From an uncultured Candidatus Saccharibacteria bacterium (GTDB taxonomy: Bacteria; Patescibacteriota; Minisyncoccia; Minisyncoccales; Staskawiczbacteraceae): a stretch of DNA of 64,000 nucleotides. This document shows positions 1 to 64,000 of this stretch, one piece after another. The notes beneath the pieces are model-generated. The model was not told the DNA's origin and did not search any database. It saw only the letters and a program-made list of their open reading frames with translations. The stretch covers positions 41,513 to 105,512 of the forward strand of contig CAYRVC010000002.1 in the NCBI GenBank assembly GCA_964427585.1, written 5' to 3'. Positions within the stretch are counted from its first letter, which is position 1. Each line of letters begins with the position of its first letter. A program made the translations under genes and the position numbers.

Positions 1-285
1 CCGGTTTTCATAAAAAAGAAAATATTTGAAATTTCAGAAACCGCCAAAAAGAAAAAAGAACAGCGGGAAATGATAAAAAAAGAAGGGCCCGGCCAGATTT
101 TCCTGGCTGGCCAAAAAGGAATGCTGGTAATAAAAGCCAAGTGTTGCAACCCGGAGCCCGGAGATAAAGTAAGGGCATATGTCACGAAATACCGCTCGGC
201 TGTCCTGCACAGAATATCCTGCGAAAATTTCCAAAAACTGGCGAAAAAATCTCCGAACAGGGTAATCAACGCTTCTTGGGGATGA
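1..285 (+). CDS. Partial CDS (5' end outside window): RelA/SpoT-family protein C-terminal fragment (CC/zinc-finger-like region)
   Basis: Frame open from nt 1 to stop at 285; motif KCCNPEPGDKVRAYVTKYRSAVLHRISCEN resembles the RelA/SpoT conserved-cysteine region (CCxPxPGDxIxG...HRxDCxN). Confidence 0.4.
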   Translation, partial: PVFIKKKIFEISETAKKKKEQREMIKKEGPGQIFLAGQKGMLVIKAKCCNPEPGDKVRAYVTKYRSAVLHRISCENFQKLAKKSPNRVINASWG

Positions 286-1367
286 AAAAAACAACTTTTA
301 AAATCGCTGTCATTGCTCCGCCTTTTGCAGTCATTCCTCCTGAAGGCCACGGCGGAACGGAAAGAATCGCCTATGAAATGGCGGAAGGTTTTAAAAAAAA
401 AGGGCATAAGGTAACGCTTTTTGGCGCAGGCTCCTCTAAAACCTCTGTAAAATTCATCAGGCTTTTAAAAAAAACTATATGGGAAAGGAAAAACGATGCC
501 TCCCTTGCCGAATCTTTCCGGTGCTGGAGGATAGAAACCGTTTATCTCGCAATGGCATTTGAAGAAATAATAAAAAAGGAGAACAACTTTGACATTATTT
601 TCAACCACTCAAAAAATAATTATATTTTTTTGCCCCTTGTAAAATTTATCAAAACTCCCATTGTGAATATTCTTCATCTGCCTCTTTTCAAAGAAGCTGA
701 AGAGCTGTACTCCCGCTTTAAAAATTCCAACGTCATTACTGTTTCCGACGGCCAAAGAAAAGGGTTTTCCAAAATTGATTATCTGGGCACCGTTTACAAC
801 GGCGTAGATGTTGAAAAATTCCAATTTTCAGCAAAACCAAAAAATTATTTTTTGTTTCTGGGGGCGATGGGCGGCCACAAAAATCCGAAAGACGCAATTT
901 TGGCGGCGAAAAAAGCCGGCGTCAGGCTGATTTTAGCCGGCGGTAAAAAAAGAGAACCGTATTTTTCAAAGGAAATAAAGCCGCTGATTGACGGGAAAAA
1001 AATAAAATATGTCGGAGAAATTATTCAAGAGAAAGAAAAAATTAATCTTTTGAAAAACGCCAAAGCCCTTCTTTTTCCGATAAAATGGCCAGAACCCTTC
1101 GGGCTGGCGGCAATCGAGGCAATGGCATGCGGAACGCCGGTAATCGCCTATCCTAACGGCGCGTTGCCAGAAATCATTGAAAATAAAAAAAACGGATTCA
1201 TCGTGAAAAATGTTTTTGAAATGGCAGGAGCGATAAAAAAAATCAGCGAAATCGACAGGAAAAAATGCAGGGAAACGGTTGAAAAAAAATTTTCAGCTGA
1301 AAAAATGGTTAACGAATATGAAAAAATCGCCTTCAAGACGATTGAAAAATATAAAAAAGCGGGGTAA
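276..1367 (+). CDS. Glycosyltransferase family 1 (GT4-like)
   Basis: 363 aa; C-terminal EPFGLAAIEAMACGTPVIA motif typical of GT1 retaining glycosyltransferases. Confidence 0.8.
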   Translation: MGMKKTTFKIAVIAPPFAVIPPEGHGGTERIAYEMAEGFKKKGHKVTLFGAGSSKTSVKFIRLLKKTIWERKNDASLAESFRCWRIETVYLAMAFEEIIKKENNFDIIFNHSKNNYIFLPLVKFIKTPIVNILHLPLFKEAEELYSRFKNSNVITVSDGQRKGFSKIDYLGTVYNGVDVEKFQFSAKPKNYFLFLGAMGGHKNPKDAILAAKKAGVRLILAGGKKREPYFSKEIKPLIDGKKIKYVGEIIQEKEKINLLKNAKALLFPIKWPEPFGLAAIEAMACGTPVIAYPNGALPEIIENKKNGFIVKNVFEMAGAIKKISEIDRKKCRETVEKKFSAEKMVNEYEKIAFKTIEKYKKAG

Positions 1368-1380
1368 AATAAAAAATTAA

Positions 1381-1464
1381 GCCGGGGTGATGAAATTGGC
1401 AAACATGCAGCACTCAAAATGCTGTGAGCGAAAGCTCTTGAGGGTTCAACTCCCTCCCTCGGCA
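1381..1464 (+). tRNA. tRNA-Leu (anticodon CAA)
   Basis: Hand-folded cloverleaf: 7-bp acceptor GCCGGGG/CCTCGGC, 3-bp D stem, anticodon stem CAGCA/TGCTG with loop CTCAAAA, long variable arm GAGC/GCTC, T-arm GAGGG-TTCAACT-CCCTC, A73 discriminator; CCA not encoded. Confidence 0.85.
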
Positions 1465-1471
1465 CAGAAAA

Positions 1472-1498
1472 AAACAGGCATAAAGCCTGTTTTTGTTT
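1472..1498 (+). terminator. Rho-independent terminator after tRNA-Leu
   Basis: Hairpin ACAGGC-ATAA-GCCTGT followed by TTTTTGTTT. Confidence 0.6.
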
Positions 1499-1510
1499 AC
1501 ATTTGATTTA

Positions 1511-2284
1511 TTAAAGGCTCATTAAAATAATTATAGACAAGACAAGGCAGTAAAAAGAAAAATAGTGGAACTTGCCTTTAATAGTGATGACTTCCAGCAA
1601 TTTAAGCGACAGAAAGCCGGATATCAAAGCGGCTGCGAATCCTAAAAAATTCTGGATTAAATTATTCCGCAGGGAATTAATATCCACATAAGCCAATTGC
1701 AAAACCATCGCCCCCAGAATGACGGGAACAGCCATTAAAAAAGAAAACTTAAAAGCGCTGGTTCTATCAAGCCCCCTGAAAAATCCTGCGGATATGGTGC
1801 CACCAGACCTTGATACTCCGGGCAAAATAGCCAATGCCTGGAATATGCCTATCAACAACGAGTCAAGCCAGCTTAGTTTTTCCAAGTTTTTTTTCCCATT
1901 TTCAAAAAACTTTGTGAGGAATAAAATTAAAGCTGTTATCAAAAAAGAAACCGCCAAAAGCGAAAGCGAATTAAAAATCTCGTCTATTTCATCTTTCATT
2001 GAAAATCCCACAACAACCGCCGGAATGGTCGCCAATAAAATCAGCAAAACCAGCCTTTGGTTTTCTTTTTTATTCAAACCTTTCAGAACTGACCATATTT
2101 CTTTTCTCAAATAAAAAATAACCGCCAAGATAGTGGCGAAATGTATCAAAGTGTCGAAAAAAATAGGGGGCTCTTTTATGCCAAACATTTTCTGCAATAA
2201 AACAAGGTGGCCGGAGCTTGATATCGGCAAAAATTCCGTTATACCCTGAACGATTCCCAAAATTATAGATTGAAAAATATCCAT
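1511..2284 (-). CDS. uppP: Undecaprenyl-diphosphatase
   Basis: 257 aa polytopic membrane protein with the BacA/UppP signature GITEFLPISSSGHL. Confidence 0.85.
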   Translation of the reverse strand: MDIFQSIILGIVQGITEFLPISSSGHLVLLQKMFGIKEPPIFFDTLIHFATILAVIFYLRKEIWSVLKGLNKKENQRLVLLILLATIPAVVVGFSMKDEIDEIFNSLSLLAVSFLITALILFLTKFFENGKKNLEKLSWLDSLLIGIFQALAILPGVSRSGGTISAGFFRGLDRTSAFKFSFLMAVPVILGAMVLQLAYVDINSLRNNLIQNFLGFAAALISGFLSLKLLEVITIKGKFHYFSFYCLVLSIIILMSL

Positions 2285-2757
2285 ATTAATAAATTAGATA
2301 AAATGCCAGCCCCGGCCCCGGCCAAAATATCCGATGGCCAATGAACGCCGGCAAAAATCCGGGCGAAAGAGATTAACGAGCTTAAAAAAATAAATATGAT
2401 TCCCAGGCTAAAATTATACGGCAGGACAGCGAAAGAAATACTAAAGAAGAAAGAAGCGTGACCCGAAGGAAAAGCAGGGTGTTTTGGAGTTTTTATCAGG
2501 GTTTTGGCGTTGACGACTTCGGGCGGCCTTTTCCTTTTATAAAAAAAATAAATAATTTCGTTTATCAAGAATCTGGAAATAATTCCCGCCAAAACCGCGA
2601 AAAGAAACAGCTGTGGCCTTTTGTCAAAATAAGAGACCAAAAACAACATCAAAACCAAAACATATCCCAAATGCCTGGCAAAAAAAACCCCGAGGCAATC
2701 CAGCCACCGCCTTTTTCCGGCAAAACCGTTTATTGAATGAAATAAAAATAAATCCAT
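2263..2757 (-). CDS. PAP2-family phosphatase (membrane)
   Basis: 164 aa, multiple TM segments, PSGHAS motif of PAP2 (acid phosphatase/phosphatidic acid phosphatase) family. Confidence 0.7.
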   Translation of the reverse strand: MDLFLFHSINGFAGKRRWLDCLGVFFARHLGYVLVLMLFLVSYFDKRPQLFLFAVLAGIISRFLINEIIYFFYKRKRPPEVVNAKTLIKTPKHPAFPSGHASFFFSISFAVLPYNFSLGIIFIFLSSLISFARIFAGVHWPSDILAGAGAGILSNLLIWIFFNL

Positions 2758-2759
2758 AA

Positions 2760-3338
2760 TTATCTTAAAATTTTTTCCTTTCTTCCCGTTAAATCAATCA
2801 CCTTTGACGGTTTGGATTTTTTCAAATCTCCTCCGTCAATTACCAGGTCTGGCTTATTTTTTTGTTTACTGAAAACCGCAATAATTTCTCTCACGTCTTT
2901 TAACTCCGGTTTACCTGAAATGTTGGCGGACGTTTGCGCCAATGGCTTGTTTATTTTTTTTAATAAATCATTTAAAAATTTATATTTCGGAATTCTTATC
3001 CCAATCGTTTTCTTGCCAACTCCATAAAGTTTCTTGTGAGCCCCGAGCTCACAAGAAAGGATAAAAGTGAACTTGCCTGGCCAATGTTTTTTTAAAATTC
3101 TTTCCTGCTGTTCGCTAATTTCCGCCAATTTTTTTGCCATTTTAAAATCCTTAACAAAAACAGCCAATGGTTTTGTTTTTGGCCGCCTCTTTATTTTGAA
3201 TATCTTGCCAACCGCTTTTTTGCTATAAATATCGCATAACAAGCCGTAAACAGTATCGGTCGGGCAAATTATCACTCCCCCTTTTTTTATAATTTCAAGC
3301 CCCTTTTCCAGCGCTTTTTTTTGTTTTATAACCTCCAT
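2760..3338 (-). CDS. tsaC: L-threonylcarbamoyladenylate synthase (YrdC/Sua5 family)
   Basis: 192 aa; VIICPTDTVYGL and HWPG..TSANISGKP motifs of YrdC/Sua5; carries an in-frame copy of the GC-rich hairpin element (3031-3057). Confidence 0.8.
   Translation of the reverse strand: MEVIKQKKALEKGLEIIKKGGVIICPTDTVYGLLCDIYSKKAVGKIFKIKRRPKTKPLAVFVKDFKMAKKLAEISEQQERILKKHWPGKFTFILSCELGAHKKLYGVGKKTIGIRIPKYKFLNDLLKKINKPLAQTSANISGKPELKDVREIIAVFSKQKNKPDLVIDGGDLKKSKPSKVIDLTGRKEKILR
3031..3057. repeat. REP-like hairpin copy (TTCTTGTGAGC-CCCGA-GCTCACAAGAA) inside tsaC coding sequence
   Basis: 21-mer TTGTGAGCCCCGAGCTCACAA identical to copy at 43822-43842; encodes SCELGAHK in-frame. Confidence 0.55.
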
Positions 3339-4071
3339 TTTTCAAAAAATTGGAAAACTTAACAATATCCCCGGGGTTGCCAAAATCAATCCACGAATCC
3401 TTTATCTTTTTGATTTTAACTTTTTTTTCTTTTGCCAGAAGGGAAACGGCGTCGGTAATTTCATACTCCCCCCTGGGGGATCTTTTGATTTTTGAAATTT
3501 TATCAAAAATGTCAGGGGTGAACTTGTACAAGCCGGCATTAATAAGGTTTCCCACAAATTCTTCAGGCTTTTCTATTATTTCTCTTAAAAATCCGTTGTC
3601 GGTTATCAACACTCCGTATTTTTCCGGATGTTCGTTTAAAAGGCCGGCGGCGTAATTATACCTGTCGTCAATATTCATTGCCTTCAGATCCCTTACCGAA
3701 TAAAGGTTGTCTCCGTAAAGGTATATGAAGTTCGATTTTCCGATTGTTTTTTTTACGCATTTTACCGGGCAGGCGGTTCCGTATTCTTTTTCCTTTGGCC
3801 CTAAAATTTCATACTGGCTGACAAGCTCTATTTTGCATCTCTTGCCTTTCAAGCATTTTTTATAATATCCATCCACAAATTTTTTCATCAACTCTTCTTT
3901 GTATCCCACCACCAAAACAATTTCTTTATAACCGGCTGACAAAAGATTGTCTAAAATATACGCCAAAAAGGGCCGTTCCTTAACGTTTATCAATGACTTC
4001 GGTTTGTTTGCCGTTAAATGAAGCATGCGGGTTCCCTGGCCCGCCGCCGCTACAACCGCTTTAGTTATCAT
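3295..4071 (-). CDS. Sugar-phosphate nucleotidyltransferase (NTP-transferase family)
   Basis: 258 aa; N-terminal AAGQGTRM glycine-rich nucleotide-binding motif; 5' end overlaps tsaC ORF by 44 nt, true start may be internal. Confidence 0.7.
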   Translation of the reverse strand: MITKAVVAAAGQGTRMLHLTANKPKSLINVKERPFLAYILDNLLSAGYKEIVLVVGYKEELMKKFVDGYYKKCLKGKRCKIELVSQYEILGPKEKEYGTACPVKCVKKTIGKSNFIYLYGDNLYSVRDLKAMNIDDRYNYAAGLLNEHPEKYGVLITDNGFLREIIEKPEEFVGNLINAGLYKFTPDIFDKISKIKRSPRGEYEITDAVSLLAKEKKVKIKKIKDSWIDFGNPGDIVKFSNFLKNGGYKTKKSAGKGA

Positions 4072-4643
4072 AGCAAAGCCAATTCAAAAGCTCTTTTGTT
4101 CATCTCCAGGTATTTTGAAGGAATTATATTTTCAATAGCCTTTCTTACAGATTCGGCTTTCAGCTTGATAATGCCTTTTTTGACGCAGAATCCCAAAATA
4201 TACATAGAGCTCACTACTTCATTGTTAAGTTCTTTTTTGCATATATCCGAGGCTCTCACCCAATAAATATTTTTTCCGATCGAATTATTCAAGCTTTCCG
4301 ACACATAATCTTTGGAAATGCTTTTATCAAAAAAGATAAAATTTTCGTTGACCGCAAAAATAGTTTCAGGATTTTTAAAAACAATCGCCCTCAAGGCTTC
4401 GGTCATTTCCAAAGATAAAACCAGGTCCGCTTTTTTAAAGGAAAACAAAGGGCTGGCCACTTTTTTTCCGAATCTGATATAAGCCTCAACCGCTCCGCCT
4501 CTTTGGGAAAGCCCGTGAAGCTCCGATGATTTTAAGTCGTATCCTTCAACCAAGGCAGCTTCGTTTATTATGGAAATAAGGGTGATAATGCCCTGCCCGC
4601 CGACTCCGGTTATAACAATGTTAAAATTTTTATTATTATTCAT
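4068..4643 (-). CDS. iorB: Indolepyruvate/2-oxoacid:ferredoxin oxidoreductase, beta (gamma-like) subunit
   Basis: 191 aa; ITGVGGQGIIT motif typical of IorB/PorG family; 4-nt overlap with upstream iorA. Confidence 0.7.
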   Translation of the reverse strand: MNNNKNFNIVITGVGGQGIITLISIINEAALVEGYDLKSSELHGLSQRGGAVEAYIRFGKKVASPLFSFKKADLVLSLEMTEALRAIVFKNPETIFAVNENFIFFDKSISKDYVSESLNNSIGKNIYWVRASDICKKELNNEVVSSMYILGFCVKKGIIKLKAESVRKAIENIIPSKYLEMNKRAFELALL

Positions 4644-6324
4644 TTTGTTTTTTTTGTCTTCTTGCTAATAACGCGCAAATTCTTCGGCAAATTATCACTG
4701 AAACTTCCTCTTTTTCTAAAAATTCCCTTATTGAGCCCTCCAGCTCTTTTGTGTTTATGGGGTCTAAAACTTTAATATTCTTCACTCCGCAGGATTTGGC
4801 TATTTCTTCAATTTTTATTTCTTCAACGTCATCTCCCATAACCGTTTTTCCCATTCCGGGATTCTGCTGATGGCCGGTCATGGCGGTAATCCTGTTGTCT
4901 AAAATAATTATCAGAGGATTTGATTTGTTGTAAACCGCATTTATAAGACCCGGAATTCCGGCATGGAAAAATGTTCCGTCTCCTATTATGGAAATAACTT
5001 TTTGCTTGCTTTCAGAATTTTTGGCAAAAGAAGGGCTTACTGCTTTTGAAATTCCGTGCGATATGCCCATGGAGGCTCCCATTGAAAACAGATAATCCTG
5101 TATATTATGCGGGGAAAAGCCGGCTATCATGTTGCACCCGATATCGCCGCCGAAAACCGTGCCTTCAGGGGCGATTCTTTTTACAACCGGAAACACATGC
5201 CAATAAGGGCATCCGTCGCATAACCTCGCCGTCCTCTTGGGTATTTTAAATTTTATATCCGGCGTTTTTTGATTATTTTTAATCTTTATTTTTTTGATTT
5301 TTACGATAGCGGAAATAATCTTATCCGGATTAAGCTCTCCTATTCCTGAAAGAATATCTCTTCCGAAAACCTGGATTTTCGGATTTGCTTCCTTGGCTAT
5401 TATTTTTATTTCCTTTTCAAGATAAGGGTCCACTTCCTCGGCGATTAAAACCTGCTTTAAATTTTTAATGAACCCTGCGATTTTTTTGACTGGCAAAGGA
5501 TGGAAAAAACCCAGTTTTAAAACAGGTATGTTAAGCCCCAGCTCTTCAATCGCTTCAATGGTATGTAAAAAACCTACTCCTGAAGCAATAATTCCCAATT
5601 TTCCGGAGGTCGGGTTTTCCGTAATTCTATTTGCTTTTGAATTTTCGGAAAAAACGCGCAATTTTTCTATTTTTTCCAGAAGCTCCTTTTTCATTTCCAA
5701 AACCCTGGGGGGCATGGTAGCAAAGCGTTTATAATCTTTTATGAAAATGCCTTTTTCTTTTTGGTTTTCGGTTTTTACATTTTTATTTATTTTTACCGGC
5801 ATCCTTTGATGCGCCACTCTTGTGGTTATCCTTAAAATCACGGGCAGCTGGAACTTTTCTGAAATTTCAAAACCCAATTTGGTAAAACCATAACACTCTT
5901 CAGGGTCAGAGGGTTCCAATATGGGCAATCCGAATAAATAGCCGTATCCTCTTGAATCCTGCTCCGATTGCGCGGAACTCCAACAGGAGGGGTCGTCAGC
6001 CACCACAATAACCATGGGGGCTTTTGTGCCGGTATATGCTAAAGGAAAAAGGCTGTCAGAGCAGACATTCAGGCCGAAACTCTTCATATTCACCAGCGAT
6101 TTCAATCCTGAAAAACTGGCGCCGATGGCGGACTCTAAAGCCACCTTTTCATTTGTTGACCATTCCGCATATATGCCATGCTCCCTGGCTATTTTTCCGA
6201 ATTCGTCCCCTATTTCGGCAGACGGACAGCCGGGATACCCTGAAACAAAATCAACGCCTGCCTCCAGGGCTCCTCTCACTATTGCTTCATCTCCCAATAA
6301 TATTTCTTTTTCCATATAAATCAT
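4636..6324 (-). CDS. iorA: Indolepyruvate:ferredoxin oxidoreductase, alpha subunit
   Basis: 562 aa; TPP-binding region (GDGTFFHAG), CDGCPY cysteine motif; gene pairing with iorB. Confidence 0.75.
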   Translation of the reverse strand: MIYMEKEILLGDEAIVRGALEAGVDFVSGYPGCPSAEIGDEFGKIAREHGIYAEWSTNEKVALESAIGASFSGLKSLVNMKSFGLNVCSDSLFPLAYTGTKAPMVIVVADDPSCWSSAQSEQDSRGYGYLFGLPILEPSDPEECYGFTKLGFEISEKFQLPVILRITTRVAHQRMPVKINKNVKTENQKEKGIFIKDYKRFATMPPRVLEMKKELLEKIEKLRVFSENSKANRITENPTSGKLGIIASGVGFLHTIEAIEELGLNIPVLKLGFFHPLPVKKIAGFIKNLKQVLIAEEVDPYLEKEIKIIAKEANPKIQVFGRDILSGIGELNPDKIISAIVKIKKIKIKNNQKTPDIKFKIPKRTARLCDGCPYWHVFPVVKRIAPEGTVFGGDIGCNMIAGFSPHNIQDYLFSMGASMGISHGISKAVSPSFAKNSESKQKVISIIGDGTFFHAGIPGLINAVYNKSNPLIIILDNRITAMTGHQQNPGMGKTVMGDDVEEIKIEEIAKSCGVKNIKVLDPINTKELEGSIREFLEKEEVSVIICRRICALLARRQKKQNE

Positions 6325-6471
6325 TTTATCAATAAAAAAATAAAAAGAAAAGCCCCTATCGGCAATCTAATAAATAAAGCCCGCTTTGCAATCAAAAACG
6401 GACTTTTTGTTTTTTTTAAACGGCGATAATTTTTTTTCGCAACAGTTTTTTAATCTCCTGCGCAAACTATG

Positions 6472-8985
6472 TCAAATTTTCAAAACGAAATTTATCAGTT
6501 TTTTAGGGATGAATACAATTTTTATGACTTCCTTTCCCTCCAGCCACTGTTTCACTTTTTCGCTTTCCGCCGTTATTTTTTCCGCCTGTTTTTGTGTTAT
6601 ATTCGCGTCAACTTCCATTTTATCCCTCACCCTGCCGTTAACCTGCACTATCAATAAAATATTTTTTTCTTCAACGAGCCGGTTATCGTGCTTTGGCCAT
6701 TTTTGATTGCAAACAAGCCCTAAAAATCCTTTTTCAACCCACACCTCCTCCGCCAAATGAGGGGCGAAAGGAGACAAAATTGTCAAAAAAATCCTCAAAT
6801 CTTCTTTATCCAAACAACCGCCGGAAACATTCCAGGCGTTCGCAAACTCCATCATGGAACTCACGGCAGTGTTAAATTTCATCGCCTCGATGTCTTCTGA
6901 AACTTTTTTAATAGTTTTGTGTAGCTGTTTTTTAAGCTCTTTTTTTGGTTTGCTTTTTTCAGAATCTGCTTTTTTTGCCAGCTTGTATATTTTTTCAAGA
7001 AATCTTCTTACCCCTATCACCCCTTTTGTGTCCCAGGGAATCATCTGGTCAAAAGGTCCCACGAACATTTCGTAAACCCTTAAAGTATCTGCTCCGTATT
7101 CTTTCACGACCCTATCCGGATTTATCACGTTCCCTTTGGATTTTGACATTTTAATCCCTCCTTCGCCCAGTATCATTCCGTGGGAAGTTCTTTTTAGATA
7201 GGGTTCAGGCTCCATATCTTTGGGAACAGCGCCGATATCCCACAAAAATTTGAATATGAAACGCGAATACAGCAAATGCAAAGTGGTGTGCTCCATTCCT
7301 CCGTTATACCAGTCAACCGGCATCCAATATTCCAGCAGTTTTTTTGCGGCCGGTTCTTTATTGTTTTTAGGGTCTGAATACCTCAAATAATACCAGTTAG
7401 ACCCTGCCCAGTTTGGCATTGTATCTGTTTCTCTCCGACCAACTCCTCCGCATTTAGGGCATTTTACATTGACCCATTGCCTTATTTCGGCCAGTGGAGA
7501 TTCTCCGGTTTTGGTGGGTTTATAATTTTTTACTTTCGGCAACTCCAATGGCAATTTTTTTTCCGGCACGGCAACCCAGCCCGGATTCAGTAATTCGCCT
7601 TTTGTGAATTTTGGATTTTTAGCTTCTGTTTTCCTTTCTATTTTCTTCTTGCAATTTTCGCAAAAAACAAGAGGAATGGGTTCCCCCCAGTAATGCTGGC
7701 GGGAAAATATCCAATCCCTCAGCTTGTAATTTATTTTATTGTCAGCTGAGCCTTTTTCTTTCAGCCAGGATGTGATTTTCAAACGCGCCTCCGTGGAACT
7801 TAATCCGTCAAACTGCATGGAATTATAAAGAATGCCGTCGCCTTCAAAGCATATCTCCATATTTTTCACCCTGGGGGCGATATTTTTATCAATAGGCTCA
7901 ATGGAAGTCCTTAAGGGTATGGCGTATTTTTTGGCAAGCTCAAAATCCCTTTTGTCGTGGGCGTCGCCAAAAACAGCGCCCTTTCCGTAATGCGCCAGAA
8001 CAAAGTCGGTTATGAAAACGGGGATTTCTTCTCCAGTGGCGGGATTCTTTGCTTTTATCCCCTTAAGCTCTACGGCCGTAACCTGTTTTCCCTCGCTAGC
8101 CCTTTCTATGTCGGAAACATCTTTTATTTTATTCCTGTAATCCAAAACTTCTTCCATATTCTGGATTTTATTATTATGCCTGTCTATGAATTTATGCTCG
8201 GGAGCCAGCACCAAAAATGTCCCGGAAAATATGGTGTCTATCCTGGTGGTGAAAACCTCGATAAAATCTTCCATTCTTAAAACTTCAAATCTTACCAATG
8301 CCCCTGCAGACCTCCCTATCCATTCCTTCTGCTGAATTTTTATTTTTTCAAGATAATCAACCGAATCCAAATCTTTGATCAGCCTTTCCGCGTAATCGGT
8401 TATTTTTATCAGCCACTGTTCCTTTTCTTTTTTTTCAACCCTTGTTCCGCATCTTTCGCATTTGCCAGAGACCACTTCTTCGTTCGCCAAACCCGTCTTG
8501 CAGGAAGGGCACCAGTTAATGGGCATTTTTTCCTTGTAAGCCAAACCCTCTCTGAACAGCTGTAAAAATATCCACTGCGTCCATTTGTAATATTTTGGGT
8601 CGGTGGTGTTTACCTCTCGTGACCAGTCAAAAGAATAACCCAGGCTTTTTAACTGTCGCCGGAAATTATCGGTATTCTTTTTGGTGGCGACAGAGGGGTG
8701 GATTCCTTTTTTTATGGCGTAGTTTTCCGTGGGCAGGCCGAAAGCGTCCCAGCCCATGGGAAACAGAACATTAAAACCCTCCATCCTTCTTTTCCTGGCA
8801 ATAATATCCAGGGCCGTGTAGCTCCGGCAATGGCCTACGTGGAGGCCCTCCCCCGAAGGATAAGGAAATTCTGCCAGAAGGTAGAACTTCTTCTTGCCGG
8901 AACGGTTTTTCGCCTTAAAACAGCTGGAGCCATACCACTTTTCCTGCCACTTCTTCTCTATTTCCTGAGGATTATATTTTCGCAT
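6472..8985 (-). CDS. leuS: Leucyl-tRNA synthetase
   Basis: 837 aa class I aaRS; PYPSGEGLHVGHCRSYT (HIGH) and KMSKSKGN motifs, LeuRS-specific zinc/editing regions. Confidence 0.95.
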   Translation of the reverse strand: MRKYNPQEIEKKWQEKWYGSSCFKAKNRSGKKKFYLLAEFPYPSGEGLHVGHCRSYTALDIIARKRRMEGFNVLFPMGWDAFGLPTENYAIKKGIHPSVATKKNTDNFRRQLKSLGYSFDWSREVNTTDPKYYKWTQWIFLQLFREGLAYKEKMPINWCPSCKTGLANEEVVSGKCERCGTRVEKKEKEQWLIKITDYAERLIKDLDSVDYLEKIKIQQKEWIGRSAGALVRFEVLRMEDFIEVFTTRIDTIFSGTFLVLAPEHKFIDRHNNKIQNMEEVLDYRNKIKDVSDIERASEGKQVTAVELKGIKAKNPATGEEIPVFITDFVLAHYGKGAVFGDAHDKRDFELAKKYAIPLRTSIEPIDKNIAPRVKNMEICFEGDGILYNSMQFDGLSSTEARLKITSWLKEKGSADNKINYKLRDWIFSRQHYWGEPIPLVFCENCKKKIERKTEAKNPKFTKGELLNPGWVAVPEKKLPLELPKVKNYKPTKTGESPLAEIRQWVNVKCPKCGGVGRRETDTMPNWAGSNWYYLRYSDPKNNKEPAAKKLLEYWMPVDWYNGGMEHTTLHLLYSRFIFKFLWDIGAVPKDMEPEPYLKRTSHGMILGEGGIKMSKSKGNVINPDRVVKEYGADTLRVYEMFVGPFDQMIPWDTKGVIGVRRFLEKIYKLAKKADSEKSKPKKELKKQLHKTIKKVSEDIEAMKFNTAVSSMMEFANAWNVSGGCLDKEDLRIFLTILSPFAPHLAEEVWVEKGFLGLVCNQKWPKHDNRLVEEKNILLIVQVNGRVRDKMEVDANITQKQAEKITAESEKVKQWLEGKEVIKIVFIPKKLINFVLKI

Positions 8986-9101
8986 AATTATTTATGATAT
9001 CAAATAACTTTAACTGGGTAAATCTTGACAGTAAAAAATTATTATGCTATATAAATAAATTGATGCCGCTCATTTACAAACTGCAAATAGGAGGTCTTTT
9101 T

Positions 9102-9377
9102 ATGAACAAAGTATGGTATACGATATGTTACAATACCAATACTCGTAGCTTTAATGTGAATATAGACACTGGTCTGCAATTAGTTCATTCAGATACGAAG
9201 CAAGAGGCGGAAAATTTAATGTCTTTGGTAACTTCACAATGGGAAAGTTTTTATATTTTTTCCCGCCTATATAGTCCTTTTGACAGCGTAGAAGACGCTC
9301 GCAAAGATTACTACAAAGAAATCGATCGTACCGCCAGCGCTTTCTGCCGCCCAGATGCTCATTTATGGAAGAGATAG
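9102..9377 (+). CDS. Small hypothetical protein (91 aa) with atypical codon usage
   Basis: AGGAGG Shine-Dalgarno 7 nt upstream of ATG at 9102; followed by strong terminator; no recognisable domain. Confidence 0.4.
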   Translation: MNKVWYTICYNTNTRSFNVNIDTGLQLVHSDTKQEAENLMSLVTSQWESFYIFSRLYSPFDSVEDARKDYYKEIDRTASAFCRPDAHLWKR

Positions 9378-9406
9378 AAAAACCGCCACACACCGTAAAA
9401 ACCAAA

Positions 9407-9447
9407 ACCGCCTGACGAAAATTCGTCCAAAGCGGTCTTTTTTTTAT
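9407..9447 (+). terminator. Rho-independent terminator
   Basis: Nested hairpin ACCGC..GACGAA-AA-TTCGTC..GCGGT followed by CTTTTTTTTAT. Confidence 0.7.
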
Positions 9448-9450
9448 AAA

Positions 9451-9502
9451 ATTTTAGTGTGGTCAAAATTCTACGATCGTGATAATTTGACCACACTAAA
9501 AT
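9451..9502. repeat. Near-perfect 17-bp inverted repeat (ATTTTAGTGTGGTCAAA / TTTGACCACACTAAAAT) with 18-nt spacer containing CGATCG
   Basis: Read directly from sequence; operator- or cruciform-like palindrome. Confidence 0.7.
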
Positions 9503-9534
9503 ACAAATGCCATTAACGTTATCATTACTATTAC

Positions 9535-9592
9535 CATACATACGCTATAAAAACATACATACACTATAAAAACATACATACGCTATAAAAAA
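9535..9592. repeat. Three tandem copies of a 19-bp unit CATACATAC(G/A)CTATAAAAA
   Basis: Contiguous direct repeats without spacers (iteron-like; not CRISPR). Confidence 0.75.
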
Positions 9593-9633
9593 TGCGGTCG
9601 CAGTTTTATCGCGTGTCGTATACTATATGTTAT

Positions 9634-9687
9634 TATGTCTTAGAACTATGTCTTAAATTATTATGTCTTAAATATTTATATCTTAAA
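9634..9687. repeat. Four tandem-ish copies of TATGTCTTA(G/A)A motif
   Basis: TATGTCTTAGAAC, TATGTCTTAAAT, TATGTCTTAAAT, TATATCTTAAAT direct repeats. Confidence 0.6.
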
Positions 9688-10527
9688 TAATTGTTGGGCG
9701 TTCTGGGTTGTGATTTTAGCGATTTTTTCAAAACTGATTCCTTTTAGATTGGAGATTTTTTGAATTATGTATTTTATGAATACGGGCTCGTTGCGAACAT
9801 ATCCTTTAGGCCCCGCCTTTGCTGAAACTTCGGCGGGCAAGGGAGTTAAATACGGACAGTCGGTTTCAACTAAAATCCTGTCTGGCGGGCATTGCTTTAT
9901 GGCTTCATCCATATTGAGTTTAAAAATTATTCCGTTTAAGCCGATATAAAATCCCAATTTTAAATATTCTTCCATTTCAGCCTCTGTTCCTGTAAAACAA
10001 TGTATTACTCCTCGCAATTTTTCTGTTTTAGATTTTAAGATATCCAAGATATCCGCATGCGCCATCCGGCAGTGAACAATAACGGGCAAATTCAATTCTT
10101 CTGCCAACTCAAGCTGTTCGATGAAAACTTTTTTTTGCGAATCCTTGAACTGATGTAATTTTGCATTGGTTTTAGGCCGGTAATAATAATCCAAACCTAT
10201 TTCTCCTATTGCAACTGCTTTTTTGGATTTTGCCAACTCTTTGTATTTTTCTTTGTCAAAACCTTGTTCTTTTGTTAAAAATTCTCCTTCACTTTGGTCG
10301 GTTTTTATTTTTACAAATTCAGTGCCGGCATAAATAGGGTGAAGCCCGATAGCGGCATAAACCCCTTCTTTGTATTTTTCCGCAATCTTAACCGCCTCTT
10401 CGCTTGTTTCATATCTTGTGCCGACATTTATAAGCCAAATATTTTGGCCCAATGTTCTTTTTATAACCTCATCTGAATCTTTTTTAAAAGCTTCAAAATT
10501 AAGATGGCTGTGAGTATCTATAATCAT
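9676..10527 (-). CDS. tatD: TatD-family metal-dependent hydrolase/DNase
   Basis: 283 aa; MIIDTHSHLNF N-terminal metal-binding motif and TIM-barrel hydrolase pattern of TatD. Confidence 0.85.
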   Translation of the reverse strand: MIIDTHSHLNFEAFKKDSDEVIKRTLGQNIWLINVGTRYETSEEAVKIAEKYKEGVYAAIGLHPIYAGTEFVKIKTDQSEGEFLTKEQGFDKEKYKELAKSKKAVAIGEIGLDYYYRPKTNAKLHQFKDSQKKVFIEQLELAEELNLPVIVHCRMAHADILDILKSKTEKLRGVIHCFTGTEAEMEEYLKLGFYIGLNGIIFKLNMDEAIKQCPPDRILVETDCPYLTPLPAEVSAKAGPKGYVRNEPVFIKYIIQKISNLKGISFEKIAKITTQNAQQLFKI

Positions 10528-10606
10528 AAATAATATTTTTTAAAAAAAGATGGCAAACGCCAGGAGGGTTTGCCATATAAAACTATTCAGGCGTTTTGCC
10601 TTTTAA

Positions 10607-10783
10607 TTAATCAAAATCGAGGGGATTGTTCCCTTCTTCTTCCAGCTCTTCCCGCCGAACCGGCACCTCCTTTGGCGCATTTATCCCTACCTTTACCTCC
10701 CGGCCGCGAAGGCTTAAAATAATAATTTCAATATCATCTCTAATGATAATTTTCTCGCCGATTTTTCTGGAAAGAATCAACAT
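10607..10783 (-). CDS. csrA: Carbon storage regulator CsrA
   Basis: Internal start [31 protein letters not shown] matches CsrA family; ORF-track N-terminal extension rejected. Confidence 0.8.
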
Positions 10784-10880
10784 CTCTTTCTCCCTCCTAA
10801 AGGGAAAGGGGAACCTCACTCCCTCAAACCGTCGTGGTTTGATAACAAAGAGCTGTTATCAGTATATCAGCAAATAAAAA

Positions 10881-12353
10881 TTAGTCAATCTTCGGGAACA
10901 ATGCCGTCCTTTCTTTTGCTTTTAAGGCTTGCCTGATTTTTTCTGAGGTTTCAGGCAGGAACGGGTTTAAAAATTCCGCGGTATTATGCAAGGCATAAAA
11001 CAAATCGCTTATGGCTCCTTGATTTTTTGTTTCCCACAACTTTTCTTCGTTTATGTATTTGTCGCAATAACTTATCAAATCCCAGATTGACGCAAGGGCT
11101 TCGTTGAATTTAAAGTTTTTTAAAGCGGATTCATAATTCCTTTTTATTCGCTTAATCTTTTCTTCTGTTTTTTTTGTTGCCTTGCTTTTTTTAATTTTTA
11201 AATTTTGGGCAATGCCCAAAACCCTTGCCAGCAAGTTTCCCAGTCCTCCCGCCAAATCCGCGTTGTATCTCTGAGTGAATTTTTCATAAGTAAAATCACC
11301 GTCTTCTGCGGCCGGAATTTCCCTTAAAAGATAATACCTTACAGCGTCAGTTCCATATTTTTTTACGAGTTCAAAGGGGTCAATCACATTACCCAGTGAT
11401 TTTGACATCTTCTGTCCGTTTACCGTTATAAATCCATGAATAAAAATTGATTTTGGCAAGGGCAAACCGGCTGATAAAAGCATTGCCGGCCAAAAAATTG
11501 CATGGAATTTTACAATATCTTTGCCTATGAAATGAACGTCAGCCGGCCAATATTTTTTGAATTCTCCGCTGTTTTCATCATAGCCTATGGCAGAAATATA
11601 GTTTGGCAAGGCATCCTGCCAGACGTAAAAAGCCTGGGTTTCGTCGCCTGGCACCGGCCACCCCCAATATTTGTCTTTTAACCTTGAAAAACTGATGTCT
11701 TCCGGCCCCTGTTCTATCATATTTAAAATTTCATTCTTTTTCGTTTCAGGAATAATTTTTATACTGCCGCTTTTTATATTTTTTTTGACTTCAGGCAAAT
11801 ATTTTGAAAGTTTAAAAAAATAGTTTTCTTCTTCCACCATTTCAACTTCTTTCTGATGAATGGAGCATTTATTGCCAAGCAGTTCTTTTTTCGTTTTGAA
11901 AGCCTCGCATCCTGAACAATAAAAACCCTTATATTTCTTTTTATAAATGTCGCCGTTTTCTTTATATCTCTCCCACAGCTTATAAACGGAGGGCAAGTGC
12001 CTTTTTTCGTCCGTGGTTCTGATAAAATCGTCGTTTGATAGATTTAGAAGCTGTTTTAAATCCTTAAATTTCTGCGAAATTTCGTCTGCGTAAACTTTTG
12101 GATCTTTGCCCAAAAACTCCGCCGCTTTCAGTGTTTTTTGGCCGTGCTCGTCTGTGCCCGTAAGAAAAAAAACATCAAAACCTAAAAGCCTATAATATCT
12201 CGCGATAACATCCGCCTGTATAATTTCCAGGGCAAAACCAATATGAGGCAGCGCATTTGTGTAAGGAATACTGGTGGTGATATAGAATTTTTTCTTTTTA
12301 TCTGCCATAATGTATAATTGATATTTTTTTAATTCTATCATAAATTTTAGCAA
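10881..12353 (-). CDS. metG: Methionyl-tRNA synthetase
   Basis: Class I aaRS with PHIGFALE..HGQK and KMSKSLGN motifs; likely true start at internal MADKKKK (nt 12307). Confidence 0.95.
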   Translation of the reverse strand: MLKFMIELKKYQLYIMADKKKKFYITTSIPYTNALPHIGFALEIIQADVIARYYRLLGFDVFFLTGTDEHGQKTLKAAEFLGKDPKVYADEISQKFKDLKQLLNLSNDDFIRTTDEKRHLPSVYKLWERYKENGDIYKKKYKGFYCSGCEAFKTKKELLGNKCSIHQKEVEMVEEENYFFKLSKYLPEVKKNIKSGSIKIIPETKKNEILNMIEQGPEDISFSRLKDKYWGWPVPGDETQAFYVWQDALPNYISAIGYDENSGEFKKYWPADVHFIGKDIVKFHAIFWPAMLLSAGLPLPKSIFIHGFITVNGQKMSKSLGNVIDPFELVKKYGTDAVRYYLLREIPAAEDGDFTYEKFTQRYNADLAGGLGNLLARVLGIAQNLKIKKSKATKKTEEKIKRIKRNYESALKNFKFNEALASIWDLISYCDKYINEEKLWETKNQGAISDLFYALHNTAEFLNPFLPETSEKIRQALKAKERTALFPKID

Positions 12354-12359
12354 TTTTCC

Positions 12360-12845
12360 ATGATTTTAACTCCTCATTTGGTTTTCGGGGCGGCTGTCGG
12401 GTCTTTGGCAAAAAATCCCTTTTTGGCTGTTGCTTTGGCTTTTTTAAGCCACTATGTTCTGGATATGATCCCCCACGCAGACTATTCAATCAATAATATC
12501 AGGGCAAAACAGTGGCAAAAAATTATGCCGGACTGCCTGAAAGTATTTGCCGACTTTTCTTTGGGGATTACGCTGATTTTCATTTTTTCTGGCAACCAGC
12601 CTATTGTTTATATTTCAGCCTTTTTTTCCATTTTAAGCGACGGGTTTGATTTATTAAGCCTATTTTTTAAAGCCGGGATTCTAACCTGGCACGGCAAAAT
12701 ACACAAAGAAAAAGTTCACTCTTTAAGCAGTGAAAATATGGCAAAAATTGGCAAGAGTAATATAAAAATTTCCCTTTTTTGGAGAATTTTAAGCCAAATA
12801 GCAATAATTGTTATTTCCGTCGCCATAATGGCAACGCCGGCATGA
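12360..12845 (+). CDS. Membrane protein, YdjM/DUF457-like putative metal-dependent hydrolase
   Basis: 161 aa, 4-5 TM helices, HYVLDMIPHADY histidine/aspartate motif. Confidence 0.35.
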   Translation: MILTPHLVFGAAVGSLAKNPFLAVALAFLSHYVLDMIPHADYSINNIRAKQWQKIMPDCLKVFADFSLGITLIFIFSGNQPIVYISAFFSILSDGFDLLSLFFKAGILTWHGKIHKEKVHSLSSENMAKIGKSNIKISLFWRILSQIAIIVISVAIMATPA

Positions 12846-12902
12846 AACATAAAATAAAACTCCGGCTTTTTAAAGCCGGAATTTTTTATAAAAAAATACT
12901 TG

Positions 12903-13934
12903 CTATTCAGTTTGGACTGCTTCTTCCCTTCTTTTCTCCAGATATTCTTTAAGGAATTCATAAACAATGGCGAAAACCGGCACGGCAAAAATCGTTCCCA
13001 AAAAACCCAACAGCTGAGAGCCCATCAGCAAAGCGATTAAAACCAGGGCCGGAGGAAGATTGATCATTTTTTTCATCAGCACGGGCGTCAAAAGATTGTT
13101 ATCAATAACCTGAATAGCGATTATGGAAACAAAAACATAAAACAGCACTATAAAAGAGTTTGAAGAAACAGCCACGAACACAACCAATAAAATGCTTGTT
13201 ACCAAAGGCCCTATATACGGCACAAAATTCAAAATGCCCGACAGCAAAGCCAGCATAAAGGCGTATTTTACGTCAAACATATAAAGAATAATGAAAGAAG
13301 ACACTCCCACAAACAAGCAAGAGAGCAATCTGGCTCCGAACCATCCGGCAACTTTTCTCTGAGACTTTTCAAAAAGGGCAATTATATATTCTTCGTATTT
13401 TTTGGGGGTCAGGATAATCAAAACCCTTTCAGGTCCCTTTTCTTCCAAGGACAAGAAGAAAGCAAGCGTTAATATGAAAATAGCCGAGGAAACTCCGCCA
13501 AAAAAGGCAAGCAAGGCTGAAATAATTCCCGTAGAACTCCGTTCCAAACCTTTTGTAAGGGCCTGGGTCAGATCGGTAAAAACATACTCTGTGTCAACGC
13601 CGAACTGCCGCAAAAGCGGGTCGACTTTTTCAAAATAATCAGGAAGGTTTTGGGAAAACTGTTTTAGCTCAAAGATAAAAATAGGAGCTGTAATATATAT
13701 CAAAAGGCCCAAAAAACCGAAAATAGACAGATAAATCAGCATTATAGCCAATAGTTTTGGCAGGCGCATCCATCTTAAAAAATTGATTGCCGGCTCCAGC
13801 AGAACTGAAATGATAAGAGCGAAAAAGAACCAAATGGCAACGTCTTTTGTCAGATAAATTACGTAAAAAACAAAAGCGGCTATAAAAACTTTTATTATAG
13901 CCTCCACCGAGATATTCAATGAATGTTCGCTCAT
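12903..13934 (-). CDS. AI-2E family transporter (UPF0118)
   Basis: 343 aa, ~8 TM helices, topology and conserved mid-region typical of AI-2E/PerM permeases. Confidence 0.7.
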   Translation of the reverse strand: MSEHSLNISVEAIIKVFIAAFVFYVIYLTKDVAIWFFFALIISVLLEPAINFLRWMRLPKLLAIMLIYLSIFGFLGLLIYITAPIFIFELKQFSQNLPDYFEKVDPLLRQFGVDTEYVFTDLTQALTKGLERSSTGIISALLAFFGGVSSAIFILTLAFFLSLEEKGPERVLIILTPKKYEEYIIALFEKSQRKVAGWFGARLLSCLFVGVSSFIILYMFDVKYAFMLALLSGILNFVPYIGPLVTSILLVVFVAVSSNSFIVLFYVFVSIIAIQVIDNNLLTPVLMKKMINLPPALVLIALLMGSQLLGFLGTIFAVPVFAIVYEFLKEYLEKRREEAVQTE

Positions 13935-13937
13935 ACC

Positions 13938-15209
13938 TTATATTTTTAGTATTTGTTCAAACTTGTTTTTTTCCTTTTCTTCGAAGGGCCCGATAGCGAC
14001 AAGGTTTAATTTTTCGGGAACGAATATTTCCTGCGCCACTTTCTTTATATCATTTGCAGAAATTTGGTCAATTATTTTGAATTTTTCCTCCGGCGTTAAA
14101 ATAACGCCTTCCAGCAGATCCTGCCATGCGTAAAAATCAGCCTGGTTGTCCGACGACTCCAAAGACAAAGACAATGTGCCTTTCAGATAATCTTTTGCTT
14201 TCTGCAGTTCATCTCCGGAAATTTTTTTCTCTTTTAGCAGTTTGTACTCCCTTAAAGTCAAATTAACCGCCTTTTCCAAATTTTTGTGGTCAACCCCGGC
14301 AGAAGTGACAAGGTATCCAGTATCGGTAAAGCTGTTGGCTGAAGTATGGATGTAATAAGTCAGGCCGTTCTTTTCCCTTACATTGATAAAAAGCCTGGAG
14401 CTCATGTTTCCCCCCAGTATTATGGACAAAAGAATAAGGGCGTATTTTTGGGGATGGAAAATATCATATGCCCTTACCCCAAGGCAAAAATGCGTCTGGT
14501 CTGTTTTTTTATGGTAAAGCAGGGATTCGGGCTTATTCTGCTCCTCCCTTACTTTAATCTTCTGCCTGATTTTGTTTTTTAAAATATTTTTAAAATATTT
14601 TTCTATTTTAGGCTTAATGTCCTTTTCATCAATATCGCCCGCAACGCACACAACGGTATTTTCAGACGAATATTGGTTTTTATAATAATCCTTTATCTTC
14701 TGCCTGTTGAATTTCAATATGTTTTCCTTTTCGCCTATTACTTTCCAGCCGGCCGGCTGGTCTTTATACAAAAGCTCTTCCCAAAGGTCTCCGATGTAAG
14801 AGGTGGGAGTGTCTAAATACATGTTTAATTCTTCGATAACCACTCCTTTTTCCTTTTCTATTTCTTTCTCTGGAAATTTGGAATTTAAAAAAATATCGGA
14901 AATCCAATCCAAAGATACATCCAAGTGGCTTTTGCCCGTTTTCGCCCAAAATCCGGTAACTTCTTTTGAAGTAAAAGCGTTATATACTCCCCCGACCCTG
15001 TCGAGAACTTCGGCAATCTTCAAGGTGCTTTTTCTTTTTGCCGTGCCCTTAAAAAACATGTGCTCTAAAAAATGGGATATGCCGTTTATTTCTTTTGTTT
15101 CGTATTTAGACCCGGTCCCCACCAAAATCAAAACCGTGTAGCTTTTTGAATTCTTTAAGGGAACCGTAATCAGCCTCAAGCCGTTTTTAAAAGTAGTTTT
15201 TTTATACAT
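13938..15209 (-). CDS. M16-family zinc peptidase (pitrilysin/insulinase-like)
   Basis: 423 aa; inverted zinc-binding motif HFLEHMFFKGT (HxxEH). Confidence 0.8.
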   Translation of the reverse strand: MYKKTTFKNGLRLITVPLKNSKSYTVLILVGTGSKYETKEINGISHFLEHMFFKGTAKRKSTLKIAEVLDRVGGVYNAFTSKEVTGFWAKTGKSHLDVSLDWISDIFLNSKFPEKEIEKEKGVVIEELNMYLDTPTSYIGDLWEELLYKDQPAGWKVIGEKENILKFNRQKIKDYYKNQYSSENTVVCVAGDIDEKDIKPKIEKYFKNILKNKIRQKIKVREEQNKPESLLYHKKTDQTHFCLGVRAYDIFHPQKYALILLSIILGGNMSSRLFINVREKNGLTYYIHTSANSFTDTGYLVTSAGVDHKNLEKAVNLTLREYKLLKEKKISGDELQKAKDYLKGTLSLSLESSDNQADFYAWQDLLEGVILTPEEKFKIIDQISANDIKKVAQEIFVPEKLNLVAIGPFEEKEKNKFEQILKI

Positions 15210-15239
15210 AGCTGTTTTCTAATAATAAACTATTTTTCA

Positions 15240-16178
15240 TTAAAATAACATCACTGCTGTCGCAATAACCAAAATCCAGTAAATAAACCCGAGCGTTCTT
15301 AAATATTTTATTTCTGTTTTTATTACTCCTGAAACTTTCAAATAAATTGCCGCTAAAGGAGGAGCGGCAAAAAAAATCAAAGGCAGAAATTTTACCGGCA
15401 GGCTCCCTAAAAACCCGATATTAAAAACAGAATTCAGGCACATTAAAATAAAAGAAAAAACAGCTAAAACCCAGAAAAAAACAGACAATAAAATTACGGT
15501 TCTTTTTGAAAGAGATGTGATGGAATTTTTTATGTTTGCTTTTTTAAAATATGCCCTGTCCGCCTCTTTATAAAGCAGGTAGCCGGCCGCTTTGGCTACA
15601 ACCAATCCTGATATGGCCAAAAACGGCGGGAAAGATTCAGAAAAGATAAACCAGGCTGCGGCAAACCTGAAAAAATAAGTGAAAACAGCTCCGAATAAAA
15701 CATCCAGCAGGGGCTTTTCTTTAAACCTGGTGCCTTTCATAGAATAAAAAAAACCGGACAAAAATAAAAGCGACAAAGCGGAAAAAAAATAAGCGTTTAT
15801 AAAAAGCCCTGCCGCAAAACCCGCCAAAGCCAGAACGAAAAAGATATTGGTCGAAGTTTTTTGGCCGAAATATTCAACGGCCTTTGCGTAATATTCTTTG
15901 TTTTTGTTTTCTTTGTCTATCTCCTTATCATAGAAACTGTTTTGAAGATACATTGCCGAAGAAACAAAAGAAAGGGAAACTATTCCCAAAACAGCGGGCC
16001 AAAGATATTTCCCGGCTTCAGTTCCGGATAAATAAAAAGCCAGCAAAACCAAAGCAATATTTTTAATATTGCTCAACGGCCTTGCCAGATTTGAAAAATT
16101 TGTTAAAAATTCATTATTTTTCAAGGCAGTATATTGCGCGTTTAACGCCAAAGGGAGAATTATGGTATTTGGCGTCAA
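15240..16178 (-). CDS. UbiA-family prenyltransferase (membrane)
   Basis: 312 aa polytopic; NSFYDKEID fits NxxxDxxxD Mg-binding motif of UbiA superfamily. Confidence 0.55.
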   Translation of the reverse strand: MTPNTIILPLALNAQYTALKNNEFLTNFSNLARPLSNIKNIALVLLAFYLSGTEAGKYLWPAVLGIVSLSFVSSAMYLQNSFYDKEIDKENKNKEYYAKAVEYFGQKTSTNIFFVLALAGFAAGLFINAYFFSALSLLFLSGFFYSMKGTRFKEKPLLDVLFGAVFTYFFRFAAAWFIFSESFPPFLAISGLVVAKAAGYLLYKEADRAYFKKANIKNSITSLSKRTVILLSVFFWVLAVFSFILMCLNSVFNIGFLGSLPVKFLPLIFFAAPPLAAIYLKVSGVIKTEIKYLRTLGFIYWILVIATAVMLF

Positions 16179-16689
16179 GCAGCTTTAAATTCATTCCATC
16201 AAATATTTCTTTCCATTCCCTGTCTTTTTTATTTGTGTGCGCCAAGCTAAATTTCAAATTGAGCAGTTTATCAATAAAATAAGCCAGGTATTTATTAAAC
16301 ATATTGGTATAAATATCTTCTATGACGATAATTTTTTTCGATGTTCTTTTGGCCTCTTTTAAAATTTTTTCGGGAAAGGGAGTATGATGGAGAACGGTTA
16401 AAACCAAGGAGGCGGCAAACTCGTCTTTTTTAAACGGCATTTTGCTTCCGTTATAAATTATCGGTTTTATCTTTTTAGCAAAGCTTAAATCCTCAACATC
16501 AATCGGCGTTATGCTGCAACCCTGCCTTTCAAGCAACTCTGAAACCATGCATGAACCTGCCCCAATGTCCAAAATTCTGCCGTTTTTATCCAGGTACGGC
16601 TTTATTGTTTCAATCCTGTCTTCAGCCCCCTTCTTTTTTATTTTCCGGATTATCCCCTTAAAAAATTTATTTTTCTGAAAGTAATTCAT
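16114..16689 (-). CDS. Class I SAM-dependent methyltransferase
   Basis: 191 aa; motif I ILDIGAGSCMVSELL; 5' end overlaps neighbours, start may be internal. Confidence 0.65.
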   Translation of the reverse strand: MNYFQKNKFFKGIIRKIKKKGAEDRIETIKPYLDKNGRILDIGAGSCMVSELLERQGCSITPIDVEDLSFAKKIKPIIYNGSKMPFKKDEFAASLVLTVLHHTPFPEKILKEAKRTSKKIIVIEDIYTNMFNKYLAYFIDKLLNLKFSLAHTNKKDREWKEIFDGMNLKLLDAKYHNSPFGVKRAIYCLEK

Positions 16690-18028
16690 TCAATAACCTT
16701 GTTAATTCGTTTATTTTTACTCTTTCTTGCTTCATTGTGTCGCGGTTCCTGATTGTTACATCATTATTTTTTAAAGAGTCGAAGTCGATCGTAATACAGA
16801 AAGGCGTGCCTAATTCGTCTTGACTGTAATATCGTTTTCCGATGTTTCCCCTGTCGTCGAACGCTGTGACAAAATTTTTTTTCAGCATATCGTAAACTTC
16901 TTTGGCTTTTTTAACCAATTCCGGTTTATTTCTTAATAATGGAAAAACAGCAACCTTATACGGCGCCAAGCCGGGCTTTAATTTTAAAACAATCCTGTCT
17001 TTTTCTTCTGTGTAGGCATCACATAAAACAGCTAAAACCGACCTGTCTAATCCCCAAGTCGGCTCTATAACATGGGGGTAAAATTTTTCTTTTGACTCTG
17101 CGTCTTCATACGGCGGCTCTGTGAAATGATTTTTCAAGTCAAAATCAGTTCTGTAGGCCAAACCATAAAGCTCGTCCCTGCCAAACGGAAAATCATATTC
17201 GAAATCTATGGTCTTTTTTGAATAATGCGCCCTTTTACTATCTGGCACATTCAATTCATGGATATTTTCTTTATCTAATCCAATTTCATCTGTTATCCAT
17301 AACCACATTTCTTTTTTCCACTCTTCAAAACTTTTTTCCCAATTTTCTTTTTTTACAAAATATTCTATCTCCATTTGTTCAAACTCTCTTGTGCGGAAAA
17401 TAAAGTTTCCCGGGGTAATTTCGTTTCTGAAGGCCTTTCCTGTTTGGGCAATTCCAAAAGGAATTTTTTTTCTTGAGGTTTCCAAAACATTCTTAAAATC
17501 CACAAACATTGCCTGCGCCGTTTCCGGCCTGAAATAAACAGTATTTTCAGCGCTTTCAACCGGTCCCAAAAAAGTTTTCAGCATTAAATTAAATTGTTTT
17601 GACGCTGTCAATTCTCCTCCGCAATCGGGACACTTATTTTTTTCCAAATGATCTTTCCTGAATCTGTGATGGCATTTTTTACATTCAACCAGCGGATCGT
17701 TGAAGGTTTCCAAATGGCCTGAATTTTCCCATACTTTTGTATTCATTATTAAAGCCGCGTCTATACCGACCATGTCGTCTCTCTCGTGGACAAAATGCTT
17801 CCACCAAAGATTTTTTATATTATTTTTCAATTCAACTCCCAGGGGTCCGTAATCAAACGAATTTGCCAAGCCGCCGTATATTTCAGACCCCGGAAAAACA
17901 AAACCTCTTCTTTTGCACAAGGATATGATTTTATTCATTAACTCGGCGTTATTTTCCTCTTTTTTCATAATAAAATATTTTATGTTTTTATTTAGTGCGG
18001 TTTTTTCACTCGAGTGAAAAAACCGCAC
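16667..18028 (-). CDS. glyQS: Glycyl-tRNA synthetase (dimeric class II, GlyQS type)
   Basis: 453 aa; N-terminal ..CKRRGFVFPGSEIYGGLANSFDYGPLG and class II motifs; start probably at internal Met (MKKEENN or MNKIISL). Confidence 0.9.
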   Translation of the reverse strand: MRFFHSSEKTALNKNIKYFIMKKEENNAELMNKIISLCKRRGFVFPGSEIYGGLANSFDYGPLGVELKNNIKNLWWKHFVHERDDMVGIDAALIMNTKVWENSGHLETFNDPLVECKKCHHRFRKDHLEKNKCPDCGGELTASKQFNLMLKTFLGPVESAENTVYFRPETAQAMFVDFKNVLETSRKKIPFGIAQTGKAFRNEITPGNFIFRTREFEQMEIEYFVKKENWEKSFEEWKKEMWLWITDEIGLDKENIHELNVPDSKRAHYSKKTIDFEYDFPFGRDELYGLAYRTDFDLKNHFTEPPYEDAESKEKFYPHVIEPTWGLDRSVLAVLCDAYTEEKDRIVLKLKPGLAPYKVAVFPLLRNKPELVKKAKEVYDMLKKNFVTAFDDRGNIGKRYYSQDELGTPFCITIDFDSLKNNDVTIRNRDTMKQERVKINELTRLLNELLSEK

Positions 18029-18064
18029 TTTTTATGTTTTTTTAAGGTCTTTATATTCCTGGTT

Positions 18065-19720
18065 TTATCGCACCGTTCCGCCAAAAGCGGAGTCGTCTGG
18101 AAGGCTGGTGTTTATTAATGGCCCCTCTCCTGTAATTACGGATCCCGTAAACTGGTCTTCGCCCGTGGCTAAAACATCCCCTATAATTTGAGCTGAAAAT
18201 CCTTTCTGGGAAAACGAGGGCACTATTGAAACCTGAAAAGATATTGAAGGCGAAGCGCTGGAAATTCCGGCTCCGGCCGCAATATCGCCGGCCGACCATA
18301 ATATTTCCCTAGTGGCGCTGTCAAAAGAAAAATTGGAAAATTCGCTTTCCGGAAAAACCTTTCCCGTCAATGTCGCGTTTTCCGGTAAAAATGCCCTCGC
18401 CTTCGCGTTTTTGACATCGTTAAAATAATTTTTGATGTTCCAGGTTATGGTATAAGAGGTGGGTTGGCCGGCCTCTGGAGGAGTGGGGCCCGAATTTACG
18501 ATCGGAGAATTCTGATAATATCCTTTTTGGGAAATCTCCAGTTTTGAATTGACTTTGGTTAAAAATTCCTGGCTGATCTGGGATACGCTTATATTGCTTT
18601 TTATCGACGTGCTGTTTTTTTCAGAATAAGAAGGCGTCCAGTCGTCTTTAAGTTTTAAATCAAATTCCACTTTTTTTTCTTCCTGCACGTCCAGCCGCCT
18701 TAAAATGGAAACTTGCTTTGGGTCAAAAACGATGAGACGGCTGTCCGGCCTGATCTGGGCGTAGCTCGCCCTTATCGATGAAAAATCAACGGCAGAACCT
18801 TCAATTTTAGCCATTAAAAAAAGGTTTTCAAACGGAGTGGGGCCGATGTTCCGGAAAAAAATCTCGTAATGGAGCCTTTCTCCCGGGCTGGCCGTATAAT
18901 TCAACGACCCGTTGATAATCTGCGATATGAAGAGCTGGGGCTCTATAACCTCCACTTCTTTTTCCGCCTCTTTTATCACAATGAATTCGTCGTCAAGCCA
19001 TACGCCGATTTTCGCCTTAAAATTCAAACGGCTTCTCGTTTCGCCGATGATTTTTCCTTTTACCACTATTCTTCCGCCTTCCGCTTTGTTCAATTTTTGG
19101 ATTTTCCATTCCGATTTGTCCAGAGAGGGCGGATTAGATTCCTCAAAATCAAAGCCGTTCACCGCCTCTATTTTAACGCTTAAATTTTCAAATGGATAAT
19201 CCACGTTGGAAAAATAATTAACCGAATACTGGATTTCCTTACCCTTTTCCGCCTTGGAGGGCAGGTCAAAATCCAAAGTTATCGGCGTGGTTTCAATTTT
19301 AGCGGTGAAAGTGGTGTCTGTTTCATAGCGCGCTGAAAGATTTTTGGGTATATATGATATTGATGCTTTGGCCACTTTCAAGTCGCCTTCCTTTCCTAAA
19401 AGCCGGCCCTTGAACTTCAAAAATTCCTCGTCGCCAGGATATATGTCCTTCAGCTCTTGGGTTATCCTTGTTTTGCCGCCTTCAGTCAAAGAGCTTTCCG
19501 GAAATTCAAAAACAAGCCTTGGCTGTTCCAAAACAAAATTTCCGTTGTTTTTATATTTGACAGTATATTCGATTTCTTCGCCTGTTTTGGCAAGGTCTTT
19601 GCTTAAAATATCTATTTTTAAAACCTCTTTTGAAAAAACCCTTTCCCTGTAGAACCAAAAGCCCAATCCTCCGGCAATGATGATTAAAAAAAGCATTAGA
19701 TAAACAATTATTTTATTCAT
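18065..19720 (-). CDS. Hypothetical membrane-anchored extracytoplasmic protein
   Basis: 551 aa; N-terminal TM helix then beta-rich repetitive region; no recognisable catalytic motif. Confidence 0.5.
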   Translation of the reverse strand: MNKIIVYLMLFLIIIAGGLGFWFYRERVFSKEVLKIDILSKDLAKTGEEIEYTVKYKNNGNFVLEQPRLVFEFPESSLTEGGKTRITQELKDIYPGDEEFLKFKGRLLGKEGDLKVAKASISYIPKNLSARYETDTTFTAKIETTPITLDFDLPSKAEKGKEIQYSVNYFSNVDYPFENLSVKIEAVNGFDFEESNPPSLDKSEWKIQKLNKAEGGRIVVKGKIIGETRSRLNFKAKIGVWLDDEFIVIKEAEKEVEVIEPQLFISQIINGSLNYTASPGERLHYEIFFRNIGPTPFENLFLMAKIEGSAVDFSSIRASYAQIRPDSRLIVFDPKQVSILRRLDVQEEKKVEFDLKLKDDWTPSYSEKNSTSIKSNISVSQISQEFLTKVNSKLEISQKGYYQNSPIVNSGPTPPEAGQPTSYTITWNIKNYFNDVKNAKARAFLPENATLTGKVFPESEFSNFSFDSATREILWSAGDIAAGAGISSASPSISFQVSIVPSFSQKGFSAQIIGDVLATGEDQFTGSVITGEGPLINTSLPDDSAFGGTVR

Positions 19721-19729
19721 AGAGCGTTT

Positions 19730-20452
19730 TTATTTTTCTTTTAGATGCGAATAATAATCCTCGGAAATATTTTCAAACAAAATTAATGACGAATTATCAA
19801 TTTTTAATTTTAACAAAACATTCCAGTCATTTTTTAAAATTATCCTCATTATTTTAACGATATCTTGGGTAATTTTTTTTGCCGTATTGTCCGGTTTAAG
19901 GCACCTATGGCAGACAACCCCTCCTTCCATGCAGGAAATATGGATATTGGAAGGATCCAGCCCTCCCTGGCAAACAGCGCATTTGTAAAGCTCGGGCAAG
20001 TATCCTGAAAAAGAAACGAAATTCCAAAAAAAATAGCGATAAATCAATGCATAACGGCTGTTGCATAAGGGCTGATTCTCTAATTTTTCCAAAGTTTCGG
20101 AGAAGAGGGAAAAAATTTCTTCGTCTTTTTGTTCCCCTTTTATAAAATTATCCAGAAGGCCTGCCATTCTGCCGGCGGTTTCCAGCTTTTCCAAATTTTG
20201 TTCTATGTTGATGAACTTTTTTATCAAAACGGCGTCGGTTAGGGTTTTGAAATTTTTGCCCTGGATGAATTCAATCTCCGACAAGCAGAGAAAATCAATG
20301 CCGCCCCTCAATTTAGAAACTATTTTTCTTATGGCTTTGGCCTTTATTTCCAGTTTGCCGAAATCTTGGGTAAAAACGGTAAAAACCCTGTCTGATTCAA
20401 ACCTGTCTTTTTTACCGATTACAAAGCCGCTGGTTCTGTATCTGACTGTCAT
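19730..20452 (-). CDS. recO: DNA repair protein RecO
   Basis: 240 aa; N-terminal OB-fold region and C-terminal CxxC..CxxC zinc finger typical of RecO; start overlaps upstream ORF stop (TAATG). Confidence 0.8.
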   Translation of the reverse strand: MTVRYRTSGFVIGKKDRFESDRVFTVFTQDFGKLEIKAKAIRKIVSKLRGGIDFLCLSEIEFIQGKNFKTLTDAVLIKKFINIEQNLEKLETAGRMAGLLDNFIKGEQKDEEIFSLFSETLEKLENQPLCNSRYALIYRYFFWNFVSFSGYLPELYKCAVCQGGLDPSNIHISCMEGGVVCHRCLKPDNTAKKITQDIVKIMRIILKNDWNVLLKLKIDNSSLILFENISEDYYSHLKEK

Positions 20453-20751
20453 TATTTTACGGGAAAATCCCTTTTCTGCAATTCTTCCAAATATTTTATT
20501 TCTCTCTGCATCTTTGTCTTTTTTTGAAAATCCTGCTCCAGTCTTTTCTGCTCTTTTAAAGAATGCAAAGACCTTTGGTATTCACCTTTTGATATGGTGG
20601 AATGGTATTTCCTGGGAAAATATTTAACCTCCAATTTTTTCCTTTCCCTGGGTTTTAACTGCCTCTGGCCCTCTGATTTGATTTCGGTTGATTTCAAAAA
20701 ATTTTTAAACTGCCGGCGGGGAATCTCCGGCTTTTTCTCAAATAGAGACAT
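20452..20751 (-). CDS. Hypothetical basic protein (99 aa), translationally coupled to recO
   Basis: K/R-rich; stop overlaps recO start by 1 nt; 13 nt downstream of ileS. Confidence 0.45.
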   Translation of the reverse strand: MSLFEKKPEIPRRQFKNFLKSTEIKSEGQRQLKPRERKKLEVKYFPRKYHSTISKGEYQRSLHSLKEQKRLEQDFQKKTKMQREIKYLEELQKRDFPVK

Positions 20752-20763
20752 ATTGTTAAAATT

Positions 20764-23670
20764 TTAAATTTTAATTATTAACAGCAAATTTTTACCGCCA
20801 ATCATAATCTCTTTTTTTAAACCAGACTCCAGGCTTTCGGGCTGGCCGGAAAAAAATTCTTTTATTTTGATTTCTTTTAAAAAGTCTTCTTTATTGTTTT
20901 CCAGAATTTCAGCGAGATTTTTATCCCCGTCAAAAAAGACGGAAATTTCGTCTGCGGGTTTTAAACCCATTTTTTTTCTCATATCCTGCAAATGACGGAT
21001 GATTTCCCTTATTATTCCTTCTTCTTTCAGCTCCTTTGTTATTTTTGTGTCCAGATCCACCTCATTCTTTATTTTATCATCAAAAACGATTTTTTTGATG
21101 TTAGTTTCGTCTTTTATAAGCTCCAAAAATTCTTCCTTTCCCTTTATTTTCAAATTCTTGTTTTTTATTTTGGCTGAAGCTATGGGCTGGCGGACTTTTA
21201 TCTCTTTTGAAGCCCTTTTAGATAGAATGAGGTTTACAACAACTCGCGCTTCGTCCATCTGCTCCTCTAACTCCAAGTCGGTCTGGTTATCATCTTTCAA
21301 CCTGGGCCATTCGGCCAAATGCACTGATTCATGCATGTCTTTTGTTTTCAGCCTGGAATACATTTCTTCGGCAAAAAACGGCATCACCGGCGCCAAAAGC
21401 TTTGTTAAAACAAGAAGGACATAATAAAGAGTGTCTGATGCATGTTCCCTCCCGTTGCCTTCCTGCCGGAATCTTTTTCTTGATCTTCTTATGTACCAAA
21501 GCGACAAATCATTTATGAAAAAATCTTCGATAGCCAAAACCCCTTTGGAAATATTATAACTGTCAAAATTGAATTCCACCAGGCTTATCAGGTGGCCGAT
21601 TTTAGATAATATCCATCTGTCTAAAATATCGCCTTGTATTCGCCCTGCTTCTAAAATAGGCGCATTTTTTTCTTTTCCGTAAGTTTCAAAAAACGAATAA
21701 ACATTGTAAAGCACCAGCAGTTTTCTTTTCGCCTCTTCTGCCGCGTTATAGCCGAAATTCATGTTTTCCGCCGGGTTCTGCTTTGCATAAATCCAGCGCA
21801 TCGGATCAGCCCCTATGATGCTCACCGCGTCATCAAGCCAAATGGCGTTTCCTTTTGATTTGTGCATCTCTTCCCCTTTTTCGTCGCGCACCGAGGCATA
21901 TCCGAAAATAGTTTTCACGGGCGGGACTCCCTCCAAAACAGCCGACATCACCAAAAGAGAATAGAACCAATTTTTAAACTGGCCGGGAAAAGATTCCGTA
22001 ACAAGCTCTGAAGGAAACCACTTTTTCCAATATTTCTTGTCTTCAAAATATCCCATTGTGGAAAAGGGCACGATGCCAGCATCCAGCCAGGGGTTTCCAA
22101 CGTCTTTTATTCTCGAAACATTTTCTCCGCATTTTTTGCATTTTATTTTTACCTTGTCTATCCACGGCCTATGGGGCGAATGGCCCGAAAAATCCTCCCA
22201 GCCCTCCACTGCCCTTTTTTCCAACTCCTCTTTTGAACCGATGACTTCAAAATTTCCGCATTTTCCGCATTCGAATATGGGCAGGGCCAAACCCCAATAT
22301 CTTTTTTTGGAAATCAGCCAGTCCTGCATGTTTTTCAGCCAGTCCAATTCCCTGTCCTTGCCGAATTCCGGTATCCAATTGATTTGTTCCGTTATGCCGA
22401 TTAAAATTCCCCTCAGTTTTTCCATTGAAATATACCATTCGTCGACCACCCTCCATACGAGCTCTTGCTTGCACCGCCAGCAAGTGGGATAGCGGTGCTG
22501 GTAGTCTTCCAGTTTGTAAAAAAATCTGCCGTTTTCATATGTTTTCAAATATGCAAAAATTATTTCCGGATCCTGTTTTGCGTTTTTTCCTGAAAATTCT
22601 CCCATTTCATCCAGATAAAAAGCGGATTCGTCAATCACGTCGATCACTGCCAAATTCTCCCTTTTTCCTATTTTAAAATCTTCTTCGCCTGAACCCGGGG
22701 CAGTATGCACTATGCCAGTCCCCTCAACATCGGTCACCAAGTCTTTATCCAAAACAACAGTATGGAAGGTTTCCGGTTTTTCGTCTCCGGCATTTTTAAC
22801 CCTTGGGAGGCCGTCAAAAGGCGCTTCGTATTTAAGCCCTTCCAGATCGCTTCCCTTTATTGTTTTTTTCAACTTGAATCCCTCTCCCAGTATTTTTTTA
22901 GCCAGGCTTTTTAACAAAATCAGCCTTTCTGATCCATGTTCGAACAAGCCATAATCAAATTCCGGATTTACCACCAAGGCCACGTTGGCGGGCAGTGTCC
23001 AGGGAGTGGTTGTCCATATGAGAAAGCTGGTTTTTTCAAAACCTTTTGTCAAAACAGGAAGTTTAAAATATATTGCGGTATGGGTTATCAGCTTATACTC
23101 TTCCGTTAAAATTTCGTGCTGACTAATAGCCGTGCCGCACCGGGGACACCATGGAACTGAATCTCTTCCCTTATAAAGCAATCCCTGCTCATGGCATTTT
23201 CTCAAGAAATGCCAAATGGCGTAGTTGTTTTCATCTGACATTGTGTAATAAGAATTTTCCCAGTCCATCCATTGACCCAAACGGATAGACTGCTTTGTCT
23301 GTATTTCTGAATATTTTTTCACCCTTTCTTTGCATTTTTCAACAAATTTATCTATGCCGTATTTTTCGATATCCTTTTTGTTTTTAAATCCCAGCTCTTT
23401 TTCCACCTCAACCTCCACCCAAAGCCCCTGGCAGTCAAAACCGTTTTGATATCTCAGGTCAAAGCCCTGCATTGCCTTATACCTCTGCAATAAATCCTTA
23501 TAGCTTCTGCCCCAGGCATGATGCACGCCCATCTGGTTATTGGCCGTAATCGGCCCATCCAAAAACGACCAGGAGGGATTACCCTGGTTTTTGGCTCTCA
23601 ATTTTTCAAAAATCCTGTTCTCCTCCCAAAATTTCAGTATTTTCTGTTCGTTTTCCGGAAAATTAAACAT
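20764..23670 (-). CDS. ileS: Isoleucyl-tRNA synthetase
   Basis: 968 aa class I aaRS; WTTTPWTLPAN (IleRS-specific), DWLISKKRYWG, KSKGN motifs. Confidence 0.9.
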   Translation of the reverse strand: MFNFPENEQKILKFWEENRIFEKLRAKNQGNPSWSFLDGPITANNQMGVHHAWGRSYKDLLQRYKAMQGFDLRYQNGFDCQGLWVEVEVEKELGFKNKKDIEKYGIDKFVEKCKERVKKYSEIQTKQSIRLGQWMDWENSYYTMSDENNYAIWHFLRKCHEQGLLYKGRDSVPWCPRCGTAISQHEILTEEYKLITHTAIYFKLPVLTKGFEKTSFLIWTTTPWTLPANVALVVNPEFDYGLFEHGSERLILLKSLAKKILGEGFKLKKTIKGSDLEGLKYEAPFDGLPRVKNAGDEKPETFHTVVLDKDLVTDVEGTGIVHTAPGSGEEDFKIGKRENLAVIDVIDESAFYLDEMGEFSGKNAKQDPEIIFAYLKTYENGRFFYKLEDYQHRYPTCWRCKQELVWRVVDEWYISMEKLRGILIGITEQINWIPEFGKDRELDWLKNMQDWLISKKRYWGLALPIFECGKCGNFEVIGSKEELEKRAVEGWEDFSGHSPHRPWIDKVKIKCKKCGENVSRIKDVGNPWLDAGIVPFSTMGYFEDKKYWKKWFPSELVTESFPGQFKNWFYSLLVMSAVLEGVPPVKTIFGYASVRDEKGEEMHKSKGNAIWLDDAVSIIGADPMRWIYAKQNPAENMNFGYNAAEEAKRKLLVLYNVYSFFETYGKEKNAPILEAGRIQGDILDRWILSKIGHLISLVEFNFDSYNISKGVLAIEDFFINDLSLWYIRRSRKRFRQEGNGREHASDTLYYVLLVLTKLLAPVMPFFAEEMYSRLKTKDMHESVHLAEWPRLKDDNQTDLELEEQMDEARVVVNLILSKRASKEIKVRQPIASAKIKNKNLKIKGKEEFLELIKDETNIKKIVFDDKIKNEVDLDTKITKELKEEGIIREIIRHLQDMRKKMGLKPADEISVFFDGDKNLAEILENNKEDFLKEIKIKEFFSGQPESLESGLKKEIMIGGKNLLLIIKI

Positions 23671-23716
23671 AATCCATCTTAATCTAATTTTTCTCTGATT
23701 TCAACCTGACGCCTGA

Positions 23717-25411
23717 TTACATCTTTTCTGGCGCCTCTATTGCCAGCAACCGCATTCCATTTTTCATAATAATGGTAAAAGCATTTGTTATCGCCGCTTT
23801 ATAGGGCGAAAATTCATCTTCTTTATCAATAATTCTGGTTTTTGCGTAATAACCGTTAAAAATGCCCGCTAATTCCGTAAGATACATCGCCATGTGGTTA
23901 GGCTGGCGTTCTATGCTTGTGTTTTCCGCCACCTCCGGAAAATAATACATCAGCTTTTCAAGAAGCCCTGCCTCATTGGGAGTTTTTTTGAGGCTGGGCT
24001 TTATGTTTTGTTCCTTTGCTTTTTTCAAAACCGAAATTGCCCTGGCAAAAGAATATTGGAGATAAGGCCCGGAATCGCCTTCAAACGAAATGGATTTTTC
24101 AAAATTATAAACAATATCCGAGCCTATGGACTGTTTTAAAATTGAATATTTTAAAGCCCCTACGGCAACTGCTTTTGAAATTTCTGATTTTTCTTTTTGT
24201 AAAAAATCCCTGTCCTTAATCTTTTCTTTTACTAATTGTTCAACTTTTTCTATCAATGATTCGCCCGTTATAACGTTTCCTGTTCTTGATGACATTTTAC
24301 CTTCGGGCAAACGCATCATTCCGTGCCCGATATGTTCTGTTTTTTTCGCAAGCTCAGGCAAAACTTCTTCCATGGCCCTTAACATCACTTTAAAATATTC
24401 ATTTACCTCGCTGCCCGTAATAATGAAAGATTTGTCATAACGGTACTTTTTATGTTTTAATTGAGCCAGCCCAAGATCCTTTGTCTCGTAGGTTGGAAGG
24501 CCCTCGGAATTGATGAATACCCTCGTATGGAGCCCGTATTTTTCTCCTTTAAAAACAATTGCCCCTTCGCTTTTTTCAAAAATACCTTTTTTTAGCCATT
24601 TTTCTACGGTTCTTTTCCCTAAATCAGAAACTTGGCTTTCAAAAATCAGATAATCGAATTTTGTGCCTAGTTTTTTGTAAATACGGTCAAAATGCTCCAG
24701 GCTCCATTTTTTACCTTTGTCATAAAGCTTGTTAATCTGCTTGTCAGACCTTTCAAAAATTTTTTTATTAAGTTCATTGATCTCTTTTGTCGCTGTTTCG
24801 TCTGAACTATATTTTTTAGAGCCCATAGAATAAGCGCTGCCCAAAAAATTCATTTTTTCTGAAAGGGAAGCGCTGTCTTTTGGAAAATTATCCTTGTTCT
24901 GCAAAATGCCCCACATTGCCTTAGAAACATGCATACCCACATCCCCCTGATAACACACCCTTTTTACTTTAGCTCCTTGAAATTCAAAAATACGGGATAA
25001 AGATTCGCCTATCGCGTTGCTCATTAAATGCCCTATGTGAAATTCCTTAAAAGGATTTGGGTCAGTATAATCTAAGATTATCTTTTTGTTTAAAAGCTCT
25101 TTTCCCTTGCCGTAATCTTTTTTTATATTTTTTAAGTTATCAATAAAAATTTTATCTGAAATGAAAAAATTTATGAACCCCGGGCCCGCAACTTCTATTT
25201 TTTCAAAGATATCATTATTTCCTATTTTTTGTTTTATCATGCCGGCGGTTTCAAGCGGATTTCTGCCTATTTTTTTAGCCAAAACCAAGGCGGCATTGGT
25301 TGAATAATCTCCGTGCTTTTTTGCGCCGGGAATTTCAACTGAAAAATTCAAGTTTTCCTTTGAAAAATCTTTAACCGCTTTTTCAATTATTTTTTTAATT
25401 TCCTTTCTCAT
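23717..25411 (-). CDS. argS: Arginyl-tRNA synthetase
   Basis: 564 aa; ILDYTDPNPFKEFHIGHLMSNAIGESL HIGH region and ArgRS C-terminal anticodon-binding domain ending ..EKM. Confidence 0.9.
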   Translation of the reverse strand: MRKEIKKIIEKAVKDFSKENLNFSVEIPGAKKHGDYSTNAALVLAKKIGRNPLETAGMIKQKIGNNDIFEKIEVAGPGFINFFISDKIFIDNLKNIKKDYGKGKELLNKKIILDYTDPNPFKEFHIGHLMSNAIGESLSRIFEFQGAKVKRVCYQGDVGMHVSKAMWGILQNKDNFPKDSASLSEKMNFLGSAYSMGSKKYSSDETATKEINELNKKIFERSDKQINKLYDKGKKWSLEHFDRIYKKLGTKFDYLIFESQVSDLGKRTVEKWLKKGIFEKSEGAIVFKGEKYGLHTRVFINSEGLPTYETKDLGLAQLKHKKYRYDKSFIITGSEVNEYFKVMLRAMEEVLPELAKKTEHIGHGMMRLPEGKMSSRTGNVITGESLIEKVEQLVKEKIKDRDFLQKEKSEISKAVAVGALKYSILKQSIGSDIVYNFEKSISFEGDSGPYLQYSFARAISVLKKAKEQNIKPSLKKTPNEAGLLEKLMYYFPEVAENTSIERQPNHMAMYLTELAGIFNGYYAKTRIIDKEDEFSPYKAAITNAFTIIMKNGMRLLAIEAPEKM

Positions 25412-26118
25412 TGTATGATAGTCCCCATGAATGGTTTATTATTTAAAAAGCTTCCAAGGCGCTCTAATTTTTTCCCGTTGATTACAATCACCCTTAATTT
25501 CAATTTTTCAGCCAGTTCCGATGCCCTGGGGTCAAAGGGCAAAGACAGCCCTGGAGACCATTTGTCTCCCACAATTTTCCTGAAATCCGGCCAGTTTATT
25601 TCTTTTATCGCTTTGGCGCCTGGAAATTCTTTCGGATTTTTATCATAAACATAATCAATATTCGTAAGATTAACAATGGTTTTAATGTTATTGGTTTTAG
25701 CCGCCAAAACAGAAACATAATCCGTGGACCAGCCCGACCTCCAGCCCGCCCCCACTATGATCTTTTTTTCTGTTTTTATTTTCTTAGTAGGATTTATAAT
25801 AACTTCAGGATAAGAAAATTCTGAAAACAGATGCTTTACTATTTCGCCGTTTAATCTGGTAACATTCACTCCTATTTCATCTCTTTCTTTATCATTCGCC
25901 CCAAGCTCGGAAAGCGCTTTTTGATACAATCTCGCTATTTTTCCCCCGCCCGTAAAAATAAAAAACCGCTTTGTTTTTAAATATTTCTGCAGAGTTTTTT
26001 TAAAATTTTTCAAAAACTCAACATCAATTTCTCCGGGCGCCACCACAGACCCCCCCAAAGAAATAATAATTGTCTCTTTTAATTTTTCTAACATAGTATT
26101 ATTGTAAAGCGGCGGCAT
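25408..26118 (-). CDS. pyrH: Amino-acid-kinase family protein, probable UMP kinase (archaeal-type)
   Basis: 236 aa; IISLGGSV..FIFTGGGKIAR and GWSTDYVSVLAA..NIDYVYDKNP motifs match UMP kinase fold. Confidence 0.55.
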   Translation of the reverse strand: MPPLYNNTMLEKLKETIIISLGGSVVAPGEIDVEFLKNFKKTLQKYLKTKRFFIFTGGGKIARLYQKALSELGANDKERDEIGVNVTRLNGEIVKHLFSEFSYPEVIINPTKKIKTEKKIIVGAGWRSGWSTDYVSVLAAKTNNIKTIVNLTNIDYVYDKNPKEFPGAKAIKEINWPDFRKIVGDKWSPGLSLPFDPRASELAEKLKLRVIVINGKKLERLGSFLNNKPFMGTIIQ

Positions 26119-26428
26119 AACCGAATGAGTAAAAATAATCCCGCCAGTTTTTTTCCGTTGCCAAATAATTATTTCCAGACAAAAAATAATCGCAGAGCAG
26201 TTCCCTGACTCTGGTAATTTCCATTATTCTGTTTTTATTTTTAGAGTCTGACAGGGTTAAATCAAGCAGTTCTAGGGCCCTTTCAAAAGCCATTCGGCTG
26301 TATTTTTCATCTTTCTCTCTCCAATTGAGAGCTCTCTCAACCTCACTGCCAACATTAGCCATTTGCTCAATTAAAGAAAACTTCTGCCACCTACTGTTTG
26401 CTAAATTTTTGTGCTGAAAAATTGTCAT
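26099..26428 (-). CDS. Hypothetical protein
   Basis: 109 aa ORF in operon-like minus-strand run; no known motif. Confidence 0.35.
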   Translation of the reverse strand: MTIFQHKNLANSRWQKFSLIEQMANVGSEVERALNWREKDEKYSRMAFERALELLDLTLSDSKNKNRIMEITRVRELLCDYFLSGNNYLATEKNWRDYFYSFGYAAALQ

Positions 26429-26766
26429 TTTTCTACAAGTTTATTTACAATTTTTATAACTTTTCCTCGTATTTTTGCATCATCAACCCCGCGGCTTCGA
26501 TTGTTTTGTGTAGGTCTGATATTTATTACGGAATCAAACTCTATAAAATCTTCTCCTGATTTTTTAGGATATAAATTTATTCCCCATAAATTCTGCCAAT
26601 CGGAATCATTTTCAATTAAAAGCCCTTGCAAATCCGCGTGCAACTCACCATCAACTCCCATTGTTTCTTTTTTTACATCGACAACGGCTTTGACCAAGTT
26701 TCCAAACATCTTTTCAGCCATCTCCTTCAGCTTTTGTATTGATATTTTATCTTTTATTATCTCCAT
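26425..26766 (-). CDS. Hypothetical protein
   Basis: 113 aa; 4-nt overlap with downstream ORF suggests coupling; no known motif. Confidence 0.4.
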   Translation of the reverse strand: MEIIKDKISIQKLKEMAEKMFGNLVKAVVDVKKETMGVDGELHADLQGLLIENDSDWQNLWGINLYPKKSGEDFIEFDSVINIRPTQNNRSRGVDDAKIRGKVIKIVNKLVEK

Positions 26767-26888
26767 TTGTTTATAGCTTAAGTTAAGTTTAACTCGTTTT
26801 ACTCAAAAATTAAAGAGCCGCCGCATAAAAAAAGCCCCGGCCAGACGAATCTGATCGAGGTCATTACCCATTTAGGGCATATTTCTCC

Positions 26889-27233
26889 TCACGGCTTCTT
26901 TGAGTATTTTTCTGAAAACTCATCGAATTCTTTGAGAAATTTGGGCAAAGCAACCTTAGAATTTATTTCGCGAAAGAAACTTCCGATAATTAAGATATTC
27001 TGGGATGTTACCTTTCCACAAAATAATCCCAAAATTGCTTTTTGTAAGTTGATCAGAGCGTGAAGTTTATCCAGGGATTCCAGTCTATCTGCTAAATCCT
27101 CTGAATTTAGTTTGGTCAGGTCGCCTTTCTTAGCGCCGACTAAACCGAACTCCTGCATAAGCTCTGACAGAAAGCCCCACCAGAGACTTTTCCAGTCGGC
27201 TTCCATTTGTTCGGAACGCTCTAAATCGGACAT
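26889..27233 (-). CDS. Hypothetical protein
   Basis: 114 aa acidic protein, no recognisable domain. Confidence 0.35.
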   Translation of the reverse strand: MSDLERSEQMEADWKSLWWGFLSELMQEFGLVGAKKGDLTKLNSEDLADRLESLDKLHALINLQKAILGLFCGKVTSQNILIIGSFFREINSKVALPKFLKEFDEFSEKYSKKP

Positions 27234-27346
27234 TTTCCTCTCCTTTTTATCTTTTATACTATCTTTCGCTCAATATATTTTTATACACTTATACTTTATA
27301 TTCGTCAATAGTTGTTATAAAATTAAAGTATTGCTAAACTTAAATA

Positions 27347-27790
27347 ATGAAAATATATTCGGAAAATAAAAAGGCGTTTTATGATTACAATATCCTTGAG
27401 AAATATGAGGCAGGGTTGGTTTTGTTCGGGCAGGAGGTAAAATCAATCAAAACCGGCCATATTAATCTGGCCGGGGCTTATGTTGCGTTAAAGGCCGGAG
27501 AGTTGTTTCTGGTTGGCGTAAAAGTGCCCCCCTATCAGCCGAATAACGCCGGGGCGGATTATAACGAAGGCCGGGAAAGGAAGCTTCTTTTGAACAAAAA
27601 AGAGATAAATTACCTTATGGGAAAGTCCTCACAGAAAGGTTTTTCTTTAATACCCTTGAAAATTTATGAGAAAAGTGGTAAGCTAAAAATTGAATTCGGA
27701 TTAGCAAAGGGGAAGAAAAAATACGACAAAAAAGAAAAAATAAAGAGGAAAGATATAGAGAGAGAAGTCAGCCGAGAATTAAACCTGTAA
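27347..27790 (+). CDS. smpB: SsrA-binding protein SmpB
   Basis: 147 aa; N-terminal ..NKKAFYDYNILEKYEAGLVLFGQEVKSIK matches SmpB; immediately followed by tmRNA. Confidence 0.9.
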   Translation: MKIYSENKKAFYDYNILEKYEAGLVLFGQEVKSIKTGHINLAGAYVALKAGELFLVGVKVPPYQPNNAGADYNEGRERKLLLNKKEINYLMGKSSQKGFSLIPLKIYEKSGKLKIEFGLAKGKKKYDKKEKIKRKDIEREVSRELNL

Positions 27791-27791
27791 T

Positions 27792-28140
27792 GGGAGCGTA
27801 AGTTTCGACAGATATTTCCTTAAAAATATGCAAACTCAGTTTTCTAGAACCTGATAAAACTTCTAGAAAAAACATAATTGCCAATTCATTCAATAGGCAA
27901 CCGGTATTGGCATACGCTTAATGCCGCATCTTTGCTGTTGACTCCTGATAAACAGACAAAGGTGTTATACAATCAGGATGGGCAATTCAATTTCCCGGGG
28001 GATTGCTAAGACTTTAACGGGAATCAGGATATTAAAAATTTCGCCTGTTTCTTATTTAATATCCAAACAACAAAGCAGGATAAGTTTGTAGATTTATTTT
28101 TAAAAAATTTCTGGACCCGGGTTCGCCCCCGGCGCTTCCA
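27792..28140 (+). ncRNA. ssrA: tmRNA (ssrA), standard one-piece; proposed tag ANSFNRQPVLAYA
   Basis: 5' GGGAGCG pairs with 3' CGCTTCC (acceptor), T-arm CCGGG-TTCGCCC-CCGG, discriminator A; internal ORF GCC(27880)..GCT TAA(27921) encodes ANSFNRQPVLAYA; located directly after smpB. Confidence 0.75.
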
Positions 28141-28159
28141 CAAAATATATTTTAAAACT

Positions 28160-28666
28160 TTGCAGAATAAAATATTAATAAACAATTTCATAAAGGCAAA
28201 AGAGGTAAGGGTGATTGATGAAGAAGGAAAACAGTTAGGGGTGATGAATATATTCCAAGCAATTGATTTGGCAAAATCAAAAGGCCTGGATTTGATTCAG
28301 GTAACGGAAAGAGTAGAGCCGCCGGTATGCAGGATTGGAGATTACGGAAAATATCTTTATTCTTTGCAAAAAAAAGAAAAAAAGATAAAAACTTACGGGG
28401 GAGGCTTAAAAGAGCTAAGGCTGACATACAACATTTCCCCCCATGACATTGAAACAAGGGCCAAACAGGCGGAAAAATTTTTAAAAGAAGGAGACAAGGT
28501 TAAAATAAGCCTGGTGTTAAGGGGAAGGGAAAAGGCTTTTTCATATCTTGCAAAAGACAAAATCCAGATTTTTTTTAACAAAATAAACGAGCTTCTGCCA
28601 ATTAAGGTTGAAAGAGAATTGAAAAAAGAGCCCAGGGGCTTTACGACAATAATATCAAAACAATAA
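28160..28666 (+). CDS. infC: Translation initiation factor IF-3
   Basis: 168 aa; ..RVIDEEGKQLGVM..AKSKGLDLIQV.. typical IF-3; ORF begins with TTG, consistent with atypical infC start codons. Confidence 0.9.
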   Translation: MQNKILINNFIKAKEVRVIDEEGKQLGVMNIFQAIDLAKSKGLDLIQVTERVEPPVCRIGDYGKYLYSLQKKEKKIKTYGGGLKELRLTYNISPHDIETRAKQAEKFLKEGDKVKISLVLRGREKAFSYLAKDKIQIFFNKINELLPIKVERELKKEPRGFTTIISKQ

Positions 28667-28671
28667 ATAAT

Positions 28672-28857
28672 ATGAAAACCAAAAAAGCTTTGCTAAAAAG
28701 GTTTAAAATAACAAAAAGCGGAAAGATAATGAGAAGAACATCCGGGCAGAATCACAACCGGGCAAAAAAAACAGGCGGGCAAAAAAGAAAAATCCGCAAA
28801 TGGGTTCGGCTGTCAAAAACAGAGGCAAAAAGAATAAAAAAATTCATATCGCTATAA
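28672..28857 (+). CDS. rpmI: 50S ribosomal protein L35
   Basis: 61 aa MKTKKALLKRFKITKSGKI.. matches bL35; conserved infC-rpmI-rplT order. Confidence 0.9.
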   Translation: MKTKKALLKRFKITKSGKIMRRTSGQNHNRAKKTGGQKRKIRKWVRLSKTEAKRIKKFISL

Positions 28858-28869
28858 TTAAATAAAAAT

Positions 28870-29217
28870 ATGTCACGAGTAAAAAGAGCAACAGCGGCGC
28901 GCAAGCACAGGAAGCATTTATTAAAATATGCCAAGGGTTTTAAATGGGGCAGAAAATCGAAATACAAGGCGGCAAAAGACGCTTTAAGGCATGCCTGGAC
29001 TTATGCCTACCGAGATAGAAAAACCAAAAAAAGAAATTTCAGGCAATTATGGCAGACTCAAATAAATTCTTTATCGAGGCAGTTGGGCATAACTTACAGC
29101 AGGCTTATACACGGATTAAAAGAAAAAAAGATAGGGCTAGATAGAAAGATTTTGTCGGAGCTGGCAAAAAAGCATCCTGAAATCTTTGAAAAAATCGTAG
29201 AAGAAGTTAAAAAATAG
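28870..29217 (+). CDS. rplT: 50S ribosomal protein L20
   Basis: 115 aa MSRVKRATAARKHRKHLLKYAKGF.. matches bL20. Confidence 0.95.
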   Translation: MSRVKRATAARKHRKHLLKYAKGFKWGRKSKYKAAKDALRHAWTYAYRDRKTKKRNFRQLWQTQINSLSRQLGITYSRLIHGLKEKKIGLDRKILSELAKKHPEIFEKIVEEVKK

Positions 29218-29242
29218 AAACGAAGCCAAGATAATTTATATC

Positions 29243-29272
29243 AAAAAACTGCGTGTTCACGCAGTTTTTTGA
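29243..29272 (+). terminator. Rho-independent terminator of infC-rpmI-rplT operon
   Basis: Hairpin AAACTGCGTG-TT-CACGCAGTTT followed by T-run. Confidence 0.7.
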
Positions 29273-29542
29273 TTACGAAACAGCTTTCTCTTTCTTTAAT
29301 AATTCTATCTTTTTCTTTGCGCCCCTGTTGTATCCGCCGGTTTTTCCGTCGCTTCTTATCACCCTGTGGCAGGGAATTTCCAAATCATAATTTTTATTCA
29401 AAATACTGCCTACTGCCCGGAAGGCTTTTTTGTTTCCGGCCTTCGCGGCCACTTCTTTGTAGCTTAAAACAGAGCCTGGGGGAATGCTCTTTACCGCTTC
29501 AAGAACTTTTTCTTTGAATGTTTTTTTCTTCGATAAAATCAT
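29273..29542 (-). CDS. MGMT-family protein (methylated-DNA-protein-cysteine methyltransferase DNA-binding domain only)
   Basis: 89 aa; active-site-like IPCHRVI motif of Ogt/Ada C-domain. Confidence 0.7.
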   Translation of the reverse strand: MILSKKKTFKEKVLEAVKSIPPGSVLSYKEVAAKAGNKKAFRAVGSILNKNYDLEIPCHRVIRSDGKTGGYNRGAKKKIELLKKEKAVS

Positions 29543-29975
29543 TTGCTTTTTTTAAAATTTCTTTTGCGTTTTTAAAAGTAAGTTTTTTTAAAGCCTCTTC
29601 GTAAGGCAACCAGATAAAACCTTCATGCTCTTGTGAAATTGTTACCTCCTTTGTTTTCGTTTTTGCAAGATAAAAAACAACCAGCTTAAAAACCCAGGGG
29701 GTCTTACCTTTTTTCAGGTCTTCAGCTGAAACTTTTACATTATACTGCCTGAAAAAATATTTTATTATTTCCTTAAATCCATCTATTGTTTCAATGTCTC
29801 TTATTCCCGTCTCCTCAAGCGTTTCCCTTTTTAATGTGTCAAGTTCATTTTCACCCTCCTCCAAATGGCCTTTCACAAACTCCCAATGCCCGGATTTGTA
29901 CTGCAAAAGAAGGTAATATCTTTTACCTTCTTCCTCCCTGAAAATTATAGCTCCGGCCGACTTCTCTCTTGGCAT
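29499..29975 (-). CDS. NUDIX hydrolase
   Basis: 158 aa; Nudix box GHLEEGENELDTLKRETLEETG. Confidence 0.8.
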   Translation of the reverse strand: MPREKSAGAIIFREEEGKRYYLLLQYKSGHWEFVKGHLEEGENELDTLKRETLEETGIRDIETIDGFKEIIKYFFRQYNVKVSAEDLKKGKTPWVFKLVVFYLAKTKTKEVTISQEHEGFIWLPYEEALKKLTFKNAKEILKKANDFIEEKNIQRKSS

Positions 29976-31700
29976 TTACTTAAAATATTTTAATAATTTT
30001 TCCATTGGTTGGACGTTTATGATGTCCTCTTTTTCAGCCCAGCCGCGGCGGGCCTGCGATATGCCGTATTCCATAAGCTCTAACTGGTCTTTCTGGTGGG
30101 AATCGGTGTTAATGACCATTTTTACTCCTTCTGCTTTCGCCCTTTTAATGTAAAAACGGCTTAGATCCATTCTATACGGAGAGGAATTGATTTCCAGGAT
30201 GGTTCCCGTTTCCTTGGCTGCCTTCAACAGCTTGTCAAAATCAAGATGATATTCGTCGCGGCGGCCAATCAGCCTTCCTGTCGGATGGGAAATTATATCA
30301 ATATTCTGGTTTTCCATTGCCCTGATAATTCTTCCTGTCATCTCTTCTTTTTGCATTTTAAGGCTTGAATGGACGCCGGCAATGACATAATCCAATTTTG
30401 CCAAAACCTCGTCTTCAATATCAACCGAACCGTTGTTTAATATATTGCATTCGCATCCGTGCAAAACTTTGAATTTTAAACCTGAAATTTGAAACTTTTT
30501 ATTTATTTTATTTATTGCTTCTTTTTGTTTTAATAGTTGCTCCTCGTCCAGCCCCCTTTCAATCCTTAAAAATTTTGTGTGGTCGGAAATGCCTATATAT
30601 TCATATCCCATTTCCCGAGCTTTCTTTGCCATTTCTTCGATTGAATTTTTTCCTCCGTCCCAGTCTGAATGGCAATGAAGGTCGCCCCTGATGTCTTTAT
30701 AGCCTATAAGCTGAGGCAGATTTCCTCTAAGAGCCGCTTCAATTTCACCGTCGTTTTCTCTTAATTCCGGTTCAATATAGGGCAATCCGATCGCTTTATA
30801 GACATCTTCCTCTGTTTTTCCGGCTATCTGCTTTTTGCCTTTGAAAACACCGTATTCTGAGAGCTTCATCCCTTTTTCTATGGCAATGCGCCTCGTCACG
30901 ACATTATGGTCTTTATTACCGGTAAAATATTGTAAGGCGGAGCCATAACTTTTTTCCGGAACTATCCTCAAATCTACGTCAAAGCCTTCTTTAAGGCGGA
31001 TTGAGGCTTTTGTCATTCCTTTTCCCCAAACTTTTCCAACCCCTTCCAGTTTGACAAAAAAATCCATCACCTTTCCAGGGTTTTTTGAAACAACCAGAAT
31101 GTCTGCGTCTCCGATTGTTTCATTTCTTCTGCGGACCGATCCCGCCAAGCTTATCCTTTCCACTTCTTTTAATTCTTTTATTTTTTCAAAAATATTTTTT
31201 ACCAACGGCATTATGTATCCTGACAAAAACCTTCCTTTGTCTCTTTTCAAAAATTCTATTCCCTGCAAAATATTTTTTTCCGTTGTTTCCCCAAAGCCGA
31301 AAAGGGGGGAGATTTTATGGAATTTTGCGGCTTTTTCCAATGTTTTTAAATCATGAACTCCCAGTTTTTGGTAAAGAATTTTTATTTTCCGGGGTCCTAA
31401 GCCCTCAACCCTGGAAAGTTCGCCGATATTTAAAGGAAGCCTTTTTCTCAATTGATCATATATACTTATTTTTCCGCTTTTCAGGTATTCCTCAATATGT
31501 TCTGCTATGCTTTTGCCAACTCCCGGAATTTCCAGCAGGGCTTTGACACCGCCCTGTCTGTAAATATCAGCTACGTCTCCCTTTAAGGATTCCAAAGAAG
31601 TGGCCGCTTTTTCATAAGCATAAGGCTTAAAAGGCACCTCGTCCATTTCCAAAAGTTCCGCTATTTCATAAAATATTTTTGCCAATTCCCGATTTTTCAT
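29976..31700 (-). CDS. polX: DNA polymerase X family protein with C-terminal PHP domain
   Basis: 574 aa; HhH motifs, pol-beta-like nucleotidyltransferase GSVRRRNETIGDADILV, PHP histidines GDLHCHSDWDGG. Confidence 0.85.
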   Translation of the reverse strand: MKNRELAKIFYEIAELLEMDEVPFKPYAYEKAATSLESLKGDVADIYRQGGVKALLEIPGVGKSIAEHIEEYLKSGKISIYDQLRKRLPLNIGELSRVEGLGPRKIKILYQKLGVHDLKTLEKAAKFHKISPLFGFGETTEKNILQGIEFLKRDKGRFLSGYIMPLVKNIFEKIKELKEVERISLAGSVRRRNETIGDADILVVSKNPGKVMDFFVKLEGVGKVWGKGMTKASIRLKEGFDVDLRIVPEKSYGSALQYFTGNKDHNVVTRRIAIEKGMKLSEYGVFKGKKQIAGKTEEDVYKAIGLPYIEPELRENDGEIEAALRGNLPQLIGYKDIRGDLHCHSDWDGGKNSIEEMAKKAREMGYEYIGISDHTKFLRIERGLDEEQLLKQKEAINKINKKFQISGLKFKVLHGCECNILNNGSVDIEDEVLAKLDYVIAGVHSSLKMQKEEMTGRIIRAMENQNIDIISHPTGRLIGRRDEYHLDFDKLLKAAKETGTILEINSSPYRMDLSRFYIKRAKAEGVKMVINTDSHQKDQLELMEYGISQARRGWAEKEDIINVQPMEKLLKYFK

Positions 31701-31716
31701 AATTATATTGCGGCTA

Positions 31717-32370
31717 TTAAGGCTCCACCAATGATTTTTGCGGCATAGACATTACTGTTTCCTCGCTCTTTTTAGATATGTTTTTTCTTATAAAAATCAA
31801 AAGGATTGCGGAAATAATACTGAAGGCGCTGACAATGATAAAAACCATATTAAACCCGAAAGCGCTGACTAAAATTCCCCCAAGCCCCCCGCCTATGCCA
31901 GCTCCGGCGCTTAAAAAAGTGCTTTCCATGCTCCATTGAAGGGCTTCTTTGCCCTTATCAATGTGGCGGGTAAAAATGGCAAGCCAAGACGGAAATACCA
32001 TTGACATAGATACGGCGTGCAGTATCTGCAAAGAATAAATATGCCACGGCAATGATGAAAATAAATATCCTATCGGCACGAAACCCGCCAAAAAGGTTCC
32101 CGTAACCATAAACCAAAAATCATCTTTTTCGCCGTGGTTTTTATCAAGATAATGGCCGATTGGCACCTGCAAAAGCGACTTGGTAATCCAATAAAAAAGA
32201 GAAGCGAATCCGGCAACCCTGGCAGCTTCGAGCGGACTGCTGGTTGTTATTTTCTGCACAATAAATATGGCGAAAATAGGCGCCAATAACCCCCATCCCA
32301 GGTTTAGAATAAAATCGCTGGTTATTAAAATATTTATGATTTTATTTGCAAATTTTGGCATGATTTTCAA
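31717..32370 (-). CDS. Hypothetical 6-TM membrane protein (half-MFS-like)
   Basis: 217 aa, six predicted TM helices, glycine-rich TM segments. Confidence 0.4.
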   Translation of the reverse strand: MKIMPKFANKIINILITSDFILNLGWGLLAPIFAIFIVQKITTSSPLEAARVAGFASLFYWITKSLLQVPIGHYLDKNHGEKDDFWFMVTGTFLAGFVPIGYLFSSLPWHIYSLQILHAVSMSMVFPSWLAIFTRHIDKGKEALQWSMESTFLSAGAGIGGGLGGILVSAFGFNMVFIIVSAFSIISAILLIFIRKNISKKSEETVMSMPQKSLVEP

Positions 32371-32455
32371 TTAATTTTTATTATTACCTTGAATTATACT
32401 ATAAAATCAAACAAAAAGCCCCTTTTATCCAAAGGGGCGGATCTTTTATAAATTG

Positions 32456-32692
32456 TCATTTCTCCGTTTTTTTAAAAAACCACTCGTAAATTCCGTAAGA
32501 CCAGGTTGCCGCATAAACGGCGCTTAGAAAAAACACTCCCCATTGCTTGTTTATAAAAGAGGTTATAAACCAAAACGGCTGGGAAATCAATCCGAACACA
32601 AACCCCCATTTATTTTTTCTTGCGACCAAAATAATGGCGATTATTCCAAAAACAGCTATTCCAATCTGGGAAACCGCATCTAGCATATTCAT
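32456..32692 (-). CDS. Small 3-TM membrane protein, PnuC-like motif
   Basis: 78 aa; ARKNKW..FGLI..W..Y..YGxYEW pattern resembles N-terminal part of nicotinamide riboside transporter PnuC. Confidence 0.3.
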   Translation of the reverse strand: MNMLDAVSQIGIAVFGIIAIILVARKNKWGFVFGLISQPFWFITSFINKQWGVFFLSAVYAATWSYGIYEWFFKKTEK

Positions 32693-32713
32693 CCCTTTCT
32701 TTTGTCAAAGGAC

Positions 32714-33352
32714 TTAATTTTTGGGTTTTTCATATTTGTGGAATCTTTTATCCATTGTTTCAATAAATTCCAGCAATACCGGGTCGTCAAAAAGCTCGCT
32801 CGCCTGCTCCCACCAGGCTTTTTGCGGGAGATTCTTGTGCTTTTTCCAATATTCCAGCGACTGCAAAAAGTTTTCCAACCTATCAGCCTGCTTAAAAAAT
32901 CTCCCTTCCTTTGTTGAACCGTTTTCATAATCAAGCCAAAGATGCTTTATTTCTCTTCCCGTGTCGCGGGGAAGATTTAAAAGAAGCTTGTCTAAAGCTT
33001 TTTTTTCTTTGTTATATTTTTTTTCAGACAATTTTTTCTTTTCCTTGGCTGAAAACCTCGGCCAGGTTTTCACCAGCTCTGCTATTTTCTTTTTGGACTT
33101 AGGAAGGACTGAATCATAGGGAGTGGTATCGCCCGCATAAACTTCGCAGATATCATGTATCAGGGCCATTTTGATTACTTTTTCAATGCTTAAATTATGT
33201 TTTTTTCCGCCCAGAACCCATGCCATTAAAGCAACCCTGAAAGTATGGTCTGCAATGCTTTCGGGGTTTTTGACGTTTCTTAAAACCCATCCTCTCCTGG
33301 GCATGGTTTTAAGCTTTCCCACTTCAATAAAAAAATTAAGAATATCTTTCAT
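32714..33352 (-). CDS. HD-domain phosphohydrolase (YfbR-like 5'-deoxynucleotidase)
   Basis: 212 aa; H..HD metal-binding motif (ALIHDICEVYAGDTTPYD). Confidence 0.7.
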   Translation of the reverse strand: MKDILNFFIEVGKLKTMPRRGWVLRNVKNPESIADHTFRVALMAWVLGGKKHNLSIEKVIKMALIHDICEVYAGDTTPYDSVLPKSKKKIAELVKTWPRFSAKEKKKLSEKKYNKEKKALDKLLLNLPRDTGREIKHLWLDYENGSTKEGRFFKQADRLENFLQSLEYWKKHKNLPQKAWWEQASELFDDPVLLEFIETMDKRFHKYEKPKN

Positions 33353-33822
33353 CCGATTTCGTATTTTATTTGTTTTATTTTATATTTTGTTTTAACCGGA
33401 GAGGAAATAACAACCTCGTCTCCGGCCTTGTGGCCCAAAAGAACCTTTCCCACCGGAGATTCGTTGCTTATTTTTCCCAGGGCCGGATTGGCTTCCAATG
33501 TTCCCACTATCGTGAATTCGTCTCTTTTGCCGTCAACGGTTACCATAACCTTTGCCCCCAGCCCGATAAAATTTTGCTGGATTTTTTTGGGTTTTTTAAT
33601 CAATTCATAGTGCTCTAAAATATTATTCAATTCCGAAATTCTGGATTTTAAAAAACTTAAATCCTCCTGAAAACTAATAAACTCAGGATTTATGTCTTCT
33701 GATTCAAAGATTTTGGGAGCTTCGCCATTGTTTTTTTTGCGCTCAAGGCCAATCAGCTCTTCCTGCTCATTTTTAAGCTCTTTTAATTTTTCTTTTGTTA
33801 TATAATATATTCTTTCTTCCAT
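33349..33822 (-). CDS. greA: Transcription elongation factor GreA
   Basis: 157 aa; N-terminal coiled-coil and C-terminal FKBP-like ..PVGKVLLGHKAGDEVVI.. of GreA/GreB family. Confidence 0.8.
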   Translation of the reverse strand: MEERIYYITKEKLKELKNEQEELIGLERKKNNGEAPKIFESEDINPEFISFQEDLSFLKSRISELNNILEHYELIKKPKKIQQNFIGLGAKVMVTVDGKRDEFTIVGTLEANPALGKISNESPVGKVLLGHKAGDEVVISSPVKTKYKIKQIKYEIG

Positions 33823-33953
33823 ATAAGGACCCTCGCCATTACGGGCGCGGTATTCTGCCGGCGACTATAAAATGCTCCTTTATTTATTCGCTTTATAGAA
33901 GTATATCTTAATATGCCTAAAAGTCAACTCTCTCCGACTTTTTCAAAAAAAAT

Positions 33954-35210
33954 TTAAAGCAAGGTTTTTTGAGAAGAGAAAAATTTTTTATTATATTTTT
34001 CCTTTTCTGAAAAAATCTTTATTTTTCCGTAAACTCCGTCATATCCCGGTTCAATTTGCACTAAGCCCTCCCTGACTCTTATTACCCCTTCGGCAATTTC
34101 AGGAGAGGCCGATTTTTCTATTTCATTCCTTCCAGCTTCCAGCAATATTTTAAATTCATTGCCCAAATTTGATATTAAATTATTGTATATCCTGCCAGCT
34201 TCCTTAGAACCTGAAGAAACCGAAAGGACGTCGCAAATTATTTCTTCTAAAGGAATCAGGCTTTTAAAAGGAATGGCATTTTCAAGCTTGAAGCCTTCTG
34301 GTCTGTCGGCCAGTTTTTCCACTCTGTTCAAGACGCCTATTGTAAGAGGCCGGCCGCACCTCGGGCAGATATCATTGTATTTTTTTGACTCTGAGGGAGA
34401 AAGGCTCAAATCGCAAAGCCTGTGGCCGTCATAATGATATTTTCCCTCCTCCGGAAAAAATTCAATGGTGTATAAAAATTTTTTCGGGTCTTTTGATTTT
34501 ATCGCCTCAATAATATGTTTATAACTGATTTCGGTGTCAAAAACATTAGCCTCCCTGCCAAGTTTGGGGCCAGAATGGGCATCGCTGTTGGATATTAAAG
34601 CAAATTTATCCAAAACAGACAACCGCCAGTTCATGTCAGGGGAGCTGGAAAGCCCGGTTTCAATGGCAAAAATATATTTTGAATAATCTTCAAAACACTC
34701 TTCCATTGAATCAAATCCGGACTTTGATCCGAAAACGGCAAACCATGGCGTCCAGGCATGCGCTGGCACGACCAGGCAGTCTTCGGAGGTTTCTAAAACT
34801 ATTTTTGCCAGCTCTTTTACATCCAATCCCAATATGGGCCGGCCGTCCGCCTCCAGGTTGCCTATCTTTTTCAGCTTGCCGTTTATTTTTTCCGCTATTG
34901 TAAAATCCGGCGCGAAAACCACGATATGAATTTTTCTGACTTTGTTTTTTTTGCTGTAAATGCAGCTTATTTCAGAAGTCAGAATAAAGCGAAGCGGAGA
35001 ATCCGATCTTCTTATTTTAAAAAGGCCTGCTTCTGCCGGCTCCAATTTTTCTTTTAAGCTTTTAAACCACGCGGGGTGGGTAAAATCTCCCGTCCCTAAA
35101 ATTTTAATGCCTTTTATCAGCGCCCATCTTTCCATATTATCCAAATCCATCAACGGCGAAGTGGCCCTTGAATATTTTGAATGCAAATGAAAATCCGCTA
35201 TGAATTTCAT
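33954..35210 (-). CDS. PHP-domain protein (TIGR00375-like) with C-terminal Cys4 zinc ribbon
   Basis: 418 aa; MKFIADFHLHSKYSRATS PHP motif; CPRCGRPLTIG zinc ribbon. Confidence 0.6.
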   Translation of the reverse strand: MKFIADFHLHSKYSRATSPLMDLDNMERWALIKGIKILGTGDFTHPAWFKSLKEKLEPAEAGLFKIRRSDSPLRFILTSEISCIYSKKNKVRKIHIVVFAPDFTIAEKINGKLKKIGNLEADGRPILGLDVKELAKIVLETSEDCLVVPAHAWTPWFAVFGSKSGFDSMEECFEDYSKYIFAIETGLSSSPDMNWRLSVLDKFALISNSDAHSGPKLGREANVFDTEISYKHIIEAIKSKDPKKFLYTIEFFPEEGKYHYDGHRLCDLSLSPSESKKYNDICPRCGRPLTIGVLNRVEKLADRPEGFKLENAIPFKSLIPLEEIICDVLSVSSGSKEAGRIYNNLISNLGNEFKILLEAGRNEIEKSASPEIAEGVIRVREGLVQIEPGYDGVYGKIKIFSEKEKYNKKFFSSQKTLL

Positions 35211-35214
35211 GGTG

Positions 35215-36183
35215 TTATATCAAACCGCCCTGATAATTTAATTCATAAACGGCTTTTTCTTTGCTTGATATCTGTTCTTTGCCAAAAAATTCCCGCAAAT
35301 CTCCCCGGCCGTCGTCTTTGTACTTGAACTCTTTTTTTTCAAGTTCGCACGTTTTTCCCAGGCGACAACTCTTCACCAGTCCCAAAAGACATGCTTCTAA
35401 AAATTCCAGCGGTTCTTTGTCGATGAAAGAGCCGAAATAATTCATCGCCCATATTGGCCGGCTGTTCTGATAAACAATCTCTTGGCCGATAATGTGCCTT
35501 TGGCGCTTGAAAAAAATGTGCTGGTAAAAAAGATCCCCTTTTTTGAAATTTACTTCAACGGATCCGATCAGCCTTGGGTAGTCAACCGGCGCAGATCCGC
35601 CCCTCAAAGCGTCTTTCCTGGCTTCGATTATGAATTCTAAAAGCTCATCCATGTTGACCAATTTTTCTTCGATGCTGGCATCCTTTAAATCAAAATAGCC
35701 GGATTTAAAAAGATTGACCAGCAGTTTCCCCAGTTCTTTTTTGCTTATCAAATACCTTAAATATTTATTTTTTTGCCTGATATCGACCGGGGCTTCGAAC
35801 CTTAGCGCTTTTTTTCCGTTAACCTGGACCTTGTCGGCAACATCCCTGAATTCCAGCGACGGAATAATCCAGATATAATCGTTTATCTCCTGTTTTATTT
35901 CGTCAAAACAGGCGAAAATAAGATAAAAATCTTTATCTGGATTAAAATCCTGCTGCAGAATATCCGTGGCAAAGCTGTTTTCGGCAACAGCCCCGATAAA
36001 GCTGCAAATTTTGAAAAAAACTTCGTTTTTTTTATATCCTCCCCTTTTTTTAACCGCCAAATCAGCGCCCCTGGGGTCGTTTTCCGGCTTAAAAACTACC
36101 AGCCTGTTGCCGGATCCAGAAACAATCAAGTCAATTATTTTATTTTCAACTTCTTCTTCGTTTATGGCGATTGTTTTTTCCAT
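35215..36183 (-). CDS. Hypothetical protein (322 aa), likely co-transcribed with PHP-domain gene
   Basis: 4-nt intergenic gap to downstream PHP gene; no recognisable motif. Confidence 0.4.
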   Translation of the reverse strand: MEKTIAINEEEVENKIIDLIVSGSGNRLVVFKPENDPRGADLAVKKRGGYKKNEVFFKICSFIGAVAENSFATDILQQDFNPDKDFYLIFACFDEIKQEINDYIWIIPSLEFRDVADKVQVNGKKALRFEAPVDIRQKNKYLRYLISKKELGKLLVNLFKSGYFDLKDASIEEKLVNMDELLEFIIEARKDALRGGSAPVDYPRLIGSVEVNFKKGDLFYQHIFFKRQRHIIGQEIVYQNSRPIWAMNYFGSFIDKEPLEFLEACLLGLVKSCRLGKTCELEKKEFKYKDDGRGDLREFFGKEQISSKEKAVYELNYQGGLI

Positions 36184-36250
36184 CGCTGTGTACGCCGTCC
36201 GTAAAAACGGACCGGCGTTGCGGTTTAAAATTTTATATTTTGTTTTATTT

Positions 36251-36517
36251 TTATCTTTTATATACGTTATAACCCTCCCTCACTTTTTGTAAAACCTTCA
36301 AACCCACAGAATCACCCTTTTTGGCTGATTTTATCTTTTCGTGGTCAACCTGCATGGATTCAACTGTCTGGTCAAAATCAGTATCCTCCCCGCCTGTTAT
36401 CCTTATGGTTTCTCCTTCTTTTAAGGGAGATGAAAGATCAATAACCGCCACCCCTATATTTGAAAAATAGTGGCTGATTTTGCCGATCAATTTTCCTTCT
36501 TTGTTATTGGCTGGCAT
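36251..36517 (-). CDS. Small beta-barrel protein, EF-Tu domain-2-like
   Basis: 88 aa; GK.ISHYFSNIGVAVIDLSSPLKEGETIRI..KKGDSVGLKV pattern resembles translation-factor beta-barrel domain. Confidence 0.35.
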   Translation of the reverse strand: MPANNKEGKLIGKISHYFSNIGVAVIDLSSPLKEGETIRITGGEDTDFDQTVESMQVDHEKIKSAKKGDSVGLKVLQKVREGYNVYKR

Positions 36518-36642
36518 AAATTATATTTTACAAATTTATATATGCGACCTTTATTATAATTTATAATAACATAATAAAATATTTATGAAAATAAATGCCT
36601 CGATTCATCAAACGAGGCATTTGTTTTTAAAAAATATAACGT

Positions 36643-36867
36643 TTATTTAGCCTTTTCTATTTTTTTTTGGGCTTCTTCTAAATAAGAAGGCGCCTTTTCA
36701 ATCGTCATATTTAGCACAGCATAACTAAGAGGTAACTCTTTTTTAATAACCAAAAGCATAGCTAGCAAACAAGCTTCGGGATCTTTTTGTACCATTTCTT
36801 CATCTTCTTCTCTATCAAAATATGTATAAATTTCTTTCACTAGCTGTTCTGTTGCTTTGGAAAGCAT
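36643..36867 (-). CDS. Hypothetical 74-aa protein (paralog of 43266..43526)
   Basis: ~45% identity to the 86-aa ORF on the opposite strand 6.4 kb away; followed by hairpin ATGCCTCG-ATTCATCAAA-CGAGGCAT. Confidence 0.5.
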   Translation of the reverse strand: MLSKATEQLVKEIYTYFDREEDEEMVQKDPEACLLAMLLVIKKELPLSYAVLNMTIEKAPSYLEEAQKKIEKAK

Positions 36868-36898
36868 GACAATCTCCTTTCAACATTTCATGCGATGA

Positions 36899-37657
36899 CT
36901 ATTTCGGTTCAAGAACATTCACTACTAAATCAAAGAAATTGGTTACCCAAATCTCATCTTCTCGATATTTTTCCTTGACCACATTTTCCCAGAATTTTCT
37001 AACAAGATAACCGAAAATAAATATGGCTTGATCGTCTATCTGTTTACCAATTTCTATGGCAATATCAACATAATGTTTTTCTGCAAAAGTCCGTTTTTTT
37101 TCAGGCCAGGGCTCGTGCCTTACCATAAACTGGGCTTTTTCCGCTTCGCTCCATATTTTATGCTCATATAAACGGCTATGCTGAGAAACAATCCAGAAAA
37201 TAATCGCCCTTAATACATCAAAACAGTTATCTTTGATTGCTTTTTTGGTAAGAGAACTTTTAAAGCGAAATATTATGCGGACAAGTTGAGTTGCTTCTTC
37301 AATAATGTTTCCCTTTTTATCAAAGAAAACTCCGTCAACTGAATGAGTAGACCATCCATAGAATGGAGACCTATACATATCAATTCTCTCTCGAGCCTCA
37401 TTAATTAATGGTAAATCACGAATTGGTTCTAACGCGGTATAACGACGAGGATTTAACAAATCAGAAGAAACCTGGAACTCTTTTACCAATTTGGGAGCAT
37501 TACGTCGCAGATATATTTTAACTTCATTTTCGTCATATCCAAATCTCAAAGCGTTAAAAATAGCAGCGTAGTAAGCCGCTCTTTTGGGAAAATAGATTTC
37601 AACAAATATTCCCCGTTCGCTGCTGCGAAAAAAATATTTTTTTTCCGGTTCTGCCAT
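36899..37657 (-). CDS. Hypothetical 252-aa protein
   Basis: AGGAGG RBS 5 nt upstream of ATG; TTGACA -35-like box upstream; no known domain; last 25 aa duplicated as fragment at 43130..43231. Confidence 0.55.
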   Translation of the reverse strand: MAEPEKKYFFRSSERGIFVEIYFPKRAAYYAAIFNALRFGYDENEVKIYLRRNAPKLVKEFQVSSDLLNPRRYTALEPIRDLPLINEARERIDMYRSPFYGWSTHSVDGVFFDKKGNIIEEATQLVRIIFRFKSSLTKKAIKDNCFDVLRAIIFWIVSQHSRLYEHKIWSEAEKAQFMVRHEPWPEKKRTFAEKHYVDIAIEIGKQIDDQAIFIFGYLVRKFWENVVKEKYREDEIWVTNFFDLVVNVLEPK

Positions 37658-38031
37658 GGGCGCCCTCCTATAGTAGAAATAATTTAACTGTCAAAGGACT
37701 GATCTTTTTGTATCAAATTAACAAACTTTGTCAATAATGAAGGGATAATCAACCTAGAAAACCATCGGAAAATTCTTTCCGATGGTTTTCTAATGAGGGG
37801 GTTGTAATTCTTAATGCTTCAGGTTACGCTCGAGCCTAAGTTCGGACAATGACCTTAGTCATACACTTTAACCTTTCTCACCAAGAACTATTCTGTCCTT
37901 GAGAATAAATCTCTCACCCCCTCAGCTTTCATTTTAGTCTCGCGAAGATTGGTGTCAAGCCCCGAATAAATATCGCATTCACACAATATCAACATAATTT
38001 TAAACATAATATAAACATTTTATCAACAGCT

Positions 38032-39030
38032 TTATTTTTTCTGGTGCGCTCGGCCGTTTACCTCATAACTGGTGTTTTGCGCTTCAAAAAAGTTTACCAA
38101 TTCATATACGTCGGTAGCTGATGTCATCCATTTAGCCGGATTTACGGCTTTATAATGGCTCTCCAGGCCCAGCTCTTCCAACCTGCGGTCCGCGACATAC
38201 TGGACATACTGGTTGACATAATCTGAATTAAGCCCGAGAATGCCGCTGGGAAACAAATCTTTATTGTAAGCTGTTTCCAATTCCACCCCTTCTATTATTA
38301 TCTGCCTTATTTCTTCTGCAAATTCCGGCGATACTAAGCCGGAGTTTTCTTCCAAGATAGCCAATATCAAATTAATGCCAAATTGAAGGTGCAGGCTTTC
38401 GTCTCGCAAAACCCAGTTGATCATGGAGCCGAAATTCCGAAGCTTATTCCTCTGCCTGAAAGAAAGCATAACCATAAATCCGCTGTAAAACCAGATGCCT
38501 TCCATGACAATATTATACGCCACCAGGTTGCGGATAAAATCTTTTTTTCCCTCATCTGTGGAAACGTCATAGGTTTTTTCTGCCATGCGCTTCATGTATT
38601 TATTGATAAAATCCTCTTTGGCTTTCATCGAGGGAGTGTCTATGTGGACGTCGTATATTTTATCCCTGTCTAAAGGCAAGGTTTCCAGCACATATTCAAA
38701 GGCCATGCAGTGGTTGGCCTCCTCCCACATCTGTTTGGCAAGATAAAGGTGGCATTCGGCTGATTTTAAATAAGGGTAAACGCCCAACGCCAATACGCGG
38801 TTGACAATCAGCTCCGCCGGATTAAAAAACGCCATAATAAAGCTTACCGCGTGCTTTTCATCTTCGGTCATTGTTTCCCAGTCTTCCAAATCTTCCTTAA
38901 GCGGAATTTCGTGGGGAAACCAGGTATTGGCCACTGCCTGTTCATAAAGTTTTCTCGCCCAGGGATAGCGGGAAGGATGCAGATTATAATCTTCCGGCGA
39001 CGCTTTTCCCAAAAGAAAATTGTTTTGCAT
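38032..39030 (-). CDS. nrdB: Ribonucleotide reductase class I beta subunit (ferritin-like)
   Basis: 332 aa; di-iron carboxylate motifs (..EANHCMAFEY.., ..ESLHLQFG..), downstream of nrdA with 16-nt gap. Confidence 0.9.
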   Translation of the reverse strand: MQNNFLLGKASPEDYNLHPSRYPWARKLYEQAVANTWFPHEIPLKEDLEDWETMTEDEKHAVSFIMAFFNPAELIVNRVLALGVYPYLKSAECHLYLAKQMWEEANHCMAFEYVLETLPLDRDKIYDVHIDTPSMKAKEDFINKYMKRMAEKTYDVSTDEGKKDFIRNLVAYNIVMEGIWFYSGFMVMLSFRQRNKLRNFGSMINWVLRDESLHLQFGINLILAILEENSGLVSPEFAEEIRQIIIEGVELETAYNKDLFPSGILGLNSDYVNQYVQYVADRRLEELGLESHYKAVNPAKWMTSATDVYELVNFFEAQNTSYEVNGRAHQKK

Positions 39031-39046
39031 ATTTTTAAATTTAATT

Positions 39047-41608
39047 TTACTGGCAGCTGTCGCATTGCAATCGCTCCTGCGGGTCAGCCGGGCAGACGCT
39101 GTATTTTTTAACGCTGACTGCCATGGCCTCCGCCCTCGCTGTTTCTTTTTTTATTGCCGAAAAGCCTATTTTTCCAAGAGCCTCTCTTTTGTTAACCTGA
39201 ACCGTGCTCTGTTCGGCCGTATGGCGGGGCTTCATGTGCAGATAATAAGTTGTTTTCAGTCCTTTTTTCCAGGCCGTTTTGTAAATATCAATAATTTCTT
39301 CAATATCCCTCGTTTCAAGATACATGTTGCGGGACAACGCCTGGTCAACCCATTTTTGGGCGCGGGCAGCCACTTCAATAAACGCGTATGGGGATATTGT
39401 AAAAGCCGATTTGTATTTTCTTCTTACTCCTTCCGGAATTTTTGTAATTTCTGAAATATCTCCCTGGCGCTCAATTATTTCATGGCGGGTTGCCTCCCAT
39501 AGATTTAATTTTTGAAGGTCGTTTGCCAGATTATGATTTATATCGAAATATTTCCCGGATATTTTATTCCTTGAAAACACCTGAGCGAACCTGGGGTCTA
39601 TTCCAGGCGTGGTTCCGGCCACCAGCCCGATATTGGCGTTGGGAGCCACAGCCATAAGCGTGGCATTGCGCATGCCTTTTTTCACTTTTTTCCTTAAAAT
39701 CTCCCAATCTATTGAAAGCTCTTGAGCCCGGCTTTTTTTATCAACATCCAAAGCCATGCCCCGGTCTTTTTCCAAATTTTTGATCGTATCAATAGGCAAA
39801 AATCCCTTTGACCAGCCCGATCCTTGAAAGTTTTTATAACTTCCGCGCTCTTTGGCTAAATTGCAACTTTCATCTATGGCAATAAAACTGATAAATTCAA
39901 AAATTTTGTCTGCAAACCCGTATGATTCAATGCTGTCGTAAGCGAAACCCAGCAATTCCACAGCTTCGGCAAAACCCATAACCCCCAGCCCCACAGCCCT
40001 GTTTTCCCTGTCGGATTTTATTGCCTCAAGAACGGGCAGTTCATTGATGTCTATCAAATTATCCAAGTGCCTTATTGCCACGCGGACAGTCTGCTCAAAT
40101 TTTTCCCAGTCGATTTCTTTGCCTGAAACATGCGAGACCAGGTTGACTGACGCAAGGTTGCAGACGGCAATATTATTTTTATCCTGCGGCAGGCAGATTT
40201 CCGTGCATAAATTGGACATATGTATTGTCCCAGTATTATTATTTAAAGCCCGCAGGTTAATAGGGTCTTTAAAAGTAAGCCAGGGGTGCGATGTTGCTTC
40301 AAGCATTACCAGAATCTGCCGGAATTGTTCCTGAGCCGGAACTTTTTTGAAAACTCGCAATTTGCCGGCTTTTGCCATTTCAATGTATTCTTTATAACGC
40401 TTTGAAAAATCTTTCCCGCACAGTTCGTTGAGGTCCGGCGTTTCTTTCGGGTCGAACATATACCATTCTTCATTTTTTTCCACCCGTCTCATAAATTCGT
40501 CCGATATGAAAACCGCGGTATTGGCGGTTCTCATCCTCAAATAATCATCTCCGGCATTGTGCTTCCAGTACAAAAAATCAGGGAAATCAATATGCCAGTT
40601 TTCCATGTAAAAGCACAGGGCTCCTTTCTTTTTTCCTCCCCGCTGTATTGCCCGGATGGCCGTGTCAATTATTTTGGCGAATGGGGTAGGCCCGCTTGAA
40701 GCTGTGTTGTTTGAGGAAAGCGGAGACCCGCTGGCTCGGAGCTTGGTTATTGAAGCTCCGATTCCGCCGGTGGCTTTGGAAATCTTTATCACGTCGGAAA
40801 CCGATTTGGCGATGTGGTCTATGTCGTCGTGAATTTCCAAAAGAAAACAATTGGACAAAGCGGGCCTCTTTGTTCCCGCCCCTATGTTCGTGGAACCCCC
40901 TGCCAGATATTCCAGGCGCGACATTTTCTCGTAAAATTCAATAGCCAGGCCGGTCGGATTTTTTTCGTTATACGACAAACCCATGGCCACCCGCATAAAA
41001 AAATACTGGGGCGTTTCAACCGGCTGCATATTTTTATCTTTCAAAGCATATCTGTCAAACAATGTGGAAAGCCCGGCATATTTGAAAAGCTCGTCCCTGC
41101 TAATATCCAGCGCCTGGGCCAGTTTATTATGGTCGAATTTCTTTTCCAGTCTTTCATCCAAAATGCCTGATTCAACAAATTTTTTAATGTATTCTGTGAA
41201 CTTTTGGCTGTGCAGTTTTTTTAATAAAACAGGGTCTTCGCCGTAATCCCCTAAAATCCTTTTGTATGCGGTTTTAAGAAGCAGGCGGGTAGCTATTTTA
41301 TCATACGAGATATCCTCCTGGATATTTTGCAGGGCGGCGTTGATGGTGGCATGGTCGAGTTCTTCGGTAGTGATGCCGTCATAAAGCATCAGGCGCGTTT
41401 CAGTGGCGACCTGGACCACTTTTTCCACCGGATTGTCCAATCCCCTGCACGCCCTTTCAATTGATCTGTTTATCCTGTCCGCATTAAAAGACTCCCTGCT
41501 GCCGTCTCTTTTAGTGACCGATATAGATATAGACATAATAGTAAATATTATTAAATAGTAATTAATATTAAAGCATTCGAATATTATATCATATCGTAAA
41601 AATAGCAT
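39047..41608 (-). CDS. nrdA: Ribonucleotide reductase class I alpha subunit with N-terminal ATP-cone
   Basis: 853 aa; ATP-cone VTKRDGSRESFNADRI, catalytic cysteines, C-terminal CxxC tail; probable start at internal MSISIS (nt 41536); region is visibly more GC-rich than flanks. Confidence 0.9.
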   Translation of the reverse strand: MLFLRYDIIFECFNINYYLIIFTIMSISISVTKRDGSRESFNADRINRSIERACRGLDNPVEKVVQVATETRLMLYDGITTEELDHATINAALQNIQEDISYDKIATRLLLKTAYKRILGDYGEDPVLLKKLHSQKFTEYIKKFVESGILDERLEKKFDHNKLAQALDISRDELFKYAGLSTLFDRYALKDKNMQPVETPQYFFMRVAMGLSYNEKNPTGLAIEFYEKMSRLEYLAGGSTNIGAGTKRPALSNCFLLEIHDDIDHIAKSVSDVIKISKATGGIGASITKLRASGSPLSSNNTASSGPTPFAKIIDTAIRAIQRGGKKKGALCFYMENWHIDFPDFLYWKHNAGDDYLRMRTANTAVFISDEFMRRVEKNEEWYMFDPKETPDLNELCGKDFSKRYKEYIEMAKAGKLRVFKKVPAQEQFRQILVMLEATSHPWLTFKDPINLRALNNNTGTIHMSNLCTEICLPQDKNNIAVCNLASVNLVSHVSGKEIDWEKFEQTVRVAIRHLDNLIDINELPVLEAIKSDRENRAVGLGVMGFAEAVELLGFAYDSIESYGFADKIFEFISFIAIDESCNLAKERGSYKNFQGSGWSKGFLPIDTIKNLEKDRGMALDVDKKSRAQELSIDWEILRKKVKKGMRNATLMAVAPNANIGLVAGTTPGIDPRFAQVFSRNKISGKYFDINHNLANDLQKLNLWEATRHEIIERQGDISEITKIPEGVRRKYKSAFTISPYAFIEVAARAQKWVDQALSRNMYLETRDIEEIIDIYKTAWKKGLKTTYYLHMKPRHTAEQSTVQVNKREALGKIGFSAIKKETARAEAMAVSVKKYSVCPADPQERLQCDSCQ

Positions 41609-41768
41609 CTATTAAAAATTTTAAAAATTGCGGTAATTCTGTGGAAAACTATCCGTCGCCCGATATAAAAACCTCTCTAGCAAAGAAAACAAATGATATC
41701 TTGACAAGCCCGCCTGCCGAACGAATAATCCTCTAAACAAAAAGCGGAAAGATATCTTTCCGCTTTTT

Positions 41769-41843
41769 TGGTGCCCCCAGTTGGATTCGAACCAACATTT
41801 TAGACTCCGGAGGCCTAAGTTCTATCCATTGAACTATGGGGAC
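41769..41843 (-). tRNA. tRNA-Arg (anticodon CCG), CCA encoded
   Basis: Hand-folded: acceptor GTCCCCA/TGGGGGC, D stem GTTC/GAAC, anticodon stem TAGGC/GTCTA loop CTCCGGA, T-arm GTTGG-TTCGAAT-CCAAC, 3' ACCA; followed by bidirectional hairpin terminator 41741-41768. Confidence 0.85.
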
Positions 41844-41906
41844 TCTTTTGTTATGTTATCAAAAAGCTGGCAAAAAGCCAGCTTAAATTCCAAAGAGAAT
41901 AAAAAT

Positions 41907-42854
41907 CTATTTTACCCTGGAAACTCTTATCAAACCGGAGCATGGCACAATTTCAATTCCCTGCCTTTCGAGCTCGTCTAAAAACAAATTGACACCGATT
42001 GAATCAGAAGACATATGTCCGGCAATGACAATATTCACATTGGCCGCTTCGGCTTCTTTTTTATGTTCCTCTGAAATATGCATTCCCAACACTGTGCCTA
42101 TACCGGCTTGCGCCATTTTTTCATAAAGTTTTGGAGAACCTTCCGTGCCTCCGGTTATTTCGGTCAAAGCTATTTTCCCGCACCTGTTTTCAGGGGAGCC
42201 GACAAAAATTTTCGGCCCCACGCCTATCTTGGCCGCTTCTTTATATTCGGGAATCTGCTTTAACAGTTTTATTATGTCTTGAAGCTGGAACAGATCTTTA
42301 TTTTCAATTTGCTTTTTCAAAAATTCGGCTGCCAAATTGTCGCATACGGTATGCAGGCACATTAAATTAAAACCGAGGATTTTTGCCGCGTCAACGGTTT
42401 TCTGATGATTTGCCGAATTAACCCCTCTTGCAACCTCGGAAATTCTCGGATTCATCAAGCCCTCAGCCACGTTAATGGGAACGCCGTATTGGTTTAACAC
42501 ATCTGCCTGCAGTTCCATTACATCGGCCAGATTAGCCAAGGCCTTGCCAATCGGATGATGGGAAACGACCAGGTCAACTCCGCCGATTTCTTTAGCCATC
42601 AGTATCTCGGCGGAATTTATGTCTATGCCGACTAAAACTTTTTTTATTTCCTTATCTTCCGCTATGTGCAATATCCTTGAATCCAGAAAAGGATTTTCCA
42701 GGGATTCTGCGTCAAAGTCAGATTTTTCTTCCTCTGAAAGTTTCTGGTATTTTTCTTTTTTCTTTAGCAGGAGCTTATTTATAAAATCCCCTCCCCTGAA
42801 ATCCGAGGCAATGCCCATTTTAACCGCTAAATTATATATTTCTTTTATTGTCAT
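41907..42854 (-). CDS. Nif3-family dinuclear metal center protein (YqfO/YbgI-like)
   Basis: 315 aa; conserved DLVVSHHP and CLHTVCDN metal-binding motifs of NIF3 family. Confidence 0.75.
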   Translation of the reverse strand: MTIKEIYNLAVKMGIASDFRGGDFINKLLLKKKEKYQKLSEEEKSDFDAESLENPFLDSRILHIAEDKEIKKVLVGIDINSAEILMAKEIGGVDLVVSHHPIGKALANLADVMELQADVLNQYGVPINVAEGLMNPRISEVARGVNSANHQKTVDAAKILGFNLMCLHTVCDNLAAEFLKKQIENKDLFQLQDIIKLLKQIPEYKEAAKIGVGPKIFVGSPENRCGKIALTEITGGTEGSPKLYEKMAQAGIGTVLGMHISEEHKKEAEAANVNIVIAGHMSSDSIGVNLFLDELERQGIEIVPCSGLIRVSRVK

Positions 42855-43129
42855 ATTTTTCGTATATTTTATTTATTGATTCTTTTTGTTTTTTTACATC
42901 CAAAACACCCCGGCGTATGCGGGATTTTTCTCTGCGGATAAATTTACGCGCTGATTTCGGAAGTTTCTTATGCATAGATTAAATGAAAAAAATAAACTCA
43001 TCATTTTTACAATATGCTATAAAGCATATCCTAATTTTTAACATAAAGCAAGGAGTTATAAAGAAGTTTACAGGTTTGACAAACTTTCCTAATTTGATAC
43101 AAAGAAACCAGCTCTTTTACAGTTTAAAC

Positions 43130-43231
43130 TGGTTTTATCTGCATGTAGAAGAAAAATATCGGGAAGACGAGATTTGGGTAACTAATATCTTTGATCTAGT
43201 GGTAAATGTTTTAAAACCAAAACAAAAATAA
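43130..43231 (+). pseudogene. 3' fragment duplicated from the 252-aa gene (36899..37657)
   Basis: ~85% nt identity to 36899-36975 reverse complement; encodes EEKYREDEIWVTNIFDLVVNVLKPK vs KEKYREDEIWVTNFFDLVVNVLEPK. Confidence 0.55.
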
Positions 43232-43265
43232 ACTTAGCAAAGAAGAACCATGAAAGGAGACTGTC

Positions 43266-43526
43266 ATGCTTTCTAGAGCAACAAAAAAATTAGCTGAAGA
43301 AGTATTCGGATATTTTGATGAAAGAGATAAAAGGGTTTTCGGCCATATTACCGCAAAAAGGAGAGAAGAAGCAAAAAAAAACCCAGAGGTCTGTTTAATA
43401 GCATTGCTTTTAGCTATTAAAGAAAAGCTTCCTTATAGTTGCGCAATTCTTAGAAGTACTGTTGAAGAAGCGCTTTACGAAGACAATATAGAAGAAGCAA
43501 AAAAAAGATTAAAGAAAGCCAAATAA
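43266..43526 (+). CDS. Hypothetical 86-aa protein (paralog of 36643..36867)
   Basis: Shares MLS.AT..L..E...YFD......ACL.A.LL.IK..LP.S.A.L....E.A......EAKK...KAK with 74-aa ORF; followed by hairpin with same loop ATTCATCAAAC and T-run. Confidence 0.5.
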   Translation: MLSRATKKLAEEVFGYFDERDKRVFGHITAKRREEAKKNPEVCLIALLLAIKEKLPYSCAILRSTVEEALYEDNIEEAKKRLKKAK

Positions 43527-43569
43527 AATCTTATCTTAAGTTTTAAAGAAAAACATATGCCTCGATTCA

Positions 43570-43812
43570 TCAAACCGGGGCTTTTTTATTTTTAATTATA
43601 AATCTTAACTTGTTAAAATCTTTCACAGTTTGGCTTGTTATTTCTTCTGACAAAGAAGAAAAATCTTTTATTTTTGAATTTAAATACTTCACAACGGCCT
43701 CTAAGTCTTTTTCAAATTGAGGCTGTGCTTCCTCTTTTGTTTCTATGGTTTTTTCAACGGCTTTGGCGACGCTCGTTTCTTCTTCTGTTGAAAAATTTTC
43801 TCGATTCCTCAT
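43570..43812 (-). CDS. Hypothetical 80-aa protein
   Basis: ORF only; acidic/lysine-rich; no motif. Confidence 0.3.
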   Translation of the reverse strand: MRNRENFSTEEETSVAKAVEKTIETKEEAQPQFEKDLEAVVKYLNSKIKDFSSLSEEITSQTVKDFNKLRFIIKNKKAPV

Positions 43813-43818
43813 AATTTT

Positions 43819-43845
43819 AATTTGTGAGCCCCGAGCTCACAAATT
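43819..43845. repeat. REP-like hairpin copy (AATTTGTGAGC-CCCGA-GCTCACAAATT) overlapping Mur ligase stop codon
   Basis: Perfect 11-bp stem, CCCGA loop. Confidence 0.55.
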
Positions 43846-45114
43846 TTTTAAATTTAAAAAATCTCTTACTGTTTGCCTATCGTCCCAGGGGATTTTTTTT
43901 CCGTTTTTAAGGCACATCCAAGGCTCAGACCCCTTTCCTGTAATTATAACAATATCGCCGGGTTTTGCAAAGCTTAAAGCGTGATTTATCGCCTCTTTTC
44001 TGTCTGGAATTTTTTCCGCTTTTCCGCCCGCCCCCATGGCAACCTGGCTGATTATTTCCATCGGATCTTCGTCATAAGGGTCTTCATTGGTAATAATAAT
44101 TTTATCGCAGTATTTTGCCGCGATTTTTCCCAACTCCGGCCTTTTCCATTTGTCCCTGCCGCCTCCGCAAGAACCCAGCACGCATATTAGTTTGAAATTT
44201 AAAATTTGAAATTTGAAATTTTTTAACGTTTTATAAACGCCTTCTAACTGTTCAGGGGTATGCGCATAATCAACAACAGTCATAAAAGGCTGTTTGGCAA
44301 CAATTTCCATTCTTCCAGGAATTGCTCTGGCTTTTTCTAAAGCTTTAGCGCAAGTTTTTAGATCAACGCCATAAGCTTTGGCAACGCATAATGCCGCCAA
44401 AGCATTACAAATATTAAATTCGCCCAATAGGTTAAGGTTGAATTTTTGCCCTCCAGCCTCAAAGCTGATTCCGTTTTCTGACTTTATATTTTTTGCGTTT
44501 TTAATGCTAAATCTTATTTTTTTTCTTGCCCTGATTTTCAAAAAATGCCCTGCGTTCTCGTCATCTTCATTGATTATATGGATATTTTTTGCCGCCTTGA
44601 ATAATTTTAATTTTTCATTCCTGTAATTTTCAAAACCGCCGTGCGATTCCAGGTGCTCTTTGCCCAAATTGGTAAAAACAGCCGCGTCAAAATTTATAAA
44701 CTTGTGGCGAAACTGTTTTATGCCTTCTGACGTAACTTCTAAAACAACGAATTTACATCCCGCATTTTTTGCCTGGCTTAAAAACTTCTGTATTGCCAAT
44801 CTTCCCGGCATTGTCATTTTATAATTGTTTTTCCATTCTTTTTCCCCGATTTTAAACCTTATGGAAGAGATGGATGCTGTTTTATTGCCAGCTTCCTCCA
44901 AAATCCTTGTTATGAAATCAACCGTTGTTGACTTGCCACTGGTGCCCGTAACCCCGATAATTTTCATATTCTTGTCTTTGCCCGCGAATCCATGCAAAAA
45001 AGCCCCAAGCAATGCCAGTTTATAGTGATAAGCGCTCAGAAAAAACTTTGGCGTAATTTTTTTTATTGTTTCCTTAATTGCCATTGTTTTTAATTTAACA
45101 CGGAGTTCAAACAA
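43837..45114 (-). CDS. Mur ligase family protein (MurE/MurF-like)
   Basis: 425 aa; P-loop GVTGTSGKSTT, DYAHTPE, C-terminal GKGSE..D motif; contains TTCAAAT microsatellite encoding KNFKFQILNFK. Confidence 0.75.
   Translation of the reverse strand: MFELRVKLKTMAIKETIKKITPKFFLSAYHYKLALLGAFLHGFAGKDKNMKIIGVTGTSGKSTTVDFITRILEEAGNKTASISSIRFKIGEKEWKNNYKMTMPGRLAIQKFLSQAKNAGCKFVVLEVTSEGIKQFRHKFINFDAAVFTNLGKEHLESHGGFENYRNEKLKLFKAAKNIHIINEDDENAGHFLKIRARKKIRFSIKNAKNIKSENGISFEAGGQKFNLNLLGEFNICNALAALCVAKAYGVDLKTCAKALEKARAIPGRMEIVAKQPFMTVVDYAHTPEQLEGVYKTLKNFKFQILNFKLICVLGSCGGGRDKWKRPELGKIAAKYCDKIIITNEDPYDEDPMEIISQVAMGAGGKAEKIPDRKEAINHALSFAKPGDIVIITGKGSEPWMCLKNGKKIPWDDRQTVRDFLNLKNL
44191..44226. repeat. Heptamer microsatellite (ATTTGAA/TTCAAAT)n inside Mur ligase CDS
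   Basis: Encodes KNFKFQILNFK on coding strand. Confidence 0.7.
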
Positions 45115-45157
45115 AAAAAAGAGCCTGATATTTTCCAGGCTCTATAAGCAATAAAAA

Positions 45158-45553
45158 TTATTTATTGCCGTTTGCTATTGCTTTTTTAAAACTTTGCATT
45201 AAGGCTTCGGCGCTTGCCTTTATTACATCTGTTGAAACAGCTTTTGTGATCCATTCTTTAATCCCGTCGGAAGAAATTATCATTACTTCCACGGAGGACG
45301 CGGTCCCGGCGCTTCCATCTTTTATTCTGACCCAAAAATCTTTAAGGGTTATATCTTTCAATTTTGGAAAATAAGGATTTAATGCTTTCCTTATGGCCGT
45401 ATCCAGGGCGTTAATCGGGCCGTTTCCTTCGGCCACTTTATGCTCGTAGTTCTGGCCAATTTTTATTTTAACGGTTGCTTCAGACGGCGTTTGATTTTTC
45501 AAGTCGCTTTCAGATTCAACTTTATAATGCAAAACTTCAAAAGCGCATTCCAT
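45158..45553 (-). CDS. Stand-alone LeuA-dimer/regulatory-like domain protein
   Basis: 131 aa; GNGPINALDTAI resembles allosteric domain of 2-isopropylmalate/citramalate synthase. Confidence 0.4.
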   Translation of the reverse strand: MECAFEVLHYKVESESDLKNQTPSEATVKIKIGQNYEHKVAEGNGPINALDTAIRKALNPYFPKLKDITLKDFWVRIKDGSAGTASSVEVMIISSDGIKEWITKAVSTDVIKASAEALMQSFKKAIANGNK

Positions 45554-45589
45554 TTTCCGGCTCCTTGTTTTGAAATGTGAAAGGGCTAA

Positions 45590-45790
45590 TACCTTGAATT
45601 ACGAAATGACCTTCAACTCTTTATGTTTTGGCTTTGGCTACGCCTTTGTAAAAATTTTTAGACAGACTTGTTTCACAGTATGCCTAAAAATTTTTACAAA
45701 GTCTCGCCAGGTCGGGAAATCCTGCTTCGCAGGAATTTCTCGCGACCCTACGAAAGCCAAACCAAAATAGTTCGGAAGGCATTTCGTAAC
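45590..45790. ncRNA. Candidate structured RNA: ~200-nt long imperfect hairpin (6S-RNA-like architecture)
   Basis: Outer arms TACGAAATGACCTTC / GAAGGCATTTCGTA, inner 18-bp stem CTTTGTAAAAATTTTTAG / CTAAAAATTTTTACAAAG, asymmetric internal insertion; in a 400-nt gene-free interval. Confidence 0.3.
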
Positions 45791-45956
45791 TCAAGGTAAT
45801 AAATAAAAAACCTCTTTTTAAAGAAGAGGCACATTCAATTTTCAATCTTCAATACAAATGTGCTCCTTCTTTAAGAGAGGTTAATAATGATATTAATAAT
45901 ATTTTTTAAAGCCCTGAAATTCATATGTTAAATGCTACAAAATTAAACAATTTATG

Positions 45957-46520
45957 TCAACCTTTTCCTAAAATTTTCAGCGCTTGTTTTATTTTTTCTT
46001 CGGGGTCTTTTATCTCTTTTGGAATTTGGGCCAAGGCTTGTTTTGCCTGTTGTTTTAAAAAGCCTAATTGCATTAAAGCCGATTCAGCTTCATCAATTAA
46101 AGAAGATTTTTGGTCTGACGTTTTTATTTTACCGGTTAATTCTAAAATTATCGCCATTGCCCTTTTCTGGCCGATTCCGGGAATTCCGGCAAAAACATTT
46201 TCATCCTGCTTTAAAATCTTGTCTTTTATTTTTTCCAGAGGGCCTATGACGGAAATCTCCAGGGCGGCTTTAGGCCCCACGCCGCGTATGCCGTTAAGCG
46301 TTTCAAAAAATTCCAGCTCTTCATAGCTTAAAAACCCGTATAAGTCTGATACATCTTCCCTTATATTTTGGAAACAAAAGAGATTGATGTTTACGCCGAT
46401 TTCTGGTAGCCTTAACAAGGTTTGGCGGGATAAAAAAACCTTATAGCCGACATTATTGACTTCCAATATAATAAACTTATCTTTTTTTAATATAATTTTT
46501 CCGAAGAGATATGCTATCAT
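45957..46520 (-). CDS. ruvA: Holliday junction branch-migration protein RuvA
   Basis: Start at internal MIAYLFGKI..VNNVGYKVF (OB domain), HhH pairs; ORF-track start 46556 would overlap uvrB start. Confidence 0.8.
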   Translation of the reverse strand: MIAYLFGKIILKKDKFIILEVNNVGYKVFLSRQTLLRLPEIGVNINLFCFQNIREDVSDLYGFLSYEELEFFETLNGIRGVGPKAALEISVIGPLEKIKDKILKQDENVFAGIPGIGQKRAMAIILELTGKIKTSDQKSSLIDEAESALMQLGFLKQQAKQALAQIPKEIKDPEEKIKQALKILGKG

Positions 46521-46534
46521 TAAATTAATTATAT

Positions 46535-48478
46535 ATGAAATTTGAACTGATTTCAAAATTCAAGCCGAAAGGCGACCAGCCGGAGGCCATAAAAAAACTT
46601 TCGCGGAATCTTAAAGCCGGAATAAAACACCAGGTGCTTTTGGGCGTGACCGGATCCGGAAAAACTTTTACCATGGCTTCTGTAATTGAAAAAATGAATA
46701 AGCCAGCTCTCGTGATATCGCCCAACAAAACGCTGGCGGCCCAGCTATATCAGGAATTCAAAGAATTTTTCCCCGATAATGCCGTTCACTATTTTGTTTC
46801 TTATTATGATTACTACCAGCCCGAAGCCTATATCCCTCAGACGGATACCTATATAGAAAAAGACGCCAAAATAAACGAGGAAATCGACCGCTTGAGGCAT
46901 TCTGCCGTTCAGGACGTGATATCAAGAAGAGACGCGATAGTCGTGGCCTCGGTTTCCTGCATATATAACATCGGCGACCCTAAAAATTACCAGGAAGTTT
47001 CCTTGGATATAAAAACCGGCCAGAAAATAAAAAGGAAGGATTTTATCTTGCGATTAACCGATATGCAATATAAAAGGAACGATATTGATTTTAAACCCGG
47101 TTCCTTTCGCGCCAGAGGAGACATGATAGACGTTTATTTGGTGACCGGAGAAAAAATTTTAAGAGTGGAGTTTTTAGGCGATACAATATCAAAAATATCC
47201 GAATCCGCGCCAAAAATAAATTCAAATTTCAAATTTCAAATTTCAAATTTTTCGTTGTTTCCCGCCACTTTCTGGGTGGCTCCGCAAAGCAAGCTTAAAA
47301 TAGCCCTTGAAAACATAAGGCTGGAGCTTCAGGAAAGGTTGAAAATTTTAAACAAGGAAAAAAAACTGCTGGAAGCCGAAAGACTGGAGCAAAAAACAAA
47401 CTACGACTTGGAAATGCTGGAGGAAACAGGCATCTGCCACGGCATTGAAAACTATTCAAGACACTTGGAATTTAGGAAGCCCGGGCAGGCCCCTTTCAGC
47501 CTGATTGATTATTTCGATTATTTCAACAAGGAAGGTTTTTTGATATTTATAGACGAATCGCACATCACCGTCCCCCAGATAAGGGCTATGTCCGCGCAAG
47601 ACAGGATAAGAAAAGAAACCTTGATTGATTTTGGATTCAGGCTACCGTCTGCCGTGGACAACCGGCCTTTGGCTTTCAAGGAATTTGAAGAAAGGGAAAG
47701 GCAAACGGTTTATGTTTCCGCCACGCCGGCTGATTACGAGATAACGAAGGCGGATAACAATATAGCAGAACAGTTGATCAGACCCACCGGACTTTTGGAG
47801 CCTAAAATAGAAATAAGAAAAACCGAAAACCAGATCAAAGATTTGTTGAAAGAAATAGAGATACAAACCTTAAAAAAACAACGCATACTGGTTTTGACCC
47901 TGACAAAAAGACTGGCGGAAGAAATTTCAGATTATCTTATAGAGAAAGGGGTTAAAACCCAGTATCTGCACTCTGAGGTAAAAACTTTGGAGCGGCCGGA
48001 AATTTTAAAAAATTTAAGGCAGGGAAAATACGACGTCCTGGTGGGAATCAACCTTTTAAGGGAAGGGATTGATCTGCCGGAAGTGGCTTTAGTGGCTATT
48101 CTGGATGCCGACAAAGAAGGATTTTTAAGGAACAGGACGACTTTGATACAGATAATGGGCAGGGCAGCCAGGCATCCTTCAGGCCGAATCATTCTGTATG
48201 CGGACACAACCACCCAATCAATGAAGTCAGCTATAAAAGAAATCCACAGAAGAAGAAAAATCCAGGAAGATTACAATAAAAAACACAAAATAACTCCAAG
48301 CCCCATTATTAAAGACATAAGAGATTGGGGATTTTCCAAAAAAGAAGACATTGCCTCCGAGTTCTGGCTGGTCCAGGATAAAAAACTTCTTGAAAAAGAA
48401 ATGCAAAAAGCCGCTCAAAACCTTGATTTTGAAAGGGCGGCCGAACTAAGAGACCTGATTAAAAAACAAGAAAAGTAG
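46535..48478 (+). CDS. uvrB: Excinuclease ABC subunit B
   Basis: 647 aa; GVTGSGKTFT Walker A, helicase motifs, C-terminal UVR domain ..ERAAELRDLI..; contains TTCAAAT x4 microsatellite (47221-47248). Confidence 0.95.
   Translation: MKFELISKFKPKGDQPEAIKKLSRNLKAGIKHQVLLGVTGSGKTFTMASVIEKMNKPALVISPNKTLAAQLYQEFKEFFPDNAVHYFVSYYDYYQPEAYIPQTDTYIEKDAKINEEIDRLRHSAVQDVISRRDAIVVASVSCIYNIGDPKNYQEVSLDIKTGQKIKRKDFILRLTDMQYKRNDIDFKPGSFRARGDMIDVYLVTGEKILRVEFLGDTISKISESAPKINSNFKFQISNFSLFPATFWVAPQSKLKIALENIRLELQERLKILNKEKKLLEAERLEQKTNYDLEMLEETGICHGIENYSRHLEFRKPGQAPFSLIDYFDYFNKEGFLIFIDESHITVPQIRAMSAQDRIRKETLIDFGFRLPSAVDNRPLAFKEFEERERQTVYVSATPADYEITKADNNIAEQLIRPTGLLEPKIEIRKTENQIKDLLKEIEIQTLKKQRILVLTLTKRLAEEISDYLIEKGVKTQYLHSEVKTLERPEILKNLRQGKYDVLVGINLLREGIDLPEVALVAILDADKEGFLRNRTTLIQIMGRAARHPSGRIILYADTTTQSMKSAIKEIHRRRKIQEDYNKKHKITPSPIIKDIRDWGFSKKEDIASEFWLVQDKKLLEKEMQKAAQNLDFERAAELRDLIKKQEK
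47221..47248. repeat. Heptamer microsatellite (TTCAAAT)x4 inside uvrB CDS
   Basis: Encodes NSNFKFQISNF on coding strand; same unit as in Mur ligase gene. Confidence 0.7.
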
Positions 48479-48520
48479 TTCATTGCCTCAAAACAAGCAA
48501 TCTTTTGTTTTGAGGTCTTA

Positions 48521-48790
48521 TTAATTACCTTCCATTCTCTGTTTGATTTCTTCTTCTATTTTTTTAACCTCTGTTTTGAATAAATCATCAAAATTTTTTA
48601 CCTGCGGTTTTAAAAAATTTTCTATTTCTTCAATGTTGCCTGAAGACATAATATCTTCCATCTTTTTTTTCTCTATTTCGCCTAATTCCAGGTAAACGTT
48701 TTTTAAAATCCTGAACAATGCCAAGTCCAAAACTCTTGCGGCAAGGGCTTTTTGCTCTTCCGACAGGTTGTTTAAAATATCGTTTTCCAT
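48521..48790 (-). CDS. Hypothetical protein
   Basis: 89 aa acidic helical ORF. Confidence 0.3.
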   Translation of the reverse strand: MENDILNNLSEEQKALAARVLDLALFRILKNVYLELGEIEKKKMEDIMSSGNIEEIENFLKPQVKNFDDLFKTEVKKIEEEIKQRMEGN

Positions 48791-48796
48791 AATTAT

Positions 48797-49108
48797 TTAT
48801 TCCTTTTTAAACATATCTTTTAAAAACTTGGGCATTTCTTTTTTCGGAATTCTCAAAAGCTTTTCCATGGCGGTAATATAAGCATAACCTGCCCCCAATA
48901 CTGCGCCAGCTGACAAAACAAACATACCCAAGGCGCTAGTGCCCAAAAATTTGCCGCTGCCCCGGGCCAATTTGCCGGATCCGGTTTTCAACCAGGCATA
49001 ACCTGCCTCATCCCTTGCTTCCATCGCATCCAAAATTCCCCCGACCGCTTCCTCGGGAGAGGCTTCTGCTTCTATCGGATTTTCTTCATAACTTGGCCTT
49101 TCCGCCAT
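48797..49108 (-). CDS. Hypothetical small membrane protein
   Basis: 103 aa; one glycine/alanine-rich TM segment. Confidence 0.35.
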   Translation of the reverse strand: MAERPSYEENPIEAEASPEEAVGGILDAMEARDEAGYAWLKTGSGKLARGSGKFLGTSALGMFVLSAGAVLGAGYAYITAMEKLLRIPKKEMPKFLKDMFKKE

Positions 49109-49124
49109 AAAAATATTGAAAATA

Positions 49125-51260
49125 TTACTTTATATCGCTTCTTATTTTTTTAATTGATTTTTCAACTGAAAAATCTTCTCCCAATATTTCTTTCGCTTTT
49201 TCTTTTTTAAAAAGTTCTTTTATTTTGTTTTCTTCAAGTGTCCTTTGGGCTCTTGTCTCCCATTTTTTCTGGAATTCCCCTTCTAATAGGCTTTCGATTA
49301 ATGAGTTCAATTCGCCTTTTTTTGATTCCAAATCTTTTTTAGAGAAATATTTTCCGCCTATTTTTATTTTATCTGAGAAAAACGCTGGCTTCGCCTCCAT
49401 AATATCTTTTGCCTCACAGCCTGAAGAAACAAGAGCTATGACTTCTTCTTTATCAAGTATGACTTTTCCTATTTTTAATTCGCCCGTTTCATTAATTTGA
49501 CCGGCTATTTCCGGCGGGAACAAAGAATCAATCCTTGCTATGCTTCTGCTTTGTTTTTCTTTTTCAATATAATTTTTCAATTCATTTTTAAATTGTTCGG
49601 CTGTTTTCGGTTCGCTTAAAAATTCCGGCAAGTCGCGTTTTACTTCTTTCATAATATTTCTACCGCTTACGCAACCAGCTAATTCTCTTACGATTTCTGA
49701 ATTTTCTTCCCATTTTGTTTTTATCAGTGGGGGCCTGTCTCCTCTTAACCTGCCTGGTATTTCCTCTCTGGCTTCGCCTCTTTTTCTCCAAAAATAATTA
49801 AGGACTAAGTAGTTGGCTTCAGGCAAGGGCTCTTTTCGGCTTAAGCCGCTTTTTAACGCAACTATGTCGTCCAATTCTTTCTTTAATTGCGAGGCTTCAG
49901 GATTTTTTTCCCCGTCCACCTTAATTCTTTTTATAATGAACTCTGTTTTTTCTTCTTCTTTTATTTCGACAGGCTTGCCGTCTTTCTTCAATTTCCCCAT
50001 AATAAAATCGTCATAAAATTCTGCCGTCAGCCTGCTGATTTCCTCGTTTAATTTTTCCTGCATTAAATTTTTAACTTCTTCTGAGACCTCCGGCTTTTTT
50101 TCTGGTTCTTTCAGCTCCATTTCCTTTTCAGACATTAGAGGAACTTCCGGCCCTTCTTTTCTGCCTTCTATATTCCCTGTTTCCGCCACATTTTTTATCA
50201 TTTGAAGGCTAATGGCGCGGACAGCGTAATTGTCTGTTTCTTTTTTTGCTTCTTCTATAATATTATTTGAAAGACTCTCTATGGCGTATTGTTCCAGCTC
50301 GGCCTCGCTGGAAAACTGCCTTTCTTCCTCTCTCGGAAAAGGAATTTTTATTTTTCCCCAAACGGGCAATTTTATCGATTTTATTTCGTCTAAGGTCAAA
50401 CCGCTGGCCAAAAGACCGGCTGCTTCCGCCGGAGAATACATTCCCTGCCCAAGCTTATATTTCCCTTCTTCTTTATCATAGTATTCTTTTTTAAGATTTC
50501 TTTCTTCATTAAACAGAGGAAAAAGAAGCCCGTTAATTCTTTCTGTCTTGAAATCTTCGTTTTCCGCCTTTATTGCGGCCGCATTTTCGATTTTTCTTTT
50601 ATAATCTTCGTCGTTTTTGTCCTGTTCGTGCTTTTTTTTCGCCTCTTCTTCAATATTTACTCCAGCGATTTCGCCTCCCAGGTTTTTTGCATTATCAGCC
50701 AACTCCTTATATTCTTTTTTCAGTTTGTTTTCTTCCATGCCGGGAACATCCTCTTTTCTTTTTTTTCTGGCTTTTATATCAAGAATAACCTCCCTTAAAT
50801 TTTGTTCTTTTTCCAACAGCTGCCTTAAAGAATTCTGCTTTTGTAATTTTATCTTTTCTTCTATTTTCTGTTTTTCCGTTTCTCTTTCTTTTTCCAGGGA
50901 AATTTCCCTGGCCCTTAAAAGGGCGGCTTCTGACTTGGATGGCAGTTCTGTTTTAGCTTTTTCCCGTTCTTTTTTTATATCCGCCTCTTCTTTGTCCATT
51001 TCTTTTTTCTTTTCCATAGGTTTCCCTGCCTCCTCTCTTATCCTTTGTAGCTCATCCATTTCTTCAAGAGATCTATATCTGCCCGTCCTAGTAACTATTT
51101 TAATAAGGGGCTGGATCGTTGTGTCTGGCTTTGGCAGATTTAATTCTGTTTCAGACTTTAAAACCGGGTCTGTTTCAGCGGGCTTTGGTTCTTCTTCTAA
51201 GGGTATGGATTCTACCGGCCCATCGTCTTTTGATTGTTTTGATTTTTCCGGATTAGGCAT
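49125..51260 (-). CDS. Hypothetical large charged coiled-coil protein
   Basis: 711 aa; extremely K/E-rich with heptad-like repeats; no catalytic motif. Confidence 0.45.
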   Translation of the reverse strand: MPNPEKSKQSKDDGPVESIPLEEEPKPAETDPVLKSETELNLPKPDTTIQPLIKIVTRTGRYRSLEEMDELQRIREEAGKPMEKKKEMDKEEADIKKEREKAKTELPSKSEAALLRAREISLEKERETEKQKIEEKIKLQKQNSLRQLLEKEQNLREVILDIKARKKRKEDVPGMEENKLKKEYKELADNAKNLGGEIAGVNIEEEAKKKHEQDKNDEDYKRKIENAAAIKAENEDFKTERINGLLFPLFNEERNLKKEYYDKEEGKYKLGQGMYSPAEAAGLLASGLTLDEIKSIKLPVWGKIKIPFPREEERQFSSEAELEQYAIESLSNNIIEEAKKETDNYAVRAISLQMIKNVAETGNIEGRKEGPEVPLMSEKEMELKEPEKKPEVSEEVKNLMQEKLNEEISRLTAEFYDDFIMGKLKKDGKPVEIKEEEKTEFIIKRIKVDGEKNPEASQLKKELDDIVALKSGLSRKEPLPEANYLVLNYFWRKRGEAREEIPGRLRGDRPPLIKTKWEENSEIVRELAGCVSGRNIMKEVKRDLPEFLSEPKTAEQFKNELKNYIEKEKQSRSIARIDSLFPPEIAGQINETGELKIGKVILDKEEVIALVSSGCEAKDIMEAKPAFFSDKIKIGGKYFSKKDLESKKGELNSLIESLLEGEFQKKWETRAQRTLEENKIKELFKKEKAKEILGEDFSVEKSIKKIRSDIK

Positions 51261-51361
51261 TTTTTTAGAACTAAAATATTTATTAATTTATTTTATCACT
51301 TAAAGAATAAAACATCAATTTTTTGACAAAACTGAATATGTCTGATAAGATGTAAAATAAT

Positions 51362-51628
51362 ATGGCAATAACAAAATCGGCTAAAAAAGCCTGGCGCCAA
51401 AATTTAAGGCGCAGGGCCAGGAACCTTGTTTACAAAACAAGAATAAAAAAAACTTTAAAAGAAGTGATTTCTTTGGTTGAAGAAAAAAAAATAGAGGAAG
51501 CAAAAAAGCTTCTGCCCCAGGTTTTTAAAATTTTAGACAAATCAGCCAAAGTTGGCATTATTAAAAAGAATACCGCTTCACGAAAAAAGTCCAGATTGTC
51601 AAAATTACTGGCTAAAATGTCAAAATAA
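51362..51628 (+). CDS. rpsT: 30S ribosomal protein S20
   Basis: 88 aa MAITKSAKKAWRQNLRRRARN.. matches bS20. Confidence 0.9.
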   Translation: MAITKSAKKAWRQNLRRRARNLVYKTRIKKTLKEVISLVEEKKIEEAKKLLPQVFKILDKSAKVGIIKKNTASRKKSRLSKLLAKMSK

Positions 51629-51646
51629 TATTTTACCGTTGCAGGG

Positions 51647-53692
51647 TTATATTTCAGAAACCAGCAATTCCAATGCTGCTTCCGGTTCCAGTCTTCCTGA
51701 TTTAATATCCAAATCTGCCTGAAATATTTTCTGGTAGATTTTTTTTAATTCAGAAAAAGAAAACCGGCTGCACAAATAATATGTTTTTTTAACGACAAAC
51801 GGGTGAAGCCCGCTTTTTTTTGCTATGGCAGGATAAGGATTTTTCTTTTCAGCCAGCTCCTTGATTATCAAAAGAGTCCTGAACTGGTAAGCAATCATCG
51901 AAAGCAGCCTTAAAACGTTTTCTCCGCTTTCCAGGTGTTTATGCAAAAGAGAGATTGCCTCTTTTTTGTTTTTTGAAGCCAAGGCATCTATGGTTTTGAA
52001 TATGTCGTTTTCTATTTTCGGCTTTAAAAATAAATCCACATCGTCTTTCGTTATTTTTTTTCCGTTTTTAAAACAGGCTAATTTTTTTATTTCGTTGCTG
52101 ACATGCCACAAGTCTGAGCTGACGCGGCAAAAAAATCTTTCCAGGGCGGATTCGTCTATTTCAGCTTTAAAAATTTCGAACTCTTTTTTCAGCCAGTTTT
52201 TAAGCAAAACCCCTTTTAACAAATTGAATTCTTGGCATTTGGCGTTCTTATTTAGAAACTTGAAAAGCGGGTCCTTTTTTTCTATTTTGGAAGGCTCGTA
52301 CAGCAAAATAATAACATCTTCAGATTCCGAAAAGTCCTTCGCTTCTTTTAAAAACTTATCTCTTAAAATGTCATCCGAGAAAATATTCAAAACCACCAGC
52401 AGTTTTTTTTCACCAGAAAACAGGGAAATCTGGCTGGCTTTGTTTTTAAAATCTAAAAAAACTTGCTCCGACCCTCTGCCATCGTCTAAAAAATTGAAAA
52501 GACCAAAAGACATCCCGCTTTTATGGATTTTTTTGTAATGGTCAATTATTTCATTTAATTTCTGCCTTGACCTATATGTGTCCTCCCCGTATAAAAATAT
52601 AATCATGCTCAAATATTTAAAAAAGTAATTTTTTCTGACCTTATAGCCGTTGCAATGTTTTAAAACTCCTAAATAAGATTGAATCGTTTGATTAAAATTT
52701 TCCTTTGTTATTTTTCCATCCTTCAATTCCACTTCCCTTATTTTTAAATTTTTGATTATTCTGTTTTTGGTTTTTATCCTTAAAATTCTATAATGAGGAA
52801 ATACGACATATCCTAAAAAATCAATACCTTGATGATATTTCCTTATTATTATCTTATCTTTATGCAAAGATAATTTCAAATTATTTTTCAGAAAATTGCT
52901 TATATCTCTAATTGTCTGTCTGTAGTTTCTGCTCAAAATAGTGAAGTCGTCGCAGTAACGAATATAGTATTTTTCTTTTAGTTCATGCTTAATAAATTTA
53001 TCCAATTCGCCAAGATAAATATTTGCGAATAATTGACTTGTTATGTTTCCCAAGGGCAACCCTTTTGGAAAACTCTTTATAATCCTGATTATCAACCAAA
53101 TTACATCATCGTATTTTATTTTATTTTTGATTAAACTAATCAAAGTATCCTGGTCAATTGAATCAAAATATTTTCTAATATCGCATTTTAAAATATAACA
53201 GGTTTTTGTGTTATTTTTACTGATCTTTCCAGCAAAACAATTTAATCTGTTCACTGCCCTGTGCGTTCCTTTATCGATCCTGCAGGAATAAGAATCAAAA
53301 ATAAATGATTTATCAAAAATAGGATATAAAATTCTAAATATGGCATGATGCAAAACTCTGTCTTTCACCGTTGCCTTATGAATTTTTCTCAATTTTGGGT
53401 CTTTAATGAAAAAAGAGGTATAATTTGAATGTCGGTAGGTTTTATTTTTTAATTCGTTATAAAGAAGAAAAATATTGTCTTCTAAATTATATTCAAATTC
53501 CTGGACATCTGGCTTTTTCCTTTTTCCCTTTTTAAATTCGTTCCAGGCAAAGAATAAATTTTCAAGGGATATTATTCTTTCAAAAATATCATGGCTTTTA
53601 ATACCCCCCCCCCCAGACCTTTGGCAATTTTGATGTTCCTGTTTTGCATAAGATTTGCGAATTCTATAAAAAAATTTATCTGTTGTTGCCAA
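51647..53692 (-). CDS. DGR-type reverse transcriptase fused in-frame to DNA polymerase III delta subunit (HolA)
   Basis: aa ~35-360: RT motifs incl. SYSCRIDKGTHRAV, YILKCDIRKYFDSI, DGR-hallmark PLGNITSQLFANIYL (SQ instead of SP), YCDD, GIDFLGY, SYLGVLKHCNGY; aa 363-681: MIIFLYGEDTY..GEKKLLVVLN..GENVLRLLSMIAYQFR..LDIKSGRLEPEAALELLV matches HolA end-to-end; no stop codon between (verified on nucleotides 52600-52660). Confidence 0.8.
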   Translation of the reverse strand: MATTDKFFYRIRKSYAKQEHQNCQRSGGGGIKSHDIFERIISLENLFFAWNEFKKGKRKKPDVQEFEYNLEDNIFLLYNELKNKTYRHSNYTSFFIKDPKLRKIHKATVKDRVLHHAIFRILYPIFDKSFIFDSYSCRIDKGTHRAVNRLNCFAGKISKNNTKTCYILKCDIRKYFDSIDQDTLISLIKNKIKYDDVIWLIIRIIKSFPKGLPLGNITSQLFANIYLGELDKFIKHELKEKYYIRYCDDFTILSRNYRQTIRDISNFLKNNLKLSLHKDKIIIRKYHQGIDFLGYVVFPHYRILRIKTKNRIIKNLKIREVELKDGKITKENFNQTIQSYLGVLKHCNGYKVRKNYFFKYLSMIIFLYGEDTYRSRQKLNEIIDHYKKIHKSGMSFGLFNFLDDGRGSEQVFLDFKNKASQISLFSGEKKLLVVLNIFSDDILRDKFLKEAKDFSESEDVIILLYEPSKIEKKDPLFKFLNKNAKCQEFNLLKGVLLKNWLKKEFEIFKAEIDESALERFFCRVSSDLWHVSNEIKKLACFKNGKKITKDDVDLFLKPKIENDIFKTIDALASKNKKEAISLLHKHLESGENVLRLLSMIAYQFRTLLIIKELAEKKNPYPAIAKKSGLHPFVVKKTYYLCSRFSFSELKKIYQKIFQADLDIKSGRLEPEAALELLVSEI

Positions 53693-53964
53693 AAATTCCT
53701 AAGAAAGACAGGTTTGGAATTTTTGCGAGGATAGAAACTTTTTGTTTAGATATATTAATTTTGACAATTGAATCTGCTCTGCAAACAAAAAATAACAAAC
53801 TTCAACTATTAAATTTAACAAGAATAAAAATTGAGACCTTGAAAAAATTGATAAGAATCGCTAACGAATTAAAAATTATTGAGGATAAAAAATACATAGA
53901 GTTGGAATTTGATTTGCAGGAAATATCTAAAATGATTAATGGCTGGATAAAATACTTAATATAA
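53644..53964 (+). CDS. avd: Avd-like accessory variability determinant (four-helix-bundle / 23S rRNA-IVS protein family)
   Basis: 106 aa; LPKIPKKDRFGIFARIE..ILTIESA and ..ISKMINGWIKYL match IVS41/Avd pattern (FPK.EKyGL.sQl.R...Si..NIAEG ... GWIk); divergent from and overlapping RT 5' end by 49 nt. Confidence 0.65.
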   Translation: MHKICEFYKKIYLLLPKIPKKDRFGIFARIETFCLDILILTIESALQTKNNKLQLLNLTRIKIETLKKLIRIANELKIIEDKKYIELEFDLQEISKMINGWIKYLI

Positions 53965-53994
53965 AAGGAGCTTTTAAAAAGCTCCTTTTATTGC

Positions 53995-54115
53995 GGAAAC
54001 TTCGGAGCGGGACCGCAAATAGTCGTTGTGATTGTTGGCGTAGTTCCAATTCACCTTGAACTTGCCGTCATTCCAGTTCGCGTTCGGCACGTAGCCATCG
54101 GAATTGCGGGAACCG
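53995..54115 (-). repeat. DGR template repeat (TR), sense on minus strand, AAC-rich
   Basis: 121-nt repeat 88% identical to VR; minus-strand reading GSRNSDGYVPNANWNDGKFKVNWNYANNHNDYLRSRSEVS with 8 AAC/AAT Asn codons. Confidence 0.7.
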
Positions 54116-54298
54116 TTATTTATTTAATTCCATCTATTTCACCGAAAGTTTTTTTTAAAAAACAATCTGTGTTATCTGGCGGTCGCCAGCAGTACTTCGA
54201 ACCAAATGTTCGTTAGAATTAAACAAGCAGTTTCCTAAAAAAGGCAAACCGACATCGAATTAAAAATTCGACCGGCTGTATTAGCCAAAGTTATTATA

Positions 54299-54344
54299 CA
54301 TAAAAAAAGAGCTCTTTTGCAACATCTTGTCGCAAAAGAGCTTT
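54299..54344 (-). terminator. Rho-independent terminator of DGR target gene
   Basis: Minus-strand hairpin AAGCTCTTTTGC-loop-GCAAAAGAGCTC followed by TTTTTTT. Confidence 0.6.
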
Positions 54345-54352
54345 ACTGACGA

Positions 54353-54371
54353 GTCCCGCCGCGGGCGGGAC
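54353..54371 (-). promoter_or_regulatory. GC-rich hairpin 34 nt downstream of VR (GTCCCGCC-GCG-GGCGGGAC)
   Basis: 8-bp all-GC stem in AT-rich context; position equivalent to the hairpin/cruciform described downstream of VR in characterised DGRs. Confidence 0.45.
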
Positions 54372-54401
54372 AGGAAAAAAGGAAAAAGGTACAAGGTTAA
54401 G

Positions 54402-55100
54402 TTAGGAAACTACGGAGCGGGACCGCAAATCGTCGTAGTGATTGCTGGCGTAGTTCCAAGAAACCCTGAACCTGCCGTCATCCCAGAACGCGCTCGGCAC
54501 GTCGCCATCGGAATTGCGGGAACCGGCGCAAAGCGTCCAATTTTTCATATCAAGATGTTCACCTGTTTCCTTGAAAAACTTGAGCTCGTAAAGCTCGCGC
54601 TCTTCAAGGGTAATTTCTGGTGTTTCTCTCTGCCTTAGAAAATCAGCAGAACGATTTTTGTTTTCCTCATCTGCCTCCACGCGGTCTCGCGCCCAAATGG
54701 CATAGTGGCCGTTTTCGCCAGTGCGGTCGGATTTAATAACTTCGTCCAAGCTCTTATCCGTATATTTCCAAGACGGAAAGAGCTCTTTGCACTTGTCAAA
54801 CAAACGCTGGGGAGTCATCCCCTGGGCAACCACCAGTAGGCGGTCAAAGCCGGGTTTGCTGTCGGGAATTTTAATTCCCGAAAAATCCAATTCAAGACCA
54901 AAGACCTCCTTGTAGAATTTGATCCAGTCAGCCAGTAATTTCTTACTGCTGGTCGGCTTTGCTTCGACTAGCTTCTTGCCATCGATAATCGCCTGCAAAA
55001 CATCGCTTACTTCTTTAGGGTCGCGTTTTCCATCAACTAAAAACTTGCCAACGCTCGCCCACTGTTTAAACAATGTTTCATACACATTTCCACTACTCAT
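54402..55100 (-). CDS. DGR variable (target) protein with C-terminal VR
   Basis: 232 aa; last 40 aa encoded by VR (..GSRNSDGDVPSAFWDDGRFRVSWNYASNHYDDLRSRSVVS); C-terminal W/R/S-rich signature reminiscent of CLec/FGE-type DGR targets. Confidence 0.65.
   Translation of the reverse strand: MSSGNVYETLFKQWASVGKFLVDGKRDPKEVSDVLQAIIDGKKLVEAKPTSSKKLLADWIKFYKEVFGLELDFSGIKIPDSKPGFDRLLVVAQGMTPQRLFDKCKELFPSWKYTDKSLDEVIKSDRTGENGHYAIWARDRVEADEENKNRSADFLRQRETPEITLEERELYELKFFKETGEHLDMKNWTLCAGSRNSDGDVPSAFWDDGRFRVSWNYASNHYDDLRSRSVVS
54405..54525 (-). repeat. DGR variable repeat (VR) at 3' end of target gene
   Basis: 14 mismatches to TR; 11 at positions where TR sense strand has A. Confidence 0.7.
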
Positions 55101-55256
55101 GGCGTTTCTCCTAAAAAGAACTGTTCTGCCTGCTTCTAACAGGCGGTTTTAGAAAGGAACCGCTCCTTTCTTTTACTTTTTATATTAACAAATAAAAGTC
55201 ATTTTGTCAAATTTATTTGTACATTTATTAACATTTTCTAAACTTTGTTCAAATTC

Positions 55257-55279
55257 TGTTCGAGCCCCGAGCTCGAACA
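55257..55279. repeat. REP-like hairpin copy (TGTTCGAGC-CCCGA-GCTCGAACA) downstream of transposase
   Basis: 9-bp stem, same GAGCCCCGAGCTC core. Confidence 0.55.
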
Positions 55280-55294
55280 ATTTTACAACTTTAC

Positions 55295-56029
55295 CTACTC
55301 CAAAAATAATTCTGAATATTTTGCAACATCTTTTTTGTGTTCTACCCAATCTTTTATAATTTTTTTTAACCCCTCAACTTCACCTGTCATCTCTAAAAGA
55401 AATTCTCTTTCGGTTACTGACGGAAAGTTTTCAATGCCAATGCAGTCTTGATAGCTAGACCATTTATAATTTTCTAAAAATTCAACTGTTTCGTCAACTG
55501 AATGGTTCCTTATTCCCAACTCTTTCCAACCCGGTTCAATAAGAGCAATAGGGTTTGTGAAAATATAAGATGCGGTCGCCATAAATTGATTATCGTTTTC
55601 TATTTGAATCGACCTAAATGCATCCTGAAAAACATGCCCTTTTCGCTGATATTTATCATTAAAATATCTGCCATAACCTCCTCCGACTTTTTGCATAAAT
55701 TTAGAAATACCACCATCCTTAATTTGTTTTAATAAAAGATGCAAGTGATTGGGCATAAAACAAAAAGCCAAAACTCCAACAATTTTTTCTCTTTTGTCAA
55801 TTAAAACCGACCGAGCCCCGAGGTCGATCATTTTCTCTTTTTTCTTTTCGGTTTTACGATTTCGTCTTCTGACAGATATATTTACTGGCTTTAAATTATT
55901 AAATTCATATATTGAAAAAACTCCTCGGAAATAGTCATCTATGTTCTTAAAGATTAAATTCTCATCAAGCGCTCTTATTATTATATGATAAATTCCGCCT
56001 GTATCAAATTGTTCTTTTCTGCGAGGCAT
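55295..56029 (-). mobile_element. IS200/RAYT-like HUH tyrosine transposase (Y1_Tnp family)
   Basis: Start at internal MPRRKEQFDTGGIYHIIIRALDENLIF; HUH motif FMPNHLHLLL; catalytic-Tyr region ASYIFTNP; flanked by GC-rich hairpins at 56053-56075 and 55257-55279. Confidence 0.65.
55808..55828. repeat. Degenerate REP-like hairpin copy inside transposase ORF (CGACCGAGCCCCGAGGTCG)
   Basis: Core GAGCCCCGAGGTC with one substitution; encodes IDLGARS within an apparent ~40-aa insertion. Confidence 0.4.
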
Positions 56030-56052
56030 AATAATTGTTCGAGCCCCGAGCT

Positions 56053-56075
56053 CGATCGGTTTTAATATTATAATT
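56053..56075. repeat. REP-like hairpin copy (TTGTTCGAGC-CCCGA-GCTCGATC) between mutM stop and transposase start
   Basis: Same core; imperfect outer stem. Confidence 0.5.
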
Positions 56076-56952
56076 ATTGGGGTTTTTGGCAGGAGGGGCA
56101 GAAGAAGGCGCTGCGCTGGCCTATTTTCAGCCGTTTTATTTTTTGACCGCAACGGGAGCATTTCTGGCCGGCTCTTTTATAAACCTTTCTTTCGTCATCA
56201 AAGTCTCCTTTCCGACCGTCGGGCTTCCTGTAATCCGAAAAGCTTTCACCGCCCAATTTTATCCCTAAAGTTAAAACTTTTTTGATGGCGTTATAAAGCA
56301 ATTTTAACTCTTTATCGTTTAAGTTTGAAGTGTCTTTTCCAGGATGAATTTTTGCCAACCACAGCGCCTCGCTGGAATATATGTTTCCTATGCCGGCAAT
56401 AATTTCCTGATTCATCAAGATCTGTTTTATCTTGCCTTTTTTATTTTTAAAAACTTCTTTAAATTTTTTAAAAGTGAAGTCTTTTTCCAACGGCTCTGGA
56501 CCCAGTTTTTTCAAATCTTTAGAATTTAACAGCTCTTTTGTTTTCCATAACTCAACCTTGGCAAATTTTCTCATATCAGACAAGGCCAGCATGCTGCTGT
56601 TGTCTAAAAAAAATATCAAATGCAGAAAACGGTTATAAGGATCGGCCAAGGGGCTGTTTTGAGGAGCCGTCCACCCGTTTCCATTTCTTTGCCATTTCCC
56701 GCATAAAAGATGTCCTGTCATTTTTTGGTGGACCAGCAAGGAATATCCTTTAGATAATTCCACAATTACATTTTTTGCCCTGCGCCAGGCTTTGATTATT
56801 TTTTTGCCTTTTATCTCTTTTTTGAAAGCTTTAAAATTGTTCGGCTTCTTTATTATTTTTTCCGCGTCCGTCCAAACATCAAGAAAGGTCCTGCCAAGGA
56901 CCTTTGAGTTCAAACCTTTCACCGTTGTTTCCACTTCCGGCAATTCCGGCAT
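56074..56952 (-). CDS. mutM: Formamidopyrimidine-DNA glycosylase (Fpg/Nei family)
   Basis: 292 aa; N-terminal MPELPEVE catalytic Pro2/Glu3, H2TH domain, C-terminal CxxC..CxxC zinc finger. Confidence 0.85.
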   Translation of the reverse strand: MPELPEVETTVKGLNSKVLGRTFLDVWTDAEKIIKKPNNFKAFKKEIKGKKIIKAWRRAKNVIVELSKGYSLLVHQKMTGHLLCGKWQRNGNGWTAPQNSPLADPYNRFLHLIFFLDNSSMLALSDMRKFAKVELWKTKELLNSKDLKKLGPEPLEKDFTFKKFKEVFKNKKGKIKQILMNQEIIAGIGNIYSSEALWLAKIHPGKDTSNLNDKELKLLYNAIKKVLTLGIKLGGESFSDYRKPDGRKGDFDDERKVYKRAGQKCSRCGQKIKRLKIGQRSAFFCPSCQKPQ

Positions 56953-56956
56953 ATTA

Positions 56957-57544
56957 TTAAATATTATTGGGATCTTCTTTTCTGCTCTTATCTATGCCTA
57001 AGTCTTCTTTTAATTTGCTAATTTCCGCCTTAAGGGCGATTGCTTCTTTCTCTTTGTTGCGGGACCCTTCTTTAAGATTTTCCGATTCCTCTAACAGCCT
57101 TTCAAGCTCTATGGTCCTGTTCCTTACTTTCTGCTCCAAAGCGCCAATTGTCTCTTCCAGGTTTTGCGTTTTGGCCCTTACTTTTATGTCCACTGATTTT
57201 TCGGTTTTTTCAGATTCTGAACGGCTTTTTTCCAGGTCTTCGGCTATTCTGTTAAAAATTTTAGCCAGCTCTCCGAATTCGTCCTTTGTTTCAAGATAAA
57301 CCCTGGTTGTCAGGTCTCCCTGGCTTAATTCCGTGGCTCTTTTTAATATTTTTCTTATGGGCATGGCAAAATTCTGGCCGGTGGCAAAGCCGAATAAAAA
57401 AATAAAAACGGAAAGCAAAAAGACCACGATATAAAAACCGGTGTTCGTTTTGCTTGACTCTAAGGCTATAAAAACAACGATGGTAAAAATGCCTATGATG
57501 ATTATGGGCAGGGCTATTTTGACTGTAATAGCGGATATGTTCAT
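56957..57544 (-). CDS. Membrane protein with HAMP domain and coiled-coil tail
   Basis: 195 aa; two N-terminal TM helices, HAMP-like MPIRKILKRATELSQGDLTTRV..FGELAKIFNRIAEDLE. Confidence 0.5.
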   Translation of the reverse strand: MNISAITVKIALPIIIIGIFTIVVFIALESSKTNTGFYIVVFLLSVFIFLFGFATGQNFAMPIRKILKRATELSQGDLTTRVYLETKDEFGELAKIFNRIAEDLEKSRSESEKTEKSVDIKVRAKTQNLEETIGALEQKVRNRTIELERLLEESENLKEGSRNKEKEAIALKAEISKLKEDLGIDKSRKEDPNNI

Positions 57545-57551
57545 GTTTTTA

Positions 57552-58442
57552 TCACTTGTTTAATGAAGATAAACGGTTTAAAAGGGTATTAAATTCCAAT
57601 TCTTTAAAAATATTTTCAACTTCTTTTTGGTCAAAACTCCCGAACTTGCAGGAGTCTGGCAAAAAATCAACATCAACATCTTTTTTCGTTTCTACCAACT
57701 TTTTTGACAAATAGGCTTTTTCTTTATTTTCTAAAAGAATATCTTTCAGCCGCGTTTTGATATTTGCCATACCCTCTCCGATTTCCTTATACAAATTTTC
57801 TATGTTTCCAAACTGGGCTATCAGAGTTGCCGCTGTTTTATTGCCGATCCCCTGCACTCCCGGGATATTGTCCGAATGGTCTCCGGCAAGGGCTTTAAAA
57901 TCGTTCATCTGTTCGGGGCTCACTCCAAAGCGGGCCAATGTTTTGTTTTCATCATATATGACGGATTCTTTTATCCCCTTTCCTAAAGTATAAACCTTTA
58001 TTTTGTCGTTGACCAGCTGGAGGTTATCAAGATCCCCGCTTAAAATATAGATTTCCGGAAAGCCGGCTTTTTTTGCTTTTTCTGAAAGAGTGGCGATCAG
58101 GTCGTCCGCCTCAAAGCCTTCTTTTTCAAAAATTTGTATTTTAATCGCTTTCAAAACTTCTTTTATTTTCGGAATCTGGCTTGATATCCCATCGGGAGTT
58201 TTCGGCCTTTGTATTTTATAATCTGAAAACATTTTATGGCGGAAGGTGGGGGACTTTACGTCAAAACAGGCGGCGACATAATTTGCTTTTAAATCTTTTA
58301 TGGCTTTGAATAAAATGAGCAAAAAACCATAAACCGCCCCGGTGGGCTCCCCTTTTTTGGTTGCCAAAGGAGGAAGGGCGTGGAAAGCCCTATGCAGAAG
58401 CGAGTTTGAATCAATTATTATTAATCGTTTTTGATCTTCCAT
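57552..58442 (-). CDS. 5'-3' exonuclease (FEN/PolI N-terminal-domain family)
   Basis: 296 aa; LIIIDSNSLLHRAFHA.. and acidic metal-binding clusters, HhH region. Confidence 0.8.
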   Translation of the reverse strand: MEDQKRLIIIDSNSLLHRAFHALPPLATKKGEPTGAVYGFLLILFKAIKDLKANYVAACFDVKSPTFRHKMFSDYKIQRPKTPDGISSQIPKIKEVLKAIKIQIFEKEGFEADDLIATLSEKAKKAGFPEIYILSGDLDNLQLVNDKIKVYTLGKGIKESVIYDENKTLARFGVSPEQMNDFKALAGDHSDNIPGVQGIGNKTAATLIAQFGNIENLYKEIGEGMANIKTRLKDILLENKEKAYLSKKLVETKKDVDVDFLPDSCKFGSFDQKEVENIFKELEFNTLLNRLSSLNK

Positions 58443-58899
58443 TGTTACCTTGAATTATTAATATTATACTATTTTTGAAAAATAAAAACAAAAAGCCCCC
58501 ACATGGGGCTTTTGTTCTTTTTTAAAATTGATTTTTATTCCTGTTCTTCTTCCAATTCTTCATCGTCCTCCTCTTCTTCATCCGCTTCTTCGTCTCCATC
58601 CAATTCTTCCTCTTCCTCTTCCTCGTTGTCAAGATCAACCTCTTCGTCCAGGTCGTCTTGATTTATTAATCTGGTTAAAAATTCCTCTTCCATTGTTTTG
58701 TTTTTAATAATATTTTCCTTTACTCGGCCCTGGATTATTTAAACAGTTAAAAAAATTTTAAACAATAATTATTAAAATAAAATTAAAATCCATGGCTTGA
58801 GTCGACCTTATTTTTTCAAAATTTAACTCTGCATATCTTTATGTCCTTTGCCCATATTATATTTTTTCATAAATTATTGTCAATCCTTTTTTTCCACAG

Positions 58900-59412
58900 T
58901 TACTTTAAATCCAGCAATCTGTTATTAAAAAAAACGCAAAGGGCAATGCCCAAAGCGTCCGCCGCATCGTCTTTTTCCCTGTCTTTTTCTTTTTTGTTGA
59001 AATTTTTCAGATTCAGGCATTTTTTGACCATTTCCTGCACCTGTTTTTTTTCCGCCCTTCCATACCCCACAACGGTCATTTTTACCTGAAGAGGAGTAAA
59101 CTCCTGAACTGGAATTTTATGACTGGCCGCGGCTAGCAAAATAACCCCCTTTGCTTCGCTGACGGAAATGGCGGTTTTTAAGTTTTTGAAAAAAAATAGG
59201 CTTTCCACAGCCATTATTCCAGGCTTATATTTTTTTAAAAGCCTTGTGATGTCCAAACTTATCTTTTTCAGCCGCTCTTCTTTTTTTAAAAAACGGCTTG
59301 TCGTTATGCACCCATAATCTAAAACTTCGGGGTCTTCCTTTTTTAAGTTATGCTTTTCAATTATTCCGTATCCTATTTTTTCAATCCCCGGGTCAATGCC
59401 TATTATGATCAT
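58900..59412 (-). CDS. ruvC: Holliday junction resolvase RuvC
   Basis: 170 aa; MIIIGIDPGIEKIGYGII RNase H-like start, catalytic acidic residues. Confidence 0.85.
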   Translation of the reverse strand: MIIIGIDPGIEKIGYGIIEKHNLKKEDPEVLDYGCITTSRFLKKEERLKKISLDITRLLKKYKPGIMAVESLFFFKNLKTAISVSEAKGVILLAAASHKIPVQEFTPLQVKMTVVGYGRAEKKQVQEMVKKCLNLKNFNKKEKDREKDDAADALGIALCVFFNNRLLDLK

Positions 59413-60137
59413 GCCTTTAGGTTTGAATATATGTCATTTATGGCGTCATTTTCGTCTAACGCCAGAAACAGTTTTTCTGCCTGTTCCTTTTCTTTCTGCC
59501 CAATATCCACTTCCTCTTTGGCAACCCATTCCAAAGAAGCAGAGTCTATCTTTATCTGCTTTTCTTCCAGGTTTTTTTTAATCGCTTCAAGGTTTTCAAG
59601 TTTTGTGTAAATATCAAGAACGTCTCCCCTCCGGGAAATATCTTCAGCCCCCGACTCGATGGCTATTAATTCCAAATCTTCGTTTTTCAGACCCGGTTGC
59701 TGGTCTTTAATATTTATCGCGATTACACCCTTCCTGTCAAACATCCACCTTACAGCCCCTTCCCCGGCCAGTTTGCCGCCGTTTTGGTTTAAAATAACCT
59801 TTATATCGCTAATACTCCTATTTTTATTGTCGGTGATGCCTTCGATGATAAGGGCTATTCCTCCTGGCCCGAATCCTTCAAAAGAAACCTCCTCCAGCTT
59901 TTCGCCCGCCAGTTCGCCCGTGCCTTTTTTTATGGCCCTTTCAATATTCTCTTTGGGCATATTAAAAGACTTGGCTTGGTCTATAACAATCCTTAATTTG
60001 TAATTTATCGAAGGATCTCCGCCTTCTTTGGCGGCAATAGTTATGAGCCTGCCGAATTTGGAAAATATCGCCCCCCTTTTGGCATCTGCAATGCCCTTTG
60101 CGTGCGCTATGGTTTTTGCATGACTGTGTCCTGACAT
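59409..60137 (-). CDS. yebC: YebC/PmpR-family transcriptional regulator
   Basis: 242 aa; MSGHSHAKTIAHAKGIADAKRG..FSKFGR signature. Confidence 0.9.
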   Translation of the reverse strand: MSGHSHAKTIAHAKGIADAKRGAIFSKFGRLITIAAKEGGDPSINYKLRIVIDQAKSFNMPKENIERAIKKGTGELAGEKLEEVSFEGFGPGGIALIIEGITDNKNRSISDIKVILNQNGGKLAGEGAVRWMFDRKGVIAINIKDQQPGLKNEDLELIAIESGAEDISRRGDVLDIYTKLENLEAIKKNLEEKQIKIDSASLEWVAKEEVDIGQKEKEQAEKLFLALDENDAINDIYSNLKA

Positions 60138-61096
60138 GGTTTTAATTTATCTTTTTTAAAAATTTTAACTTTATAAATAAAACTATTGCAAAAGAAATCG
60201 CGGTAATAAATAAAGATATAAAAAAACAAAAACCAAGGGTTTGACCGTTCTGTGTCTTCTTGATTTAAGCCGGCCGTTAAGTCTTTCAGATATACATTAC
60301 CATTATCAGATTTTTTTATTTCTGACAAGGGTTTTGAGGCGGCATTATTTTTAAAAGCCGCAACGTTTATTATGTTTTTTGCGCCCGGAGTCAATGCTTG
60401 GCTCCATTTCCAACTGCCGGATATTTTATTGTAAGATTGGTTTAAGGGAGGTTTTTCAAATTCCGCGGAATCAACACTTTTATTGTCCGGCGTTAAAAGC
60501 TTTAAGCCGTCTTTGTCGTTGTTCAGCATTATTTTTGTGTCCGGCCTTTTAAAAACTAAAAAACCATCTGCTGAAATTTTTGTGCCTTTTATAATCGTAT
60601 AAGTTGCAATCTTTCCGACAGTATCCTGAATTTTCCAGCCAGACAAATCTGCTTCAAAATTATTTGAATTGTAAACCTCTATCCATTCTTCTGTTTCGTC
60701 CGGTCCTTTCGGGTTTGGCAAAATTTCGTTTATAAAAACTCCTGAAGGATAACTTTTAAGAGTTTGCGGAGAACGGGTCTCCGCTTGCTCAACCTCCGTT
60801 TGCTCTACCTTCCCTTGCTCTACCTTCGCTTGCTCAATCTCCACCTGTCCAGCATAAGCTGACCCTTGGTCTTTTATTTTCTGCAAAGTTTTTTCCCCTA
60901 TTCCTTTCACTCTTAACAGGTCGTCAACCGAAGAAAAAGGCCTTGCGTCAATTATTCTCTGCCCTATCACCGGACCGACGCCAGCCAACTCTTCAAGTTG
61001 GCTTTGGGGGGCGGCATTAATGTCTATCTTATTTTCCGCATAAACAAAAACCGGAATAAACAAAAAGCTAAAAAATAAAAATAGAACTTTCTTCAT
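60107..61096 (-). CDS. Secreted ComEA-like HhH DNA-binding protein fused to lamin-tail domain
   Basis: 329 aa; signal peptide, HhH (LEELAGVGPVIGQRII..VKGIGEKTLQKI), EQ-rich tandem linker, LTD-like ..FINEILPNPKGPDETEEWIEVYN.. Confidence 0.6.
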   Translation of the reverse strand: MKKVLFLFFSFLFIPVFVYAENKIDINAAPQSQLEELAGVGPVIGQRIIDARPFSSVDDLLRVKGIGEKTLQKIKDQGSAYAGQVEIEQAKVEQGKVEQTEVEQAETRSPQTLKSYPSGVFINEILPNPKGPDETEEWIEVYNSNNFEADLSGWKIQDTVGKIATYTIIKGTKISADGFLVFKRPDTKIMLNNDKDGLKLLTPDNKSVDSAEFEKPPLNQSYNKISGSWKWSQALTPGAKNIINVAAFKNNAASKPLSEIKKSDNGNVYLKDLTAGLNQEDTERSNPWFLFFYIFIYYRDFFCNSFIYKVKIFKKDKLKPCQDTVMQKP

Positions 61097-61193
61097 TATT
61101 TATTTTATTATATCTATTTATAACAAAATACAAAAGACGCCACATAGCGGCGAACTCATAAAAATTTACAAGATAAAATCCCTTGTTTTAAAT

Positions 61194-62207
61194 TTAGATA
61201 AACGAACTTTGGCTTCCTTTTTGTTTTATGCCAAGGTGTTCATAGGCTAAGCTGGTGGCTATCCTGCCCTTGGGGGTGCGCTCCAAAAATCCGGTTTGCA
61301 TCAAATACGGCTCATAAATATCCAGTATTGTGTTTTCTTCTTCCATGGCGGCCGCTGACAAAGTTTGCAATCCGACAGGCCCCCCGTTAAACTTGTTTAT
61401 CAAGGCCAAAAGCAGATTTCTGTCGCCTGGTTCCAACCCCATCTTGTCAATTTCCAAAAAATCCAAAGCGCGCTCCGCAATTTCTCTTGTAGCAACGCCG
61501 CTGCCATGCACTTGGGCAAAATCCCTTGCTCTTCTTAAAAGCCTGTTGGCAACCCTTGGGGTAAACCTTGAACGCAAGGCAATGACCTTTAGCGCATCAG
61601 GGTCGACTTTAATCCCCAAAATATCAGCCGATCTTGCCAATATTTTTTCAATATCCTGGTTTGTATAAAAATTTAACTGAAAAGTGGCTCCAAAGCGGTT
61701 TCTTAGCGGGCTAGACAGCGCCCCCGGCCTTGTGGTGGCTCCTATCAAGGTAAATTTAGGAAGCTTTAATTCCATTGTCCTTGCCATGGGGCCTTTGCCT
61801 AAAATCAGATTTAACTTATACTCTTCCATGGCAGGATATATATATTCTTCCACTGTTTTGCTCAGGCGGTGTATTTCGTCAATAAATAAAACGTCTCCTT
61901 TTGAAAGGTTTGTCAAAACAGCGGCCAGGTCTCCGGCCCTCTCAATGGCCGGCCCGGAAGTTATGCGGATTCGGCCATTTATCTCCTGAGCCACCAGGCA
62001 GGCTAAAGTGGTTTTCCCCAATCCGGAATTTCCGTAAAACAGCAAGTGGTCGGGCGACTGGCCCCTTTGTTTTGCCGCTGTTATAATTATTCTTATATTC
62101 TCTTTTATTTTATCCTGGCCGATGTAATCTGACCAAAATTTAGGCCTAAGGGCCGAATCTAAAATCTCGTCTGCTTCCTCCGTTTTTTTGGCTAAAGGGC
62201 TTGACAT
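61194..62207 (-). CDS. ruvB: Holliday junction ATP-dependent helicase RuvB
   Basis: 337 aa; AAA+ Walker A GNSGLGKTTLA, Walker B DEIHRL, sensor regions. Confidence 0.95.
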   Translation of the reverse strand: MSSPLAKKTEEADEILDSALRPKFWSDYIGQDKIKENIRIIITAAKQRGQSPDHLLFYGNSGLGKTTLACLVAQEINGRIRITSGPAIERAGDLAAVLTNLSKGDVLFIDEIHRLSKTVEEYIYPAMEEYKLNLILGKGPMARTMELKLPKFTLIGATTRPGALSSPLRNRFGATFQLNFYTNQDIEKILARSADILGIKVDPDALKVIALRSRFTPRVANRLLRRARDFAQVHGSGVATREIAERALDFLEIDKMGLEPGDRNLLLALINKFNGGPVGLQTLSAAAMEEENTILDIYEPYLMQTGFLERTPKGRIATSLAYEHLGIKQKGSQSSFI

Positions 62208-62255
62208 AAATATTGCAAGGTGATATAATGAAACTTATTAAAATTAACATCTGAA

Positions 62256-62388
62256 AGCGGCCCTGGAGTTGGAGGTTTATATTGGATTTGTCTCAGTTTC
62301 CGGGTAGCCTTGAGTCATCTCGGCTATTCCTCGGACAAATCTTTGTTATGTCTCAGACATAAAAACGCCTCCAACTCCAGGGCCGCCT
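62256..62388 (+). ncRNA. Candidate small structured RNA closed by 19-bp perfect stem and T-run
   Basis: GCGGCCCTGGAGTTGGAGG ... CCTCCAACTCCAGGGCCGC followed by CTTTTAATTTT; internal sub-hairpins (ATTTGTC/GACAAAT, ATGTC-TCA-GACAT). Confidence 0.3.
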
Positions 62389-62389
62389 T

Positions 62390-63766
62390 TTAATTTTCGG
62401 AAAATAATTCTTTCTTTTCCGTCTGGTCAGCCTTCTCGTCTTTTTCTAGTCTTGCATCCGCTTCCACGATTCTTTTGACCTCTTCAAATGTGGTGTTTCC
62501 TAAAACAATATCAATTATGCCCGATTGATATATTGTGACCATTCCCTTTTTCATCGCAAGTTCTTTTATTGAAGAAACCGGCGGATTTTCCAGAATAAAC
62601 CTTTCCATTTCAAAATCCACCAGAAATGCCTCAAACACTCCTTTTCTGCCCCTGTATCCTGTAAAATTGCAGAATTCGCAACCTTTTTCATTTGCCCTGG
62701 GGACTTTTATTTTTTCGAGATCTGGCAACTTTACGGAGCGGGAAATATTCTTTAATGCCTTTTTAATTTCTGAAAATTCTTCTAAAGTGGGCTTTTTAAA
62801 GGCAGAACAATTTTTGCATACTTTTCTTACCAACCGCTGAGCCACCACCATTTTCAATGCCGGGGCAATTGAAGACGAGTCTGCCCCTAAATCAACCAGC
62901 CTTGGTATCGATCCTGGAGCGTCATTGGTATGGAGGGTTGACAACACCAAGTGTCCGGTCAAAGCCGCTTGCAGGGAAATCCTGGCTGTTTCCAAGTCCC
63001 TGATTTCACCGACCAGTATTACGTCCGGGTCCTGCCTTACGATAGATCTTAGGCCGTCTGAAAAGTCATATCCTTTTTCCGGAGCCACCTGGGTTTGCGA
63101 AATCCCTTTCAAGTGATATTCGATAGGATCTTCAATTGTAATGATTTTAATTTCCGGGTTCTGGATTTTTTTTAAAAAAGCGTAAAGAGTGGTTGTTTTT
63201 CCAGATCCCGTGGGGCCCGTCACGATTATCATTCCGTTGGGCTTTAATATTTCTTTTTCAAAAATTTTGTACAAATCATCCCTTAAGCCCAGCTCCCCTA
63301 TGCCTATCAGGCTTTTGGGGTTTAAAATCCTCATTACTATCGATTCGCCGTATTCTGCGGGCAAACAGGAGCTTCTTATTTCAATCAAGGCTTCTGGCAT
63401 TTCAATTGTGAATCTGCCGTCCTGGGGCCTGTCTGTGATGTTGAGCTTTATCCTTGAAAGGAGTTTTAACCTGGAAACAAGGCTGTGGTATGTTTTGTGG
63501 TCAAAAAAAATGACATCCTGTAAAATTCCGTCCAACCTTATTCTTAGCCTGACATCCTTTTCCTGGGGCTCTAAATGGATGTCGGAGGCATTGAGGGTAA
63601 TAGCCCCGAATAAAGCAACATCCAAAAGCTCTGAAACGCTCTGGCCCATATACTCTTCTATTTTTTTCTTGTAGGAGGGCACGCTGTTTACGGATTTTCC
63701 GACCTCTCCGATAATTTCCTCTGAAATAGTGACAGAGCCCAACAATTTTTTTGTTGTTGTTTCCAT
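62390..63766 (-). CDS. GspE/PilB-family secretion/type IV pilus assembly ATPase
   Basis: 458 aa; Walker A GPTGSGKTTTL, Asp box, His box, C-terminal CxxC..CxxC tetracysteine. Confidence 0.8.
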   Translation of the reverse strand: METTTKKLLGSVTISEEIIGEVGKSVNSVPSYKKKIEEYMGQSVSELLDVALFGAITLNASDIHLEPQEKDVRLRIRLDGILQDVIFFDHKTYHSLVSRLKLLSRIKLNITDRPQDGRFTIEMPEALIEIRSSCLPAEYGESIVMRILNPKSLIGIGELGLRDDLYKIFEKEILKPNGMIIVTGPTGSGKTTTLYAFLKKIQNPEIKIITIEDPIEYHLKGISQTQVAPEKGYDFSDGLRSIVRQDPDVILVGEIRDLETARISLQAALTGHLVLSTLHTNDAPGSIPRLVDLGADSSSIAPALKMVVAQRLVRKVCKNCSAFKKPTLEEFSEIKKALKNISRSVKLPDLEKIKVPRANEKGCEFCNFTGYRGRKGVFEAFLVDFEMERFILENPPVSSIKELAMKKGMVTIYQSGIIDIVLGNTTFEEVKRIVEADARLEKDEKADQTEKKELFSEN

Positions 63767-63783
63767 ATAATAAATACTTCAGA

Positions 63784-64000
63784 TTATAAAATGCCTATTG
63801 AATCCAATATTTGATTTTTGACCTGTTTGATATCCTGGCTTTCAATGGAAAAGAAAAGCCAATTATTTTTAAGGTCGGCCTGGCAGTTTTTTAAAACATC
63901 TTTCAAAAGGCCGTTGTTTTCAGAATAAAAAAATCCGTTGATCCTTTGGCCCGAACCATGGCTTTTCCATAAAACCAGCATATTGGAGGGATTTAAAAAA
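63784..64000 (-). CDS. Partial CDS (5' end beyond window), hypothetical
   Basis: Open frame running off the window end; no motif. Confidence 0.25.
   Translation of the reverse strand, partial: FLNPSNMLVLWKSHGSGQRINGFFYSENNGLLKDVLKNCQADLKNNWLFFSIESQDIKQVKNQILDSIGIL

Follow-up and report, generated by a model that had tools for sequence, protein, structure and literature searches.

Two palindromes and two sets of tandem repeats lie between a small gene for a 91-aa protein and tatD in the chromosome of a Candidatus Staskawiczbacteria (CPR) organism. They are probably orphaned hairpin or operator sites, reshaped by slippage and left behind in a variable spacer between housekeeping genes after the loss of a paaX-like gene. 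We analysed a stretch of 64,000 nucleotides, referred to below as the window, in which about 250 bp separate the terminator of the 91-aa gene from the tatD stop codon. The paaX-like gene occupies this interval in relatives and would have gone here, leaving remnants of three kinds. One would be a degraded palindrome (palindrome B) whose distal arm was amplified to three copies, the supposed 19-bp iterons. Another would be palindrome A, which has unrelated arms and lies at the terminator-side position, and the third would be tatD's final 12 nt, present in four copies through slippage. The arrays are not iterons of an origin; they would be local slipped-strand or hairpin-promoted duplications of pre-existing sequence. 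In its present state the region most likely forms only a structured 3' end of the tatD mRNA, with transcription continuing to a bidirectional terminator, and plays no part in replication. Iterons, a palindrome and an odd gene, the textbook-looking picture drawn in a preliminary description of this DNA, would in this CPR genome come down to intergenic sequence in decay, and neither a replicon nor an integrated element would be involved.

Table 1. Features of the spacer and its flanks, in window coordinates
Feature	Position	Strand	Details
leuS promoter (predicted)	8994-9022	-	TTTACC, N17, TATCAT with TG extension (promoter scan)
91-aa gene promoter (predicted)	9025-9053	+	TTGACA 9025-9030, N17, extended -10 TGC-TATATA 9045-9053
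91-aa gene	9102-9377	+	SD AGGAGG 9089-9094, 7 nt upstream of ATG
Intrinsic terminator, bidirectional (predicted)	9407-9445	both	hairpin 9407-9436; T8 (+) at 9438-9445; TTTTGGTTTTT on - strand
Palindrome A	9451-9502		26-nt arms at 85%, outer 17 bp perfect; CGATCG 9474-9479
Three tandem 19-bp units	9535-9591		CATACATACGCTATAAAAA; one mismatch; TRF score 107
Palindrome B, degraded	9573-9624		ATACGC-TATAAAAAAT-GCGGTCGC-AGTTTTAT-CGCGTGTCGTAT; core 9594-9601
Four tandem ~15-bp units	9630-9692	-	tatD strand reads TTTAAGAYATAR
tatD (TatD-family hydrolase)	9676-10527	-	Pfam PF01026, E 2e-77; last gene of convergent unit

A variable spacer between housekeeping genes

The flanks of the region are housekeeping genes, and the segment itself is a variable spacer between two conserved units, metG-csrA-tatD on the minus strand and leuS. 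Across relatives the order runs ubiA … M16 peptidase, AI-2E, metG, csrA and tatD, then, beyond the spacer, leuS and POR. The tatD product has an identical counterpart (100%) among the annotated proteins of a Candidatus Staskawiczbacteria MAG, and it is the 3' untranslated tail of this gene that carries the repeats. Two independent assemblies from other samples (L001 and L002) match the window at 100% throughout this region, which excludes faulty assembly as the source of the arrays. A TatD-based scan of genome contigs returned no match; in the closest relative found, TatD identity is about 73%, a distance that counts against our explanation. The contents of the tatD-leuS gap differ in almost every relative, and the gap is a hot spot in Staskawiczbacteria, where small ORFs without relation to one another replace each other while the promoter on one side and the bidirectional terminator on the other stay conserved.

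The promoter predicted for the 91-aa gene is a strong one of sigma-70 type. Its elements TCTTGAC and TATGCTAT are conserved in the window and in the L009, L004 and L036 loci; a consensus scan missed it because its -10 ends in A. The -35 elements of this promoter and of the predicted leuS promoter stand back-to-back, and the block GTAAA-TCTTGAC is invariant in the four genomes. Since the leuS -10 ends 8 nt before the ATG (8985), the leuS mRNA would be close to leaderless.

The preliminary description had credited the 91-aa ORF with a strong SD, a strong terminator and codon usage distinct from its neighbours, and all three stand. Its codon usage falls at the 0.5th percentile among 91-codon windows drawn from the long ORFs of the window, and five of its six arginine codons are CGT or CGC (15% in those long ORFs); its GC content is ordinary (0.388 vs 0.394). 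The suggestion that the gene is foreign is refuted. L009 carries an orthologue in the same slot (70% identical by HMMER, 67% by tblastn), dN/dS is 0.18 and differences by codon position number 23/13/33, which marks it as a genuine, lineage-restricted gene whose homologues are under purifying selection. An exhaustive HMMER search of 1.84 billion representatives yielded convincing homologues only in P0122 (70% identity, E 4e-36) and P0123 (40%, E 2e-7), giving a family of three known sequence clusters. P0124 and P0125 are weaker matches to long repetitive proteins and look spurious, and a word-indexed protein search returned the identical sequence only. Pfam, PHROGs and PADLOC gave no match to the ORF or its homologues. 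AF2 modelled the single sequence poorly (pLDDT 51); with three sequences the pLDDT rose to 71.5 and the predicted fold was beta-beta-alpha-beta-alpha, for which Foldseek searches of the PDB and BFVD found nothing below E 0.09.

Downstream of the gene, 9407-9445 fits the definition of a Rho-independent terminator, a GC hairpin followed by a U-tract, on both strands, and would end transcription of the 91-aa gene as well as of the metG-csrA-tatD unit that converges on it. Predicted folding energies are -12.6 kcal/mol on the plus strand (z -3.4) and -19.6 kcal/mol on the minus strand (z -4.2); a simple scan missed the element because of an internal loop in its stem. With U-tracts on both strands and convergent flanking units it is like other bidirectional terminators between convergent genes, but it is unusually conserved, 46 nt being 96% identical to L004 although proteins are ~70% identical. 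The ORF that L004 carries there is unrelated, and the terminator is also conserved in L009. Terminator-pattern scans recovered only the L009 organism and unrelated GC-rich matches.

These surroundings bear on the proposal that a plasmid, phage or satellite has its replication origin here, as a remnant or still active. The preliminary description had raised both a plasmid or phage origin remnant and an integrated satellite, and the resemblance to iteron origins is real as far as layout goes: three head-to-tail 19-bp direct repeats with an inverted partial copy lie in AT-rich DNA beside a palindrome and near a small gene of atypical codon usage. The housekeeping synteny on both sides is nonetheless chromosomal and conserved, the 91-aa ORF has its constrained orthologue in the same slot, and no rep, integrase or phage gene adjoins the region, the neighbours being leuS, tatD, csrA and metG. 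The database search that the description had called for, run as a distant blastn of 8990-9700 against 72,556 plasmids and 50,697 phages, found no match. GC skew is negative in 16 of the window's 16 four-kb bins, with no inflection. These particular repeats are absent in relatives that share the orthologous housekeeping context, the outcome that the description itself had named as a refutation. The units themselves are copies of a palindrome arm of a kind found in relatives beside a regulator-like gene, and the second array is the end of tatD. These results contradict the readings as an origin remnant and as an integrated satellite, and we consider an origin of this sort scarcely credible. A chromosomal oriC was rejected as well, there being no sign change in GC skew and most genes on both sides lying on the minus strand.

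Palindromes around the paaX-like gene of relatives

In L004, L009, L029, L032 and L036 tatD is followed by a paaX-like gene, placed between tatD and the terminator. The next gene is leuS in L004, L009 and L036; L029 ends inside the paaX-like gene, an IS follows it in L032, and in L003 the gene lies beyond leuS. The encoded protein combines a transmembrane helix, a winged helix (wHTH) and a Cas2-like domain, and it matches the PaaX central domain PF20803 (E 1e-19). It looks like a core gene and not a cassette, because it comprises at least 374 clusters, the 120 best listed being 58-70% identical, the query's own cluster apart. A scan of viral contigs found no relatives of it. Searching the 64-kb window (of a 197-kb contig) by tblastn with two paaX-like proteins gave nothing at E <= 1e-3. 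We infer that the gene was lost from this lineage and not that it was never present. It might sit elsewhere in the genome, as in L003, with the sites still serving in trans, a point against our explanation.

Near-perfect palindromes of ~38 bp bracket the paaX-like gene, with the form ATACGCC-N7/8-GCGRYCGC-N7/8-GGCGTAT. Wherever a GCGNNCGC-centred palindrome in the loci fetched (~313 kb) has 12 or more of its 16 arm positions paired, it flanks a paaX-like gene. Watson-Crick pairs occupy 15-20 of 24 positions, with several pair types per position, and where sites A and B of L032 differ (four of eight inner-arm positions), each of the four changes is matched by a compensating one. In six genomes the palindrome on the tatD side overlaps the -35 element from which the paaX-like gene would be transcribed. 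T-rich tails follow only about half of these palindromes, which are therefore not uniformly terminators. The ATACGCC…GGCGTAT palindrome was not found in viral contigs, and the gaps that lack a paaX-like gene (L003 and L031) hold no single leftover site. Integron attC, dif/Xer and lox-type recombination sites were set aside as the identity of the palindromes, because the gene is a conserved core gene, the palindromes are perfect and without strand asymmetry, and L003 and L031 have no leftover site.

Palindrome B appears to be the window's counterpart of these sites, as judged from short matches and from shared layout and position. The best BLAST piece shared with the relatives' sites is 12 nt, exact (E 0.046). 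The window site has ATACGC…(AT-rich)…GCGGTCGCAG…CGTAT in common with the L036 and L004 sites, and its ATACGC…GCGGTCGCAG arrangement matches sites of L036, L032 and L004. It lies just downstream of the tatD stop, like site B in L036, L032, L004, L009 and L029. Its core lies 75 nt from the stop, and the extra 15-bp units make up 45 nt of this distance, which in L036 is ~38 nt. Without a bulge, 12 of its 24 positions form Watson-Crick pairs, fewer than in any relative's site.

Both tandem arrays were found as first described, and TRF ranks them above all others in the 64-kb window, the 19-bp array scoring 107 and the TATGTCTTAAA array 80 (28-bp period row). Each 19-bp unit repeats the distal arm of palindrome B, and the third runs directly into the GCGGTCGC core. 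The window has no further copy of the unit within three mismatches (0.01 expected by chance). Relatives also have duplicated distal arms at one site, with two tandem copies in L009 and two copies in L036. The four TATGTCTTARA units (at 9634, 9647, 9662 and 9677; TRF scores 73-80), or TATGTCTTAAA units, are tandem copies of the last three tatD codons (F-K-I) plus the stop. One of them, the last TATGTCTTAAA-type unit in plus-strand order, is the real tatD end (stop 9676-9678). The units stand head-to-tail with no spacers, and the earlier statement that this is not a CRISPR is correct. The palindrome on GCGGTCGC, the match of the last TATGTCTTAAA unit to the tatD end, the bidirectional terminator and the ORF promoter are additions to the features first listed.

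We suggest that the arrays arose by slippage, and duplications can be seen at the locus in relatives. L033-35 carry a 90-nt tandem duplication of the 3' end of the paaX-like gene, its stop and the palindrome that is absent in L032, and L032 has about five tandem ATGAGTAAATT units at the start of its paaX-like gene. The idea of a CsrA sponge fails on the GGA motif, which is absent from the repeat units on either strand. A direct repeat of 17/20 positions (9111-9130 vs 9613-9632) is compatible with chance, with ~0.2 expected by a rough estimate. A relic of the paaX-like promoter at 9515-9534 (TGGTAATAGTAAT vs TGTGATATAATAAT in L032) is too weak to claim.

The preliminary description had also considered a regulator-binding array, and this reading survives, though weakened: palindrome B and the 19-bp units match the sites of the paaX-like gene, but the gene is missing and the site is degraded. 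For the array to be live, some winged-helix protein, PaaX-like or not, whose gene lies at another place in the genome would have to bind the 19-bp units and the inverted arm around GCGGTCGC, perhaps with palindrome A. Its binding would govern read-through, or convergent transcription, in the interval from tatD to the 91-aa gene. The overlap of the tatD-side palindrome with the -35 in the six genomes is the classic operator position, L003 illustrates that the gene can lie at another place, and the isolated extra arm copies seen in L009, in L036 and in the window, unable as they are to pair into a hairpin, are easier to understand as places where a protein binds. The absence of a paaX-like gene from the 64-kb window and the standing of its palindrome as the most degraded of the family weigh against this, and promoter scanning and reading of the sequence left no convincing promoter beside that palindrome. 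Moreover, the inner arms of two sites in one genome differ yet stay complementary, which argues for base pairing over base-specific reading, and the recognition-helix region is nearly identical in genomes with completely different arms. We hold a live array to be rather unlikely, and prefer to regard the sites as orphaned, having acted as hairpins, as sites for a PaaX-like protein or as both.

Palindrome A and the transcribed spacer

The near-perfect 17-bp inverted repeat around CGATCG was likewise recognized from the start. As RNA it is predicted to fold at -23.5/-22.7 kcal/mol (z -7.8/-6.9). It stands where the paaX-like gene of relatives has its palindrome on the terminator side, but its arms are different; no arm similarity to any paaX-flanking site was found, which is a point against our explanation.

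Forty-six nucleotides of palindrome A are 89% identical to L003 12412-12457, a stretch inside the tsaD coding sequence that coincides with a 15-aa insertion relative to the Thermotoga TsaD of solved structure. The housekeeping proteins of L003 are only ~70% identical to those of the window. This tsaD copy is not accounted for by the loss of a paaX-like gene.

Such a match would be in keeping with palindrome A, perhaps with the whole family, being a miniature, non-autonomous mobile element that inserts between genes and in-frame into them, with the arrays as debris of insertion or excision. The variable contents of the tatD-leuS gap fit that idea, and a ~50-bp palindrome found once intergenically and once in-frame recalls Rickettsia palindromic elements and REP-like repeats. 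Unlike those elements, it is known in two copies only, one per genome, and gives no sign of mobility or multi-copy spread: the copy here is single in 64 kb, and none occurs in the other fetched loci. No target-site duplication was seen, and the tsaD loop is naturally variable in length. Arm matches in viral contigs proved to be five unrelated contigs with different centres and GC content. A mobile origin is, in our judgement, quite improbable.

The stability of the palindrome A hairpin on either strand could also point to an RNA that has escaped annotation in the interval from the terminator to tatD, either a small RNA or a cis-regulatory one. If transcription does end at the bidirectional terminator, the region is copied into RNA at least within the 3' tail of tatD. 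Against this, Rfam searches of the window at gathering and permissive thresholds (E up to 10) returned only a tmRNA, two tRNAs and generic hairpin noise, and there is no convincing promoter within the gap. Shuffled sequence folds as well as 9530-9635 does (z -0.2 to -0.9), and the gap sequence is not conserved in relatives. An RNA of this kind is very improbable.

Likeness to described systems

TIGR arrays of TIGR-Tas systems have been described in CPR bacteria and are built of 36-nt units in which edge and loop repeats (or box C/D motifs) separate two variable spacers (PMC12045711). A genome of Patescibacteria with palindromes and short units in tandem invites the comparison, and we rejected the assignment. 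The periods here are 19 and 15 nt, the units are near-identical, and there is neither a 36-nt period nor variable spacers. No TGATGA (box C-type) motif occurs in 9443-9700, the sole CTGA being in the terminator. No Nop-domain Tas protein adjoins the region; the neighbours are TatD and LeuRS, and the 91-aa ORF is without a Pfam match.

With its palindrome over the -35 of a wHTH gene and a second copy beyond the gene, the arrangement in relatives is like that of autoregulated winged-helix repressors of the PaaX/GntR and ArsR types, and in L006 an ArsR-type gene in this gap is arranged likewise. Compared with typical operators, however, the relatives' sites are unusually long at ~38 bp, and their conserved GC centre and variable, compensated arms are the opposite of the usual half-site pattern. 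The paaX-like protein differs from such repressors in its N-terminal membrane helix, and the regulator gene is absent from the window. In the literature searched, no paper combined PaaX with a Cas2-like domain or with Parcubacteria.

More speculatively, and with only a small chance of being right, the ~38-bp palindromes may be hairpin cis-elements of an undescribed class, with a GCGRYCGC apex, compensated stems and extra distal arms. The conserved, membrane-anchored paaX-like protein, whose gene they bracket across Staskawiczbacteria, might then bind folded RNA or single-stranded DNA and not duplex DNA, the window would represent the state after gene loss, and the CGATCG palindrome would be a small element able to land in-frame in tsaD. 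The paaX-like gene, with its wHTH and Cas2-like parts, is in any case widespread and well conserved, and long palindromes on either side of it, held symmetrical through compensated changes, are a regular feature.

A small gene in a slot of changing content

All the elements that the preliminary description had picked out between tatD and leuS are present: a small ORF with its Shine-Dalgarno sequence and terminator, a 17-bp inverted repeat around CGATCG, three tandem 19-bp units and four TATGTCTTARA units. The explanation that we favour, with somewhat better than even confidence, is that a paaX-like gene was lost and its palindromic sites were left orphaned and degrading, together with slippage arrays, beside a small gene that is genuine and specific to the lineage. 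TatD matches at 100% identity a protein annotated in a MAG of Candidatus Staskawiczbacteria (Parcubacteria, CPR; 197-kb contig), and the local gene order, AI-2E transporter, metG, csrA, tatD, gap, leuS and POR-type oxidoreductase, is found again in related metagenomic contigs (L numbers below).

Features of the tatD-leuS gap and of the wider window
Feature	Position	Strand	Details
tRNA-Leu(CAA)	1381-1465		
Predicted promoter of the 91-aa gene	TTGACA 9025-9030; TATATA 9048-9053	+	17-nt spacer, TG-extended -10; from sequence
91-aa ORF	9102-9377	+	AGGAGG 7 nt 5' of ATG
Terminator	hairpin 9407-9436; T8 9438-9445	both	-12.6 kcal/mol (+), z = -3.4
Palindrome A	9451-9502		52 bp; outer 17 bp perfect, CGATCG centre; -23.5 kcal/mol, z = -7.8
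19-bp array	9535-9591		three units; TRF score 107
TATGTCTTARA units	9634, 9647, 9662, 9677		four units; TRF 73-80
tmRNA	27792-28143		tag ANSFNRQPVLAYA
tRNA-Arg(CCG)	41769-41843		
RT + HolA ORF (mechanical call)	51647-53692	-	RVT_1 E 5e-18; DNA polymerase III delta C-terminal domain E 2e-30
bAvd-like gene	53644-53964	+	
Template/variable repeat pair	~53995-54115 vs 54405-54525		121 nt, 88% identical

The codon usage of the 91-aa ORF is indeed atypical, falling at the 0.5th percentile when set against 91-codon windows of the long ORFs in the 64 kb, with CGT or CGC at five of six arginines and an ordinary GC content. Beyond this bias nothing bears out the suggestion that the gene is foreign, and its orthologue in L009 has, by reading, a similar arginine-codon bias. 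A word-indexed protein search matched an identical protein alone, and an exhaustive HMMER search of 1.84 billion representatives found homologues P0122 (95 aa, 70% identity, E 4e-36) and P0123 (92 aa, 40% identity, E 2e-7); two weaker matches, both long repetitive proteins, look spurious. The gene for P0122 occupies the equivalent slot in L009 (Patescibacteria), where it points away from leuS and towards the tatD unit. Between these orthologues, differences at codon positions 1, 2 and 3 number 23, 13 and 33, and dN/dS is 0.18. On these comparisons the 91-aa gene is real, native and lineage-specific. Its product has no match in Pfam, PHROG or PADLOC. An AF2 model built from three sequences (pLDDT 71.5) has a beta-beta-alpha-beta-alpha fold, for which Foldseek returned no neighbour at E < 0.09 in PDB or BFVD.

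The promoter of the small gene lies back-to-back with the predicted leuS promoter (TTTACC/TATCAT), and the blocks GTAAA-TCTTGAC and TATGCTAT are invariant across four genomes. In 8985-9022 the predicted leuS promoter stops 8 nt 5' of the start codon and a Shine-Dalgarno sequence is lacking, so that leuS appears to be leaderless or close to it; a near-leaderless arrangement also characterizes the L004, L032 and L036 paaX-like genes. At the other end of the slot, the terminator hairpin is more stable on the minus strand (-19.6 kcal/mol), where it is followed by TTTTGGTTTTT, and it thus closes both the 91-aa gene and the convergent metG-csrA-tatD unit. In L004, 46 nt of the terminator are 96% identical (E 1e-17), and the ORF between promoter and terminator encodes an unrelated 107-aa protein (L004 1660-2240); in L036 the slot (4230-4560) holds yet another ORF, for a membrane protein of ~85-95 aa. 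Because the interval filled by the 91/95-aa family here (9025-9445) contains unrelated ORFs across genomes and its promoter and terminator are conserved, we regard it as a slot with turnover of content.

A paaX-like gene and its palindromes in related contigs

In L004, L009, L029, L032 and L036, tatD is followed by a same-strand gene of 190-193 aa, which we call paaX-like. Next comes leuS in L004, L009 and L036, the loci that reach far enough; L029 ends within the gene and L032 has an IS after it. A hydrophobic helix at the N terminus of the product is accompanied by a winged-helix region and by the Cas2-like central domain of PaaX (PF20803, E 1e-19; matches to Cas2 itself are weak). The protein family numbers 374 clusters or more, and the best 120 listed, without the query's own, show 58-70% identity, a conservation similar to that of TatD, so that the gene looks like part of the lineage core. 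A tblastn search across the 64-kb window found no copy. Full-text searches found no paper pairing PaaX with Cas2-like or with Parcubacteria, and thus nothing on this family or its flanking palindromes.

The gap varies further among relatives, being empty in L003 and L031 and holding an ArsR-type gene with tRNA-like sequence, or other small ORFs, in L006, L007 and L030. The tRNA-like candidate of L006 (~1150-1260), recognized by eye, has a long variable arm, and the ArsR-type (HTH_5) gene at 1290-1700 has near-identical palindromes, ATAGTACAATT..AATTGTACTAT, on either side. Downstream of tatD in L030 (~2120-2340), a 20-nt perfect inverted repeat, AGACCCGTTGCGTATTAAGA … TCTTAATACGCAACGGGTCT, surrounds ~120 nt in a layout resembling a miniature inverted-repeat element or structured RNA. 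An IS-type transposase gene (rve, HTH_23) directly past the paaX-like gene takes the position of leuS in L032 (4178-5017) and L033 (4268-5164), indicating further rearrangement.

Two long, near-perfect palindromes (~38 bp) flank the paaX-like gene in each genome with both sides visible. The sites of L004, L032 and L036 read ATACGCC-N7/8-GCGRYCGC-N7/8-GGCGTAT, those of L009 and L029 have other arms and the centres GCGATCGC and GCGATAGC, respectively, and L003 has a related pair of ~30 nt. Throughout ~313 kb of retrieved loci, all GCGNNCGC-centred palindromes with at least 12 of 16 arm positions paired adjoin a paaX-like gene. Only about one site in two has a T-rich tail after it, and the palindromes are therefore not uniformly terminators.

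These palindromes may be operators or hairpin elements. By reading, in six of six genomes the palindrome nearer tatD overlaps the -35 element of the promoter (TG-extended -10) before the paaX-like gene, the usual position of an operator. Against an operator role, the arms vary from genome to genome and also within one genome, from one site to the other, with complementarity kept (15-20 of 24 Watson-Crick positions, with several pair types at many), yet the recognition-helix region of the protein is almost invariant between genomes whose arms are unrelated. Moreover, four of eight inner-arm positions differ between the two L032 sites, each compensated on the opposite arm, which argues that hairpin or cruciform pairing, or a symmetry-regenerating mechanism, outweighs base-specific reading there. 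Among known systems the nearest are the palindromic operators through which winged-helix repressors regulate their own genes, hairpin repeats of intergenic DNA, and terminators that act in both directions. The paaX-like gene and the compensated palindromes of relatives are the part deserving follow-up.

Degraded sites and repeat arrays in the window

A second palindrome, B, absent from the preliminary description, is centred on GCGGTCGC (9594-9601) and reads ATACGC-TATAAAAAAT-GCGGTCGC-AGTTTTAT-CGCGTGTCGTAT. It lies just 3' of the tatD stop, as in L036, L004 and L032. In common with them it has the outer ATACGC…CGTAT, inner arms rich in A and T, and the core with the AG after it; since only 12 of its 24 positions pair, it would be the family's most degraded member. 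The distal arm of B consists of the 19-bp unit CATACATACGCTATAAAAA, whose third copy abuts the core, so the supposed iterons are a triplicated palindrome arm. The 64-kb window has no further copy with up to three mismatches (0.01 expected by chance). At the terminator-side sites of two relatives the distal arm is likewise duplicated, as two tandem copies in L009 and as two at a 25-nt period in L036, suggesting that B may be a hybrid left by deletion of the gene between two such sites; a simple internal deletion is the alternative. Under the lost-gene reading, a paaX-like gene once between tatD and the terminator would have disappeared, leaving its palindromic sites.

That reading explains palindrome A only in part. 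A occupies the position of the relatives' terminator-side site, and its arms have no relationship to those of the ATACGCC family. The sole relative of A, with one copy per genome compared, is a 46-nt, 89% identical sequence in-frame in the tsaD CDS of L003 (12412-12457), coinciding with 15 residues inserted in comparison with Thermotoga TsaD. Palindrome A could, from this match, be a small palindromic element able to insert in-frame in genes, or else a fragment copied out of tsaD. Viral contigs sharing its arms only are unrelated.

The 15-bp array, on the tatD strand TTTAAGATATAA / TTTAAGACATAA / TTTAAGACATAG / TAAGACATAA, encodes F-K-I-stop repeats, the true end of tatD being the first copy. 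It and the 19-bp array are the two top TRF arrays of the window (80 and 107); short contigs L001 and L002, from other sequencing runs, show the identical sequence from one end of the region to the other, and neither is therefore an assembly artefact. L033-35 are nearly identical to L032 except for 90 nt duplicated in tandem (~4040-4220), which contain the final 30 nt and stop of the paaX-like gene and the palindrome downstream, and L032 carries about five tandem ATGAGTAAATT units at the start of that gene (3460-3510). Tandem duplications are common at tatD/paaX-like loci, and both window arrays would accordingly have arisen as slipped or hairpin-promoted local duplications. The arrays lie within the 3' untranslated tail of tatD, which should be transcribed as far as the bidirectional terminator.

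The initial proposals of a plasmid or phage replication-origin remnant and of an integrated satellite are refuted. Distant blastn found no match for 8990-9700 among 72,556 plasmids or 50,697 phages, GC skew is negative in every bin over the locus and the 64 kb, and the testable defining features of iteron origins, a Rep gene, a mobile context and a skew change, are all lacking here. Most genes either side of the locus are on the minus strand. A regulator binding array remains conceivable only as a relic or with a regulator acting in trans. The locus differs from CRISPR arrays and from TIGR arrays (PMC12045711) in period, spacers and associated protein. Rfam returned nothing beyond generic hairpin noise at the locus, the tmRNA and two tRNAs being the window's only family matches.

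A diversity-generating retroelement elsewhere in the window

A diversity-generating retroelement lies at 51647-55100. No stop codon separates the reverse transcriptase and HolA parts of its first ORF; such an in-frame fusion would be unusual if true, and could be a sequencing or assembly error. The second repeat forms the 3' end of an ORF (54402-55100), and 11 of the 14 mismatches between the repeats fall at A of the coding strand.

Follow-up and report, generated by a model that had tools for sequence, protein, structure and literature searches.

DGRs of the CPR (Patescibacteria) are said to have been first surveyed by Paul et al. in 2017 (Nat Microbiol). Within the searched parts of two later papers, a CPR-specific 'B3' architecture is defined by the order and orientation of avd and the template repeat (TR) (Wu et al. 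2018, PMC5758913) and a DGR clade 2 occurs in Patescibacteria only (Roux et al. 2021, PMC8144416). The same parts of both papers describe CPR DGRs as having a core of avd, TR and reverse transcriptase (RT) without other accessory gene, targets in which no transmembrane or other conserved domain can be recognised, and frequent substitutions at bases other than A (PMC5758913, PMC8144416); they make no mention of a poly-G tract, a 5' leader or an RT read-through, and the survey of Paul et al. (2017) may describe the tract or the leader.

The locus considered here lies in the genome of a Candidatus Staskawiczbacteria MAG, in a stretch of 64,000 nucleotides that was analysed as a whole (the window). 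The cassette consists, in this order, of a target gene, TR, an inverted avd and RT, an arrangement shared by 35 related loci, and it has the host group, the parts, the target type and the non-A substitutions of the CPR DGRs. As nothing essential differs, it appears to be a new member of the known CPR 'B3' / 'DGR clade 2' layout, the match with B3 being drawn from the text of the paper. Of the ten loci that a pattern scan of metagenomes gave, six were unrelated chance matches and only four, L090, L091, L095 and L097, proved informative. As an element the cassette is ordinary, since this type of DGR is common in ultra-small CPR bacteria; what sets it apart is a hypermutable poly-G in the RT gene, together with a structured RNA around the template that is not catalogued. 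Taken together, we are confident that this is a complete chromosomal DGR of the CPR type that looks idle in the genotype at hand; as the tract is hypermutable, slippage can probably turn the RT on again.

The BPP-1 DGR (mtd, avd, TR, brt) resembles the cassette in the families of its RT and Avd, in the A-specific pattern of mutagenesis and in the GC-rich element at the 3' end of the variable repeat (VR), followed by a GC hairpin. It differs in being phage-borne, whereas the present cassette is chromosomal, in the position of avd, which here is inverted and sits between TR and RT, and in its target, a tail fibre in BPP-1 and here a small protein without signal peptide.

A sequence-only reading of the window had proposed a template/variable repeat pair with adenine-specific mismatches, and the DGR interpretation is borne out by the adjoining RT, the Avd and the GC hairpin 3' of VR. 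The features that we found are a DGR-clade RT, an A-directed TR/VR pair, a VR within a coding target with a non-coding TR, and an Avd beside the RT. A repeat search recovered, as that reading had stated, a single direct-repeat family made of two 121-nt copies with 88% identity, TR (53995..54115, minus strand) and VR (54405..54525, minus strand); TR was also compared with 34 related TRs, and blastn detected no third copy or additional VR in the 64-kb window. VR forms the last 40 codons of the minus-strand target ORF and ends 3 nt short of its stop codon. TR is within no listed ORF on its sense (minus) strand, the sole overlapping ORF being a plus-strand one of 62 aa without family. The mismatch count given earlier was also recovered: 14 on the minus strand, with A as the TR base in 11, T in two and G in one, and 31 A among the 121 TR bases (P=1.4e-5 for at least 11 of 14, hypergeometric). 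The resulting codon changes from TR to VR are those already listed in that reading, AAC to AGC (twice), AAC to TTC, AAT to GAT, AAG to AGG (twice), AAT to TCT and AAC to TAC. TR contains nine AAY and two AAG codons, and 30 of its 31 adenines fall at codon positions 1 or 2. The same TR/VR pair is found in the 35 related loci, with at least 90% A-type mismatches in most.

Two points of the initial reading could be refined. The GC-rich 14-mer GCGGTCCCGCTCCG, taken as IMH-like, is indeed the same in both copies; it does not mark the 3' boundary of what is copied, because an A-type mismatch (GAA to GTA) lies 3' of it at TR position 114 and TR/VR identity continues to position 121 before diverging. 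The "age or drift" invoked for the three non-A mismatches is accounted for in two of them by A-to-T substitutions in TR that were never copied into VR: TR positions 23 and 95 are T here and A in 32 and 30 of the 34 related TRs, respectively, with G in VR, so that both changes came after the last homing.

The target gene (54402..55100, minus strand) encodes a protein of 232 aa with a helical N-terminal part followed by a C-type-lectin-like domain, no evident signal peptide, and no Pfam or NCBIfam family. A promoter-like site (55182..55210, minus strand) lies upstream, TTGACA-17-TAATAT with a TG and 10 of 12 consensus matches, as a pattern match only. The modelling of the C-terminus that had been proposed earlier predicts a C-type-lectin fold like those of TvpA, Mtd and TaqVP, on which the variable residues would be placed; a Foldseek search returned no match. 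Sequence identity to TvpA (2y3c), TaqVP (5vf4), Mtd (1yu0) and the FGE-type protein 1y4j is 9-15%, and the three-helix N-terminal region is distinct from the solved DGR variable proteins. In the alignment of the target family, hypervariable columns occur only in VR (CxGSRxSDGxVPxAxWxxxxFxVxWxxxxxxxxxLRSRSVVS). Thirty nt past the target stop codon, a GC-rich hairpin read from the sequence, GTCCCGCC-CGC-GGCGGGAC (54353..54371, minus strand), occupies the place of the DGR hairpin/cruciform that comes after the IMH; it is present 3' of VR only and, with an altered loop, also in the cassette-free relatives L001 and L105. It is followed by the intrinsic terminator of the gene (54310..54342, minus strand), a 15-bp stem and then a T run.

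RT and Avd are encoded within 300 nt of the repeat pair. The avd gene (accessory variability determinant; 53644..53964, plus strand) is on the opposite strand to TR, RT and target, a position found in all 31 related cassettes with a detected avd; its product matches PF22296 (bAvd, 1.6e-16) with 61.2 bits, above the cut-off of 40, and NF033474 (DivGenRetAVD, 3.6e-16) with 59 bits, below the cut-off of 80. The RT gene (52607..53692, minus strand) is open from a TTG at 53692, has no stop codon and gives an RVT_1 match above the cut-off. Its ORF is intact across 362 codons with all motifs present, including LGNITSQ and YCDD, LPLGNITSQLFANIYL and RYCDDF, and a conserved LGNITSQLFANIY; RTs of the DGR clade are marked by a motif 4 of the form [ILV]GxxxSQ and a catalytic YxDD. 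It has 7274 homologs, typically of 340-360 aa. Among solved structures, chain 8ub7_A, which we take to be the Bordetella bRT, comes nearest: it matches at 1.6e-43, where group II intron RTs reach about 1e-19, and the alignment begins at residue 32 of the present protein.

The RT frame runs without a stop codon into holA (DNA polymerase III delta; 51647..52606, minus strand), which is full length (TIGR01128, 2.6e-61 over 1-316 of 316). The fusion is also present in a second assembly (L098) and, independently, in L007. L008 has an RT stop codon that overlaps the start of holA. The lost stop codon could be read as decay.

Directly 5' of TR lies a structured leader RNA of 177 nt (54116..54292, minus strand) with five covarying helices, preceded by a promoter-like site for the TR RNA (54293..54322, minus strand; TTGCAA-18-TATAAT, 10 of 12 matches) whose -10 box, TAtAAT, is kept in the alignment of 35 loci. 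Helix 3 of the leader, of 10 bp, joins columns 127-136 to columns 284-293 of alignment A2. RNAalifold predicted 22 pairs, 20 of them with compensatory changes. On the MAFFT alignment it missed two helices of the first domain, which were added by eye and tested by pair counting: 94% of the cells of the 30 named pairs are paired, where slid partners give 33-51%, and 188 cells carry a double change, against 52 in shuffles. A covariance model of the leader (R1) gave one match per cassette, 48 matches in 789 kb. A single-stranded leader motif, GGAAACUGC, could pair with the 3' end of TR (GAAGUUUCC). An Rfam search of the region 51000-56500 with E up to 1 gave only chance matches of miRNA or sRNA type and none for the leader. 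Between the 3' ends of TR and avd, a perfect A-tract/U-tract hairpin (53963..53989), palindromic on both strands, belongs to the MFE fold (z = -4.25), and nearly all relatives have a hairpin of unrelated sequence at this place; it probably terminates transcription in both directions and so ends the TR RNA. As this RNA appears to end there, directly after TR, the conserved structured RNA is on the 5' side of TR. BPP-1 has an essential spacer 3' of TR, so that the arrangement of the Bordetella phage is opposite to the 5' scaffold proposed below.

In the RT gene, 35 nt past its ancestral start, a G11 homopolymer (53604..53614, minus strand) encodes the GGGG that precedes the RT fold. It is the only G/C run of at least 8 in the 64 kb, with 0.0025 runs of at least 11 expected, and it is kept as G7-G14 in 28 of the 35 related cassettes. 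The ancestral RT ATG (53649-53647) reads as the reverse complement of the second avd codon. With the G11 of the assembly it is out of frame, and G9 or G12 would put it back in frame; at G11 the only in-frame RT start is the TTG at 53692, 78 nt upstream of the tract, from which the RT may be translated after all. An RT start downstream of the tract was ruled out because the HNIFEKIISLENL segment is conserved as protein, with synonymous changes (TCT/AGT Ser codons), and its alignment with the solved RT starts at residue 4 of the latter. A role of the poly-G as a Shine-Dalgarno mimic was set aside, no canonical in-frame start codon following the tract.

Tract length is polymorphic within strains. 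G10 and G11 are found between relatives with 0 substitutions in 2.78 kb, and in the strain of the window G11 is accompanied by a G7TGG allele in L098. A homopolymer near the 5' end of an ORF, varying in length among clonal relatives and shifting the frame, is what characterises a phase-variable contingency locus. The likeness to the poly-G contingency loci of Campylobacter, Neisseria and Haemophilus extends to a run of G7-G14 that lies a few codons into the gene, to lengths that differ by non-multiples of 3 in otherwise identical strains and to the coexistence of in-frame and out-of-frame alleles. Those loci gate genes for surface structures, whereas the tract here would gate a mutagenic RT in a CPR host. 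These data suggest a slippage-gated mutator, and slippage at the RNA level may be an alternative to switching at the DNA level.

A competing explanation concerns the tract only: the length differences would be short-read sequencing or assembly errors, or the tract a tolerated Gly linker, and RT would be expressed whatever the length, for example from other start codons. Short-read assemblies may misstate homopolymers of 10-11 G by one, assemblies often break or have N gaps at or near the tract (L099, L100, L102, L041 and L078), the G7TGG of L098 may itself be an error, and in the strain of the window some start codon is available upstream in each frame (TTG at -78, ATG at -35 and TTG at -13). 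Against this, 20 independent assemblies of a sister lineage contain three lengths only (7, 9 and 10) between otherwise invariant flanks, and the two that restore the ATG frame are exactly 3 nt apart. Moreover, in 11 of 29 representatives at species level no upstream ATG, GTG or TTG is in frame, whereas an ATG lies 24-44 nt upstream in a different frame. The tract codons, finally, are exclusively GGG in loci of 27-50% GC and in a clade with about 60% RT identity, which points to selection on the homopolymer itself. We regard this explanation as possible, if rather doubtful.

The repeat pair had also been called active-looking, a description that needs to be divided. Activity is seen in the sister lineage only, where, across 20 samples, TR is invariant and VR has 13 alleles, with 29 of 35 variable VR columns at TR adenines. 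Its tract is G9 (out of frame) or G7 or G10 (in frame), matching gene calls of 443, 465 and 466 aa, respectively, and out-of-frame alleles make up 14 of the 20. VR diversity and tract state show no clear correlation in these 20 samples; L124 (G7) and L126 (G9) share a VR allele. By comparison, the DGR of the assembled genotype looks idle, not busy: VR was last rewritten before the two TR substitutions, four datasets (the window assembly, L098, L099 and L100) share one consensus VR allele, and the RT ATG is out of frame. No VR variant of the target protein was present in the protein collection, the next match being 78% identical; since contig look-ups by exact protein return identical VRs only, it is the protein-collection search that gives this absence.

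Such signs could also be those of a decaying relic, in which the TR/VR similarity and the ORFs survive and the element has lost its function in this lineage. Besides the out-of-frame ATG at G11, the two TR substitutions absent from VR and the single VR allele, the loss of the RT stop with read-through into holA and the existence of syntenic relatives that lost, or never had, the cassette between target and holA would fit this explanation. We nevertheless consider it unlikely: the RT ORF keeps its 362 codons and all its motifs, avd is intact, the leader scores 141 bits with model R1, mid-range for its family, and read-throughs of RT into holA or RuvX recur in other lineages, the active sister lineage included. 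An out-of-frame tract, in addition, does not mean a dead element, because such alleles are the majority in the lineage that demonstrably diversifies its VR. A plain segmental duplication of the 3' gene end, diverged by random mutation without any retroelement, could accommodate the three mismatches outside adenines and is refuted by the A-bias of the others, the adjoining RT and Avd, the adenines kept out of codon position 3 in a non-coding copy, the recurrence of the pair with its A-type mismatches in 35 other loci and the conserved RNA attached to the non-coding copy, which leaves it a negligible probability.

For the idle but switchable DGR that we favour, the anatomy of the cassette and the paradigm of the Bordetella phage suggest the following course. 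A short non-coding RNA, consisting of the 177-nt leader, the 121-nt TR and the terminator hairpin and expected to span about 54285 to about 53960 on the minus strand, would be made from its own promoter; RT, with the Avd encoded on the opposite strand, would copy TR into cDNA, misincorporating opposite template adenines; and the cDNA would replace VR, that is, the last 40 residues, predicted to be the ligand-binding face of the C-type-lectin fold. In most cells RT would be out of frame, and slippage, in DNA or in RNA, would turn it on in a minority; the leader would serve as a protein-binding or priming scaffold 5' of the template, paired with the template 3' end. The two proposals together, an RT gated by a hypermutable poly-G as a phase-variable, self-limiting targeted mutator and a TR within an uncatalogued structured RNA acting as a 5' scaffold, are put forward tentatively, with a chance of being right that we place a little short of even.

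As a DGR, the cassette is one more CPR element beside the very large number already catalogued. Its covariation-supported leader, not in Rfam and on the 5' side of TR in every cassette of the clade, offers a lead on which RNA features guide the priming of cDNA in systems other than the one Bordetella phage model, and an RNA of about 330 nt with two small proteins makes a compact system for biochemistry and engineering. A contingency tract in RT, if true, would give cells an on/off control, at once simple, heritable and reversible, over a retroelement that rewrites their own genes, and it would account for the "inactive" look of many DGRs in surveys of metagenomes.

Repeat search of the 64-kb window returned a single family of direct repeats, 121 nt long and 88% identical, with copies at 53995-54115 and 54405-54525 and no third copy. 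Read on the minus strand, the second copy forms the final 40 codons of the ORF 54402..55100, and the comparison bears out in full what the sequence-only reading had reported of this pair, down to the codon changes that it listed, as the template repeat (TR) and variable repeat (VR) of a diversity-generating retroelement (DGR): there are 14 mismatches, at which the TR base is A in 11 cases, T in two and G in one (P=1.4e-5 for 11 or more of the 14 coinciding with A, given 31 A among the 121 TR nucleotides). All but one of the TR adenines (30/31) occupy codon positions 1 or 2, the TR containing nine AAY and two AAG codons. The GC-rich 14-mer described as the 3' end of the copies is common to both but is not their end: TR position 114 (GAA, becoming GTA in the VR) is an A-type mismatch 3' of it and TR/VR identity extends to position 121, so that the 14-mer is internal to the copied homologous stretch.

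The target gene (55100-54402, minus strand, 232 aa with the VR at its end) is preceded by a promoter-like site (55210-55182, minus) and followed, on the same strand, by a GC hairpin after the VR (54371-54353), the terminator of the target gene (54342-54310), a second promoter-like site (54322-54293), a leader of 177 nt (54292-54116) and the TR (54115-53995), after which comes a perfect A/U-tract hairpin (53989-53963). The accessory variability determinant gene avd (53644-53964) lies on the opposite, plus strand, and the reverse transcriptase (RT) gene, on the minus strand from 53692, lacks a stop codon and continues into holA, which is full length (52606-51647, minus). The RT carries the motifs LGNITSQLFANIY and YCDD and has as best solved relative 8ub7_A (1.6e-43), which from its sequence we take to be Bordetella phage bRT, group II intron RTs scoring about 1e-19; Avd is above the Pfam bAvd cut-off. 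At 53644-53649 the beginnings of avd (TTG CAT...) and of the ancestral RT gene (ATG CAA...) are mutually reverse-complementary, the RT ATG being the reverse complement of avd codon 2; this gives the two divergent genes a 6-nt head-to-head overlap, so that the promoter of each must fall within the other. In every syntenic genome the gene directly upstream of the target encodes an IS200-like/REP-associated tyrosine transposase (PF01797, NF047646; ORF 55295-56161, minus strand); it is flanked by copies of the GC-rich palindrome TGTTCGAGCCCCGAGCTCGAACA (55257-55285, 55808-55836 and 56036-56064).

Listed in a Candidatus Staskawiczbacteria MAG as a hypothetical protein, the target has 393 homologs, the named ones nearly all from CPR/Patescibacteria. 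Their alignment shows a conserved scaffold with hypervariability limited to the final 40 residues (CxGSRxSDGxVPxAxWxxxxFxVxWxxxxxxxxxLRSRSVVS). Among species-representative genomes, a cassette adjoins the target in 35 of 79 loci; the order target, TR, inverted avd, RT is found in all 31 related cassettes with a detected avd, and A-type changes make up at least 90% of TR/VR mismatches in most of the 35. Wu et al. (PMC5758913) and Roux et al. (PMC8144416) describe CPR DGRs with multiple non-A substitutions, as here, and with targets lacking recognisable domains, and our element appears to correspond to the CPR-specific "B3" architecture of the former and the Patescibacteria-restricted "clade 2" of the latter. 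It is a real, complete DGR of a well-known CPR type.

The sequence-only reading had called it active-looking; the element is genuine, but this copy looks quiescent at the consensus level, on four grounds. The direction of change can be read for the three non-A mismatches, previously ascribed to some age or drift. Where the TR of the window has T, at positions 23 and 95, related TRs have A (32/34 and 30/34, respectively) and the VR has G, for which the simplest history would be A-mutagenesis of AAY to GAY and a later A-to-T change in the TR that never reached the VR; the third mismatch is a silent wobble difference. A protein homolog search found no target variants of 78%-100% identity on record. 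Both VR and TR are unchanged in a second NCBI assembly (GCA_016181665.1, 99.95% identity over 7.6 kb) and in two Logan contigs from other runs. Finally, in six syntenic relatives (L001-L006) the target, with its IMH-like VR end and the GC hairpin, is retained and is separated from holA by only about 150 nt; L105 likewise retains the target, VR end and hairpin, and in none of these genomes do TR, avd or RT lie between target and holA. The DGR of this genome thus appears idle at present. The syntenic gene set in relatives comprises Fpg, Y1 transposase, target, holA and S20. Even so, the VRs of close relatives among these cassette-less genomes differ strongly, at 24 of 84 nt against 16 differences in the other 600 nt, which implies that a cassette lies elsewhere in the genome or was lost in the past.

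Quiescence does not extend to the DGR family as a whole. The proposed comparison of VR variation with TR-adenine positions was made in a sister lineage represented in 20 metagenomes, where the 3.3-kb locus is nearly invariant and the TR is identical, yet 13 VR alleles occur; TR adenines account for 29 of 35 variable columns in the VR.

The absence of an RT stop codon, in frame with holA (junction 52595-52625), is shared with the second assembly. One relative (L007:3560-3610) has an independent RT-holA fusion, and in the sister lineage RT is fused to RuvX (L107:90-1421); in L008 the RT stop codon and the holA ATG overlap, and the window is one nucleotide different, near T6/A6 runs. In L007 the 7-nt unit ATATAGA is also repeated in tandem directly past holA (L007:4547-4647).

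Across 35 loci, both sequence and structure are conserved over the approximately 180-220 nt 5' of the TR, beginning just past a conserved TATAAT. RNAalifold found compensatory changes in 20 of 22 pairs; across five helices with 30 named pairs, pairing holds in 94% of cells, against 33-51% for slid partners, and double-change cells number 188 against 52 in shuffles. A covariance model gave 48 hits in 789 kb, exactly one per cassette (141 bits in the window), directly 5' of the TR wherever this had been mapped, with no hits in cassette-less loci; no Rfam match to the leader was found. The leader is a structured RNA, supported by covariation, that sits directly 5' of the TR in all clade cassettes. 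Its conserved single-stranded motif GGAAACUGC has the potential to base-pair with the TR 3' end GAAGUUUCC (82% paired cells vs 25-54% for slid partners), with a covarying closing pair (AU 11, GC 10) and, at TR position 114, a conserved G.A opposition that is an A-U pair in four lineages; support for this putative long-range pairing is moderate. In nearly all loci the TR is followed by a hairpin, the sequence of which varies, and together with the leader it suggests that the TR RNA forms a separate unit, about 330 nt long, in which the scaffold lies 5' of the template, whereas the Bordetella phage DGR RNA has a spacer 3' of the template. We speculate that the fully paired terminal hairpin would permit snap-back priming.

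The RT gene of the window contains, on its coding strand, a G11 run (53614-53604, minus), the sole G/C run of at least 8 in 64 kb, where 0.0025 runs of at least 11 are expected. A G7-G14 run occupies the equivalent place in 28 of 35 related cassettes, 27-35 nt downstream of the ATG, about 10 codons into the gene and directly before the first residues alignable to a solved RT; called RT proteins usually start M[HNQ]QR.IK....GGG. Tract lengths are not multiples of 3, and 11 of 29 loci, the window included, have no in-frame upstream ATG, GTG or TTG, an ATG being present in another frame. The ancestral ATG of the window (53649-53647) is out of frame at G11. It encodes MQNRNIKIAKGLGGG, whose homologs in L008, L011 and L022 are in-frame N-termini; G9 or G12 would restore the frame, and the sole in-frame start at G11 is a TTG at 53692. 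Length also varies within strains, with G11 in the window and G7TGG in the 99.95%-identical assembly, and with G10 against G11 between the contigs L090 and L095 at 0 substitutions over 2.78 kb. The sole other difference between these two is a 4-nt TTTC indel about 200 nt downstream of RT (L090:1148). The sister lineage has G9 in 14 samples (RT of 443 aa, called from a start further downstream), G7 in four (465 aa) and G10 in two (466 aa), the in-frame lengths G7 and G10 differing by exactly one codon, and L124 and L126 share a VR allele with unlike tract lengths; single lineages thus hold in-frame alongside out-of-frame alleles. Assembly breaks or N gaps are frequent at or next to the tract. 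Our reading is that the tract would gate RT translation, through phase variation at the DNA level or transcriptional slippage; sequencing error or the use of alternative start codons is a possible alternative. Three of the four differences between the window and the second assembly fall within 45 nt at or just after the poly-G (53570-53614; L098:4987-5030), a clustering that may reflect local hypermutation or sequencing error.

A literature search, the scope of which did not extend to Paul et al. 2017, found no papers linking DGRs to homopolymer tracts and no earlier description of the poly-G RT tract or the TR leader RNA. By itself the DGR is of modest interest; this is raised by two clade-wide features, the hypermutable poly-G of the RT gene and the structured RNA that leads into the TR.

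Follow-up and report, generated by a model that had tools for sequence, protein, structure and literature searches.

The 64-kb stretch of DNA analysed here (the window), from a CPR bacterium with a very small genome, probably harbours a REPtron-like locus, in which a chromosomally fixed, vertically inherited and domesticated Y1 HUH single-stranded DNA (ssDNA) nuclease/transferase of the RAYT/TnpA_REP kind is accompanied by cognate short palindromic repeats. REP/RAYT systems as a kind are already known; the lineage and the form are new. The initial annotation had read the region as a Y1/RAYT-like enzyme with cognate REP-like hairpins, and this reading was borne out by the fold of the protein, the recurrence of the hairpins, the synteny and paralog divergence of the gene and the polymorphism of hairpin sites.

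The 244-aa protein gave a significant match to Pfam Y1_Tnp (E 1.4e-9, 38.5 bits versus a cut-off of 23), and the Pfam scan returned no domain besides this one. Its score against the NCBIfam model NF047646 (REP_Tyr_transpos) was 46.8 bits, under the equivalog cut-off of 80. A sequence-profile search of the PDB yielded nothing at E ≤ 0.01, with marginal matches to ISDra2 and 4ER8 (E 0.08–0.14), so that a comparison of folds was needed. When the AF2 model (pLDDT 82) was submitted to Foldseek, the top match was 4ER8, the structure of E. coli TnpA_REP bound to REP (E 2.3e-6), followed by the TnpA structures of IS608 and ISDra2. Together with the Pfam result, this supported the earlier assignment of the open reading frame (ORF), by its HUH and Tyr motifs, to the Y1 transposase/RAYT family. 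H95, H97 and Y155 were invariant among 61 homologs; in the class-2 signature Y---NP, present in the window protein as YIFTNP, N159 was invariant and P160 nearly invariant across the homolog alignment. The corrected start proposed at the outset (MPRRKEQ...) agreed with the NCBI gene call and with the start of every homolog. An extended ORF (55295..56161, 288 aa) was rejected as the gene, as it runs into the end of fpg and the homologs all start with MPxRKE.

Table 1 Coordinates of the enzyme gene, its motifs and the hairpins in the window; dG and z refer to DNA folding energies
Feature	Position	Strand	Sequence or residues	Stem	dG	z
RAYT-like class-2 Y1 HUH nuclease gene	55295..56029	(-)	244 aa plus stop			
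HUH motif	55739-55747		H95/H97			
Catalytic Tyr	55565-55567		Y155			
CPR-family-specific 36-aa insertion	55796..55903	(-)	residues ~43-78, between helix A and strand 2			
Upstream cognate hairpin	56039..56055	+	tcgagc-CCCGA-gctcga	6 bp	-6.0/-6.4	about -2.7 to -3
Downstream cognate hairpin	55257..55279		tgttcgagc-CCCGA-gctcgaaca	9 bp	-9.8	-7
Internal in-frame hairpin	55808..55830		core 55813-55825 with one mismatch; encodes I68-V75 (IDLGARSV)			
Dispersed copy	3030..3058		tttcttgtgagc-CCCGA-gctcacaagaaa	12 bp	-12.5	-8
Dispersed copy	43819..43845			11 bp	-10.7	-11
Second-family hairpin	60766..60784		gcggaga-ACGGG-tctccgc		-8.3	-3.7

Five copies of the hairpin core were found in the 64 kb, all on the + strand. 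Four of them were exact matches to GAGCCCCGAGCTC (3038, 43826, 55262, 56041), and the fifth, at 55813, had one mismatch; shuffled windows gave a mean of 0.54 core matches, and none of 100 shuffles reached five. The upstream hairpin occupies the gap between fpg and the RAYT-like gene, 18 nt past the stop codon of the former and 9 nt ahead of the latter's ATG. The downstream hairpin lies 16 nt beyond the stop codon of the RAYT-like gene; the two hairpins share a strand and are separated by about 780 bp. The claim that core-sharing hairpins bracket the gene held, with one correction. The upstream copy had been annotated at 56053-56075, where DNA folding gave no structure (0 kcal/mol); the true site, within the annotated span, is 56039-56055, a displacement of about 15 nt. 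A third, degenerate copy within the gene had been recognised correctly: besides its core mismatch, it showed a weak DNA fold (z -1.3). The further copies reported near 3031-3057 and 43819-43845 proved, like the two flanking copies, to be perfect hairpins.

Occurrence of such a system in a streamlined small genome had been called unusual, but the enzyme family turned out to be widespread in Patescibacteria, with 1725 protein clusters and, in species-representative genomes, no fewer than 60 loci. Matching hairpins were also seen around homologs in dozens of genomes. A typical locus carries the same locus-specific stem at three hairpins (upstream; internal, at nt ~190–205; downstream), as observed in most of 57 homologous loci. 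A common word of at least 11 nt was present in the upstream and downstream zones at 48 of these loci, in the internal and downstream zones at 40 and in all three zones at 32, while word sharing between different loci amounted to 7.7% in the control. The hairpins within a locus evolve in concert. Conservation across the family is restricted to the tip GAGN-NCGGG-NCTC, with its GAG/CTC found in 101–120 of 125 hairpins. As already suspected from the compensatory stem extensions of the window copies, tabulation of these 125 hairpins revealed lower stems that differ from one another yet remain paired. Tip-motif hairpins numbered 126 in 929 kb of related loci versus 0.8 in shuffles; 100 of the 126 were no more than 200 nt away from a RAYT gene, a zone in which hairpin density was ~44 times higher. 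The hairpins are conserved with compensated stems, and they are associated with the enzyme. Compensated stems could also arise by template-switch correction of quasi-palindromes, which does not require selection. Only 12 of the 126 hairpins had a 5′ GT[AG]G tag; the window's copies all lacked it, and some loci (e.g., L013, L022 and L037) displayed 'double-foot' GTAG...CTAC hairpins.

The internal hairpin resides in a segment that had been annotated as an apparent insertion of ~40 aa. The segment is real, but its length is 36 aa when aligned with the nearest non-CPR (Firmicute) relatives, and it is a family-wide feature in which the hairpin has a fixed position and frame. It consists of a basic helix, conserved at R54, R55, R58 and K62 (invariant columns of the homolog alignment), and a variable loop encoded by the hairpin. 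The AF2 secondary structure comprised a helix at 51–68 and a coil at 69–83, with pLDDT <50 at residues 71–75; the hairpin-encoded residues fall within the loop 69–83 that the model leaves unstructured. Homologs exhibited perfect hairpins at the same gene position and in the same reading frame as the degenerate copy of the window. Neither the internal hairpin nor its 36-aa host segment is a recent accident of the window gene. A more speculative proposal, to which we give a rather low probability, is that the in-frame hairpin is maintained as a cis-site for the nuclease on its own gene, serving self-regulation or the strand exchange that homogenises the three local hairpins, and that the three-hairpin cassette is a 'master' array seeding the loops of housekeeping proteins. 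If true, a REP system would thereby be tied for the first time to Y1 enzymes of the subclass-2.1 type, for which the literature reports no REPs, and would be described for the first time from Patescibacteria; recognition of the hairpin tip would replace the GTAG guide.

In at least 12 genomes the gene lies downstream of fpg in the order exo-HAMP-fpg-RAYT, and its position inside this DNA-repair neighbourhood (5′-3′ exonuclease, fpg, ruvABC) is stable over deep divergence. The identities of the RAYT-like proteins and of Fpg correlated with a Spearman coefficient of 0.89. Several genomes encode two to four homologs; paralogs in one genome are 58–78% identical, never near-identical, and each has its own hairpin. 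The synteny with fpg and the degree of paralog identity therefore indicate a domesticated RAYT-type gene and not an insertion sequence. On these comparisons, the gene appears to be vertically inherited and itself immobile.

The dispersed hairpins appear to have moved. The copy at 3030..3058 is located in frame in the TsaC/Sua5 gene (2760..3338, (-) strand), where it encodes LSCELGAHKK. Most TsaC orthologs carry no hairpin, and three lineages have different, lineage-specific hairpins in the same loop. The copy at 43819..43845 provides the TGA stop codon of a Mur ligase ORF (43837..45114, (-)) and sits 6 nt ahead of the start codon (ATG) of ORF 43570..43812 (-). Among six orthologous loci for which the end of the gene could be compared, five lacked the hairpin at this site; locus L006 carried one of a different family there. 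In addition to these two copies with the same 13-nt core, the 64 kb contain one dispersed hairpin of a second family. It encodes AETRSPQ in frame within the variable linker of a ComEA/LTD-like ORF (60107..61096, (-)), shares the apical motif of the first family and has other RAYT paralogs, e.g., that of locus L022, as its cognates. Metagenomes yielded in-frame copies at a second site in TsaC and in the genes for RNase HII, a phosphoesterase and a RecG-like helicase. Comparison of insertion sites among relatives, as the initial annotation had suggested, thus revealed that several unrelated genes have a hairpin at a given site in some lineages and lack it there in others, which requires repeated insertion or replacement events. 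This polymorphism is evidence of past mobility, not of the continuing mobility that the initial annotation had considered possible.

Outside RAYT zones we counted 26 hairpins across 929 kb of related loci (~3 per 100 kb), which were used for copy counts in place of the genome of the source organism. The 6-nt apical arm of the local RAYT hairpins recurred in 13 of these 26, compared with a baseline of 5.5%; in the window, the two dispersed core copies have GTGAGC as their apical arm and thus differ from the gene-flanking copies, which have TCGAGC. A metagenome scan for GTGAGCCCCGAGCTCAC was unusable for copy counts because the matches were mostly due to chance, occurring in high-GC contigs and lacking stem extension; low-GC matches with extended stems were seen in only 7 of 80 loci examined.

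These observations suggest the following mechanism. Palindromes of ~25–35 nt would fold on transiently single-stranded DNA, with the tip GAGN-NCGGG-NCTC as the family-wide recognition feature and the lower stem conferring lineage or paralog specificity. The enzyme would bind the hairpin and cut nearby by means of Tyr155 and a metal bound to the HUH motif. Rejoining of strands may occasionally copy or move hairpins in trans to new sites, and those transferred would persist where they are tolerated, that is, at gene ends and in disordered protein loops. The three hairpins of a gene may be homogenised by this strand exchange, or by gene conversion or template switching at the locus, while they diverge between lineages. 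Hairpin binding, the cleavage chemistry on these hairpins, mobilisation in trans and a role for the internal hairpin are the parts of this scheme that we infer.

As an alternative, the protein might be a fully domesticated, hairpin-specific factor that binds or nicks ssDNA in replication, repair or regulation, with hairpins that are fixed cis-sites and no longer mobile and dispersed copies that are old fossils. The stable position of the gene inside its DNA-repair neighbourhood would fit this view, as would the low number of dispersed copies and the difference between the dispersed stems of the window and those of its own RAYT hairpins. Most family members, moreover, keep the internal hairpin at one site and in one frame, and a cis role is therefore suggested. 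However, lineage-specific hairpins come and go at the same sites in housekeeping genes, and half of the dispersed copies equal the local RAYT hairpin exactly. We consider this explanation improbable as a replacement for the REPtron-like reading, with which it is compatible, the two not being mutually exclusive.

Far less probable is that the hairpins act at the RNA level as stabilisers, attenuators or terminators unrelated to the enzyme, their proximity to it being coincidental. All five window copies do share one orientation relative to transcription, and two of them lie 6–9 nt upstream of start codons. Across loci, however, loop orientation flips at every position: upstream hairpins comprised 23 CCCGN, 15 NCGGG and 6 ambiguous cases, and downstream hairpins 9, 32 and 8, respectively. 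Mismatches, for which a comparison of G-T with A-C pairs was meant to separate selection on RNA from that on DNA, showed no G-T excess (26 G-T versus 28 A-C) in a noisy test that revealed no bias. An Rfam scan of 54000–57500 produced no above-threshold match, only sub-threshold chance matches. Many copies are in frame within coding regions, the stems co-vary with the adjacent paralog, and the enrichment near RAYT genes also speaks against coincidence. A terminator role in particular was rejected, given the many intragenic copies and the lack of a T-run in the transcribed strand after each hairpin. Least credible of all was an autonomous IS200/IS605-type insertion sequence, an ~800-bp unit transposing whole with the flanking hairpins as left and right subterminal ends: the Y1 transposase fold, the same-strand spacing of the window's flanking hairpins and the multiple homologs in several genomes would agree with it, but it was rejected on account of the fixed position downstream of fpg with co-divergence of the gene and fpg and of the paralog divergence, and is further opposed by the motif Y---NP (class 2) instead of Y---Q, an orientation of end hairpins that is shared in the window but varies between loci, and the occurrence of the same hairpins singly elsewhere and inside genes.

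The preferred reading, a REPtron-like locus, finds its closest model in the E. coli-type REPtron, in which TnpA_REP/RAYT (subclass 2.2) is associated with REP/BIME sequences (PMC3333891, PMC3479197, PMC8266576). Both have a single-Tyr HUH Y1 enzyme, with 4ER8 as the best structural match, a gene flanked by cognate GC-rich hairpins that are also dispersed, low copy number with diverged paralogs and vertical inheritance, and co-evolution of enzyme and hairpin. Unlike the E. coli repeats, the CPR hairpins have a conserved tip, lack the 5′ GTAG guide tetranucleotide and the bulged stem, and number about 30 per Mb (extrapolated from 929 kb) instead of hundreds of copies. The CPR protein itself differs by its 244 aa with the 36-aa insertion and a helical tail, by its score under the NCBIfam equivalog cut-off and by one hairpin within its gene.

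REPs in frame inside tnpA_REP have been described for TnpA_Y1 subclass 2.4, the Group 4 RAYTs of Bertels (PMC6006769). Here, too, cognate REPs occur in the enzyme's own gene with the frame intact and in a peripheral variable region, and the 'double-foot' hairpins of some CPR loci are a further likeness. In contrast to subclass 2.4, the internal CPR hairpin precedes the HUH strand (residues 68–75 versus 95–97) and has a fixed position and frame in most members, and the window protein has FQ and YIFTNP in place of WQ and YIxNNP. By its motifs the CPR family seems to belong to class 2 and to be closest to subclass 2.1; NHLH, GHVFQD, YIFTNP and KWSSY of the window protein were assigned by eye against Table 1 of PMC6006769, without the HMMs of that paper, to the subclass 2.1 motifs NHxH, FQ (at the W-motif position), Y..xNP and SS (in the tail). 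Subclass 2.1 (Group 1 RAYTs, TIRYTs) has been described as free of REPs, with a DnaA_C-like HTH at the C-terminus (PMC6006769, PMC3733652, PMC5581495). The nearest non-CPR sequence relatives were Clostridia proteins of similar length (~240 aa) with 26–36% identity, which have MPR...IYH, NHxHLL, RKGHVFQD, YIxxNP and WSS in common with the CPR family, all of them signatures of subclass 2.1 according to the same table. A Clostridium lundense relative gave a weak Bac_DnaA_C match (26.9 bits, under the Pfam cut-off of 31.5) and the other scanned relative none. Unlike subclass 2.1, the CPR family has no C-terminal HTH and contains two extra insertions, and hairpins flank and interrupt its gene at most loci.

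IS200/IS605 elements (TnpA_IS200, subclass 1.1) encode proteins of ~150 aa with a Y---Q motif and occur as many near-identical mobile copies. They share the HUH/Tyr fold, and the way in which they recognise subterminal hairpins in single-stranded DNA serves as the mechanistic model here, whereas the CPR protein differs in size and signature and its gene in being fixed beside fpg with diverged paralogs. Rickettsia palindromic elements (RPEs) and intragenic REPs (cited in PMC3733652) offer another parallel. As in that case, short palindromes lie in frame in housekeeping genes of reduced genomes, surface loops tolerate them, and genes of DNA metabolism are frequent targets. RPEs are longer (~100–150 bp) and are not known to have a cognate transposase; the CPR units, unlike RPEs, measure ~25–35 nt and are tied to a specific Y1 enzyme.

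Most known REP/RAYT systems belong to Proteobacteria, the remainder to a few other phyla. With the present family, the partnership of enzyme and hairpin reaches into the ultra-small genomes of Patescibacteria and takes in relatives of subclass 2.1, which is REP-less according to the literature. Hundreds of orthologous loci, most of them with three hairpins evolving in concert, amount to a natural experiment in which the conserved tip can be separated from the variable specificity stem. The insertions also add scorable peptides to essential proteins (TsaC, RNase HII, RecG-like), which is relevant to CPR annotation and to the interpretation of indels. With a 244-aa protein and a hairpin of ~25 nt, the system is compact enough for its recognition rules to be accessible to direct tests in vitro.

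The initial annotation had proposed a REP/RAYT system here; what it observed was confirmed, and its reading was in essence correct. The start it had corrected for the RAYT-like open reading frame agreed with the public gene call and with homologs. A longer reading of 288 aa ran into the end of fpg and was supported by neither. The predicted similarity to Y1 transposases was recovered as a Pfam match to Y1_Tnp (E 1.4e-9) whose alignment begins only at residue 80, and the protein scored 46.8 bits against the NCBIfam REP-associated tyrosine transposase model, below its cut-off of 80. Among 61 homologs, H95, H97, Y155 and N159 were invariant and P160 nearly so. By its sequence, the HUH/Tyr enzyme is intact, and it bears the Y---NP signature by which Quentin et al. 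2018 (PMC6006769) define class 2. An AlphaFold model built from 61 sequences (pLDDT 82) showed a Y1 core with an additional basic helix (residues 51–68) and an unstructured segment (69–83; pLDDT <50 at 71–75) that includes the hairpin-encoded residues. Its top structural match in the PDB was 4ER8, E. coli TnpA_REP with a REP hairpin (E 2.3e-6, TM 0.68 for the target), followed by the IS608, ISDra2 and IS200 transposases; PDB searches by sequence alone gave marginal matches.

In the 64-kb window there are four exact copies of the 13-mer GAGCCCCGAGCTC, at 3038, 43826, 55262 and 56041, and a fifth, at 55813, with a single mismatch. They all lie on the plus strand; 0.54 copies would be expected, and none of 100 shuffles reached five. 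Every exact copy forms part of a perfectly paired hairpin whose 5-nt loop is CCCGA, including the two remote copies for which differing stem extensions had been described. Both hairpins said to bracket the gene exist, but the upstream one had been placed about 15 nt off, at 56053–56075, a stretch without any fold. The internal copy is degenerate, as claimed; the surrounding "~40-aa insertion" is real (36 aa), but family-wide in CPR proteins and not recent.

Coordinates of features in the window (energies and z refer to ssDNA folds)
Feature	Position	Strand	Size or structure	Remark
RAYT-like ORF	55295..56029	-	244 aa	N-terminus MPRRKEQ
Hairpin downstream of RAYT gene	55257-55279		9-bp stem, CCCGA loop	-9.8 kcal/mol, z -7
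Hairpin upstream of RAYT gene	56039-56055		6-bp stem, CCCGA loop	-6.0 kcal/mol, z -2.7
Internal hairpin copy in RAYT gene	55808-55830		degenerate	encodes I68-V75; z -1.3
Hairpin in TsaC	3030-3058		12-bp stem, CCCGA loop	-12.5 kcal/mol, z -8
Hairpin at Mur ligase end	43819-43845		11-bp stem, CCCGA loop	-10.7 kcal/mol, z -11
Second-family hairpin	60766-60784		gcggaga-ACGGG-tctccgc	in frame, linker of ComEA/LTD-like protein
DGR reverse transcriptase ORF	51647..53692	-
DGR template/variable repeat pair	53995-54115 + 54405-54525		121 nt	88% identical
DGR target ORF	54402..55100	-	232 aa	3' end = variable repeat copy
Hairpin agaaagga-ACCGC-tcctttct	55140-55160		8-bp	just 5' of DGR target gene start
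tmRNA gene	27792-28141
tRNA-Leu	1381-1465
tRNA-Arg	41769-41843

The scan of homologous loci took in the RAYT gene with 120 nt of upstream and 150 nt of downstream flank. Most carried three hairpins, located upstream (-25 to -70), at coding nt ~190–205 and directly 3' of the stop codon, with a locus-specific stem common to all three. In a shared-word test of 57 loci, independent of hairpin calling, a word of at least 11 nt was common to the upstream and downstream zones at 48 loci, to the internal and downstream zones at 40, to the upstream and internal zones at 36 and to all three at 32, compared with 7.7% sharing between zones of different loci. Loop alignment of 125 hairpins revealed conservation of the tip alone, G-A-G-N / N-C-G-G-G / N-C-T-C (GAG and CTC in 101–120 of them). 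The lower stem varied freely with complementarity kept, and was lengthened by A-rich and T-rich flanks. Loop orientation flipped at all three positions, and inverted, REPIN-like doublets were found at some loci (L013, L040, L051, L053, L056). The reading frame of the internal hairpin was identical in 27 of 32 cases; the encoded peptide is highly variable among homologs, so the constraint acts on nucleic acid, not protein. Among fpg-linked orthologs, stems differ by genome (GTGAGC, TCGAGC, TCGAAG, GTGAGA, CCGAGC, CGACG, CCGAGA and others) and the three copies per locus agree, indicating concerted evolution.

A count over 929 kb of CPR sequence, requiring a stem of 6 bp or more, yielded 126 hairpins with the tip motif, versus 0.8 in shuffles. 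Hairpins and enzyme genes are associated: 100 lay no more than 200 nt from a RAYT gene, a density of 1.3 per kb, and the remaining 26 were farther away, at ~3 per 100 kb. Half of these dispersed hairpins carried the exact 6-nt apical arm of the local RAYT hairpins (baseline 5.5%). Comparison of insertion sites among relatives, as earlier suggested, revealed polymorphism. The TsaC hairpin, in frame as LSCELGAHKK, is missing from most orthologs, and two other lineages bear their own stems in the same loop (gtgtgaga-TCGGG-tctcacac, gatcgagc-TCGGG-gctcgatc). The Mur ligase hairpin supplies the stop codon; of six orthologous loci covering the gene end, five lack a hairpin at that site, and L006 bears one from another family. 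Among metagenomic low-GC contigs, extended-stem copies fell in frame within RNase HII, a phosphoesterase and a RecG-like helicase, and also at a second TsaC site. Such polymorphisms show that hairpins were repeatedly inserted or replaced. In-frame REPs within genes, often of DNA metabolism, are documented (PMC3733652), as are REPs within tnpA_REP genes of subclass 2.4 (PMC6006769). The TsaC homolog P0141 (alignment A2, columns ~105–150) shows a ~15-aa tandem duplication, ILKKHWPGK[Y/F]TFVL, exactly at the protein loop that bears the hairpin in other lineages; it may have been left behind by an insertion or a template switch. The second-family hairpin is identical to those flanking a RAYT paralog (L022) and to one directly after the L006 Mur ligase gene, which suggests that the window's genome has, or had, a second RAYT paralog and repeat family.

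The locus probably represents a REPtron-type system. The enzyme would recognise the conserved tip on single-stranded DNA, cleave and rejoin DNA via Tyr155 and an HUH-bound metal, and occasionally copy hairpins in trans. The local three would stay identical, and their stems perfectly compensated, through the strand-exchange chemistry, through gene conversion at the locus or through template switching at quasi-palindromes. This chemistry and the movement in trans are inferred, and so is any role of the internal hairpin. Caution is due in the window, where dispersed copies carry GTGAGC versus TCGAGC in the gene-flanking copies, and where the internal copy has decayed; in L004 and L005, which are sister lineages, the RAYT gene is flanked by the GTGAGC type. 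A host function only, with hairpins as fixed, immobile cis-sites, overlaps the REPtron model and is unlikely. That the hairpins are RNA elements unrelated to the enzyme is highly improbable given the flips in loop orientation, the intragenic copies and a 44-fold hairpin enrichment at RAYT genes. At least 12 genomes keep the order 5'-3' exonuclease, HAMP protein, fpg, RAYT while RAYT identity falls from 80% to 53%, co-varying with Fpg identity (Spearman 0.89). Genomes often hold 2–4 RAYT paralogs, 58–78% identical and never near-identical pairs, each with its own hairpin sequence. Judged from such comparisons, the RAYT gene itself is not mobile; an autonomous IS, contradicted by fpg synteny and paralog divergence, is scarcely credible.

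Directly downstream of the RAYT locus lies a diversity-generating retroelement (DGR; 51647–55100) that includes a bAvd gene; a reverse transcriptase homolog follows the RAYT gene in L005, and one lies near it in another locus (L063). Rfam gave a weak, sub-threshold freshwater-2 match at 55098–55169 on the minus strand (24.8 bits vs 49.9, E 0.79), which, like the hairpin at the DGR target gene, is probably due to chance. Nearly every gene in 1–64000 is on the minus strand and plus-strand GC skew is negative throughout, so the window falls inside one replichore.

The genome that contains the window belongs to Candidatus Staskawiczbacteria (Patescibacteria/CPR). The protein family comprises 1725 clusters, almost all of ~240–250 aa with full coverage. 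About 60 of the 79 loci from a scan of species-representative genomes were in Patescibacteria; the system, initially thought unusual for a streamlined genome, is common there and therefore no oddity of this one. Its closest non-CPR relatives, from Clostridia and other Bacillota (26–36% identity), share the MPR...IYH, NHxHLL, RKGHVFQD, YIxxNP and WSS motifs. Both groups bear the signature motifs of subclass 2.1 (Group 1 RAYT/TIRYT), which lacks REP association according to the literature (PMC6006769). Unlike these relatives, CPR proteins have a 36-aa insertion (residues ~43–78; basic helix and hairpin loop) and a 16-aa insertion following the Tyr motif, and lack the HTH tail, a DnaA_C-like match that was weak and under the Pfam cut-off in one of two relatives scanned. 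In a Syntrophomonas MAG (L068), hairpins gaacaagg-GGACGGGTA-ccttgttc at 7434–7466 and 8294–8318 flank a subclass-2.1-like relative; the loop motif ACGGG may thus be older than the CPR family, despite the reported absence of REPs from subclass 2.1. Canonical REP/RAYT systems are recognised by a GTAG tag and by a score above the NCBIfam cut-off; the window system has no such tag and scores too low, yet is RAYT/REP-like in its working. It resembles "REP-less" subclass 2.1 in protein motifs, and its intragenic hairpin is position-fixed and evolves concertedly. Synteny and diverged paralogs fit the profile of class-2 TnpA_Y1/RAYT genes (PMC6006769), not that of IS200.
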